A stretch of 41,887 bases of DNA from a virus (lineage: Duplodnaviria > Caudoviricetes): IMG/VR virus record IMGVR_UViG_3300049781_000046, positions 1-41,887 of that record; one strand, 5' to 3'. Below the pieces are notes generated by a model. It was not told where the DNA came from. It searched no databases and saw nothing but the letters and a program-made list of their open reading frames with translations. Positions within the stretch are counted from its first letter, which is position 1; every line of letters begins with the position of its first letter. Both the position numbers and the translations under genes were made by a program. Positions 1 to 41,887 of this stretch are shown one piece after another.

Positions 1-2
1 AC

Positions 3-1463
3 ACCGAGGCCGGCGCGGTCCCGGAGAAACGCGGCGAGGAGATCCGCGGCGTCGGCATCCCCCACAGTGAAGGCCCCGGTATCGCCTTCGCCGTCCACAC
101 GCCGTCCGGTATTCCTGCCGCGGTCGCCGTCGGCAAGAAGCAACAGATCGCCGCCGCCCTCGGTGTGCACTCCGACTGGATCGACCTGTCCGTCGGCAGC
201 GTCGAAACCCTGCTGCAGATCTGGGTAGCCAGCGAGGACCCGTTCGCCAGCGCCCACGTCTCCCCGCTCATTGGGCACAAGGGGGCCCTCGACTTGTGGA
301 ACGAGGGGGCCCCCATCGCCTTCGGGAAGCGCGGTAACACCGTATGGCTCCGCGTCCGCGACACCATGATCCTGGTCGGTGGTGCCACACGTCGCGGCAA
401 GGGCGTGTTCATCGCCAACCTCAACTTGGGCGCCGCTAAGGACGTGCGGGTCAACCTGCGGCTGTTCGACGGCAAGGCATCCGGCGAGCACAACGCGTCC
501 GCGCGGATCCTCGCCACGTTCGTCAAGAAGAACCCGGAACGGCTGGCCTTGTTCCTGCGGGCCGTTCTGGAGGACATGGACCGCCGGGCCGACTTTCTCG
601 ACGAGCGTGGCAAGGCGAAGCTCACAGAGGATCTCATCGACGAGATCGGCGGCATCGAACTCATCGACATCGACGAGCTGGCCACCTATACCGCGAAGTT
701 CACCAGCCCCTTCCGAGACGAGATCATCGAGAGCTTGTGCCAGATTGCCGCTGTCGGCGCGAGCCTAGGCGTGCTGCTGGTGTGCGCCACCCAGGTGCCC
801 GAGGTCGACGTCGTGCCGGCGCGGCTGCGGCAGAACCTCATCTCCCGGGCGTCCATGAACACGGAGTCGCCGCAGGCCTCGAACACGATCCTCGGCGACG
901 GCATGGCTGGCCAGGGCTACGACGCGTCGTTGATTCCGCTCAACCAGCCGGGCCGGTTCTGGTTCAAATCGCCAGACCTTGGCACTGTCTCCCTGCGCAG
1001 CTTCTTCATTGACGACGACGACAAGCCGCCGATCATTGCCGACGCCTACGAGTTGCGGAAGGCTGCGGGCCGGCTGCCTGGTCAGTGGCGCGACCCGATC
1101 GAGGAGAGGCTGATCGCCTGGACCGGAGTCTCGTCGGCAGCAGGCGGGGAGCGCGGCAACGGGCGCATCGTCCGCGTCACTCTGCTGGAGCGGCTGGAGG
1201 CGATCGCCCGCGCGACCGGCCGCGGGGGAGCGAGCAACGCCGAGGTGTTCGCCGCGCTTGCGGCCTCGAACCCGGCCAAGTATTGCCGCCAGGACGGTGA
1301 GACAGACCGCGGCTGGACCACCCGCGTCGGCAAGATCCTCAAGGACGAGATCGAGAGCCTCGGTGTCGACCTGGACGTAAAGCGGGTCCCCGGCCCCGAC
1401 GGAGAGCGCACCCCCGGCTACCTCCTCTCCGACATCACTGCCGCCCGGAATGTCCACAGTTGA
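3..1463 (+). CDS. FtsK/SpoIIIE-family DNA translocase, Streptomyces TraB-like (5' partial)
   Basis: Frame open from base 3; Walker A-like GGATRRGKG, DGK motif, Walker B LIDIDE, CATQ motif typical of FtsK/HerA ATPases; extra C-terminal domain. Confidence 0.8.
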   Translation, partial: TEAGAVPEKRGEEIRGVGIPHSEGPGIAFAVHTPSGIPAAVAVGKKQQIAAALGVHSDWIDLSVGSVETLLQIWVASEDPFASAHVSPLIGHKGALDLWNEGAPIAFGKRGNTVWLRVRDTMILVGGATRRGKGVFIANLNLGAAKDVRVNLRLFDGKASGEHNASARILATFVKKNPERLALFLRAVLEDMDRRADFLDERGKAKLTEDLIDEIGGIELIDIDELATYTAKFTSPFRDEIIESLCQIAAVGASLGVLLVCATQVPEVDVVPARLRQNLISRASMNTESPQASNTILGDGMAGQGYDASLIPLNQPGRFWFKSPDLGTVSLRSFFIDDDDKPPIIADAYELRKAAGRLPGQWRDPIEERLIAWTGVSSAAGGERGNGRIVRVTLLERLEAIARATGRGGASNAEVFAALAASNPAKYCRQDGETDRGWTTRVGKILKDEIESLGVDLDVKRVPGPDGERTPGYLLSDITAARNVHS

Positions 1464-1625
1464 GGTCTGACACAGGTCTGCCCTCACCTGGATAACCGCA
1501 GGCCGCAGGTCTGACACAGGTCTGCCAGGGCCAGCCAGCCAGCCACCCCAACGGCAGGACGTGTCAGACCTGCGGCAGACCTCCCACCTGCTGCTTTACC
1601 GCCCGTGACAGACCTCAGACAGACC
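1462..1625. repeat. Cluster of (C/G)AGGTCTG 8-mers; candidate clt (cis-acting locus of transfer)
   Basis: Forward copies at 1462, 1473, 1506, 1517; reverse copies at 1565, 1576, 1609; 20-bp direct repeat 1463-1482/1507-1526; 16-bp perfect inverted repeat 1502-1517/1561-1576; begins at the translocase stop codon. Confidence 0.7.
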
Positions 1626-1639
1626 GAAAGGAGGCCCAA

Positions 1640-2290
1640 ATGCTCACCCTGAAGATCCAGTCCATGACGATCAACGGGCACCCCTATCTGTGCCCCGAGT
1701 GCGCCTCCGAGGCCTTCACCCTCGACGGCACCGGATGGATCGACGCCTTCCCCGTCCGCGGCAACTGCTGGCAGTCCCACAGCTGGGAAGAACCCCTCAT
1801 CACCCTCGGCGACCTCAAGCAGATCCAGGCCGCCCGCACCGGCCGACAGCGCGCCGAGGACGACGACACCTTCCACATCGTCATCGGCGGCGCCGTCCTC
1901 GCCGGCACCCTCCACCCCGACGTCACCCCCGACGACATCAAGCGGGCCGTCCGCGACGTGTACTGGCGGCGGATCATCAAGCCCGCCGTCCGCAAGCGGA
2001 GGAACGCCGCGAAGCGGGCTGTGAAGCGGGCCGTGAAGCAGCCGATCAAGCAGGCGGTGCGCGCCGCCCAGGGAGCCGCCTCCGACACCGTTGCCGCCGC
2101 CCAGGCCGCCGCGATCGGAGCCGACTGGAACCTGCGCACCGGCGGCGGCGACCCCGACCCCGACTACACGCCCGAACCCGTCAACGCCTGCCCGTTCTGC
2201 GACGACGGCTACATCCAGCTCGACACCCACCTGCACGCCACCACCCGCGTCCGCTGCTCCGTGTGCCACGGCACCGGCGAAATCGACTAG
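1640..2290 (+). CDS. Hypothetical Zn-finger protein
   Basis: RBS AAGGAGG; CPEC, CPFC and CSVCHGTG (DnaJ-like) motifs; basic central helix. Confidence 0.75.
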   Translation: MLTLKIQSMTINGHPYLCPECASEAFTLDGTGWIDAFPVRGNCWQSHSWEEPLITLGDLKQIQAARTGRQRAEDDDTFHIVIGGAVLAGTLHPDVTPDDIKRAVRDVYWRRIIKPAVRKRRNAAKRAVKRAVKQPIKQAVRAAQGAASDTVAAAQAAAIGADWNLRTGGGDPDPDYTPEPVNACPFCDDGYIQLDTHLHATTRVRCSVCHGTGEID

Positions 2291-2302
2291 GAGAACCCGC
2301 CC

Positions 2303-2797
2303 ATGATCGAGCCCCGCACCCCCGTCAGCGAGGAGGTGGCCGAGCAGGAAGCCCGCCGACTCATCCACGACGCCTACCAGCCCACCGCAGTCCGCATCGA
2401 CGACCCCACCATCCCCTCCTACAAGGACGGGCCGCGTGTCGGCACCACCGCGCCCGTCCCGCAGCCCGACGCCCGCATCGTCCCGCAGTGGGCCCTCGGC
2501 CTTGCCGTCGCCTCCGTCGGTGTTGGTGCCGGATCCACTGGACTCGGCTGTGCCGCCTGGCTGTTCTTCCGAGGCCTGTCCATGGTGAGCGTGCCCAGCC
2601 TCGAACGGTTCGCGTGGATCGTAATCGCCCCCTTCGCCGGTGCCGCCATGCTTTTCACGGCCATCGGCGGCCTCGTCAGCAAAGCCAAGCGGGCGACGGT
2701 GCCCGAGGAGCACCACCACCACTACACCGGGCCCGTCCAGCAGGAGCACCACACTGACCAGCGGCGCGCCGTCTGGCAGAAGGACGTCATCAAGTAG
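2303..2797 (+). CDS. Two-TM membrane protein (possible spread/transfer accessory)
   Basis: RBS AGGAG; two hydrophobic segments; HHHHYTGPV tail; lies downstream of the TraB-like gene. Confidence 0.7.
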   Translation: MIEPRTPVSEEVAEQEARRLIHDAYQPTAVRIDDPTIPSYKDGPRVGTTAPVPQPDARIVPQWALGLAVASVGVGAGSTGLGCAAWLFFRGLSMVSVPSLERFAWIVIAPFAGAAMLFTAIGGLVSKAKRATVPEEHHHHYTGPVQQEHHTDQRRAVWQKDVIK

Positions 2798-2941
2798 CCA
2801 CAGCGCAGCCCCACACCCCCACGTGGCCCCGGCCGGGATCGTCTCCGGCAGGGGCCGCTGTCATGCCCCGCCGCTGTCAACACCGCCATGCACACTGGTC
2901 GCAGAGCCACCGCTTCCCGCACCCGCCGCCGAGGAGCCACC

Positions 2942-3598
2942 GTGCACGACCAGCCCACCCCCGCCGAGTCCGACTACACGTGGCCGACCTGTGCCGCCTG
3001 CCCCCGGCCGCTCCGTCACGACGAACTCGGCCGCGCCTCCTGCCGCCTGTGCCAGGACCGCGCCGACGATGCGCTCCGTCAACTTCCCGGACCCGGCGGC
3101 CTGTACGCGCAGCTCGCCACACGGCTCGCCCCCGGCCGCGGTGGGGACAGCGTCGTCGTCACCGCCTCCCGCACCGCACCCCTCCCGCTACGGCTGGAAC
3201 CCCTCAGCCTCCTGGCCCGCGGGGGAGTGGTCACCATCCTCCAGACGTGGCAGATCGACTGGCACGAGCAGCTGGGCTGGCGGCACCCCCGCTGGACAGG
3301 CGGCCTGCAACAGCAGTGCGACGAAGCCGTAAAGGCCCTCCGGAACAACCTCGAATGGGCGGCCAGCAGCCACCCCGCATTCGGAGAATTCATCCAGGAG
3401 GTCACCTCGCTGGTCCGGCAGTGCGAACAGCAGATCACCGGCGAACGCCAGGAGCGGCCCATCTCCGTGGCCTGCCCCTGCGGCGCCATCCTCCGCATCA
3501 CCGTGTCCACGCCCGGGAAGCGTTGCCACGGTTGCAACACCCAATACGACCGCGGCGAAGTCCTCGACCTGCCGCTCGCGGACCGGGCCGCTGCGTAA
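2942..3598 (+). CDS. Zn-finger protein, putative late-gene regulator
   Basis: RBS GAGGAG then GTG; CAAC/CRLC and CPC/CHGC pairs; directly upstream of a promoter-terminator unit preceding late genes. Confidence 0.65.
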   Translation: MHDQPTPAESDYTWPTCAACPRPLRHDELGRASCRLCQDRADDALRQLPGPGGLYAQLATRLAPGRGGDSVVVTASRTAPLPLRLEPLSLLARGGVVTILQTWQIDWHEQLGWRHPRWTGGLQQQCDEAVKALRNNLEWAASSHPAFGEFIQEVTSLVRQCEQQITGERQERPISVACPCGAILRITVSTPGKRCHGCNTQYDRGEVLDLPLADRAAA

Positions 3599-3625
3599 CT
3601 ACCCCGTCACGCACAGGGCTTGTGC

Positions 3626-3654
3626 TTGCGCACGTGATCGCGATATGTCACAGT
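3626..3654 (+). promoter_or_regulatory. Putative sigma70-type late promoter
   Basis: TTGCGC-N17-CACAGT in intergenic DNA. Confidence 0.4.
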
Positions 3655-3691
3655 GCCCTCATCCGGATACGCGTGTGTCCGCAGCTACTAC

Positions 3692-3720
3692 AGCCCCCAG
3701 CTTCCGGCCGGGGGCTTTCT
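3692..3720 (+). terminator. Intrinsic terminator/attenuator hairpin
   Basis: AGCCCCC...GGGGGCT followed by TTCT. Confidence 0.55.
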
Positions 3721-3737
3721 GCATGTCGGGGGTATGT

Positions 3738-3983
3738 ATGAGCGTCACCGACCTGTACCCCGAAGACCTCGTCTTCGAGCACGAAGCATCGGCCGCAACC
3801 GGCATACCCGGCCCGGTGATCCGACAGTGGGCCAGGCGCGGCAAAGTCCGCCGCTTCCCAGGCCGCCCCGGTGAATACTCCGGCCAAGGCCACGAATACA
3901 AGACGCTGTACGCCCTGCCCGACGTGAAGGCCCGAGCCGCCACCTACCGGCCCATGCCGCAACGCGCCCGCCGCGCTGCCTGA
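3738..3983 (+). CDS. Small MerR-like HTH DNA-binding protein
   Basis: EASAATGIPGPVIRQWARRGKV pattern. Confidence 0.7.
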   Translation: MSVTDLYPEDLVFEHEASAATGIPGPVIRQWARRGKVRRFPGRPGEYSGQGHEYKTLYALPDVKARAATYRPMPQRARRAA

Positions 3984-3985
3984 TC

Positions 3986-4115
3986 TCCCGTCGCCCGGTC
4001 GTCCCCCCGTCACGGGCGGCGGGACTCCAACGTCCGCCGCCTGGCGTCCGAGGCTGGAGAGTCTCACGCGGGAACACGGGCCCGCAGGGTGCGCAGCGCC
4101 AGGCGGCGGACACCA
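3986..4115 (+). ncRNA. Candidate structured RNA: 6C-loop hairpin plus a multibranch stem ending in ACCA
   Basis: Stem 3986-3997/4013-4024 with CCCCCC loop; perfect 15-bp stem 4032-4046/4097-4111 enclosing two small hairpins, followed by ACCA. Confidence 0.4.
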
Positions 4116-4199
4116 CGTCACAACACGGCCACACACGTCCCAACCGGCCCCCACGCGACGGATGATGCTCCCTCAGCCACAGAAGTCCTTGGGGGGACC

Positions 4200-4775
4200 A
4201 TGCACGTCCGCAGAGCCGCCTGCACCGCCCTGCTCCTGGCAGCCACCGCCACCGCATGCAGCAGCAGCGACGAACCCGACACCATCCGCGTCACCGTCAC
4301 AAAGACCGCGCCCGCCACAACCAGCAGCCCGCCGCCCAGCCCGGCCGACAGCACGCTGAAGATGGGCGCCACCAAGACCATCGACGACGACGCCAACAAT
4401 GTCCACATCACCATCCAGGCCCTGGCCTACGAGCAGCCCGTCAAGGGCACGCAACCCCAGAAGCCCGACGCCGCCCTAGGCGGAGACACCTGGTCCACGG
4501 TCAACGTCAAGGTCTGCAACGTCAGCGGGCCCAACATCAACGTCAGCCAGACCCCCTGGTCCCTCGCCTACGCCGATGGCACCAGCGTCGAGACCACCGG
4601 GCTCAGCGGCGGCGACATGCCCAAGCCCGAGTTCCCCATGGACAAGGCCGTCAAGGCTGGCCGCTGTGCCGCGGGCCTCATCGCCTTCCCCGTAGAGGGC
4701 AGCAAGACGCCGGTGCGCGTCGTCTACGAGCCCGACGGCACAGAGCCCACCGAGTGGGCGGTCACCGCGTCCTGA
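4200..4775 (+). CDS. Lipoprotein with Ig-like/DUF4352-type domain
   Basis: Signal peptide with lipobox ATAC-SSS, Pro/Thr linker, beta-rich domain ending VVYEP. Confidence 0.8.
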   Translation: MHVRRAACTALLLAATATACSSSDEPDTIRVTVTKTAPATTSSPPPSPADSTLKMGATKTIDDDANNVHITIQALAYEQPVKGTQPQKPDAALGGDTWSTVNVKVCNVSGPNINVSQTPWSLAYADGTSVETTGLSGGDMPKPEFPMDKAVKAGRCAAGLIAFPVEGSKTPVRVVYEPDGTEPTEWAVTAS

Positions 4776-4781
4776 TGTGAG

Positions 4782-5072
4782 GTGGCGCCCGTGGCTGGCA
4801 ACCCCCGCAACGGGCGCCCCTACCGCAGACTCGTCGACTGGCTCCGCTCCCAGCAGCTGCCGTGCTGGCTGTGCGGCCACAACATCGGCTACGAGCTCGA
4901 CGCCCGGCATCCGCTCAGCTTCACCCTCGACCACGAGGTGCCGCTGTCGAAGGGCGGGAACCTGCTCGACCCGGCCAACGCGAGGGCCGCACACCGACGG
5001 TGCAACAGCAGCCGCGGCAACCGCACCACCCGGCCCAAGGTGGCGCCGCGGCGATCCTCACGGAGGTGGTGA
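4782..5072 (+). CDS. HNH endonuclease (packaging-associated)
   Basis: CWLCG...LDHEVPLSKGG...AHRRCNSSRGN; upstream of terminases; start may be 4791. Confidence 0.92.
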   Translation: MAPVAGNPRNGRPYRRLVDWLRSQQLPCWLCGHNIGYELDARHPLSFTLDHEVPLSKGGNLLDPANARAAHRRCNSSRGNRTTRPKVAPRRSSRRW

Positions 5073-5074
5073 CC

Positions 5075-5368
5075 ATGTCGCCAGGTACTGCGAGTTACCA
5101 GCGCACTGCCCGTTGGCTGCACCGGAACGGCATCGCCCGAACCATCAGCAGCACCAGCAGCACGAGCCGCCCCGACGTCGACTACCTGATGGAGTCACGA
5201 GGCTGGACGCCACGCTGGCTAGTCGTGTGGGCGGCCCGCAAGAACTTCGCCCGGACGTACACCAGCAGTTCAGGCCAGCTCCGACTGGCGCAGGTCAGAC
5301 GCCACGACACGGCAGCCGACGGAAGTCGGCGCTGGTCCCTGCGATGGAGCCCCTGCCGCGCGAGGTGA
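5075..5368 (+). CDS. Hypothetical protein
   Basis: RBS GGAGGT; fills the gap between HNH and ATPase genes. Confidence 0.55.
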   Translation: MSPGTASYQRTARWLHRNGIARTISSTSSTSRPDVDYLMESRGWTPRWLVVWAARKNFARTYTSSSGQLRLAQVRRHDTAADGSRRWSLRWSPCRAR

Positions 5369-5374
5369 CCCTGC

Positions 5375-5812
5375 GTGCTGTACGTCGTCACCGGCCCGCC
5401 GGCCGCAGGCAAGTCCAGTTGGATCGACGCACACGCCAAGGCCAGCGACATCGTGATCGACCTCGACCGCATCACGTCCGCGCTGACCGGGCCAGGCGCA
5501 CCGCAGTGGAACCAGCACCCACTCCACCTGAGGGTCGCTCACCGTGCCCGGTACGCAGCCATGGACGCAGCCTTCGAACTACTCGACCAGTGCGACGTCT
5601 ACCTGATCCACACCATGCCCAACGGCAAAGCGATGGCGAAGTACAAGCGACTGAAGGCACGCATCGTGACCGTGGACCCAGGCCAGGACATCGTCATGCA
5701 GCGCATCAAGGCGATGCGGTCCGTCGACATGGAGCGGGTCGCGACGCGCTGGTACAACGCCCGACGCAGGCTGCCGCATGAGGCGATGCCCCAGGCGTCC
5801 AGATCCTGGTGA
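5375..5812 (+). CDS. Small P-loop (AAA/kinase-like) protein
   Basis: N-terminal VVTGPPAAGKSS and DIVIDLD. Confidence 0.85.
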   Translation: MLYVVTGPPAAGKSSWIDAHAKASDIVIDLDRITSALTGPGAPQWNQHPLHLRVAHRARYAAMDAAFELLDQCDVYLIHTMPNGKAMAKYKRLKARIVTVDPGQDIVMQRIKAMRSVDMERVATRWYNARRRLPHEAMPQASRSW

Positions 5813-6045
5813 CCTCCGATCACGGCTGGTGAGGACGGCCTCTCGCAGTCGCCGGCCGCACTCGCCGACCTGAAGTGATCACGGTCAATGGGGGAGGGCT
5901 GGGTCGAAAGTTCGGCTTGAAACCGGGCGACCCAAACGCCCTTGTCGCCCGATTTTTTGCGCGGCCAAATCCAAAGCCCTAATCCGGCGAAGCGAACGCC
6001 AGCGATTTAGCGGACGTCACTCTGTGTGATGTGACTGTGTGTCAC
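5813..6045. other. Probable cos/packaging-initiation region
   Basis: Non-coding gap between HNH/ATPase and small terminase; G-rich tract 5890-5903; hairpin GGGCGAC/GTCGCCC with T-tract; GATCACGG repeats; exact cut site not determinable. Confidence 0.5.
6016..6045. promoter_or_regulatory. Two abutting BldD-type boxes
   Basis: GTCACTCTGTGTGAT matches NTNACNCWGNGTNAN fully; GTGACTGTGTGTCAC has one mismatch. Confidence 0.5.
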
Positions 6046-6059
6046 GACCGGGGGTGATC

Positions 6060-6338
6060 ATGAGCGGACTCGTCGACAAGATCGAAGCCGAACTCGAAGA
6101 TCTCCACGCGCACGAGACTTCCCCAGGTATGGCGGCCGTCGCTGTCGAGCTCGCGAAGGCGATCGTCGAATCGGACGCTCCCACCGCCAAGGCGGTTGTC
6201 GCCGAAAAGCTACGCACGATCATGGCCGACCTCCGCAAGCAGGCCCCCGTCGAGTCGAAGGGGGATGCCGTCGATGACATTGGTGAGCAGCGAAAGAAGC
6301 GCCAAGCAGCAGCCCGCAAGCAGGCGGCCGGACAGTGA
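6060..6338 (+). CDS. terS: Terminase small subunit (putative)
   Basis: Small helical protein overlapping the large terminase start; DAVDDIGEQRKKR C-terminus typical of actinophage TerS. Confidence 0.7.
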   Translation: MSGLVDKIEAELEDLHAHETSPGMAAVAVELAKAIVESDAPTAKAVVAEKLRTIMADLRKQAPVESKGDAVDDIGEQRKKRQAAARKQAAGQ

Positions 6339-7800
6339 CGACGGCCCGATCTATGGCTGGCAGCAGCCTCCGGTCGAGACCGTGCCGCCGTCGGCGTCCA
6401 GTGCCGGCCAGGAGGCCATCGACCTTGCCGCGCGCGCGGGCCTGAAGCTGGATCCGTGGCAGCAGTACGTGCTCCGCCGCGGGATGGGCGAGAAGCCGGA
6501 CGGCTCTTGGGCCGCGTTCGAGTGTGCCGTCAACGTCCCCAGGCAAAACGGCAAGGGCGGGATCATCGAGGCCCGCGAGTTGTGGGGCCTGTTCATCGGT
6601 GGCGAGCAGCTGATCCTGCACAGCGCGCACGAGTTCAAGACGGCGAAGGCCGCGTTCAAGCGCATCGAGCGCCTCATACGGGCATGCCCTGACCTGCATA
6701 AACGCGTAAAGGCGTACCGGTACACGGTTGGCGAGGAGTCGATCGAGCTGCACTCGGGGCAGGTGCTGCGGTTCATCGCCCGCTCGAAGGGTTCGGGGCG
6801 CGGGTTCACCGGCGACTGCAACATCCTCGATGAGGACATGATCCTCGGTGACGACGCGATGGACGCGCTGCTGCCGACCATGGCGGCCGTCGCCAACCCG
6901 CAGATCTGGTATCTGGGCAGCGCCGGTATCGGTGCCCCGTCTGTACAGTTGGGCCGTCTGCGGCGGCGGGCCCTGGCCGCGATTGAGGCGGGGGCGCCGG
7001 ATCCGAGCTTGGCGTACTTCGAATGGTCCGCGGACCTGCACTTGGACGAGTGTCCGAACGACTGCGCGGCTCACGACGATGCGGCCTCGGACGAGGCGGT
7101 CCTGAAGGCCAATCCGGCGGTCGGTTACCGGCTCACCTTGGACAAGGTGCACAACGAGCGGATGACGCTCAGCCCGGCCGGCTACGCCCGTGAGCGCCTC
7201 GGTGTGGGTGACTATCCGTCGGATGGGGCGGACACGTGGCAGGTCATCGGTGAGGACGCGTGGCGGGCCCTGGCGGCTGCGGAGTCCACGCCCAGCGACC
7301 CGGTGGCGTTCGCGATCGATATGACGCCGGAGCGGTCGCATGCGGCGATCGCGGTGGCGGGAAAGTGGCGTGGTGGGACGCACGTTGAGGTGGTGGATCA
7401 CCGGCCGGGGACGGGCTGGATCCTGGACCGGGCCGCTGAGTTGCATGAGAGGTGGCGTCCGCGCTGCTGGGTCGTTGACGGGGGTGGCCCTGCGGGGTCG
7501 CTGATCGCGGACCTGGAGGAGCGTCTGGGTGTCGAGGTGGTGCAGCCGAAGGCCCGTGAAGTGGCGGCGGCCTGCGGGCGGTTCTACGACGCAGTGACCG
7601 AGCAAACGCTGTCCCACTTGGATCAGGCGCCGCTGGCGGCGGCTCTGGCGGGCGCGCAGAAGCGTCCGCTCGGGGATGCGTGGGCGTGGGCCCGGCGGAT
7701 TGTGTCGGTGGACATCAGCCCGCTGGTGGCGGCGACGCTCGCCAAGTGGGGGCTCGGCGCAGAGATCGAGGAGCCGGAAGGGGCGCCGAACCTATGGTGA
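6274..7800 (+). CDS. terL: Terminase large subunit
   Basis: LDPWQ, VPRQNGKG Walker A, GRGFTGDCNILDE Walker B, DISPLVAATLA nuclease end; start uncertain. Confidence 0.95.
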   Translation: MTLVSSERSAKQQPASRRPDSDDGPIYGWQQPPVETVPPSASSAGQEAIDLAARAGLKLDPWQQYVLRRGMGEKPDGSWAAFECAVNVPRQNGKGGIIEARELWGLFIGGEQLILHSAHEFKTAKAAFKRIERLIRACPDLHKRVKAYRYTVGEESIELHSGQVLRFIARSKGSGRGFTGDCNILDEDMILGDDAMDALLPTMAAVANPQIWYLGSAGIGAPSVQLGRLRRRALAAIEAGAPDPSLAYFEWSADLHLDECPNDCAAHDDAASDEAVLKANPAVGYRLTLDKVHNERMTLSPAGYARERLGVGDYPSDGADTWQVIGEDAWRALAAAESTPSDPVAFAIDMTPERSHAAIAVAGKWRGGTHVEVVDHRPGTGWILDRAAELHERWRPRCWVVDGGGPAGSLIADLEERLGVEVVQPKAREVAAACGRFYDAVTEQTLSHLDQAPLAAALAGAQKRPLGDAWAWARRIVSVDISPLVAATLAKWGLGAEIEEPEGAPNLW

Positions 7801-7970
7801 CGCTGGCCTGGCTGTCGTTCGAGGTGGTGTGCCTGCTGGTCGCCCTGCTGGGGCTGTGGATCATCTTTCCTCCTGCGGCGATGATCGTGGGCGGTGTGGC
7901 GGGTGCGGTGGCCGCTGAGCGGGCGATGTCCGAGCGGGGCGAGGCGCGACGCAAGGGGGCCCGGCGGTGA
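7794..7970 (+). CDS. Small membrane protein between terL and portal
   Basis: 58 aa, two hydrophobic segments, overlaps both neighbours. Confidence 0.7.
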   Translation: MVTLAWLSFEVVCLLVALLGLWIIFPPAAMIVGGVAGAVAAERAMSERGEARRKGARR

Positions 7971-9226
7971 GCCTGTTCGGGCTGTTTGATCGACGCGCCT
8001 CTGTGGAGAACCCGGCGGTGCCGTTGACGTCGCCATCGCTCACGACGCTCCTGTCGGGGGCGCCGCCCCAGTCGGGTGTGGCGGTGACGGAGACGAGTGC
8101 GCTGCACATGCCGGCTGTGTGGCGGGCCGTCGCGGTGATCGCGAACGTGTCGGCGTCGCTGCCTCTGCATTCGTACAAGGCCAACACGAAGGATCGTGTG
8201 TCGGTTCGGTTGCTGGATGATCCGCATCCGGAGCTGACGAAGTTCGAGCTGTGGCGGCTGGTGTACGTGCACCGGCTGCTGTGGGGCAACGCCTACCTGC
8301 AGAAGGTTCGCAACGTGGCCGGGCAGATCGTGCAGCTGTGGCCGATCCGCCCGGACCGGGTGAGGGTGGACCGGGAGAAGCCGAGCGAGGCGAATCCGGG
8401 CGGAAAGGTCTTCTGGATTCGCGACGACAGCGGTGTGGTGCAGCGCCGGACGACCGCCGAGATCCTGCATCTGCCGGCGCTCGGCTATGACGGTCTGACG
8501 GGCTGCTCGCCGATCCGTGCGGCAGCGGAGGGCATCGGGCTGGGGATTGCCGCGGAGAAGTCCGCGGCCCGCTTGTACGGCTCTGGCAACATGATCTCTG
8601 GGGTACTGCAGACGGAGCAGCGGCTGAACGCCGAGCAGGCTGCTCAGTTGAAGGCGTCCTGGAAGGCGAAGCTGTCGGGGATCGAGTCGGCGCACGACAT
8701 TGCGGTGCTGGACTCTGGCGCGAGCTTCCATCCGGTGACGATGCCGTACAAGGACTCGCAGTTCCTGGAGTCGCGCCAATTCCAGATCACTGAGATTGCC
8801 CGCATGTTCGGCGTGCCGCTGTATCTGCTGATGGAGACACAGAAGTCCACGTCATGGGGGACGGGTCTGGAGCAGCAGGCGCAGGGCTTTGTGACGTGGG
8901 ATCTGGCGCCGACGTGGCTGACGCCGACGGAGCAGCGGGTGACGAAGGAGCTGCTGCCGAAGACGCAGTACGCCAAGTACCAGCTGGGCGGTCTGTTGCG
9001 CGGCGACAGTGCGGCCCGCGCGGTGTTCTACCGGGCGATGCGGGACACGGGCGCGTTCTCGGCGAACGACATCCGCGACCTGGAAGAGCTTCCGCCGATC
9101 GAGGGGCCGGAGGGCGACATGTACCTGCAGCCGATGTCGATGGCGCCGCTGGGGTCCGATCCGACCGAGTCCGACACCAACACCGATGCTCCACCGCAGG
9201 AAGGCGGCAGCGATGTCCAGGATTGA
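7967..9226 (+). CDS. HK97-family portal protein
   Basis: AVWRAVAVIA, LLWGNAY, GCSPI, QFLESRQFQITEIARMFGVP, LLRGD motifs. Confidence 0.96.
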   Translation: MSLFGLFDRRASVENPAVPLTSPSLTTLLSGAPPQSGVAVTETSALHMPAVWRAVAVIANVSASLPLHSYKANTKDRVSVRLLDDPHPELTKFELWRLVYVHRLLWGNAYLQKVRNVAGQIVQLWPIRPDRVRVDREKPSEANPGGKVFWIRDDSGVVQRRTTAEILHLPALGYDGLTGCSPIRAAAEGIGLGIAAEKSAARLYGSGNMISGVLQTEQRLNAEQAAQLKASWKAKLSGIESAHDIAVLDSGASFHPVTMPYKDSQFLESRQFQITEIARMFGVPLYLLMETQKSTSWGTGLEQQAQGFVTWDLAPTWLTPTEQRVTKELLPKTQYAKYQLGGLLRGDSAARAVFYRAMRDTGAFSANDIRDLEELPPIEGPEGDMYLQPMSMAPLGSDPTESDTNTDAPPQEGGSDVQD

Positions 9227-9965
9227 GGAGCGGCGTGACCTCGCCCTGGCCGTGGCCGGGGTGCAGTTGCGGGCCGCCGACGACGAGCAGAAGGCGCACC
9301 GCTTTGGCGGGCACGCCGCCGTGTTCAACGAGCGCACCGCGATAGGCAATCCCCTGACCTGGGGGTTCTATGAGGAGATCGCGCCGGGCGCGTTCAGTAA
9401 GACCCTCACGGAGGGCGATGCCCGGTTCCTCGTCGACCACGACACTCGGCTCGTCGTGTCCCGGGTCTCGGCCGACTCGCTGCGCCTGTCGCAGGACAAG
9501 GCTGGCCTGGCCGTGGATGCGGACCTCGATGTCCGCCTGTCCTACGTTGCGGACCTGGTCGTGAACCTGGAGAACAAGAACATCACAGGGATGAGCTTCG
9601 GGTTCCGCGTCGTGAAGGACGACTGGGAGACGGTCAGCGTCTCCACGTCCGAGGGCGACATGGAGGCCGAGCTGCGCATCATCCGCGAGGTGCAGCTGTT
9701 CGAGGTCAGCGCCGTCACCTTCCCCGCCTACGAGGGCACCGACGCCGCCCTGCGGTCCGTCGGTGTCGCCCTGGCCGCCCGCGGCGACGCTGCCGCGTTC
9801 GACCGCCGGGCCGAGCACCGGCCCGAACTTCTCGACTTCCGCCACGAGCCGGCCGCTGCTGCGGCCACTCGGGACAGCGACGCAACCCAGCCGGGAGAGA
9901 CCACTGGGGGCCGTCAGGCGATGCGCATGAAGGCGCTCGCCGCCCGCTACCGCCTGGCGCGGTAG
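9213..9965 (+). CDS. HK97-family prohead protease
   Basis: GHAAVFN, EIAPGAF, LVDHD, GMSFGF, LFEVSAVTFPAY. Confidence 0.95.
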   Translation: MSRIEERRDLALAVAGVQLRAADDEQKAHRFGGHAAVFNERTAIGNPLTWGFYEEIAPGAFSKTLTEGDARFLVDHDTRLVVSRVSADSLRLSQDKAGLAVDADLDVRLSYVADLVVNLENKNITGMSFGFRVVKDDWETVSVSTSEGDMEAELRIIREVQLFEVSAVTFPAYEGTDAALRSVGVALAARGDAAAFDRRAEHRPELLDFRHEPAAAAATRDSDATQPGETTGGRQAMRMKALAARYRLAR

Positions 9966-10030
9966 CAGCTCTCACACCCATCCCTCAGCCCCTGCCGACC
10001 TGGCGTGGGGCTATCTGTGCTGGAGGCAGC

Positions 10031-11305
10031 ATGCCCACCCTTCAGAGCCTGCTGGACAAGCGGGCCAGCGCCTGGGACAAGGCGCAGGAGTTCCAGAACC
10101 GTGCGGCGTCCGAGGAGGAGATGTCCGCTGAGGACCGCTCCGCCTGGGACGCGGCGCTCGCCGACGTCGAGCGGCTGTCGGCGGACATCGAGCGTGAGGA
10201 GCGGCACCAGCGTGCCGAGCGTCTTGCCGCCGTCGACTACGACCAGGTCATCGACGGCCGCGGCGACACCCAGGAGGAAGAGGAGGCCCGCGCCCGTCAC
10301 GGCGGCGTCGAGGGCGTCGAGGCGTACAGCAACGCCTGGCGCTCGTGGCTGCGCGACGGCACCCAGGACCTGACCTCAGAAGAGCGCACCGTACTGCGCT
10401 CGGGATGGGTCGACGGCAAGGAACTGCGCGCCCAGGGCGTCGCCACCGGCGCGGCCGGCGGCTACGTTGTGCCGCCCGCGTTCCGCGCCAAGATGGTCGA
10501 GACGATGAAGTTCTACGGCGCCATGCGCCAGGTCGCCGAGACCATCACCACCGAGTCCGGTGTGACCCTGCCGTGGCCGACGAACGACGACACCGGCAAC
10601 GTCGGTGCGATCCTCGCCGAGAACACGCAGGTCACCGAGCAGGACGTGACGCTCGGCCAGCAGGACATCGGTGCATACATGTACACGTCGAAGCTGGTGC
10701 GGGTTTCCCTGCAGCTGCTGAACGACGCGGTCCTCGACTTCGAGAACTGGCTGGCCCGCAAGCTGGGTGAGCGCATCGGCCGCATCCAGAACACGCACTT
10801 CACCACCGGTACGGGCACCGCTCAGCCGGAGGGTGTGCAGACCAACGCCACGGTCGGCAAGACGGGCGCGACCGGGCAGACCACCTCGATCACCGGCGAC
10901 GATCTGATCGACCTGGTGCATTCCGTGGACCCGGCCTACCGCAACTCCGGCCGCGTCCAGTTCATGCTGGCCGACTCGACCCTCGGATCGGTTCGCAAGC
11001 TGAAGGACGGCAACAACAACTACCTGTGGCAGCCGTCGGTGCAGGCGGGCGTCCCGGACCGGGTGCTGGGCTACAGCTACGTCGTCAACCAGGACATGCC
11101 GGCCATGACGGCGAACGCGAAGAGCGTCCTGTTCGGCGACTTCTACGCCGGATACCTGATCCGCGACGTGCAGGACGTGCAGACGCTGCGCCTGGCGGAG
11201 CGGTACGCGGACTACCTGCAGGTCGGGTTTCTCGCCTTCGCCCGCGCGGACGGCACCCCGCAGGATGCCGCCGCGATCCGCGCCTACAAGAACTCGGCCA
11301 CGTGA
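10031..11305 (+). CDS. HK97-family major capsid protein
   Basis: N-terminal coiled-coil delta domain, GGYVVP, VSLQLLND, GTGTAQPEG, KLKDGNNNYLWQP. Confidence 0.96.
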   Translation: MPTLQSLLDKRASAWDKAQEFQNRAASEEEMSAEDRSAWDAALADVERLSADIEREERHQRAERLAAVDYDQVIDGRGDTQEEEEARARHGGVEGVEAYSNAWRSWLRDGTQDLTSEERTVLRSGWVDGKELRAQGVATGAAGGYVVPPAFRAKMVETMKFYGAMRQVAETITTESGVTLPWPTNDDTGNVGAILAENTQVTEQDVTLGQQDIGAYMYTSKLVRVSLQLLNDAVLDFENWLARKLGERIGRIQNTHFTTGTGTAQPEGVQTNATVGKTGATGQTTSITGDDLIDLVHSVDPAYRNSGRVQFMLADSTLGSVRKLKDGNNNYLWQPSVQAGVPDRVLGYSYVVNQDMPAMTANAKSVLFGDFYAGYLIRDVQDVQTLRLAERYADYLQVGFLAFARADGTPQDAAAIRAYKNSAT

Positions 11306-11322
11306 CAGAGAGGAGCGTGGTC

Positions 11323-11718
11323 ATGGCGACCACCCCGAAGAAGGACACCACGACCCCCGTCTCCGACACCGGTGTCCTGCAGGACAAGCCGACACCGGCG
11401 GCGGCCGAGCACGGCGACCACGACCGTATCGTCATGGCCTCACGTCGTGCGGACGGCTCGATGGCGCAGACGCGGCCCGAGTTCATCGGCGACAAGGACA
11501 TCGCGCTCGGCGCCGCCAAGGAGCAGCTCGCACAGCAGGCCGCGTCTGCCGTCGATGTTGCGGCGCGCGGCGTCACCGCCAACCCGGACGGTGTCGGCGA
11601 CACCGAGCCGGACGCCGAGGTGAAGGCGCTGAAGGACGCCCAGGACGCGGCTGTGAAGGCGGCCGAATCGCAGGCGGAGCGCGAGGTCAACAGCCTGCAT
11701 AAGGGGCTGGGTGACTGA
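11323..11718 (+). CDS. Hypothetical virion-associated protein
   Basis: RBS AGGAG; directly after capsid gene. Confidence 0.7.
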   Translation: MATTPKKDTTTPVSDTGVLQDKPTPAAAEHGDHDRIVMASRRADGSMAQTRPEFIGDKDIALGAAKEQLAQQAASAVDVAARGVTANPDGVGDTEPDAEVKALKDAQDAAVKAAESQAEREVNSLHKGLGD

Positions 11719-11936
11719 TGGCCCGTATCCGCATGCTGACGAGCGTTGCGGGCGACGGGTTCTCCTGGGATGCCGGGCAGGAGATCGACCTGCCCGGCGC
11801 CGAGGCGTCGAAGTGGGCGGATGGGGTGCGCGCCGAGCTGGTGCGCACCCGGTCCGTCGAAACTCCCGAGAGTGCGCCTGCCGCAGAGACCGCCGCCCGC
11901 CGGCCCCGACGCAAGTCCGCCCCGAGCGGCCAGTAA
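11718..11936 (+). CDS. Hypothetical protein
   Basis: TGATG coupling; position in head module. Confidence 0.7.
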   Translation: MARIRMLTSVAGDGFSWDAGQEIDLPGAEASKWADGVRAELVRTRSVETPESAPAAETAARRPRRKSAPSGQ

Positions 11937-11949
11937 TCGGAGGGGCGGC

Positions 11950-12504
11950 ATGACGCTGGTGACGCTGGAAGAGGCCAAGCGCCAACTCGACATCGACACC
12001 GACAGCCACGACGTCGAACTGCAGCTGTACGTCGACGCCCTAGATGCGGTCATTGAGGGCTATGTCGGTGTGGTCGAGCAGCGGGAGGTCACCGACACCG
12101 TCACCGGCGGCGGGCCCGCTCTGGCCGTGTTGCACCCTCCGCTGGTATCGGTGACGTCTGTTGCTGGTCCCGTGGGCGCAAGTTCCGTCAGCTATGCGGC
12201 TGATGGCCTCACTGTGAACGGGTCGGCGGGCGTCGTCGGCCGCCTCGACGGGGGCTGCTTCCCGGCCGGGGCATACACGGTGACGTACACCGCTGGTCGC
12301 GCTGCCGTCCCGCCGACGGTGAAGTTGGCCGCGTTGATCCTGCTGCAGCACCTGTGGCGTACCCAGTACGGGGCGACGCGGGTACCGGTGGGCGGCGCCG
12401 ACGACTGGTCGGTGACGGATCCTGTGCCTGGCTTCGGCTATGCGGTGCCCAACCGGGTGCTGCAGCTGCTGGAGCCGTTCAAACTTCCGCCGGGGGTGGC
12501 GTAG
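11950..12504 (+). CDS. Head-tail connector/adaptor
   Basis: LVTLEEAKRQL...D.ELQLYVDA; VKLAALILLQHLW; LLEPF end. Confidence 0.85.
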   Translation: MTLVTLEEAKRQLDIDTDSHDVELQLYVDALDAVIEGYVGVVEQREVTDTVTGGGPALAVLHPPLVSVTSVAGPVGASSVSYAADGLTVNGSAGVVGRLDGGCFPAGAYTVTYTAGRAAVPPTVKLAALILLQHLWRTQYGATRVPVGGADDWSVTDPVPGFGYAVPNRVLQLLEPFKLPPGVA

Positions 12505-12969
12505 GTGCTGACCTCCCGTGTTCCGGCAGCGGTGGCCGCGTTGCTGGACATCCTGTGCGCCTCCCCGGCTCTGGCCGGTGTGCGCATCGTCGACGGCCCG
12601 GAGTCCACCAACGCCACAGAACGGGACATGATCCTGGTCGGTTGGCAGCCGGGCGGTGAGGCGTCCGTGGCGTTGGAGCAGTCGTTCAACGGGGCCGGCG
12701 CCCGCACCCGCGATGAGGAGTTCGCCATCTCCTGCTACGCCGAATCCCGGCGTGGCGACAAGGCGATGGCCACCAGCCGGAACCGGGTGTTCGAGCTTGT
12801 CGGCGCAGTCGAGACCGCGCTGCGCGCGACCAACGAAGCGCCTGAGGCGCCGACTTTGAACGGCACGGTCCTGTGGGCTCATCTCACCACCGGCAACCTG
12901 CAGCAAACCGTCGCAGAGGGCGCCCTCGCCGGACTGGCGTTCACGGTGTCCTGCCAGGCCCGCATCTGA
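12505..12969 (+). CDS. Tail terminator/completion protein (putative)
   Basis: Synteny; DGP and PTLNG motifs; size. Confidence 0.6.
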   Translation: MLTSRVPAAVAALLDILCASPALAGVRIVDGPESTNATERDMILVGWQPGGEASVALEQSFNGAGARTRDEEFAISCYAESRRGDKAMATSRNRVFELVGAVETALRATNEAPEAPTLNGTVLWAHLTTGNLQQTVAEGALAGLAFTVSCQARI

Positions 12970-12993
12970 TCCATCTACTGGAGGAGTTCTGAC

Positions 12994-13218
12994 ATGGCGC
13001 GTGTGCGCTTTATCGGGCCCGAGCCGGTCACCGTGCCCGAGCTTGGCGGCCGGGAGGTACAGCCCGACGAGGTTGTCGAAGTGCCCGACGGGCGGCATGA
13101 GGGCTACGTGTGCCAGCTCGGCACGTGGGAGTCCGTCGAGGAGCCCAGGGACGAAGTGGCGCCGCTGAAGAAGACCGCGGTCAAGCCGGAGCCGGCGCCG
13201 CAGAAGACGGAGGGCTGA
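12994..13218 (+). CDS. Hypothetical protein
   Basis: RBS GGAGGAG; just before major tail gene. Confidence 0.7.
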   Translation: MARVRFIGPEPVTVPELGGREVQPDEVVEVPDGRHEGYVCQLGTWESVEEPRDEVAPLKKTAVKPEPAPQKTEG

Positions 13219-13221
13219 TCC

Positions 13222-14208
13222 ATGGCGATCGGATCCGGGCTCGGCGCCCAGCTCGGCATCAGCGCCGAGTCCAGCTACGGCGTCTTCGCGGCGCCGACGA
13301 AGTTCATCGAGTTCACCAAGGAGAGCCTCGCTCTCAAGAAGACGACCGCCCAGAGTGCGGGCATCGCGGCCGGTCGTCTGCTGCCGCTGTCGTCTCGGCG
13401 TGTGCTGACGCGTAAGGAGGTGCAGGGCTCGCTGGAGATGGAGATCGCCAACAAGGGCATGGGGGTGATCCTCCAGCAGCTCATGGGCACGTCGGTGACT
13501 CCGGTGCAGCAGGGCGTGACGACCGCGTACCTCCAGACCCACACGCTCGCGTCGGTGGCGGGCAAGAGCCTGACGATCCAGAAGGGCGTGCCCCTGACGT
13601 CTGGGACCGTCACGGACAAGACCCTCGTCGGCTGCAAGATCACGAGCGGTGAGTTCGCGTGCGGTGTCGGCGAGATGCTGACCGGCAGCTTCGAGATCGA
13701 CGGCAAGGACTGCGACGAGTCCCAGACGTTGGCCGTCGCCAGCTACAGCAACATGAGCCCGTTCCACTTCGGGCAGATGGCGCTGAAGACGGGCGCCTAC
13801 GGCACGGAGACCGCGCTCGACGGCATCCGCAAGGTTTCCGTGAAGATCGAGCGGCCTCAGGACGTCGAGCGTTTCTACGCCAACCAGGCGTCCTTGAAGA
13901 AGGAGCCGATCGAGAACGACCAGGTCAAGATCACCGGCACGCTGGAGACGGACTACGTCGCCACAACCCTGGACGACCTGCACACCTCGGACGGCGCGAC
14001 CTCGCTCGTGTGGGAGTTCGTGGGGCCGTTGATCGCGAGCACGTTCTACGAGACCTTCCGCATCACCCTGCCCGCGATCCGCCTGGACGAGGGCCCCCCG
14101 GTGGTCGATGGCTTCGGTGTCGTCAAGCCCAGCTTCAACTTCACCGGCCTGTACGACGGCACCAACCAGCCCAAGATCGAATACATCAGCACGGACGTTG
14201 CGCTGTGA
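13222..14208 (+). CDS. Major tail tube protein
   Basis: MAIGSGLGAQLGISAESSYG start, SLTIQKG, beta-rich 328 aa, synteny. Confidence 0.88.
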   Translation: MAIGSGLGAQLGISAESSYGVFAAPTKFIEFTKESLALKKTTAQSAGIAAGRLLPLSSRRVLTRKEVQGSLEMEIANKGMGVILQQLMGTSVTPVQQGVTTAYLQTHTLASVAGKSLTIQKGVPLTSGTVTDKTLVGCKITSGEFACGVGEMLTGSFEIDGKDCDESQTLAVASYSNMSPFHFGQMALKTGAYGTETALDGIRKVSVKIERPQDVERFYANQASLKKEPIENDQVKITGTLETDYVATTLDDLHTSDGATSLVWEFVGPLIASTFYETFRITLPAIRLDEGPPVVDGFGVVKPSFNFTGLYDGTNQPKIEYISTDVAL

Positions 14209-14217
14209 GGTGATCTC

Positions 14218-14727
14218 ATGGTGCGGGACATCCGTATCTCCGGCACCGGCCAGCTGCTCGACCTCGCGGGGCGGCTGCGCCGGGCCGGTCACGAGAACAT
14301 CCGCCAGTCCTACACCCGCCGCATCCGCCGCGCCGCCGAGCCCCTGAAGGACGAAGTTCAGGACGCGATCCGGCACATGCCGCTCACGTCCTCCGGCCGG
14401 AGAGGCCGCGGTGGCCCTTCACCGACGACGCGCCCCTTCCGCGCCTCGATGGCCGACGCCGTCCGCCTGTCCGTGCGCACCACGGGCGACCCCGGCGCCA
14501 AGATCTGGATCGACCGGAGCCGGCTGCCATCGGACATCACACTCGGTGTCCTCAACCAGATCAACGACACCGGGCGCTTGCGCCACCCCGTGTTCGGCAA
14601 CAGAAGCAGGTGGGCGTCCCAGTTCGGAGGCCGCGGCTTCTGGGACAAGGCCATGCAGAACCACCGCAGTCGCATCACCCGTGAAGTCGAGCGCGTCGTC
14701 GATGACGTGCGTCGGCGCATCGAATAG
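14218..14727 (+). CDS. HK97 gp10-like tail-region protein
   Basis: Basic; GRLRHPVFGNR...W..Q; FWDKAM. Confidence 0.65.
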   Translation: MVRDIRISGTGQLLDLAGRLRRAGHENIRQSYTRRIRRAAEPLKDEVQDAIRHMPLTSSGRRGRGGPSPTTRPFRASMADAVRLSVRTTGDPGAKIWIDRSRLPSDITLGVLNQINDTGRLRHPVFGNRSRWASQFGGRGFWDKAMQNHRSRITREVERVVDDVRRRIE

Positions 14728-14738
14728 GAGCACCCCCC

Positions 14739-15323
14739 GTGATCGTCGTGTACACCCCTGCGAGCGGTGAGCCCGAGCACTACGACGCCTCGACGTTGAA
14801 GGTGTCCGAGGCCTCGATCGTGCAGCGCACCGTCGACATGAAGTGGCAGGAGATCCTGCAGGGCCTCGGCGAGGACGACCTCGACGCCATGCGCGGGATC
14901 GTCTGGGTCATCAAGAAGCGATCCAACCCGTCGCTCAGGTTCGGGGAGTTCGACCCCGGCGTGACCGAGATGACCTCCCGGATGACGAACGACGAGGTGG
15001 CGGCCTTCATCGAGCCGCTGTTCGCCCAGGGCGTCGCGAACCCCGACCTCGCCACGGAGGTCGTGGCGGACATGCTGCGCTCGCGGATCGCCGAGGCCGC
15101 CTTCGATCCTGAGTACGCCAACGATCTGATCGACAGGCTGGCTGCCGCGGCGGAGGACGGCCCAAAAGACCAGCCGCAGCCGGGGGCGAACGAGGAGAGC
15201 GATTCGAGCCAGAGCCCGACATCGAGCACGCCCGAGCCGTCTACCTCGGGCTCTTCGCGCACCTCCTCCACATCCCGCCGCCGGTCGTCGACGACCTCCT
15301 CGTCAGCGACTTCTACAACCTGA
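14739..15323 (+). CDS. Tail assembly chaperone (G-type)
   Basis: Precedes tape measure; GPK at slippery site followed by Ser/Thr-rich tail. Confidence 0.85.
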   Translation: MIVVYTPASGEPEHYDASTLKVSEASIVQRTVDMKWQEILQGLGEDDLDAMRGIVWVIKKRSNPSLRFGEFDPGVTEMTSRMTNDEVAAFIEPLFAQGVANPDLATEVVADMLRSRIAEAAFDPEYANDLIDRLAAAAEDGPKDQPQPGANEESDSSQSPTSSTPEPSTSGSSRTSSTSRRRSSTTSSSATSTT

Positions 15324-15376
15324 CCGCATGGATCGAGCAGCACCAGGCGGCCCTGCAAGCCGAGAGCGGGGGGTAG
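14739..15376 (+). CDS. Tail assembly chaperone GT form via -1 frameshift at CCCAAAA (15161-15167)
   Basis: -1 frame open to TAG 15374-15376, reading ...ARAVYLGLFAHLLHIPPPVVDDLLVSDFYNLTAWIE..., ending 3 nt before the tape measure ATG. Confidence 0.8.
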
Positions 15377-15379
15377 CCG

Positions 15380-18300
15380 ATGCCGTCGATGACGTTCATC
15401 CTGACGGGCCGCGACCAGTTGTCACGGGTTCTGGATGCGGCGGGTGACGCAAGCAGTCGGCTGGCCAGGCGGCTGGAGGACGCAGCCCGCCGCAGCACGA
15501 CGTCCGTAGGCAATTTCACGACGGACGCGAACGGGCGCCTGCACGACCTGCAGGGTCGGTTCGTTGCCACCTCCAGCAGCGCCGACCTGATGGCTGGCTC
15601 CTTCGGAGAGCTACGGAAGGCGGCGCTGCTGCTCGCGCCGGCCGCGATTCCGGCCGCCGCCTCCCTCGCGCCGATCGCCGCTGGCGCGGCCACGGTGGCG
15701 GTGGCGACAGCGGCGATGACCGCAGCGATCGTGCCGCAGATCGCCGCGCTCAGCGAGGCCGCCGAGGCGGAGAAGAAGTACGAAGATGCGGTCGCCAAGT
15801 CGGGGGCGCGCAGCGAGGAAGCCATCCAGGCCCACACCGCCTACGTGCAGACGGTGTCCAAGCTTCCGCCGGAGACCCGTAAGGCCGCGGCCTCTCTCGG
15901 CGTCCTCAAGGACTCCTACAAGGCGTGGTCGGACTCGCTGGCCGGCGACACCATGGCCCCGGTCACCAAGGGCCTTCAGCTCGCCAACACGCTGCTGCCG
16001 AAGACGACAGGCCTCGTCAAGGCGACGAGCGCCGAGGCAGACCGGTTCGTCACCATCATCGGCGGACAGATGGCCTCCCCAGGCCTCGACGCCCTGAATA
16101 GCAAGTTCACGACGTTCGCCCAGCGCACGCTCCGCTCCATGAACGACGAGCTGGTGCACCTGCTGCGCACGTCCGAGGGCGGCGAAATCGGCGGGAACGC
16201 CCGCGAGTTCATGGACTGGGCGCGCGCCCAGGGCCCGACCGTGGCCAGCGTCCTGACCAGCGTGACGACCGCGCTCCTGCACGTGCTGCAGGCGGGCAGC
16301 GACGTCGGTGTCGGCCTGCTGCAGACCGTCGATACGGTGGCGGGCCTGGTCTCGGCGGTGCCGCCCGAAGCCATCGCCACGTTCCTGCAGTTGGCGCTCG
16401 CCCTGAAGGTGACGAAGGCCGCCGCTCTCGGCCTGGCCGCCGGCCGTACCGCTCTGGTCGCGTTCGCCGCACAGATCCTTGCGGCCCGGGCCGCCTCGAC
16501 GGCCGCCGGCGGTGGACTGTCCGGGCTGGCAGCGGCGTTCGGTGCGCTGTCGCGGGCGACCAAGGTGGCGCTGATCGGCTCCGGGATCGGGATCCTGGTC
16601 CTCGCCTTGTCGCAGCTGTCGGAGATGGGCAAGAAGACCCCGGCAGACGTCGACAAACTGACCACCTCGTTGCGCGGACTCACCGACACCGGGAAGATCA
16701 CGGGCGAGGCCTCGCGTGTCTTCGGCAAGGACCTGTCGGGGCTCGCCGACAGCCTGCAGAAGGTGACCAACCCAAAGGGGCTGGACGGCTTCCAACAGTC
16801 GCTCGTGTCGTTCTTCGGCACCGACTCGACGCCGGTGAAGGACGCCAAGGACAACATCAACGCCCTCGACACGTCGCTGGCGAACTTGGTCAAGAACGGG
16901 CAGGCCGGCCTCGCTTCAGACGCCCTCGGCATCATCACCAAACGGATGCAGGCGCAGGGATTCTCCGCTGAGGAAGTCCGTGCGCAACTGGACGACTACA
17001 AGGCGGCATTGGCCGACCAGGCCTTCGAGCAAAAGCTTGCCGCCGAGGCCATGGGTTTGTTCGGTCAGCAGGCCCAGGACGTCCAGGCCAAGCTCGACGC
17101 GCAGAAGCAGTCCGCGGACGGGCTGCGGCAGAGCATCGTGGCGCTCAACGACGCGCAGCGTCAGGGCCTCGGCGGGATGATCGGGTTCGAGGCCAGCATC
17201 GACGCCGCAGCGAAAGCCGCGCGAGACAACGCCGGCGCGCTGTCCATGACGCATGGGCAGCTCGACCTCAACTCGGAGAAGGCGCGGAACGCGGCGAGCG
17301 CGCTGCAGGACCTCGCCTCGAAGACGGACGAGGCCGCCGGCGCGGCGCGGGAGTCCGGATCCAGCTGGGAGGCCGTCAACGGGATCTACTCGCGCGGCCG
17401 CACCAAGCTGATCGAGTCGGCACAGGCCATGGGGCTGAGCAAGCGGGAAGCCTCCGCTCTGGCCAACCAGATCCTGAAGATCCCGGACAAGACCGCCAAG
17501 GTCAGCATGAACAAGGAGGACGCCCAGCGGGATCTGGAGGCCTTCAACGTGGCAGTACGCAAGTCGCCGGGGGCCAAGAGTGTCACGCTCAGCACCCTCA
17601 GCAAGACCGCCGAACAGGTCCTGGAGCAGTTCGGCTACAAGGTCAAGCGCCTGCCAAACGGGTCCGTGACGGTGTCCGCGAAGGACAAGGCCCTCGGCGT
17701 GATCCGCAGTGTCGCTACGGCCATCGCCAATCTGCGGTCCAAAGAGATCACGATCACCACGAACAAGGTGACCCGCTTCAGCACGGTGGGATCCAAGAGC
17801 GCGGTTGCACCAGCGCACCGTGACTACGCCACCGGCGGCCCGATCGGTTTCCCCGGTGGCGGCCCGATCCGCGGGCCTGGCACGGGCACCTCGGACAGCA
17901 TCCCGATCATGGCCTCGAACGGCGAGTACATGATCAACGCCAAGTCGACGGCCAAGTACCGGTCACTGATCGAGGCCATCAACGAGGACCGTCTCGGCTC
18001 GGGCTACGGGATGCCGGGCGCCGGGGCCGCTGTGGCGGCGGGGCTCGCCTCCGGGATGTCGGCATCAGCCGGCACCGTGAACGGTGCTGCCCGGGCGATG
18101 GCGGCCGCGGTCACCGCCGGGATCCGTGAGGAGCTGGAGATCGCGTCTCCGTCGAAGAAGACCACCGCGCTCGCCAAGGACATCGGTCGAGGCCTGATCG
18201 TGGGCCTGACCGGCAGCCAGGCAAAGATCAAGTCGGTCAGCGCGGACCTGGTCAAGGACATCCAGACCGCCTTCTCCGGCCGCAAGGAGTCCGGCCTGGT

Positions 18301-19162
18301 CCGGTACGTCGACAAGCAGACCGGCCGGCTGTTGGCGGCAGCGAAGAAGCGTGACGCGATCGTCTCCAAGATCGCCGAGGCGAAGAAGTACGCCTCCGAC
18401 CTGACCTCTTCCACGCGCGAGGGCGCGTCCCTGTCGAACCTCGGGCTGGAGCCGGAGCAGGTCTCGGCTGGCAGCATCAAGGCCGGGCTGGCGGGCAAGC
18501 TCGCGCAGATCAAGCAGTTCACCCGGTACATCGACCTCCTCGCCAAGAAGGGCTTGGCCAGGGGCCTGCTGCGGCAGATCCTCAACATGGGCCCGGAGGC
18601 CGGGTACGCCTACGCCTCCGCTCTGGTCGGCGCGGACAAGGGAACCTTCAAGCAGATCAACGCCCTGCAGTCGCAAGTCGACTCGTCGACCACGGCCCTG
18701 GGCAAGTCCGGCGCGGACAAGCTCTACGACAGCGGCCGCAACGCGTCGAAGGGCTTCCTCACCGGCCTCCTCTCTCAGGAGAAGTCGCTGGAAGCGACCA
18801 TGGAACGGCTCGCCAAGTCGATGCAGAAAGCGCTGCGCAAAGCGCTCGGCATCAAGTCGCCGGCCAGGGCGATGATCCCGGACGGCGTCAACACCGTCCG
18901 CGGCGTCGCTCTCGGAATCGAGGCGGGCCTGCCGCACGTCGACCGGGCGATGGACACCGTCGCGGGCCGGATGGCCGGACGCGCGGCTGCCGCACCGGTG
19001 GCCGGCCGGGCGGCCGTCGTGCGTGGCGGCGGCGGGACGATCGTGCAGGTAACGGTGCAGGTCGCGCCAACAGCCGATTCGGTGAGCGTCGGCAAGGCCA
19101 TCCAAAAGACGCTCTTGGAGCTCAAACGGAACAGCGGCGGCGGTCAGCTCGGCCTCGCATAG
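15380..19162 (+). CDS. Tape measure protein
   Basis: 1260 aa, Ala-rich helical; GGPIRGPGTGTSDSI...SNGEY and LGIKSP motifs. Confidence 0.95.
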   Translation: MPSMTFILTGRDQLSRVLDAAGDASSRLARRLEDAARRSTTSVGNFTTDANGRLHDLQGRFVATSSSADLMAGSFGELRKAALLLAPAAIPAAASLAPIAAGAATVAVATAAMTAAIVPQIAALSEAAEAEKKYEDAVAKSGARSEEAIQAHTAYVQTVSKLPPETRKAAASLGVLKDSYKAWSDSLAGDTMAPVTKGLQLANTLLPKTTGLVKATSAEADRFVTIIGGQMASPGLDALNSKFTTFAQRTLRSMNDELVHLLRTSEGGEIGGNAREFMDWARAQGPTVASVLTSVTTALLHVLQAGSDVGVGLLQTVDTVAGLVSAVPPEAIATFLQLALALKVTKAAALGLAAGRTALVAFAAQILAARAASTAAGGGLSGLAAAFGALSRATKVALIGSGIGILVLALSQLSEMGKKTPADVDKLTTSLRGLTDTGKITGEASRVFGKDLSGLADSLQKVTNPKGLDGFQQSLVSFFGTDSTPVKDAKDNINALDTSLANLVKNGQAGLASDALGIITKRMQAQGFSAEEVRAQLDDYKAALADQAFEQKLAAEAMGLFGQQAQDVQAKLDAQKQSADGLRQSIVALNDAQRQGLGGMIGFEASIDAAAKAARDNAGALSMTHGQLDLNSEKARNAASALQDLASKTDEAAGAARESGSSWEAVNGIYSRGRTKLIESAQAMGLSKREASALANQILKIPDKTAKVSMNKEDAQRDLEAFNVAVRKSPGAKSVTLSTLSKTAEQVLEQFGYKVKRLPNGSVTVSAKDKALGVIRSVATAIANLRSKEITITTNKVTRFSTVGSKSAVAPAHRDYATGGPIGFPGGGPIRGPGTGTSDSIPIMASNGEYMINAKSTAKYRSLIEAINEDRLGSGYGMPGAGAAVAAGLASGMSASAGTVNGAARAMAAAVTAGIREELEIASPSKKTTALAKDIGRGLIVGLTGSQAKIKSVSADLVKDIQTAFSGRKESGLVRYVDKQTGRLLAAAKKRDAIVSKIAEAKKYASDLTSSTREGASLSNLGLEPEQVSAGSIKAGLAGKLAQIKQFTRYIDLLAKKGLARGLLRQILNMGPEAGYAYASALVGADKGTFKQINALQSQVDSSTTALGKSGADKLYDSGRNASKGFLTGLLSQEKSLEATMERLAKSMQKALRKALGIKSPARAMIPDGVNTVRGVALGIEAGLPHVDRAMDTVAGRMAGRAAAAPVAGRAAVVRGGGGTIVQVTVQVAPTADSVSVGKAIQKTLLELKRNSGGGQLGLA

Positions 19163-19196
19163 GCGGAGCCGAGGCTGGCGCAGGAGGGGGTGAGTC

Positions 19197-22100
19197 GTGA
19201 CGCGGGTGTGCGTGGAGGCGGCGTTCGGTACGACGCTCCAGGAGGCCGTCCAGTCGGGCGGCACCTGGACGGACCTCACGGCGCGCGTCGACCTGGCCGC
19301 CGGGATTTCGATCACCGGTGGGGCGCAGGACGAGCTGTCGACCATCCAGGTCGGCACGTGCACGCTCACCTTCGACAACGTCGACGGGGCGCTCACCCCG
19401 GAGAACACCGCCTCGCCGTACTCCCCGAACGTGATCGACGGCGTGCCTCTGCGGGTGAGCACCTTCAGTGTGATCACGAACTTCGTGCGCAACCCGTCCT
19501 TCGAGGGCGGCAGCGTCGAGACGTGGGAGTGGCCGGCCGGGGTCGAGGTGACCGCGGTCAGCGGGGCGGTGAAGACCGGCGCGGGCGCGGCCCGTGTCAC
19601 CTGGTCGCCATCCGCCAGCGACTACTTCCAGACCACGCTGTACGGGCTGACGATCGGCAAGGCCTACACCGCGTCCGCGTATGTGCGGGTGCCGGCCGGG
19701 GACGTCGCGGTCAAGCTGCGCGCGGGCGGGCAGGACTCGGCGGCCTCTGCGGTGAACGACGCCTACACCCGTCTGACGGTGTCGTTCACTGCGACGGGTG
19801 CGGTGGCCACGCTGCGGGTCATGCCCAACGCGGCGCCGGCCGCGGGCGACCTCGTGTCCGTGGATGCGGTCATGGTCGAGGAGGCGGCGAGCGCCTCGGC
19901 GCTGAACTACGTCTCCAACGGCTCGTTCGAGTCGGGCACCAGCGGGTGGGCGCTGGGCAGTGACGCGGCGACCTCGTTCGCACAGTCGGCGACCCGGGCG
20001 TGGCAGGGCGCGCAGTCGATGCTGGTCACGTGGGGCGGGTCACTCATCTCGAACCCGACGTTCGAGACGACGCTCTCCCCGTGGACGGCGGGGGGCGGCG
20101 CGAGTGCGGCGCGGGTGAGCACGGTTGCCCAGTCCGGCAGTTGGTCGGCGCAGGTGACGCCCAACGGGGTCACATCCAACCCGCGCATCGAGTCGGAGAA
20201 GGTCACCGTCACACCCGGGGTGTCCTACCGGCCGTATGGATATCTGCGGTGCACGGCCGCTCGCACCCTCGCTCTCAACGTCAACTTCTACGACGCGTCT
20301 GACGTTTACATCTCCACTCTGGGCCTGAGTGCCGGAGTGTCCGCAACGACGTGGACCCTGTTCGACACGACTGTCGTCGCCCCTGCGGGCGCCGCCACGG
20401 CGACGCTCGTCCCCACCATTGGCGGAACGCCACCAGCCACTGACCTGATGCACGCAGATGAGGTGCGGCTGCTGCCCGCCGGCGGCGGCCCGTCCCCGTC
20501 CGTGGGTACTACCGTGACGGCTCTGACCATCGGCGCCACGTACACGGCGAGCGCCTACGTGTGGGTCCCCTCAAGTGGCCGGCCCGTGCAACTCGCGGTG
20601 TCCGGGATCAGCGCCGGAACTGCGTCCGTGCAGACCGGCACCTGGGAGCGGATCACCTACACGTTCACCGCGACCGCGACCTCCCACATCCTCCAGGTCG
20701 TTCCGTCGGGGTATCCGTCGGCGGGGCAGCAGGTGTGGGTGGACGCCGTGCAGCTGCAGGAGGGCAGCAGCGCAACCGCGTGGAACGCCCTGGATGCCGG
20801 GCAGCTGCACACCCGGTTCTGGGGTCTGGTCAACCAGTGGCCCGTGCGCTTCGTGGGCCTGAACTCGAAGGTCACCGTCACGGCGTCCGACGTGCTCAGC
20901 GTCCTCTCACGCGCGGATGAACAGATGCGGCCGATGCTCGTGCAGGAAGTCCTGCTGTGGGGGCCGAACGCCTACTACCCGATGGACGAGGACGGGGACG
21001 CGACCTCGGCCGGTGACGCGTCCGGACTGACCGGCCCGCAGTCACTGGCGATCGGGCAGACCGGGTCCGGGGGCGCCATCGCGTTCGGCGCTGGCGCGGC
21101 CCCGCTGGGCCTGTCCGGCGCCCCGTTGTTCACCCCGGCTTCGGCGTCCGCGGGGAAGTACCTGCGGGCCGCGCTGGGCGCCTCCGCGAACGGCGCCTCG
21201 TTCACCGAGGCGCTGATGGTCGAGGCGTGGTTCTCCACGTCGACGGCGGGCCGCAACATCCTCACCCTTCACTCCGCGGACAACGGCTACATCCTGATCC
21301 TCTACCTGGCCTCGGCGACCGGCTTCCTGACGGTCGATTCGAAGACACCCGGCGTGAGCACCGTGACCACCACCGCGGGTGCGACGAACTTGGCGGACGG
21401 CCAACTGCACCACGTCCTGTACGACGCCGAGTTCCAGGCCCTGTATGTCGACGGCGTCGGCGTCGGCGCGTTCCCCGCGATCCTGGCCATGCAGGACCTG
21501 GCCACGCTCACCGTCGGGGCCAGCCACACCGGCAGCAACCTGTGGAACGGCTCGATCAGCAACGTCGCCGTGTACTTCGACACCTCCATCCCCGCGGCGG
21601 ACATCCTTGAGCACTACACCTGCGGCACCACCGGATTCGCTGGCGAGACCGCCGACGAACGCGCCTTCCGCCTGGTCACCTACACCGGGCTGAACTTCGC
21701 CGACCTCGGCACCTTCAGCACCGGGATCGCCGAGCAGGCCGCGCTGGGCAGCACCTGCCTGACGCACCTGCAGGACGTGGAGCGGACCGAGTCCGGGAAG
21801 CTCTACGCCTCCCGCAGCAACCCGACCGTGGTCCTGCAAGGACGGTCCGTCCGCTACAACCCGACGAGCGCCTTGAGCATCCTGTACGCGGATTTCGAGC
21901 CGGACGATTTCACGCTCGGCTACGACACACAGAAGGTCGCCAACACCCTGACCCTGACCCGGCCGGGCGGGGCAACCCAGCGCATGGTGCACGCGATCTC
22001 GAAGGCGGCACGCGGGCCGATCGGCCGCACCGTGGACACCTTGTGCACGACCGACCTGGTCGTCACCGACCTCGGCAACTGGCTTCTGCAGCGCTACGCC

Positions 22101-22391
22101 AACCCCTCGCTGGAACTGCGAGGGATCCGCATCGAGGCGTACACCATGGGCCTGGGCATCTACCGGGCCCTGATGGCCGTCGACATCTCCACCGCGCTCA
22201 CGGTGACGACCATGCCCAGCCAAGCCCCCTCGTCGTCGATGTCCGCGACCGTCGAGGGCTGGCGCGAGGACATCAGCGAGCAGCAGCACAGCCTCCAGTT
22301 CCTGACGTCCAAGACCGTCGCCGACACGGTGTGGGTGCTGGACGACTCCGTCTACTCCGTCCTCGGGTCCACGACCCGCCTCGCGTACTGA
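19197..22391 (+). CDS. Minor tail/baseplate protein with three carbohydrate-binding-like modules and a LamG/ConA-like domain
   Basis: Three N(P/G)(S/T)FE-starting beta-sandwich repeats; AYYPMDE...DGQLHHV...LYVDG...GSISNVAVY LamG-like region. Confidence 0.85.
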   Translation: MTRVCVEAAFGTTLQEAVQSGGTWTDLTARVDLAAGISITGGAQDELSTIQVGTCTLTFDNVDGALTPENTASPYSPNVIDGVPLRVSTFSVITNFVRNPSFEGGSVETWEWPAGVEVTAVSGAVKTGAGAARVTWSPSASDYFQTTLYGLTIGKAYTASAYVRVPAGDVAVKLRAGGQDSAASAVNDAYTRLTVSFTATGAVATLRVMPNAAPAAGDLVSVDAVMVEEAASASALNYVSNGSFESGTSGWALGSDAATSFAQSATRAWQGAQSMLVTWGGSLISNPTFETTLSPWTAGGGASAARVSTVAQSGSWSAQVTPNGVTSNPRIESEKVTVTPGVSYRPYGYLRCTAARTLALNVNFYDASDVYISTLGLSAGVSATTWTLFDTTVVAPAGAATATLVPTIGGTPPATDLMHADEVRLLPAGGGPSPSVGTTVTALTIGATYTASAYVWVPSSGRPVQLAVSGISAGTASVQTGTWERITYTFTATATSHILQVVPSGYPSAGQQVWVDAVQLQEGSSATAWNALDAGQLHTRFWGLVNQWPVRFVGLNSKVTVTASDVLSVLSRADEQMRPMLVQEVLLWGPNAYYPMDEDGDATSAGDASGLTGPQSLAIGQTGSGGAIAFGAGAAPLGLSGAPLFTPASASAGKYLRAALGASANGASFTEALMVEAWFSTSTAGRNILTLHSADNGYILILYLASATGFLTVDSKTPGVSTVTTTAGATNLADGQLHHVLYDAEFQALYVDGVGVGAFPAILAMQDLATLTVGASHTGSNLWNGSISNVAVYFDTSIPAADILEHYTCGTTGFAGETADERAFRLVTYTGLNFADLGTFSTGIAEQAALGSTCLTHLQDVERTESGKLYASRSNPTVVLQGRSVRYNPTSALSILYADFEPDDFTLGYDTQKVANTLTLTRPGGATQRMVHAISKAARGPIGRTVDTLCTTDLVVTDLGNWLLQRYANPSLELRGIRIEAYTMGLGIYRALMAVDISTALTVTTMPSQAPSSSMSATVEGWREDISEQQHSLQFLTSKTVADTVWVLDDSVYSVLGSTTRLAY

Positions 22392-22403
22392 AAGGGGGAT
22401 GTC

Positions 22404-22880
22404 GTGGCCATCGCCGTCGTGCGCGCCGAAGCGTTCTACCTGCCACCGCCCGACCAGCCCGCCCACGCCTGGGCGCTCATGAAACCGGCGGAGCGGGTCT
22501 TCCACTGGGTCGAACTGCGCCAGCAGCGCCGCCTCGTGCCGCCCAAGGGGGTCGTCCTCGGGCACCGCCTGTACGCGCAGATCAACCACAACCGGTGGAT
22601 TGCCGACTGTCCCTGCGGATCCGCACAGGTCGTCAGCCCCGAGGACCCGCGGATGGCGTGCACCGAGTGCGGCGGCGGCTGGTTCGCCCTCGTCTTCCCC
22701 GCCGACCCGGCGGCCATCGAGGCGGAGCTGGCCGGGCTGCTGCCGCACGAACGCAACTGGTGGAACCCCGAGGACGAGTCGGCCTGGAACCGTCCCCCCG
22801 ACGACGCGCCCGATCCACTCCTCGCCGACCTGGTCGCCGAGTCGGCCACGGCCGCCACTGACGCTGAGGAGGACCGGTGA
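22404..22880 (+). CDS. Hypothetical Cys-motif protein in tail module
   Basis: WIADCPCG...CTECG; RNW motif. Confidence 0.7.
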   Translation: MAIAVVRAEAFYLPPPDQPAHAWALMKPAERVFHWVELRQQRRLVPPKGVVLGHRLYAQINHNRWIADCPCGSAQVVSPEDPRMACTECGGGWFALVFPADPAAIEAELAGLLPHERNWWNPEDESAWNRPPDDAPDPLLADLVAESATAATDAEEDR

Positions 22881-23380
22881 CGTTCGCACCCCGCACCTGG
22901 GTCGTCGGTGAGGTCGTCACCGCCGCCCTGCTCAACCAGGAGATCCGCGACCAGTTCCTGTCCTTCTTCGGGGCCTGGACCTCGGACACGCCGACCTGGA
23001 CCGCCTCAACCACCAACCCGGTCATCGGCAACGGCACCCTCGTCGGCCGCTACCTGAAGGTCGGCCGGACCGTGCACCGCGTCATCGACCTGCTCACCGG
23101 ATCCACCACCACCTACGGTTCCGGGACCTACGCCTTTGCCATGCCGGCCACCGCGGGCAGCGCGACCAACCAGGTCGGGACCGCACAAGCCGTGGGCGGC
23201 GGCGCCCGCTACGCGGGCAACATCCTCATCACCGCCGGCAGTGCCACAAGCGCCTGCTACTTCCCCGACTCCGGACTCGTCCCGGTCTCCCGCCTGTCGA
23301 CCATGTCGCCCACCATCCCGTTCACCTGGGCCTCCGGCTTCCAGATGCGGGCCTGCATCACCTACGAAGCCGCCTCCTGA
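22877..23380 (+). CDS. Minor tail protein
   Basis: PRTWVVGEVVTAALLNQEIRD N-terminus; GNGTLVGRY. Confidence 0.75.
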   Translation: MTFAPRTWVVGEVVTAALLNQEIRDQFLSFFGAWTSDTPTWTASTTNPVIGNGTLVGRYLKVGRTVHRVIDLLTGSTTTYGSGTYAFAMPATAGSATNQVGTAQAVGGGARYAGNILITAGSATSACYFPDSGLVPVSRLSTMSPTIPFTWASGFQMRACITYEAAS

Positions 23381-23390
23381 GAGGAGCACC

Positions 23391-23624
23391 ATGGCCGGGT
23401 TCGCCAGCCAGATCAGCCTCGCCGGATCCCCCATCGTCTACCGCGTCACGATCGGCAACGATGCCGGAGACGCCACCGAGATCTACATCGGCGGCGCATC
23501 CGCCATGCTCCCGACCGAGCGCGTAGAAGCCGCGCTCACCGCCTTCGCTGAGACGCTCGGGCAACCGCCCTTCGTCAACTTCGGCATCGTCCGCATCGCC
23601 ACCGCCGAGACCCCCCTGCAGTAG
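23391..23624 (+). CDS. Hypothetical protein
   Basis: RBS GAGGAG; 77 aa. Confidence 0.65.
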   Translation: MAGFASQISLAGSPIVYRVTIGNDAGDATEIYIGGASAMLPTERVEAALTAFAETLGQPPFVNFGIVRIATAETPLQ

Positions 23625-23678
23625 CCCGCCGCACGCCCCGCGCCGACGGCCGGGGCCTTTCCCATGTCTGGAGGCCCT

Positions 23679-24656
23679 ATGGCCATGCAGGGCCCGCAGA
23701 GATACCCCGGAGCCAGCACCGCCTACTGGTACGGCACGAAGTATCCCGGATCGGCGATGGAGTCGAACGTCATCGTCTGGCACACCACCGAGGGCACCTC
23801 GCTGCCCTCCTACGATGGCGGCGCGCAGGCCCCGAACTTCACGGCGAAGCCCAACTGGGCGGCGCAGAAGCTCGACTGGTACCAGCACTTCGACTTCGAC
23901 GTGTCCTCCCGCGCCCTCGTCAACAAGGCGGGCGGTGTCGAGACGAACACGCTCAACGTGGTGCAGGTGGAGATCGTCGGCACCTGCGATCCCGCCACAC
24001 ACAGCAGGTGGGGTTCGGCGCCGCATCTCTACGCCCCCGAGCTGCCCGACTGGGCGATCCGCGACCTGGCGGCGTTCGCCAAGTGGGCGCACGAGCAGCA
24101 CAACGTGCCCCTGTCGTCCGGCCTCACCTTCAAGGCCTACCCGGGCTCCTACGGCGCCAACGGCGTCCGCATGACGGCGGCCCAGTGGACCAACTTCACC
24201 GGCCACTGCGGGCACCAGCACGTCCCGGAAAACGACCACGGCGACCCGGGCGCGATGCCGATCGCCGCCATCCTCGCCGCCGCCAAGAACGGCACCATCC
24301 AGGAGGACGACGTGGCGCTCACCGACGCCGAAATCAAGAAGATCGCCGCCGCCGTCTGGGCGTCGGACAGCATCCCCGCGGCCCGGCCGCCGGTGAACAA
24401 CACCGACTACTTCGAGGCCGACGGAAAGACCCTCAAGAACACCACCTGGCCCGGCGGCTACGGCCTCCAGACCGCGGTCGAGGGCATCCGGAAAACGCAG
24501 CAGACCCTCGGCCAGGTCGCCGAGACTGTTGACTCCCTCGCCGCGGGCGGCGTCGACCTCGACGCGCTGGCCGCCAAGGTGGCCGCGGCGCCAGGCCTCG
24601 CCGACTCGATCGCGGACAGAGTCGCCGAAAAGCTCGCCGAGCGCCTCGCCGACTAA
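23679..24656 (+). CDS. Endolysin, amidase-type
   Basis: IVWHTTEG...VQVEIVG...GHCGHQHVPENDHGDPG Zn-amidase motifs; RBS GGAGG. Confidence 0.9.
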   Translation: MAMQGPQRYPGASTAYWYGTKYPGSAMESNVIVWHTTEGTSLPSYDGGAQAPNFTAKPNWAAQKLDWYQHFDFDVSSRALVNKAGGVETNTLNVVQVEIVGTCDPATHSRWGSAPHLYAPELPDWAIRDLAAFAKWAHEQHNVPLSSGLTFKAYPGSYGANGVRMTAAQWTNFTGHCGHQHVPENDHGDPGAMPIAAILAAAKNGTIQEDDVALTDAEIKKIAAAVWASDSIPAARPPVNNTDYFEADGKTLKNTTWPGGYGLQTAVEGIRKTQQTLGQVAETVDSLAAGGVDLDALAAKVAAAPGLADSIADRVAEKLAERLAD

Positions 24657-24679
24657 CTCATCAGAGAAACGAGAACGAC

Positions 24680-25060
24680 ATGAAGATATTCGGCAGAGAG
24701 CCCGTGTACCTGCTCGGGTTCATCGCAGCGCTGCTCCAGGCGCTGTCCGTGTTCGGCGTCGACATCTCCGACGGCACCCAGACCGCCATCAACGCCGCCT
24801 CCGCTGCTGCCGTCGGCGTCATCACCGCGATCGTCCTGAAGAACGGCGCCCTCGCTGCGATGCTCGTGCAGTTCGCGCAGGCCGTCATGGCGCTCTGCGT
24901 CGGCCTCGGACTCGACTGGTCCGCCGACCACCAGTCCAAGGTCATGGCCGCGATCGCCGCGCTCGTCACCCTGTGGCTGCGCGAACGCGTCACCGCGCCG
25001 GTGCCCGCCGTGAGCCTCGAACAGTCCAGTCCCGTGAAGGCAGGGCCGGTAGGCGTCTGA
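24680..25060 (+). CDS. Holin (putative, about 4 TM)
   Basis: MKIFGREP start; hydrophobic; follows endolysin. Confidence 0.75.
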   Translation: MKIFGREPVYLLGFIAALLQALSVFGVDISDGTQTAINAASAAAVGVITAIVLKNGALAAMLVQFAQAVMALCVGLGLDWSADHQSKVMAAIAALVTLWLRERVTAPVPAVSLEQSSPVKAGPVGV

Positions 25061-25094
25061 ACAGGTGGAGGGGGTCCGGGCAGAGGAGGGTGCG

Positions 25095-25412
25095 GTGAGT
25101 GAAATCTTCGGCATCAACGCGAGTGACGCCGGACTTGGCGCGCTCCTCACCCTCGTCATCCTGCTGATCCTGACCGGCCGGCTCGTACCCAGACGCACCC
25201 ACGAGGACACCCTTGCCGACCGTGACAACTGGCGGCAGGCATACCTGGAGTCCGAGAAGGCCCGCAAGGTCGAGCACGAACAGACCGGGGAGCTCCTGGA
25301 GATGGCACGGCTCGGCGGCCACATCCTCACCGCACTACCCCACCCGGGGCACGCGGACGAGGAGGTGAGCGGCGGTGATCGCATGGATCAGGCGCCTCGC
25401 ACTCGGACGTGA
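25095..25412 (+). CDS. Single-TM plus coiled-coil lysis-cassette protein
   Basis: LLTLVILLILTGRLVPR followed by a helical region. Confidence 0.7.
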   Translation: MSEIFGINASDAGLGALLTLVILLILTGRLVPRRTHEDTLADRDNWRQAYLESEKARKVEHEQTGELLEMARLGGHILTALPHPGHADEEVSGGDRMDQAPRTRT

Positions 25413-25587
25413 CCACACCGAACAACGGCCCTCCGAGGTGGCCTTGGAACGGGCCATCGCAGCACGCGAGGAAGCCGAAGCGCGGCAGCCGCTCGTCACG
25501 TCCGTAGCCGCGAAACTCCGCCGGGCCCGCGAGGAGAACCACTTCCGCGAGCGGATCGAGGCAGCGTTCAGAGGAGCACCGCAGTGA
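25375..25587 (+). CDS. Hypothetical lysis-cassette protein
   Basis: RBS GGAGG; REENHFRERI motif. Confidence 0.65.
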   Translation: MIAWIRRLALGRDHTEQRPSEVALERAIAAREEAEARQPLVTSVAAKLRRAREENHFRERIEAAFRGAPQ

Positions 25588-25910
25588 GAGAGTTGGGCGT
25601 CGACATGTGGATCAACTTGATCGCGTCGGCGCTGGCCGCGCTGGTCTGCGTCGCATTCGTCGTCATCTACCACGTGAAGACCACCTGGTGGCGGTCCGGC
25701 ACGGGCCGCAACCTGATGGGGCTGCCGGCCGCGATCGGGATGCTTTTCCTGTACACCGTTCTGGTCACCCTGTGGCCTGACGGCTCGTTCGTCGTCGTCA
25801 TGCGGGGCGTGCGCACCCTGATCGCACTGGCGATCAGCGCGCTCATCGCGCAGCGCATCCGCATCCTGCTGCAAGCCCAGCGGGAGTCCCGTGATCGAAC
25901 TGGAGTGTGA
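25584..25910 (+). CDS. Three-TM holin-like membrane protein
   Basis: Three hydrophobic segments; WWRSGTGRNLM. Confidence 0.7.
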   Translation: MRELGVDMWINLIASALAALVCVAFVVIYHVKTTWWRSGTGRNLMGLPAAIGMLFLYTVLVTLWPDGSFVVVMRGVRTLIALAISALIAQRIRILLQAQRESRDRTGV

Positions 25911-25912
25911 GC

Positions 25913-25999
25913 ATGGATGACGAACCCCCGCCCCCGTTCTGGCTGTCGCCGTACCCGTTCCGCGAACCCGACTGGCCACCCGACGACGAGACCGAGTAG
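25913..25999 (+). CDS. 28-aa acidic Pro-rich peptide (tentative)
   Basis: GGAG RBS; MDDEPPPPFWLSPYPFREPDWPPDDETE; ends just before the terminator. Confidence 0.4.
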   Translation: MDDEPPPPFWLSPYPFREPDWPPDDETE

Positions 26000-26002
26000 C
26001 AG

Positions 26003-26035
26003 CGCCCCCACCGCTTCGGCGGTGGGGGCGTTTTC
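26003..26035 (+). terminator. Terminator of the late/lysis operon
   Basis: CGCCCCCACCGC-TTCG-GCGGTGGGGGCG then TTTT. Confidence 0.85.
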
Positions 26036-26041
26036 GCGTGC

Positions 26042-26638
26042 TCAGGCCTCGTTGAGGATCCGGTAGACCGTGGCGCGGCCCACCTTGAACTCCTCCTGCA
26101 GGTCGCTGATGGTGTGGGTCTGAGCGTCGTACAGCTCGCGCATGTGCTTGCGCTGCGCCGGCCCGAGTTTCGGCTTCCCGCCCTTGAGCCGCCCCTTGGC
26201 CTTGGCGACGGCCATGCCCTCCTTGGTGCGCTGGACGAGGAGGTCACGTTCGAACTCAGCGAAGGTCGCAAGGATGTTGAAGAACATCTTGTCCATGGCG
26301 TCGGTCGGGTCGTAGACCTTGCCGGCGAACTCCAGGCGTCCGCCGCAGCCGGTCACCTCGTCGGCGATGTCGTGGAGGTCGCGGATCGAGCGGCCGAGCC
26401 GGTCCAGCTTGGGCACGACGAGCGTGACGGCCGTGTCGGCGGGCGCCGCCTGGCGGGCGCCGTTGATCTGAGCCAGCGCGGTGTTCAGTGCGGGGCGGGC
26501 ACGGTCCTTGCCGGAGAGCCCATGGTCGAGGTGAATGCTCGACTCGGGTACGCGGGCGCCGAGCAAATAGTCGCGCTGAGCGGTGAGGTCTTGCTTGTCA
26601 GTGGAGCAGCGCGCATATCCGATCCGGATGTCGGCCAC
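26042..26638 (-). CDS. Small serine recombinase (resolvase/invertase family)
   Basis: IGYARCSTDKQ, PKLDRLGRS, AEFERDLL, C-terminal HTH VGRATVYR; RBS AAAGGA. Confidence 0.95.
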   Translation of the reverse strand: MADIRIGYARCSTDKQDLTAQRDYLLGARVPESSIHLDHGLSGKDRARPALNTALAQINGARQAAPADTAVTLVVPKLDRLGRSIRDLHDIADEVTGCGGRLEFAGKVYDPTDAMDKMFFNILATFAEFERDLLVQRTKEGMAVAKAKGRLKGGKPKLGPAQRKHMRELYDAQTHTISDLQEEFKVGRATVYRILNEA

Positions 26639-26650
26639 ACAGCATCCTTT

Positions 26651-26777
26651 CGTCTCATGTAGCAGGGGTTCGCTGAGAATCTTAGCGGAACACCTAGATG
26701 AGACGCAGGGACTTGGGGAGACGTCCGGCGGAGGGGGGCCTCGAACTGTCGCAACAGCCGGTCCCCTGATGGACACC
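26651..26777. promoter_or_regulatory. Putative res site (three subsites)
   Basis: Imperfect 55-bp palindrome CGTCTCATGTAG...CTAGATGAGACG with inner CGCTGAGA/TCTTAGCG; TGTCGC...TGGACA at about 26747-26775; upstream of the resolvase. Confidence 0.6.
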
Positions 26778-26854
26778 GAAATGACCGTCCCGTGCCACAC
26801 TGGCCGTGCGCCTAGGAACGCATCGCGCCCGGTTCGGGCAGCAGAAGGCCCGCC

Positions 26855-26884
26855 TCGCATCCCCCGTCGAGGCGGGCCCTTTGC
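26855..26884 (-). terminator. 3' part of terminator hairpin (full stem about 26847-26878) after the small membrane gene
   Basis: GGCCCGCCTCG...CGAGGCGGGCC flanked by AGAA and TTT. Confidence 0.6.
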
Positions 26885-26886
26885 TG

Positions 26887-27180
26887 TCAGCTGGCCTGGT
26901 GTTCTTGCTTCTTCTCCACCCAGAGGTCGCGGACGCTGGTGGTGAGGGTGCCTTCGCTCTGTTCGTAGTGGGAGAGGGCGACGCCGAGGCCGAAGAAGGT
27001 GGGGGCCCATTCGCCGACGAAGATGCCCCAGCGGTCGGCGCGGGCGAGGTCGGCGTGGCCGCCGGGTTCGGTTTTGAGGCTGGTGGCCCAGGTGAAGACG
27101 GACAGGCCGATGGAGACGAGGGCTGCGGTGTAGGCGTGTTCGCTGCGGATGCCCATGTCGTGCAGTCTCTTGATGATCAT
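26887..27180 (-). CDS. Small two-TM membrane protein
   Basis: RBS GGAG; RADRWGIFVGEWAPTFFGLG motif. Confidence 0.8.
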   Translation of the reverse strand: MIIKRLHDMGIRSEHAYTAALVSIGLSVFTWATSLKTEPGGHADLARADRWGIFVGEWAPTFFGLGVALSHYEQSEGTLTTSVRDLWVEKKQEHQAS

Positions 27181-27318
27181 TGGCTGCTCCGTTCGTGTGG
27201 GGGTTCACGGGTCGGAGTGCCCATCGAGGCATGCCCTATTCGAGCCGTTTGCCGGATATGCCGTTTCCCTTGTCGGCTCGTAAGCTGACCCTGCTCGGGG
27301 CTGACGCGGAGGTCACCC

Positions 27319-28197
27319 ATGCCCCGAACCATCTGGAGCGGCGCGATCAGCTTCGGCCTGGTCACCGTGCCGATTCACGTGCAGTCGGCAACCGAAAACC
27401 ACTCGATCCAGTTCCACCAGTACCACCTGGAGGACATGGGCCGGGTGCGCGTCAAGAAGGTGTGCGAGATCGAGGACCGCGAGATCGCCCAGTCGGAGAT
27501 CGGCAAGGGCTACGAGTACGCCAAAGACAAGGTCGTCCCCATCTCGGATGAGGAGCTGCGGGACCTACCGCTGCCCACGGCGAAGGCCATCGAGATCGAA
27601 GCGTTCGTGCCGCTCGACAGCATCGACCCCATCCAGATCGGCGACGGCTACTACCTCGCCCCCGACGGCCAGGTCGCGGCGAAACCGTACAAGCTGCTCG
27701 TGCAGGCGTTGGGCCGGTCGTCGAAGGTGGCCGTCGCCAAATACGCCTGGTCCGGGCGCGAACGGCTCGGCCTGCTCCGCATCCGGGACGGCGCGATCGT
27801 CCTGCACGCCATGCACTGGCCCGACGAAATCCGCGACCCAGCCGTCGTCGACCCGCCCAACGAGCAGGTGTCGGACGAGGAGATCGAAGGCGCCCTCGCC
27901 CTCATGGAGACGATGACCCGCGACGACCTCGACGGGCCGGAGTTCGAGGACGCCTACACCGACGCCCTCGCCAAAATCATCGAATCGAAGCGGGAAGACA
28001 AGCCCCTCCCCGAGGTCGCAGAGCCGGAGCAGCCGGCGAAGGTCCTCGACCTCATGGCCGCCCTGACCGAGTCGGTCGAGAAGGCCAAGGCATCCCGCGG
28101 CGAAGACGCCGACGTACACGAAATGCCGAAGAAGAAGACCGCGGCTAAGAAGGCGGCGAAGAAGCAGCCCGCCAAGCGGAAGCCGCGGTCTGCCTAG
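27319..28197 (+). CDS. ku: Ku (NHEJ DNA end-binding) protein
   Basis: MPRTIWSGAISFGLVTVP, IGKGYEY, YYLAP, VLDLMAALTESV, Lys-rich tail. Confidence 0.96.
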   Translation: MPRTIWSGAISFGLVTVPIHVQSATENHSIQFHQYHLEDMGRVRVKKVCEIEDREIAQSEIGKGYEYAKDKVVPISDEELRDLPLPTAKAIEIEAFVPLDSIDPIQIGDGYYLAPDGQVAAKPYKLLVQALGRSSKVAVAKYAWSGRERLGLLRIRDGAIVLHAMHWPDEIRDPAVVDPPNEQVSDEEIEGALALMETMTRDDLDGPEFEDAYTDALAKIIESKREDKPLPEVAEPEQPAKVLDLMAALTESVEKAKASRGEDADVHEMPKKKTAAKKAAKKQPAKRKPRSA

Positions 28198-28520
28198 CCC
28201 TTCGCGATGCCGAGGATCTTGTCTGGTCGGCAGTGCTGGCAGGGGTGGTGGAAGCTGGGGTCTTTGATGAGCGCGTACTGGGCTTTGGTGGCGTCGAGGG
28301 TGGCGACCGGCTGGCTGATCTTGGGGCAGTCGGCGGCGTGGATAGTGACCCCTACGGCTTGGCCGGCTTTGCGTTCCTGCTCGGTGATGTAGCCCGTGGT
28401 TGCTCGTGCCTGCTGCTCGGCGTCTTCGATCCTCTGCCTGGTTTGCCGCAGTTGCCACTCCAGCCAGTCCGCCAGGGTGCGCAGCTTGGCGAGGCGCTCA
28501 GCAGGCGACAGGTCGGTCAT
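28194..28520 (-). CDS. DUF6233-like Zn-binding protein
   Basis: N-terminal coiled coil, IHAADC...PCQHCRPD. Confidence 0.7.
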   Translation of the reverse strand: MTDLSPAERLAKLRTLADWLEWQLRQTRQRIEDAEQQARATTGYITEQERKAGQAVGVTIHAADCPKISQPVATLDATKAQYALIKDPSFHHPCQHCRPDKILGIAKG

Positions 28521-28528
28521 GTGTTCGA
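28513..28528. promoter_or_regulatory. Degenerate actinobacterial LexA (SOS) box
   Basis: TCGGTC-ATGT-GTTCGA against TCGAAC-N4-GTTCGA (2 mismatches); overlaps the leaderless start. Confidence 0.45.
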
Positions 28529-28579
28529 TATTAGGGGGTAGGCTGCGCGACGGCACACCAGGGGCAGAGAGGAGCAGGC

Positions 28580-28777
28580 GTGCACCCAGAGCGCTTCCAC
28601 CTCACCCTCACGTCCGCCGGCCGCCCGGTGATGCAGGGCTGGTGGCCGGTGGAGGCGGTGGCGCGAGATCAGTTGTCGGTGTGGGTGGGCAGCTGGGGAA
28701 CCCTGCCGGACGCCCGCATCACCCTGGTCGACGAGGAGACAGGCGCCGTGTTGACGGAGTGGCCGGAGCCGTCGTGA
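28580..28777 (+). CDS. Hypothetical protein
   Basis: RBS GAGGAG; GRPVMQGWW...ITLVDEETG..L..WP. Confidence 0.7.
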   Translation: MHPERFHLTLTSAGRPVMQGWWPVEAVARDQLSVWVGSWGTLPDARITLVDEETGAVLTEWPEPS

Positions 28778-28797
28778 GCGTCCGCCATACTTCCCGC

Positions 28798-28947
28798 ATG
28801 ATCCCTGAGGAAGTCCCGGCCGTAGGTGAAGAAGACCCCGGTGTAGTTGAGGAAGGCGACGCCCCCGAGGACGTGTACGGGGAGGCGCCGCCGGTGGACA
28901 CCTACCGCTTGTCGTCGCGCCCCGGCGTTGTCAGTGGCCCGTCGTAG
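28798..28947 (+). CDS. Small acidic protein (tentative, leaderless)
   Basis: CATACT 6 nt upstream of ATG. Confidence 0.4.
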   Translation: MIPEEVPAVGEEDPGVVEEGDAPEDVYGEAPPVDTYRLSSRPGVVSGPS

Positions 28948-29030
28948 GCTGATCGCATTCATCAGCCCACGCTCTGGCGCTGGTGGCGCCCCGGCCGTGA
29001 TGCAGCCGGGGCGCGCTGCTGTCGTGAGGG

Positions 29031-29267
29031 TCAGGCGTCGGCCGTCTCCGGGTGCCGGACGGCCTTCTTGACGGCCATCTCCACCTCGACCCGGCTTGTC
29101 TGCTTCTCCGCCGCGTGCTCGGTGACGGCGGCTTGGAAGGCGGCTGCGGCGTCGATCCAGGCTTGCCGGGCCGCGTCGAGGTCGTCGACACCGGGGGAGA
29201 GGTAGTGCTGGTGCGCCTGCACGGCAGCGTGTTCGAGCTGGGCGAGGTCTTCGAAGGTGTGTGCCAC
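29031..29267 (-). CDS. Hypothetical helical protein
   Basis: FQAAVTEHAA...VEMAVKKAVRHPE; TAAGAT upstream. Confidence 0.7.
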   Translation of the reverse strand: MAHTFEDLAQLEHAAVQAHQHYLSPGVDDLDAARQAWIDAAAAFQAAVTEHAAEKQTSRVEVEMAVKKAVRHPETADA

Positions 29268-29276
29268 CGGGGGATC

Positions 29277-29477
29277 TTAAGCGGCCGTCGTCACGTCCCC
29301 GCGCGTGACCCGGTCCAGTTCGGCGAGCAGCCGCCGATACTCGGCACGCTGCGCCTCCGACAGGGGCGGCGCCGGATGTCCACGCCCGGTCCACAGGGCG
29401 CGGATGCGGTCGTTGAGCTCGGCCGCAAGGTCGGCGGCCGTGCACGACGGAGGGCGCTCGGACGGAGTGGGGGACAC
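29277..29477 (-). CDS. Hypothetical protein
   Basis: ELNDRIRALW...QRAEYRRLLAE; TAGAAT upstream. Confidence 0.65.
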   Translation of the reverse strand: MSPTPSERPPSCTAADLAAELNDRIRALWTGRGHPAPPLSEAQRAEYRRLLAELDRVTRGDVTTAA

Positions 29478-29511
29478 GTCCCTGATTCTATCGACGACCA
29501 CTGTCAGAGAC

Positions 29512-29757
29512 TCATGGCGCGGGCGGATGAGGTAGCTCGGTGACGAAGGTGCCGATGCCCGGCTGCATCTCGGCGAGCCCCGCCTGGCGCAGCTCCTTCA
29601 GCACGCGCTTCGCGGTCACCTGCGAGATCTCGAACTCGCCGCAGATGTCCATGGCGGAGGGGAGTCGTCCGCCGGGCTCGTAGGTGCCGTCGACGATCCG
29701 CTCGGACATCACGGCGTACACCTGCCGCCATCTCGGAATCTCCGGCTCCCACTTCAT
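29512..29757 (-). CDS. GntR-family winged-HTH regulator (DNA-binding domain only)
   Basis: PRWRQVY...GTYEPGGRLPS...EFEISQVTAKRVLKEL...PGIGTFV. Confidence 0.9.
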   Translation of the reverse strand: MKWEPEIPRWRQVYAVMSERIVDGTYEPGGRLPSAMDICGEFEISQVTAKRVLKELRQAGLAEMQPGIGTFVTELPHPPAP

Positions 29758-29799
29758 GATCCCGAAGCTAGGTGGACCAAGCCGGACACGCGAGATCAG

Positions 29800-29826
29800 A
29801 CGACCTATACGACCTATACCGCCTAT
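29800..29826. repeat. Three tandem 9-bp repeats, likely GntR operator
   Basis: ACGACCTAT ACGACCTAT ACCGCCTAT between divergent genes. Confidence 0.6.
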
Positions 29827-29914
29827 CCCGCAGGAGTAGCCTGCAATTGCACAGACCCCCGCGACCGCCTGCACCGCGGCCCGGGGGCATGGCCGACGAA
29901 CTGGAGCCGTCGAC

Positions 29915-30259
29915 GTGGCACACAGTACGGAGCAACGCACGACCGCACAGCACACAGAACTCGACCAGCTCATCGCCGAAGCCAAGGACGCGACCGGCAT
30001 CCTCCCCACCATCGACCGCTGCGAGGGGTTGCGCGACGGGTTGCGGGCCGCCATCACCGACCTCTCCGACCAGGTCCGCCGCCGCCTCGACGGCGCGGAC
30101 GCCGGCACGGACGAGTGGATGCGCCTCGAAGGAGCGCTCCTCCAAGCGCAGGGAGCCCTCCTCGGCGGCCTCGGCCTCGGCCTACGATCGGCGGCCGTCC
30201 ACGTGAAGACGCTCGGCGAGGCCGCCGAGGCACTCGCCGACTGCATACGCGACGACTGA
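29915..30259 (+). CDS. Hypothetical helical protein (DUF6415-like)
   Basis: RBS GGAG; LGLGLRSAAVHVKTLG; divergent from the GntR gene. Confidence 0.6.
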   Translation: MAHSTEQRTTAQHTELDQLIAEAKDATGILPTIDRCEGLRDGLRAAITDLSDQVRRRLDGADAGTDEWMRLEGALLQAQGALLGGLGLGLRSAAVHVKTLGEAAEALADCIRDD

Positions 30260-30503
30260 CCGCCGATGGCACCCTGCACCCGCCGTGGTCAGATCATCGG
30301 GTTACCGGCAGGAACGTTTGGCCAGCACCTGACCTGCGCAATACCAGGCGATGGCCAGAGGATCGCGGTCGGCGAGAACTTCACATGGCGGGCACAGAAT
30401 CCGCCCGCATATATGCAGCAAGCGCATTCCGTGGAGGGGTACCGGAACTGTTGACTCGAAGTCCACGGCGCACCGGCATCCCCCCACACGGCGCACCGCA
30501 CCA

Positions 30504-30746
30504 TCAGCCGCTCAGGAGGTCGGTCACATGGCACCGCAAGGCGTGAGCGATCAGCAGAAGGTCCGAGTACCGGGGATCCCGCCGCCCTGACTCGTAGCGC
30601 TGGATCGACCGCCGCTCCATGCCGGCGAGGTTGCCGAGCTCTTCCTGTGAGAGGTCGGCTCGCTGACGTAACTGGGCGATGCGGTGGCCGAGGGCGACTT
30701 GCCTGGCGATGACCCAGTCGGGTTTGGGGTTGCGGCGTGCTGGCAC
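30504..30746 (-). CDS. XRE-family HTH regulator
   Basis: LRQRADLSQEELGNLAGMERRSIQRYESGRRDP. Confidence 0.9.
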   Translation of the reverse strand: MPARRNPKPDWVIARQVALGHRIAQLRQRADLSQEELGNLAGMERRSIQRYESGRRDPRYSDLLLIAHALRCHVTDLLSG

Positions 30747-31165
30747 CTCGCAAACGCTTCGGCCCTAGTGATCTTGTGTCAGTACCCAAACGGTCGCCAA
30801 TCGATCAAGATGAGGGACCGGCCGCGCGAGGGCATGGCATATGCCGCGAGACTCTGTGTAGTGTGCAGAAATCGAAAGCTTGTTCGCCCGATCGGGTGAA
30901 CCACCCCATGGACCTGCACCCGTTAGGCAAGGAGAGAGGTCGGGGAACAGAGCGTGCCGGTGGGCCACGTGTAGGGCGCCCCCTGTTGTGGTCACCGGCG
31001 CGAGCGCGCCCCCAGCTGACAGGCTGGGGGCGCGTGCTCGTATTTGGGAGACGGTTTGGGAGACGATCATGCAGACGGAACCCGGAGGAACACCCAAGCA
31101 ACCCGGCGCAACGCGGCCCCAATCCCGGTGAATGCAGGTGGGGCGGGAAGCGGTCGCAGGTCCCC

Positions 31166-31261
31166 CACCGCGACGCGGCGATCTACACCATCTTCGAGGG
31201 CACCAGCGAGATCCAGCGCCTGGTGATCGCGCGGACGCTCTCCGGGATGCCCATCCGGTAG
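31166..31261 (+). other. 3' fragment of a host acyl-CoA dehydrogenase gene (attP replacement sequence)
   Basis: HRDAAIYTIFEGTSEIQRLVIARTLSGMPIR* matches the acyl-CoA dehydrogenase C-terminal signature; no 5' part present. Confidence 0.9.
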
Positions 31262-31304
31262 CGAAGTCTCAGCAGCAGGACGCGCATAGATCGTTCCTAC
31301 AAGC

Positions 31305-31334
31305 AAGGCCCTCCCGGAGGATCGGGAGGGCCTT
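31305..31334. terminator. Bidirectional terminator hairpin
   Basis: AAGGCCCTCCCG-N6-CGGGAGGGCCTT between the fragment and the integrase stop. Confidence 0.75.
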
Positions 31335-31355
31335 CTGCTGTTGCGCGATTAGAGA

Positions 31356-32648
31356 TCAAACCGAACTTGGGAGACGGTTGGGAGATCGTTTTCTTCGGGA
31401 GGGCTTCAGTGGGGGATACGGGCCGAACTCGCGGCAGTCCGTGACGACCTTCAACGAGCCCTCCCACAGCCTCTGGAGGTGCTCGGCGATCGCCAGTTCC
31501 ATCGCCAACGTCACATGCGAGTATGTGCCCTCGACGCCCTGGAGCACATGCCCCATCCGTGCCTCAACAGCAACCCTAGGATGATTCCCCTCATCCAGCC
31601 AGACCTTCTGAGAATGCCTCAGACCGTGCGGCGTCAGCCCCTCGACACCCAGCACTGGACGAACTCCCGGCCGGGCCTTCGCACCCCGAACCACGCCCCG
31701 CGGCGCTCGCCCCGACACCATGGGCTGCCACGTCTCCGCGTACCAGTCCCCGCCCCTCAGCAGCCGGCCGCCCCTGGGGGCCGTGAACACCCACTCGCTC
31801 TTGGGGCGGGAGTCCATCAGCTCCTGGAGCAAATCAGCGAGGAACGGCGGCAGGATGAGGCCGCGCCCGGAGTCGTATTTGTTGTCGATCTCGGTGAACT
31901 CCCCGCTGATGTACTGGCTCTGCTGCACCGAGTGCAAGCGCGCGCCTTCCCCGGTGTCCTTCAGGGTCAGCTGGTCGCGGTGCACGCCTGCCACTTCACC
32001 GATGCGCAGGCCCGTGTAGGCGGAGGCCAGCACGATGGCGTATTCGTTCAGTCCGCGCATCTCCAGGGCGTTGCGTGCGATGAGCAGCACCTGCCGCGGG
32101 GTGGCGATGACCTTCTCGTCCTTCGGTTTCGGTTTGTACTTGCCACGGCGGCCCGACTTGCGTGCGGCAACCGGGTTGTCGCTGCGTAGCTTCTCGGCGA
32201 CCGCGTCGTCCATCATCGTGCGGAACGTCGACATGACGTTGTCGGCGTAGTTCTTGGAGAGGGATGCCCGCAGGCGCTTCTCCCAGGCGGCGATCCCTGT
32301 CGGTGAGAGGTCGCCGACGGCGACGGAACCCCATGCAGGGAGGATCTGGTTCTTCAGCCTAAGCCGGTACTCCTTCTCACTGAGTGGGCCGACGTCGATG
32401 GAGGGCAGCCAGGCCTGGGCCCATTCTTCGACGGTGGTGCGGCCGTCGCGCGGGTTGATGAACTGTTTGCGGCGCACGTCGACTTCGAGGCCGTGCGCGT
32501 ACTGCTCGGCGGCCCGCTCGGTGTAGAAGGGCTGGCCGTTGTCGTCTTTGGAGACGGAGCCCCACTTGCCGTTGGGGAGTTTGTACCTGCCGCGCCAACG
32601 GTGCTTGCGGGCTTGCTTGTCGTAGCCGCGTTTCTCCGCGTGCGCCAT
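31356..32648 (-). CDS. int: Tyrosine integrase
   Basis: YTGLRIGE, HGLRHS, RMGH...TYSH catalytic residues; N-terminal arm-binding domain. Confidence 0.96.
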   Translation of the reverse strand: MAHAEKRGYDKQARKHRWRGRYKLPNGKWGSVSKDDNGQPFYTERAAEQYAHGLEVDVRRKQFINPRDGRTTVEEWAQAWLPSIDVGPLSEKEYRLRLKNQILPAWGSVAVGDLSPTGIAAWEKRLRASLSKNYADNVMSTFRTMMDDAVAEKLRSDNPVAARKSGRRGKYKPKPKDEKVIATPRQVLLIARNALEMRGLNEYAIVLASAYTGLRIGEVAGVHRDQLTLKDTGEGARLHSVQQSQYISGEFTEIDNKYDSGRGLILPPFLADLLQELMDSRPKSEWVFTAPRGGRLLRGGDWYAETWQPMVSGRAPRGVVRGAKARPGVRPVLGVEGLTPHGLRHSQKVWLDEGNHPRVAVEARMGHVLQGVEGTYSHVTLAMELAIAEHLQRLWEGSLKVVTDCREFGPYPPLKPSRRKRSPNRLPSSV

Positions 32649-32710
32649 GGTCACCTCGCGCATTGATCACTGATGGCTGAACTGTGGCATGCAGTGGGGG
32701 GTGCTGCCTA

Positions 32711-32926
32711 TCAGCCTGTGACTGCTCTGAGGGTGCGCAGAACGGCGTCGTTGTCGATGCGCTGCCATCCGGCCACGGTGGTGCGCAGTATCCGCTGCAA
32801 TGCGGTGGCGCCCTGGTCGGTGATGAGCTTCTTGTCGATGTAGATCGTGAAGCAGTCGACGCCGTCGTCGATCCACACTTCAACGTTGTACGGCATCCCT
32901 GACACACGCAGAACCCGCAAGCACAT
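32711..32926 (-). CDS. Hypothetical protein co-oriented with cI and int
   Basis: GGGGGA RBS then ATG; MCLRVLRVSGMPYNVEVWID... Confidence 0.55.
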   Translation of the reverse strand: MCLRVLRVSGMPYNVEVWIDDGVDCFTIYIDKKLITDQGATALQRILRTTVAGWQRIDNDAVLRTLRAVTG

Positions 32927-33031
32927 AGGTCCCCCAAGACCACTGCGGGCGCCCCCCATTGTGGTGTCCGGATATGACACCACACGTTCGGGTGGTGCGG
33001 GAGGGGATGTGCGCAATGAGTGTGCGGGAGG

Positions 33032-33589
33032 TTACGAACCGTTGGCAGCGCGGGGTTCGTCGCCGCCATCGTCGTCGTCCGGAAGGCGCCTCAGGTTCTC
33101 CTCGGCCCGCCGCCACGCGAGCAGCGCTTCCTGGATCTGCTGCGGTGTCGCCTCGGGGGCGCCGTGCACGACCACGGTCATGCGGGCGCCGTTCACGCCA
33201 GGCAGCTGGATGACGGCGGAGTCGAGCAGCGGGTCGTCGGACTCCAGTTCGTCCACAATCCGCAGCGGAAGCTTGCGGCGCAGCTTGTCGGCTTCGACCT
33301 CGCCGTGTTCGCCGGGGGGAGTGTCGGGGGCGGGGACGGGGTCGCCGCCGTCGAGGATGAGGCGCCCGGAGCCGACCGCCCAGCCGAGGTGCGGTTCGAT
33401 TTTGGCGAGGGTCTGCGGCATGCGGTTACGGGGCTTGCCGGCTTCGAGGTTCTGAACGCTCCCCTCGGCGATGCCGGCGAGCATGGCGAGGGCCTCCTGC
33501 GAGAGCCCTCGGGCTTCGCGGGCCGCTCGGATGGCGGTTGCGAGCCGTGGCCACTGCAGCTTGGTCCGGTCCTCTGTCATGGCCTTCAT
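33032..33589 (-). CDS. CI-like immunity repressor (XRE)
   Basis: IRAAREARGLSQEALAMLAGIAEGSVQNLEAG; divergent from cro; start 33589 or 33580. Confidence 0.85.
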   Translation of the reverse strand: MKAMTEDRTKLQWPRLATAIRAAREARGLSQEALAMLAGIAEGSVQNLEAGKPRNRMPQTLAKIEPHLGWAVGSGRLILDGGDPVPAPDTPPGEHGEVEADKLRRKLPLRIVDELESDDPLLDSAVIQLPGVNGARMTVVVHGAPEATPQQIQEALLAWRRAEENLRRLPDDDDGGDEPRAANGS

Positions 33590-33812
33590 GATGCACCACC
33601 GTTAGGCAACACGCACCCACTGAATCCCCTAATTGACCAGGATTGATCGGTCTTGGGGGCGCTTTTTTGTTGCCTCGTTAGCGCCTTATTGCGCTTGCGC
33701 CCCGCATTCACTCCCACGCACTCCGTGCACCTCTGGCCACAGGTTCAGGCGTGCGGCACCACGAAACACCCAACGAAGCCCGAACAACACCCAAGGAATC
33801 CGGCACAACGCC

Positions 33813-33842
33813 TTGCGGCTGCGTCATGGTTGGGTCTACGTT
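33813..33842 (+). promoter_or_regulatory. Early lytic promoter (leaderless cro)
   Basis: TTGCGG-N18-TACGTT, 7 nt before GTG 33850. Confidence 0.55.
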
Positions 33843-33849
33843 GAGCCCT

Positions 33850-34113
33850 GTGAGACCCAACGGAGCCGCAATGAAGGCAATCCGCGAGGCACGGGGGATC
33901 AGCCTTCGGCAGCTCGCAAAGGAAATCGGCAGAGACCCGGGCTTCCTGTCCCGCGTCGAGGACGACCAACAGGGCGCCAGCGACGAAACCCTCCGCCTTT
34001 ACGCCACGTACCTCCGCGTCCCCACCCGCGCAATCACCCACAAGGAGACCCCCCGTGACCAGGACCGACCTGGCTCCCCCCAGCGAGACGACTCTGATCC
34101 TGCGCCTGACTGA
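33850..34113 (+). CDS. Cro-like HTH protein
   Basis: MRPNGAAMKAIREARGISLRQLAKEIGRDPGFLSRVE. Confidence 0.85.
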   Translation: MRPNGAAMKAIREARGISLRQLAKEIGRDPGFLSRVEDDQQGASDETLRLYATYLRVPTRAITHKETPRDQDRPGSPQRDDSDPAPD

Positions 34114-34366
34114 GATCAAGGAAGCCGTTGAGCGGCTGGCCGCAGCCTCCACCGCGGCCGAGCTGGAGCTCACTGCCTTCACGCCGGCCAAGGCCGCCGA
34201 ACTCCTCGGCAAGACCGAGAACTGGGTGGTCGAGGCCATCCAGGACGGCCGAATCCCCCACACCTACGTCGGCAAGTCGCCGCGCATGACGGCCGACCAC
34301 ATCCGCTGGGTCCTCGCCAACGGCGAGCGCAAGCCCAACCAGTACGCCAAGCCCATCGCCGCCTGA
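34055..34366 (+). CDS. Excisionase-like HTH protein
   Basis: FTPAKAAELLGKTENWV...GRIPHTYVGKSPRM; RBS AAGGAG. Confidence 0.75.
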   Translation: MTRTDLAPPSETTLILRLTEIKEAVERLAAASTAAELELTAFTPAKAAELLGKTENWVVEAIQDGRIPHTYVGKSPRMTADHIRWVLANGERKPNQYAKPIAA

Positions 34367-34469
34367 GACGGCAAACGCCCCGACCGCCGGGGGCTACCGG
34401 CAGCAGGGGCGCCGCGGCCCTAGAGCCGCCGATCCACACCACCAGAACGCAGAGACAGGAGCGTGGACC

Positions 34470-34778
34470 GTGTCCACTTCATCTTCCCAGAAGCCGAAGA
34501 GCTTCTACGCGGACATCCCGCCCCAGGTGTACGAGATCACCTGGCAGTCCGGCCACGTCGAGCGGGTCATCGCCCACCAGGTTTCCCACGACACGCTGCG
34601 GGTGCGCGTTGCCGCCCTCGGCGACGGCGCGTTCGGAACCGACAGCGAGGGTGCCCGGATCAAGTTCCACGCCGAGGTCGACGGGCGTTGGACGTTGCAG
34701 TTGTCGGCGCACGAGGCGGACATCCGCACGATCCGCAACATCACGGATGGCGAGCAGGCTCCCGGCGGTGCCGCATGA
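34470..34778 (+). CDS. Hypothetical early protein
   Basis: RBS AGGAG; coupled to the next gene. Confidence 0.65.
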   Translation: MSTSSSQKPKSFYADIPPQVYEITWQSGHVERVIAHQVSHDTLRVRVAALGDGAFGTDSEGARIKFHAEVDGRWTLQLSAHEADIRTIRNITDGEQAPGGAA

Positions 34779-35506
34779 CCGACTACCCGGAGATCGCTGC
34801 CCGGTTCGCCCGGGACACGGCCGCCCACGAGATGGTCGTCCTGCACGACGACGGCCTGTACCGGCACCTGCGGTTCTCCGCCCCCCAGGGCGGCTTCTAC
34901 TGGTACGACCTGATCACCGTCCCCTACGCGTTGATCTTCCGAGGCGACGGCGAGTCCTACGTCTTCTCCATCGACGCGACCGAGGACATGTTCGTCCTCT
35001 TCCGGAAGTCCAGCTACAAGGGGTCGATCAACCCCGGCTACTGGTCTGAGAAGCTCCGCAGCAGCCGGAACGCCGCAACGGCCTACAGCCAGAAGCTGTT
35101 CGAGGGAGAGGTTGCTCGCGACCTGGCGATCGCCGAAGAGGACTACCCCGGCATCACCGAGGCCTGGAACGAGCACGTCGAGTCCGAGTTCAACATCGAG
35201 TACGAGGACGAGGCTCGCCGCGCCCTCGACGAGTTCCGCTTCGGCGAGAAGCACCGCGCCTCGTGCAGCGAGTGCGACTGGGAGTTCGAGAGCGAGAGCA
35301 GCACGGCCGCCTCGCTGAAGCTGCACCGCCACCGCAAGGAGACTGGCAACGAGCACACCGGCAGCGTCCGCGACCTCACCTTCGCCTTCTCGGACACGTG
35401 GGAGTGGCAGCTCCAGGACTTCAACTGGTGGTTCCTGTGGGCCTGCCACGCGATCCTCGCAGGCGTCGGCCAGTACGACGCCGCCCGGAAGCAGGTGGCC
35501 GCATGA
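34775..35506 (+). CDS. Conserved phage hypothetical protein with a C2H2-like insert
   Basis: HDDGLYRHLRF...YWYDLIT...INPGYWSEK...FLWACHAI; CSEC...H..H segment. Confidence 0.8.
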   Translation: MTDYPEIAARFARDTAAHEMVVLHDDGLYRHLRFSAPQGGFYWYDLITVPYALIFRGDGESYVFSIDATEDMFVLFRKSSYKGSINPGYWSEKLRSSRNAATAYSQKLFEGEVARDLAIAEEDYPGITEAWNEHVESEFNIEYEDEARRALDEFRFGEKHRASCSECDWEFESESSTAASLKLHRHRKETGNEHTGSVRDLTFAFSDTWEWQLQDFNWWFLWACHAILAGVGQYDAARKQVAA

Positions 35507-35961
35507 ACGCCGAGCAGTGGAACTCGCTGCACCCCGTCGGCACGCTCGTCTTCGCCTACCCGGGAGCCCGTCCGGAAGACGACGCGAACGACGAGCGCCT
35601 GGTGACCCGCACCCGTAGCAAGGCCGAGGTGCTCGGTGGCCACACCGACGTCGTCTGGGTCGACGGGCACAGCGCCTGCATCGCCCTCACCCACGTCGAC
35701 CCGATGTCGGAGAGCGTGTGGCAGGCGGCGAAGGAAGCCGAGGCGGTCGCGGAGGCCGCGAAGCCGAAGGACACGCTCGCCCCCTGGCTGGCCAACCGCT
35801 TCGACCCGAACGGCGCCACGTGGGACGGCATGTCCGACGACGACCGCACCTACTGGCAGCACCAAGCCCGCGCCGTCCGCCGGGCCGTCGCGCGCGGCGG
35901 CTTCAAGGAGCAGGCCGCCGTTCTCGCCCCCACCCACACCACGCCCGAGGAGGGCCGATGA
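35503..35961 (+). CDS. Hypothetical early protein
   Basis: ATGA coupling; WNSLHPVGTLV...VVWVDGHSACIAL. Confidence 0.75.
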   Translation: MNAEQWNSLHPVGTLVFAYPGARPEDDANDERLVTRTRSKAEVLGGHTDVVWVDGHSACIALTHVDPMSESVWQAAKEAEAVAEAAKPKDTLAPWLANRFDPNGATWDGMSDDDRTYWQHQARAVRRAVARGGFKEQAAVLAPTHTTPEEGR

Positions 35962-36503
35962 CCGCCACCCAGGCGTGGCCGTTCGGTACCGACGCCATCG
36001 AGACCGACCCGCTCACCGCGCTCCGCATCCCGGTCGTTCGCAGCTTCAACCCAAGCTGGCACTACGTCGCCGCCTACCTCGGCACCAGCGCCGACACCGG
36101 GAACACCTTCGACCCGCCGTGGCCGTTCGCGTCGGCCGAACGCCCCACCGACGCCGAGGCCCGAATGCTCGCCTCGTTCCTGCTGGAGCACCGCAACTAC
36201 TGGTTCGGCAACGAGGGCTACGCCCGAAAGATGGACCAGCGCCCGCTCGACGTCGACTCCGGCTGGAACACCGTCGTGTTCATCAAGTACGCCGCTGACG
36301 ACTGGGGTTACCGCCGCTGCTCGTGGACCTACGGGCTGACCTTCGTACCCGAGCCGCCGAACTTCCCGAACCGCAAGCGCGGCCCGCTGCCGCTGGAGCA
36401 GGTCATGGACCGCATCCACGCCCACGGCGACGAGCCGTCACCCCGCTGGCGGCAGTGGAAGGCCAACCACCCCGACATCTTCCCCGCCCTGGAGGCGTCG
36501 TGA
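35958..36503 (+). CDS. Hypothetical early protein
   Basis: ATGA coupling; RBS GGAGG. Confidence 0.7.
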   Translation: MTATQAWPFGTDAIETDPLTALRIPVVRSFNPSWHYVAAYLGTSADTGNTFDPPWPFASAERPTDAEARMLASFLLEHRNYWFGNEGYARKMDQRPLDVDSGWNTVVFIKYAADDWGYRRCSWTYGLTFVPEPPNFPNRKRGPLPLEQVMDRIHAHGDEPSPRWRQWKANHPDIFPALEAS

Positions 36504-36751
36504 AGCGCACCGAGATCTACGGCGGGATCACCGTCAACCTCAACGACGGCCCCATCCGGACCGCCTACGGCCGCGACACCAACGGCAAGCAGACCGCGCA
36601 GCTCGTCATCGGCGAGGTCGGCGAGTCGATCGGCATCGCCGTCACCCAGTCCGACCTCCACACCATCGAGCAGCTGGAGGCTGTGGTCGCCGAGCTGAAG
36701 GCGTGGCGGGAACGGCAGAACAAGCTGCACGCCCTGCCGGAGGTGGCCTGA
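36500..36751 (+). CDS. Hypothetical early protein
   Basis: GTGA coupling; RBS GGAGG. Confidence 0.65.
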   Translation: MKRTEIYGGITVNLNDGPIRTAYGRDTNGKQTAQLVIGEVGESIGIAVTQSDLHTIEQLEAVVAELKAWRERQNKLHALPEVA

Positions 36752-36993
36752 TGACTACCGACCTCGACGGCACGCCCATCGACCTCGACCGTGCACTGAT
36801 CGCCCTCGACGGCTCCCGCTGGCTGTGGACGTTCGAACACACCGAGTCGGGTGAACCCCTGATGCTCCGCATCGACACCCGCGCGGCCGCGATCCTGCCG
36901 CTGCCGGTCGTCTACCGCGACCACGGGCCGGTCATCGCCGCCCGCCAGCCCACCACTGCCGCCATGTACCGGCAAGTCCTGGAAGCCGCCTGA
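36751..36993 (+). CDS. Hypothetical early protein
   Basis: TGATG coupling; DLDRALIALDG.RW...VYRDHGP. Confidence 0.7.
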   Translation: MTTDLDGTPIDLDRALIALDGSRWLWTFEHTESGEPLMLRIDTRAAAILPLPVVYRDHGPVIAARQPTTAAMYRQVLEAA

Positions 36994-37109
36994 TGGGCGC
37001 CGCGATCTGGTTCGGAATCGGCTTCATCTGCGTCGTGTGGCTGCTCATCGTCGTCCACGAAATCCGCCACTTCGACCAGGCCCCGGCCGCCCCCAAGGAG
37101 CACCAGTGA
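36993..37109 (+). CDS. 38-aa single-TM peptide
   Basis: TGATG coupling; MGAAIWFGIGFICVVWLLIVV. Confidence 0.55.
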   Translation: MGAAIWFGIGFICVVWLLIVVHEIRHFDQAPAAPKEHQ

Positions 37110-37558
37110 GCCTCGCAAGCCTCCTGCCCGTCAGGCTCGGCCTCTTCGACCGCAGCCACCGCCAGCCGAAGCACCGCGCCAGCGACGAAGTGACACGCCT
37201 CCAGCACAAGCTGGCCGGGGCTGAACTCCTCATGGCCGGCTACCGCATCCAGCTCGACGACCTCCACCGCGACCACGCCGAGACGATCGCCCGGATCGAC
37301 GAACGCCACGGTGAGATCGTCCGCGGGCTGGAGCAGCAGATCGAGGACCTGGAGCGGCGGTTGGACACCCGCGTCCTCGCCGAGAACGTCGTCACGAAGA
37401 CGCAGGAGATCCCCATCCCGCCCGACCTTCAAGCACGCTTCGCCGCGGGCCGGGCTGTGACGCTGGAGCACTCCCCGCAAGCCGTCCCGCCACCGAACCT
37501 GCCGCCCTGGGCGGCCGAAGACCGCACAGCCATCCACTTCCCTCAGGCGAGGCCGTGA
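37106..37558 (+). CDS. Coiled-coil hypothetical protein
   Basis: RBS AAGGAG; KHRASDEV followed by a heptad region. Confidence 0.7.
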   Translation: MSLASLLPVRLGLFDRSHRQPKHRASDEVTRLQHKLAGAELLMAGYRIQLDDLHRDHAETIARIDERHGEIVRGLEQQIEDLERRLDTRVLAENVVTKTQEIPIPPDLQARFAAGRAVTLEHSPQAVPPPNLPPWAAEDRTAIHFPQARP

Positions 37559-37782
37559 TGGCGGTCGTCTCGAAGGTCGTGTACGTCGCGGCCTGCGACA
37601 TTCCCGGCTGCCACGAGGTGTACGGCGAAGACCCCGAATGGGCCTACCACTTCGACACCCGAGAGGCCGCACTCGCATGGGTCGACGACGGCACCGGCTG
37701 GACGAAGGACGGCGACCGGCTCATCTGCCCGGCCGACGACCGCACACACGACCAGGCCCGCATCCCCGGCCTGCTCCTCTAA
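37555..37782 (+). CDS. Small Zn-finger-like protein
   Basis: CDIPGC...GW...ICP...H. Confidence 0.65.
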   Translation: MMAVVSKVVYVAACDIPGCHEVYGEDPEWAYHFDTREAALAWVDDGTGWTKDGDRLICPADDRTHDQARIPGLLL

Positions 37783-37886
37783 CCCGCCAGCCGCCCGGTG
37801 CACCTGCCCGGACGGTCGGCGCACAAGAAGAAACCCCGCCCGATGACAGCGAGCGGGGGTCCACCACCACTCTCTCAGGAGATCCC

Positions 37887-39074
37887 GTGTCCGTCACGAT
37901 CAACGCTCACCAGCTCGGGCTCATGCTCGACAAGACAACCGCCCACATGGGCGGCGACCACGTCGAGCAGCTGCACGGCGTCCGCCTCGACACCGACGCC
38001 CGCTACCTGTACGCGGTCGCCACCGACGCCTACACGCTGGCCGCCGCCCGCTACAGCCTCAACAAGGGCGACTGCGACCAGGAGCCGTGGGCCGCCCTCC
38101 TCCCCGGGGGAGCCGTCGCCACGGTCCGCGAGTGGGCGCGCGCCATGAAGGGCGCCGACTGGATCACCGTCAGCCTCTCCAAGGACCGCCTCGTCTTCGA
38201 AGGCCCCAACACCGACCTGAACATCACCGTCAACACCGCTCAGAACTACCCGGACTGGCGCGGCCTGTTCCGCCGCATCGCCGCCCAGACCGTCGACGGC
38301 GAACCGTTCCCCGCCCTCAACTCCGACTACCTGCAGCGTTGGGCATCGGCAGAGCAGAGCCTCCGCACCCGAGTGACCGCGGACCGCAAGGCCGTCCTCT
38401 TCTTCGGCGAAGACTTCATCGGCGCCCAGATGCCCACCACCGGCGGCGGCATCGGCCCGTCCAAGAACCAGACCATCGACGACGCGAAGAGTCTGTGGCA
38501 GTGGACGCTGTCCGCGGGCGCCACGGACGTCGACATGGCCAGCCTGCCGAAGCCCACACCGCCCCGCTTCGACGCCAGCCACGACATCAGCGAAACCGCG
38601 TCCATCCTCCTCAAGGGCGTCCTCGAGTCCACGCAGAACGCCCAACTGTCCGACTGGGATGAGGACCAGAACGCCTGGTACGCGCACATCCGCTCCGGTG
38701 TCTCCGACTGGATGGCCTACCGGTTCCTCGACGCCCTCCACCAGGTCGACCCTCGCACCGCTCAGGCCGTGATCGACGACACCGCCGAGCAGCTCGACTC
38801 GGGGGAGCTCGGCGAGTGGGCCTGGGACATGGCCGAGCAGTCCGGCTTCAGCCCGAAGCAGTGGCAGGACGACCACGAGAAGCGGGTCGCGAAGCAGATG
38901 GCGGAGGAGCCCCGCAAGTGGGCGGTCCGCCTGGCGCGCGGGCTGAACGACGCCAGGAAGGCCGGGATCAACTTCCGCGTCGACGACAACCCGTTCGTCA
39001 CCTACGACGCCGAAGCCGAGGAGTGGAAGGCCGTCAAGCCGCAGCCCGCCGAGCCGGCCGACGCCACCGCCTGA
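37887..39074 (+). CDS. DNA polymerase III beta-clamp-like protein with C-terminal extension
   Basis: LHGVRL, AVATDAYTLA, YPDWRGLF, ALNSDYL, FIGAQMP resemble DnaN motifs. Confidence 0.65.
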   Translation: MSVTINAHQLGLMLDKTTAHMGGDHVEQLHGVRLDTDARYLYAVATDAYTLAAARYSLNKGDCDQEPWAALLPGGAVATVREWARAMKGADWITVSLSKDRLVFEGPNTDLNITVNTAQNYPDWRGLFRRIAAQTVDGEPFPALNSDYLQRWASAEQSLRTRVTADRKAVLFFGEDFIGAQMPTTGGGIGPSKNQTIDDAKSLWQWTLSAGATDVDMASLPKPTPPRFDASHDISETASILLKGVLESTQNAQLSDWDEDQNAWYAHIRSGVSDWMAYRFLDALHQVDPRTAQAVIDDTAEQLDSGELGEWAWDMAEQSGFSPKQWQDDHEKRVAKQMAEEPRKWAVRLARGLNDARKAGINFRVDDNPFVTYDAEAEEWKAVKPQPAEPADATA

Positions 39075-39090
39075 CCAACAACCCCATACC

Positions 39091-39170
39091 GGCCGTGTCG
39101 AGTCCCCCCAACTCCGCGGCCACCCAGGCGGCCAGCCCCGCACCACCCCCCCTGGTCGGGGCTGGCCGTC
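39091..39170 (+). ncRNA. 6C-like RNA (two hairpins with C6 and C7 loops)
   Basis: Hairpin 39091-39121 with loop CCCCCCA; hairpin 39127-39170 with loop CCCCCCC; intergenic. Confidence 0.65.
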
Positions 39171-39199
39171 ACCCATCAGCACACCTTCAGGAGAGTCAC

Positions 39200-39382
39200 A
39201 TGAGCACCGAAAGCACCACAAAGCAGGTGGCGCCACTCGCGTGCACCCGCTGCGGCGACGAAGTCGGGCCGTTCACCAAGGACGGCCTGTGCGAGGAGTG
39301 CGAGCCCGAGACCGCCAGCGCCATGCGCGGCGCGCTGGAGGACAACGCCAGCGACATCGTGGTCTCCGGAGTGAACCGGTGA
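39200..39382 (+). CDS. Small Zn-finger protein
   Basis: CTRC...CEEC; RBS AGGAG. Confidence 0.65.
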   Translation: MSTESTTKQVAPLACTRCGDEVGPFTKDGLCEECEPETASAMRGALEDNASDIVVSGVNR

Positions 39383-40224
39383 CCGCCGCGGTGGAGGTGG
39401 AGGCGCCGGCCGAGGTCGAGGCGGGCGTGTACGACAGCGTCCCGTCCGAGGTCTACCACGCCGACCCCGTACCCGGCGGCAGCCTCTCCTCGACCGGCGC
39501 CCGCAAGCTCGCCACCGAATGCCCGGCCGCCTTCAAGCACTGGCTCGACAACCCCGAGCCGACCAAGAAGGAGTTCGACTTCGGCACCGCCGCCCACAAG
39601 GTCGTCCTCGGCGACGGGCCCGAACTCGTCCTCGTCGACCGCGACCGCTGGGACACCAACGAGGTCAAAGAGCGGATCAAGAAGATTCGCGCCGCCGGGA
39701 ACATCCCGCTCAAGCGGCGCGACCTCGACAGGGTCCACGCCATGGCGGACGCCCTCCGCCTCCACCCCGAAGCCGCCGAACTCCTCGAACCCGGCAGCGG
39801 AGTCGCCGAACGCACGATCATCTGGAACGACCGCGGAGTCTGGCGCCGCGTCCGCATCGACTGGGCCCGCCACGACGGCACCCTCGTTGACTACAAGAGC
39901 TGCAAGTCAGCCAACCCGTCGAAGCTGACCAGCCACCTCTTCGAGTACGGCTACCACCAGCAGCAGGAGTACTACCGCGACGGCGCCCTGGAGTTCGGGC
40001 TCACCGAGCTGGTCTGCCCGTTCAAGTTCATCTTCCAGGAGAAGGAACCGCCCTACCTGGTCTCGGTGATCGAGCTCGACTCGGCTGCCTGCGCCATCGG
40101 CAAGCACCTCAACGAGGTCGCCCTCAACACCTACGCCCTCTGCCGCCAGAACGACGCATGGCCCGGCTACCTCCAGACCCCGCTCATCTCGCCGCCGGCC
40201 TGGCTCGCCAACCAGTACCGCTAG
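39379..40224 (+). CDS. RecE/ExoVIII-like PD-(D/E)xK exonuclease
   Basis: YHAD...SLSSTG, FGTAAH, RVRIDW, LVDYKS, YGYHQQQEYY, QEKEPPY. Confidence 0.9.
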   Translation: MTAAVEVEAPAEVEAGVYDSVPSEVYHADPVPGGSLSSTGARKLATECPAAFKHWLDNPEPTKKEFDFGTAAHKVVLGDGPELVLVDRDRWDTNEVKERIKKIRAAGNIPLKRRDLDRVHAMADALRLHPEAAELLEPGSGVAERTIIWNDRGVWRRVRIDWARHDGTLVDYKSCKSANPSKLTSHLFEYGYHQQQEYYRDGALEFGLTELVCPFKFIFQEKEPPYLVSVIELDSAACAIGKHLNEVALNTYALCRQNDAWPGYLQTPLISPPAWLANQYR

Positions 40225-40234
40225 GAGAACCTGC

Positions 40235-41023
40235 ATGTCCCAGCTCGGAAAGCCCGTCCAGACCGGCCGCCCCGCGGCCGAACAGAACGGCAACGCAGCA
40301 CAGTTCGCGTTCCGGCCCGCCAGCAAGGCCGGCCGCAAAGCCCGCCTGTCCATCCAGGGCATGTCGGGCTCCGGCAAGACCTGGACCGGACTCGGCATCG
40401 CCCACGGCCTGTCCGAAGGCCGCCGCTTCGCCGTCATCGACACCGAGAAAGGAGCAGCCAGCCTCTACGCCGGCATCAGCGGCATCCAGTTCGACACCCT
40501 CGCCATGGACCGCTACGACCCCCGCGACCTGGCCCGCGCCCTCGACGCCGCCGCACAGGCGGGATACCCGACCGTGTTCGTCGACAGCCTCTCCCACTTC
40601 TGGAAGGGGACCGACGGCACCCTCGACCAAGTCGAAAGGGCCAGCAGCCGGTACGGCGGCAACAAGTTCGCCGGCTGGAAAGACGGCACCCCCATCCAGA
40701 ACGACATGGTCGCCGCGATCCTCGCCTACCCCGGCCACGTCGTCGCGTCGATGCGCTCCTACACCGAGTGGGTCCTGGACGGGGGCAAGCCGAAGCAGGT
40801 CGGGACCCGGCCCGAGCAGCGCAAGGGCATCGAGTACGAGTTCGACGTCGCCGTGGCAATGGACATCGACAACACCCTCGAAGTCCTCAAGTCCCGCTGC
40901 CCCTCTCTGAACCGGCAGGTCATCAAGCGGCCGAACGGCGCCCGCGACATCGCCGGCCCGCTCCTCGCCTGGCTGGCTTCGAACCCCCAGTCCGAGACGG
41001 ACCCCGACACCACCGAGCAGTAG
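40235..41023 (+). CDS. Sak4-like AAA ATPase (recombination)
   Basis: GMSGSGKT, IDTEKG, VDSLSHFW, EYEFD; follows the exonuclease. Confidence 0.85.
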   Translation: MSQLGKPVQTGRPAAEQNGNAAQFAFRPASKAGRKARLSIQGMSGSGKTWTGLGIAHGLSEGRRFAVIDTEKGAASLYAGISGIQFDTLAMDRYDPRDLARALDAAAQAGYPTVFVDSLSHFWKGTDGTLDQVERASSRYGGNKFAGWKDGTPIQNDMVAAILAYPGHVVASMRSYTEWVLDGGKPKQVGTRPEQRKGIEYEFDVAVAMDIDNTLEVLKSRCPSLNRQVIKRPNGARDIAGPLLAWLASNPQSETDPDTTEQ

Positions 41024-41100
41024 CCCGCACACGCGAAGGCCGGCCGCGGGCAGCGCGGCCGGCCGCCACCCAGAACACCACACCCCGAAGGGAGCACGCC

Positions 41101-41436
41101 ATGCCGCGCCTCACGCTCGCCGAACAGGTCGCCGCCGACGCCCGCGACAAAACCCTCACCCAACTCGTCCGCCAGGCCTCCGACTGGGACCGCAACGTCG
41201 TCGCCCAGGCCGTCCTCATCTGGATGCGCGACCACGACACCGTGTCCGCGAACGACTTGCGCGACCAGCTGCCCGACGTGGCCGGCGGCGTCCTGCCCGG
41301 CGTGCTGCGCGGCATGTCGCACAACTTCCTCATCGGCACTGGGGACTTCGTGCCGTCCACGGCGCCCGCCACCAAGGGACACCGCATCGCCGTCTACCGG
41401 AAGCGCACCGCCGCAGACCGGGCGGAGGCGGCGTGA
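41101..41436 (+). CDS. Hypothetical winged-helix-like protein
   Basis: RBS GGGAG; VSANDLRDQLP...STAPATKGHRIAVY. Confidence 0.7.
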   Translation: MPRLTLAEQVAADARDKTLTQLVRQASDWDRNVVAQAVLIWMRDHDTVSANDLRDQLPDVAGGVLPGVLRGMSHNFLIGTGDFVPSTAPATKGHRIAVYRKRTAADRAEAA

Positions 41437-41675
41437 TGGCCACCTTCTTCGCCGCCATCGCGATCGGCATCGCCGCCGCGGCCGTCGTCGCCGCACAAAT
41501 CCGCCGGGCCCTCCGCGGCGGCGACTACCGCACCCGCAACGACCGCCGGCAGGCCGCATGGCTGGTCCTCTGCGAACCCCGCCCCGAACCCGCCGCACCC
41601 GGCACCAACGACGAACTCCTCGCCGCCTGCAACCAGCTCTGCCCCGACCTCGCACGGAAGGAGGGCCAGCCGTGA
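41433..41675 (+). CDS. Small membrane-anchored hypothetical protein
   Basis: N-terminal hydrophobic helix; coupled at both ends. Confidence 0.6.
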   Translation: MMATFFAAIAIGIAAAAVVAAQIRRALRGGDYRTRNDRRQAAWLVLCEPRPEPAAPGTNDELLAACNQLCPDLARKEGQP

Positions 41676-41887
41676 GCCGCCACGACTGGATGGATCAGGC
41701 GCTCTGCGCCCAAACCGACCCCGACCTGTTCCACGCCGAAGGCAGCGGCAGCAGCTACAACAACGCCAAAAAGGTCTGCGCCCGCTGCCCTGTCGCCCGC
41801 CAGTGCGCCGACTTCGCCCAGGCCGTCGAAGGAGACGCCTCCCCCAGCTGGCGCTTCGGCCTATGGGGTGGCAAAGCCCCCCGCGCC
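41672..41887 (+). CDS. WhiB-family Fe-S regulator (3' partial)
   Basis: W...ALCAQTDPDLF...AKKVCARCPVARQC...FGLWGG. Confidence 0.93.
   Translation, partial: MSRHDWMDQALCAQTDPDLFHAEGSGSSYNNAKKVCARCPVARQCADFAQAVEGDASPSWRFGLWGGKAPRA

Follow-up and report, generated by a model that had tools for sequence, protein, structure and literature searches.

The DNA analyzed here, referred to as the window, is the whole of record IMGVR_UViG_3300049781_000046 (41,887 nucleotides; 41.9 kb, 68% G+C). PHROG and Pfam matches identify terminase, portal, capsid, tape measure, endolysin, repressor, cro, excisionase, recE-like exonuclease and AAA ATPase genes, together with a tyrosine integrase (31356-32663, minus strand), and, judged from this gene content, the phage is a temperate siphophage. 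A recE search of bacterial genomes found 17 loci, all 17 of them in Streptomyces, and we therefore infer a Streptomyces host. The plasmid-like phase considered in a first-pass annotation of this DNA left no sign: tyrosine integrase, repressor and excisionase are present, and no partition family was found in the 53 ORFs scanned. The phage also encodes a Ku protein (27319-28197, plus strand), an FtsK-like ATPase (165-1463, plus strand) and a DUF4352-like protein (4200-4775, plus strand).

The locus of interest lies in the rightward early operon. Its upstream gene (37887-39074, plus strand) has a sliding-clamp-like N-terminus (PF02767 with E 5.6e-5, below cut-off; phrog_947 and phrog_12598) and ends with a TGA stop codon at 39072-39074. 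Downstream are a 60-aa ORF with two CxxC motifs (39200-39382, plus strand), which has no match in Pfam or PHROG and is replaced by unrelated genes in relatives, and a recE or exonuclease VIII-like gene (39379-40224, plus strand; phrog_412, E 1e-85; PF12684), which served as the positional anchor in what follows. Between the clamp-like gene and the 60-codon ORF, folding confirmed the two adjacent hairpins with C6 and C7 loops (39091-39170) noticed earlier, and their assignment to the early operon is borne out.

The element starts 16 nt after the clamp-like gene, behind an A/C-rich single-stranded 5´ flank (39075-39090). Hairpin 1 (P1, 39091-39121) has stems of 7 bp and 4 bp separated by a 2-nt bulge, and its loop reads CCCCCCA (39104-39110, with the C6 run at 39104-39109). 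A linker (39122-39126), 5 nt here and 1-8 nt in relatives, leads to hairpin 2 (P2, 39127-39170), with stems of 14 bp and 4 bp, a 1-nt bulge and a C7 loop (39146-39152) that is the longest C run on the plus strand of the whole window. The A/C-rich 29-nt tail (39171-39199) holds a conserved CACACC-like word and the Shine-Dalgarno sequence of the next gene (39189-39193), with no U tract. The folding z score is -6.5 on the plus strand, where 0 of 200 shuffles did as well, and -2.4 on the minus strand; counts of G-U versus A-C (22 versus 15) do not fix the strand. Operon direction and folding z together point to the plus strand as the functional one. No sigma-70-type promoter was found in 32500-41887 by a scan that is insensitive here, finding none at the repressor/cro divergence either. 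In the probable source run, two contigs abut at 39127-39131, where their letters agree and no piece spans the junction; near-identical full copies at two other loci (L054 and L026) argue against an assembly artefact.

Temperate phages and prophages of the Streptomyces type yielded 54 distinct copies in total, almost all of which were shown to lie upstream of recE. A model built from nine copies (R1) reached its threshold of 30 bits in 40 of 52 phage sources, these being the window and 51 recE loci, with four duplicate loci left out. Among the 12 misses, five have less than 400 nt of sequence upstream of recE and one (L019) keeps hairpin 1 only. In 36 held-out recE regions, a second model (R2) scored above 40 bits in 12, one of which repeats the L014 locus, and 32.5 bits in one more. 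Across 151 Streptomyces genomes, with 23 candidates scored per genome, R2 matched at least eight, five of them strongly; three new strong matches lie in prophage regions, and recE was shown downstream in two of these. Isolated phages yielded no copy, either by blastn, which against isolated phages and plasmids returned only short chance-level pieces, or with R2 on OnionKnight and the recE regions of four other actinophages, where the best score was 16 bits. An exact DNA pattern of the element gave 0 matches in IMG/VR because the stems diverge. There are natural variants: one copy (L078; L125:15316-15484) has a third C-loop hairpin in front, L019:9560-9683 has hairpin 1 only, and loop 1 has been lost at L014:7930-8033 and L017:8821-8939. 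With one-loop losses and a third-loop gain among them, the 54 natural variants form a test set for how C loops choose their targets.

Stems and loops both bear the marks of selection. Covariation, whose absence the first-pass annotation had counted among the signs against its reading, was found: across 39 copies, 93% of cells are paired and 19 of 25 pairs changed on both sides, with a covariation score of 0.43 (shuffled controls reached 0.11 and slid ones no more than 0.075), in an alignment whose copies were chosen as model matches and which, being model-fitted, leans towards the hand-set structure of nine sequences. A MAFFT alignment of nine copies with that hand-set structure agrees (9 of 25 pairs changed on both sides); RNAalifold on the plain MAFFT alignment recovered only four pairs because the stems are out of register there. 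Two-sided changes affect 4 of 9 pairs in P1 and 15 of 16 in P2. When 38 copies were folded singly, every z was at or below -3.2, with a mean of -6.5. Loops with at least five C occur in 62 of 67 motif hairpins, whereas none of the 79 other hairpins that follow stop codons in these operons has one, and in host DNA 1 of 101 post-stop hairpins has a C5 loop; thresholds were slightly stricter for both sets of control hairpins than for the motif. At least five C are kept in loop 2 of 51 of the 54 copies and in loop 1 of 44. The 6C-like build proposed earlier corresponds to a conserved, covarying structure, and this is a well-supported family of phage RNA structures with C loops under selection.

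The element always begins shortly after a stop codon (12-31 nt before P1 in copies with a reliably called upstream gene), and recE loci without it (L023, L061, L132, L133 and L138) have one plain GC-rich hairpin in the same slot. Both observations suit a U-less intrinsic terminator, a pause site, or a structure for RNase processing or stabilization that tunes recE and the later early genes, with the C loops read by a host protein such as Rho, NusA, an RNase or a KH protein. The U-less early terminators of the phiC31 type are likewise GC-rich hairpins that directly follow a stop codon within an early operon and have no U tract; they differ from the element in lacking its twin hairpins and conserved C loops. 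No U-tract terminator was found at the element, where tails are A/C-rich; this is not decisive in Streptomyces, where terminators need no poly-U tail according to PMC2602773, which cites Ingham 1995 on phiC31. C-rich stem-loops are also mentioned as alternative terminators in PMC6486639, single C5-loop hairpins follow stop codons elsewhere in the carriers (5 of 86, and also at 3986-4026 of the window), and no target co-occurs with the RNA. Nevertheless, termination alone does not need C loops: they are absent from all 79 neighbouring post-stop hairpins and present in a single one of the 101 from host DNA; the retention of two such loops through stem turnover is left unexplained, and the protein partner is itself conjectural. 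We regard this explanation as the main and a serious rival, though less probable than the small-RNA reading set out below. A small RNA and a terminator are compatible, should some transcripts terminate at hairpin 2 and leave a 3´ fragment that acts as the RNA. Even if the element were only a terminator, it would still show selection for C loops in U-less actinophage hairpins.

Alternatively, the element could act in cis on translation of the next gene, with a loop-bound protein setting ribosome access. The distance from P2 to the ATG, 24-31 nt in the 30 copies measured, is 28-29 nt in 21 of them, and the tail word is conserved, despite varying lengths of P1 and P2; moreover, the N-terminal codons are alike even where the downstream gene has been replaced. 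The downstream gene is, however, one of at least four unrelated kinds, and its Shine-Dalgarno sequence is unpaired in most single folds and has no G5 run for the loops, which makes cis control improbable in our view. Upstream neighbours are just as varied (nine clusters and 11 singletons), and we therefore conclude that the element is not tied to one gene. We also observed that the first codons after the element (39200-39230 in the window, and in relatives) stay alike (MST...) while the remainder of the gene changes from one unrelated protein to another; the start of this gene is likely a module boundary.

Resemblance to known RNAs offers a different line of evidence. Like 6C RNA (RF01066), with which the first-pass annotation compared it, the element consists of two adjacent GC-rich hairpins with C-rich loops of at least five C, spans about 75-80 nt and occurs in a high-GC Gram-positive setting. 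Membership in the 6C family did not survive an Infernal search. Rfam returned 0 hits at gathering cut-off over the whole window, the 6C model scored 19.1 bits (E 4) against a cut-off of 47 with only hairpin 2 aligned, and two other copies searched against Rfam gave no 6C match. Conversely, at four host 6C loci the matches of R1 and R2 cover hairpin 2 only (18-21.5 bits). Host 6C, listed as scr3558 in S. coelicolor in PMC8539372, has a linker of 0-2 nt and an unbulged P1, whereas the phage element has a 5-nt linker and a bulged P1. In C. glutamicum 6C has its own promoter (PMC5014011), whereas the phage element sits inside an operon and no promoter was found for it by the insensitive scan described above. 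PMC9569102 notes additional 6C copies in mycobacteria, on plasmids as well as chromosomes. Closest in shape is Scr3202 (RF02833), with a short interrupted P1, a 5-7 nt linker, a long P2 and two C-rich loops; its model aligns over its whole length to the window copy with 26.3 bits (cut-off 52), and gave 15.4 bits and no match, respectively, on two other copies. The phage models have no match at five host Scr3202 loci, and host Scr3202 copies often end in a U-rich tail, which the phage element lacks. By these comparisons the element is a separate 6C-like family, distinct from 6C and Scr3202, which at most would work like 6C.

The hosts of these prophages do carry 6C (four of five genomes) and Scr3202 (five of five), with the same two-loop build, and it is conceivable that the phage RNA is a decoy soaking up a host factor that normally binds them. 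We consider this very improbable, given that two C-loop RNAs cannot pair with each other and that, in the mycobacterial work covered by PMC6486639, saturating mutagenesis revealed no protein partner for 6C. A phage precedent of another kind is the C4 antisense RNA of phages P1 and P7, which, according to PMC5320573, arises by processing of a longer transcript as an RNA of about 77 nt, whose two loops act on ribosome-binding sites and steer the choice between lysis and lysogeny. C4 has a three-stem fold and target-specific loop sequences, whereas the loops here are plain C runs; the element has no three-stem fold and no Rfam match to C4.

The reading we rank first, with a probability of about 0.5, is that the element is a trans-acting small RNA made from the early operon, which would block translation through base pairing between its C loops and G-rich ribosome-binding sites. 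It is placed first because the constraint on both loops matches the minimum of five G-C pairs and the dominance of the 3´ loop described for 6C of M. tuberculosis in PMC6486639, and because the element ignores its neighbours. The 3´ loop is the better kept here as well (51 versus 44 of 54 copies), parallel to its dominance in 6C. In this model, the early transcript would be processed or terminated to release the twin-hairpin RNA, a step suggested by analogy with C4 RNA (PMC5320573), giving a discrete RNA of perhaps 80-110 nt that could act in trans, and its loops would then occlude G-rich ribosome-binding sites as 6C RNA does. The best-placed phage targets would be the G5 leaders of the integrase and of the small gene before it, and repression of this operon might bias the phage towards lysis on induction or infection. 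Other candidate targets are host mRNAs with G5 leaders (22 of 171 sampled genes) and the late genes of this phage. The comparative target tests, described below, came out negative or not significant. The near-constant distance to the next ATG, the single plain hairpin in the same slot of five recE prophages that lack the motif, and the short gap of 12-31 nt before P1, with no promoter-like site found, also weigh against this reading.

The late genes had been the original suggestion. All seven starts named in the first-pass annotation carry a run of 5-6 G, and such G-run leaders read as variants of the Shine-Dalgarno sequence. Two of the seven were labelled wrongly: the ORF at 6060, called terS, has no PHROG match, and the terminase small subunit matches 5375-5812 instead, while the ORF at 32926 (minus strand) sits between repressor and integrase and is not a late gene. 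The proposed excess in late leaders is seen in this genome, where, by raw counts from a simple gene caller with an anti-Shine-Dalgarno motif, G5 is found in 8 of the 21 late leaders and in none of the 15 early ones. It did not extend to relatives. Late genes of other carriers have G5 leaders in 11 of 66 cases (with regions set approximately and relatedness uncorrected), near the host frequency of 22 of 171, and OnionKnight, with no model match, has G5 on 6 of 61 annotated starts (genes 12, 18, 21, 25, 27 and 62; none of genes 33-55). Late genes were therefore rejected as a conserved target set. In early operons of carriers the count is 25 of 453. Across the window (1-41887), GC skew is negative over the early genes and near zero or positive over the late genes, and composition alone may favour G-run leaders in the late region.

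Other candidate signals were also dropped. A small initial control suggested about twofold avoidance of G5 on the early strand, but in the held-out set this difference was gone, and carriers (4.6 per 10 kb) showed no stronger avoidance than non-carriers (3.9 per 10 kb). The host gene dnaB, a 6C target in mycobacteria, has a G5 leader in none of five Streptomyces genomes. A 10-nt match of loop 1 and its flank to the leader at 4200 had been picked after the fact and was not used.

The integrase operon initially appeared more promising. In the window, the candidate target is the leader (32927-32960, minus strand) of a 71-aa ORF (32926-32711) between repressor and integrase, with a G6 tract at 32952-32957 and a G5 tract at 32931-32935. 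Both tracts are kept in L015/L036, L018, L040 and L057, where the ORF is 54-75% identical. In the carriers, 22 of 49 leaders in the repressor-ORF-integrase operon have G5, as against 25 of 453 in their early operons (relatedness uncorrected), a contrast that speaks for the small-RNA reading. At distances of up to 620 nt from the integrase start, a start codon preceded by G5 is present in 22 of 25 carriers, which span six integrase subfamilies. G-run leaders at the position of ORF 32926 are also found in prophages without the RNA. In an earlier control, G5 occurred in 3 of 10 phage-like non-carriers (p 0.49). The held-out test found G5 on the integrase or the preceding gene in 6 of 10 carriers versus 12 of 16 non-carriers (p 0.66); it excluded L222 as a repeat, L233, and any locus lacking an integrase on the opposite strand, and the entry for L254, which has a TTG start, was counted by eye. 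The held-out set thus does not support the integrase operon as a carrier-specific target. The fit of loops to their own targets, as expected from co-adaptation, was not significant (p 0.08-0.17, n=24).

Most Streptomyces prophages of the recE type (L011-L059 and L222-L255), whether they carry the element or not, have a GGGGG ribosome-binding site on the integrase or the preceding small gene, across unrelated integrase subfamilies, which raises the question of why the integrase operons of these prophages so often start in this way. A broader version of the trans-acting model would have the phage 6C-type RNA form an RNA layer of the lysis-lysogeny switch, silencing G-run sites of the integrase, its upstream gene and host mRNAs, with prophages that lack the RNA relying on host 6C and Scr3202 for the same G-run code. 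Reading of the code by host RNAs would explain the G-rich leaders of non-carriers too, and we consider this scheme unlikely. The G tracts of ORF 32926 can also form cis pairs with C-rich sequence that follows the stop codon of the repressor (32920-33035, minus strand; -42.8 kcal/mol), in a predicted fold that encloses a further hairpin; this pairing might be an mRNA switch for the part of the operon comprising the ORF and the integrase.

According to PMC6486639, chaperone-free RNA regulation in Actinobacteria has a single worked-out route, that of the C-loop sRNAs. Searches of the open-access literature, in which PMC8388888 and PMC3765725 were among the sources covered, found no description of a C-loop sRNA in a Streptomyces phage or of the twin C-loop element. 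It may already be present, as a candidate without name or function, in PMC10690425, where a supplementary table gives three DNA-virus candidates with Streptomyces hosts, one of them 76 nt long (DNAVirus_1060).

Finally, hairpins with C-rich loops occur outside the twin element. In the window, single hairpins with C5-C6 loops are found at 3986-4026 (plus strand) after ORF 3738-3983, at 26839-26886 (plus strand) near the end of ORF 27180 (minus strand), and at 32681-32708 (minus strand) just before the integrase. A second kind of single post-stop C5-loop hairpin lies in distal parts of carrier prophages (L117:7202, L127:6802 and L188:18812, minus strand; L123:12067, plus strand). OnionKnight has, in its early operon downstream of recE (L075:31895-31960), a post-stop hairpin that has a C-rich loop and an element-like tail and gives no model match. 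In one Streptomyces genome, a twin C-loop hairpin (L082; G102:C1:3717244-3717366), scoring 32.7 bits with R2, precedes a secreted-protein-like gene and is possibly another host C-loop RNA.
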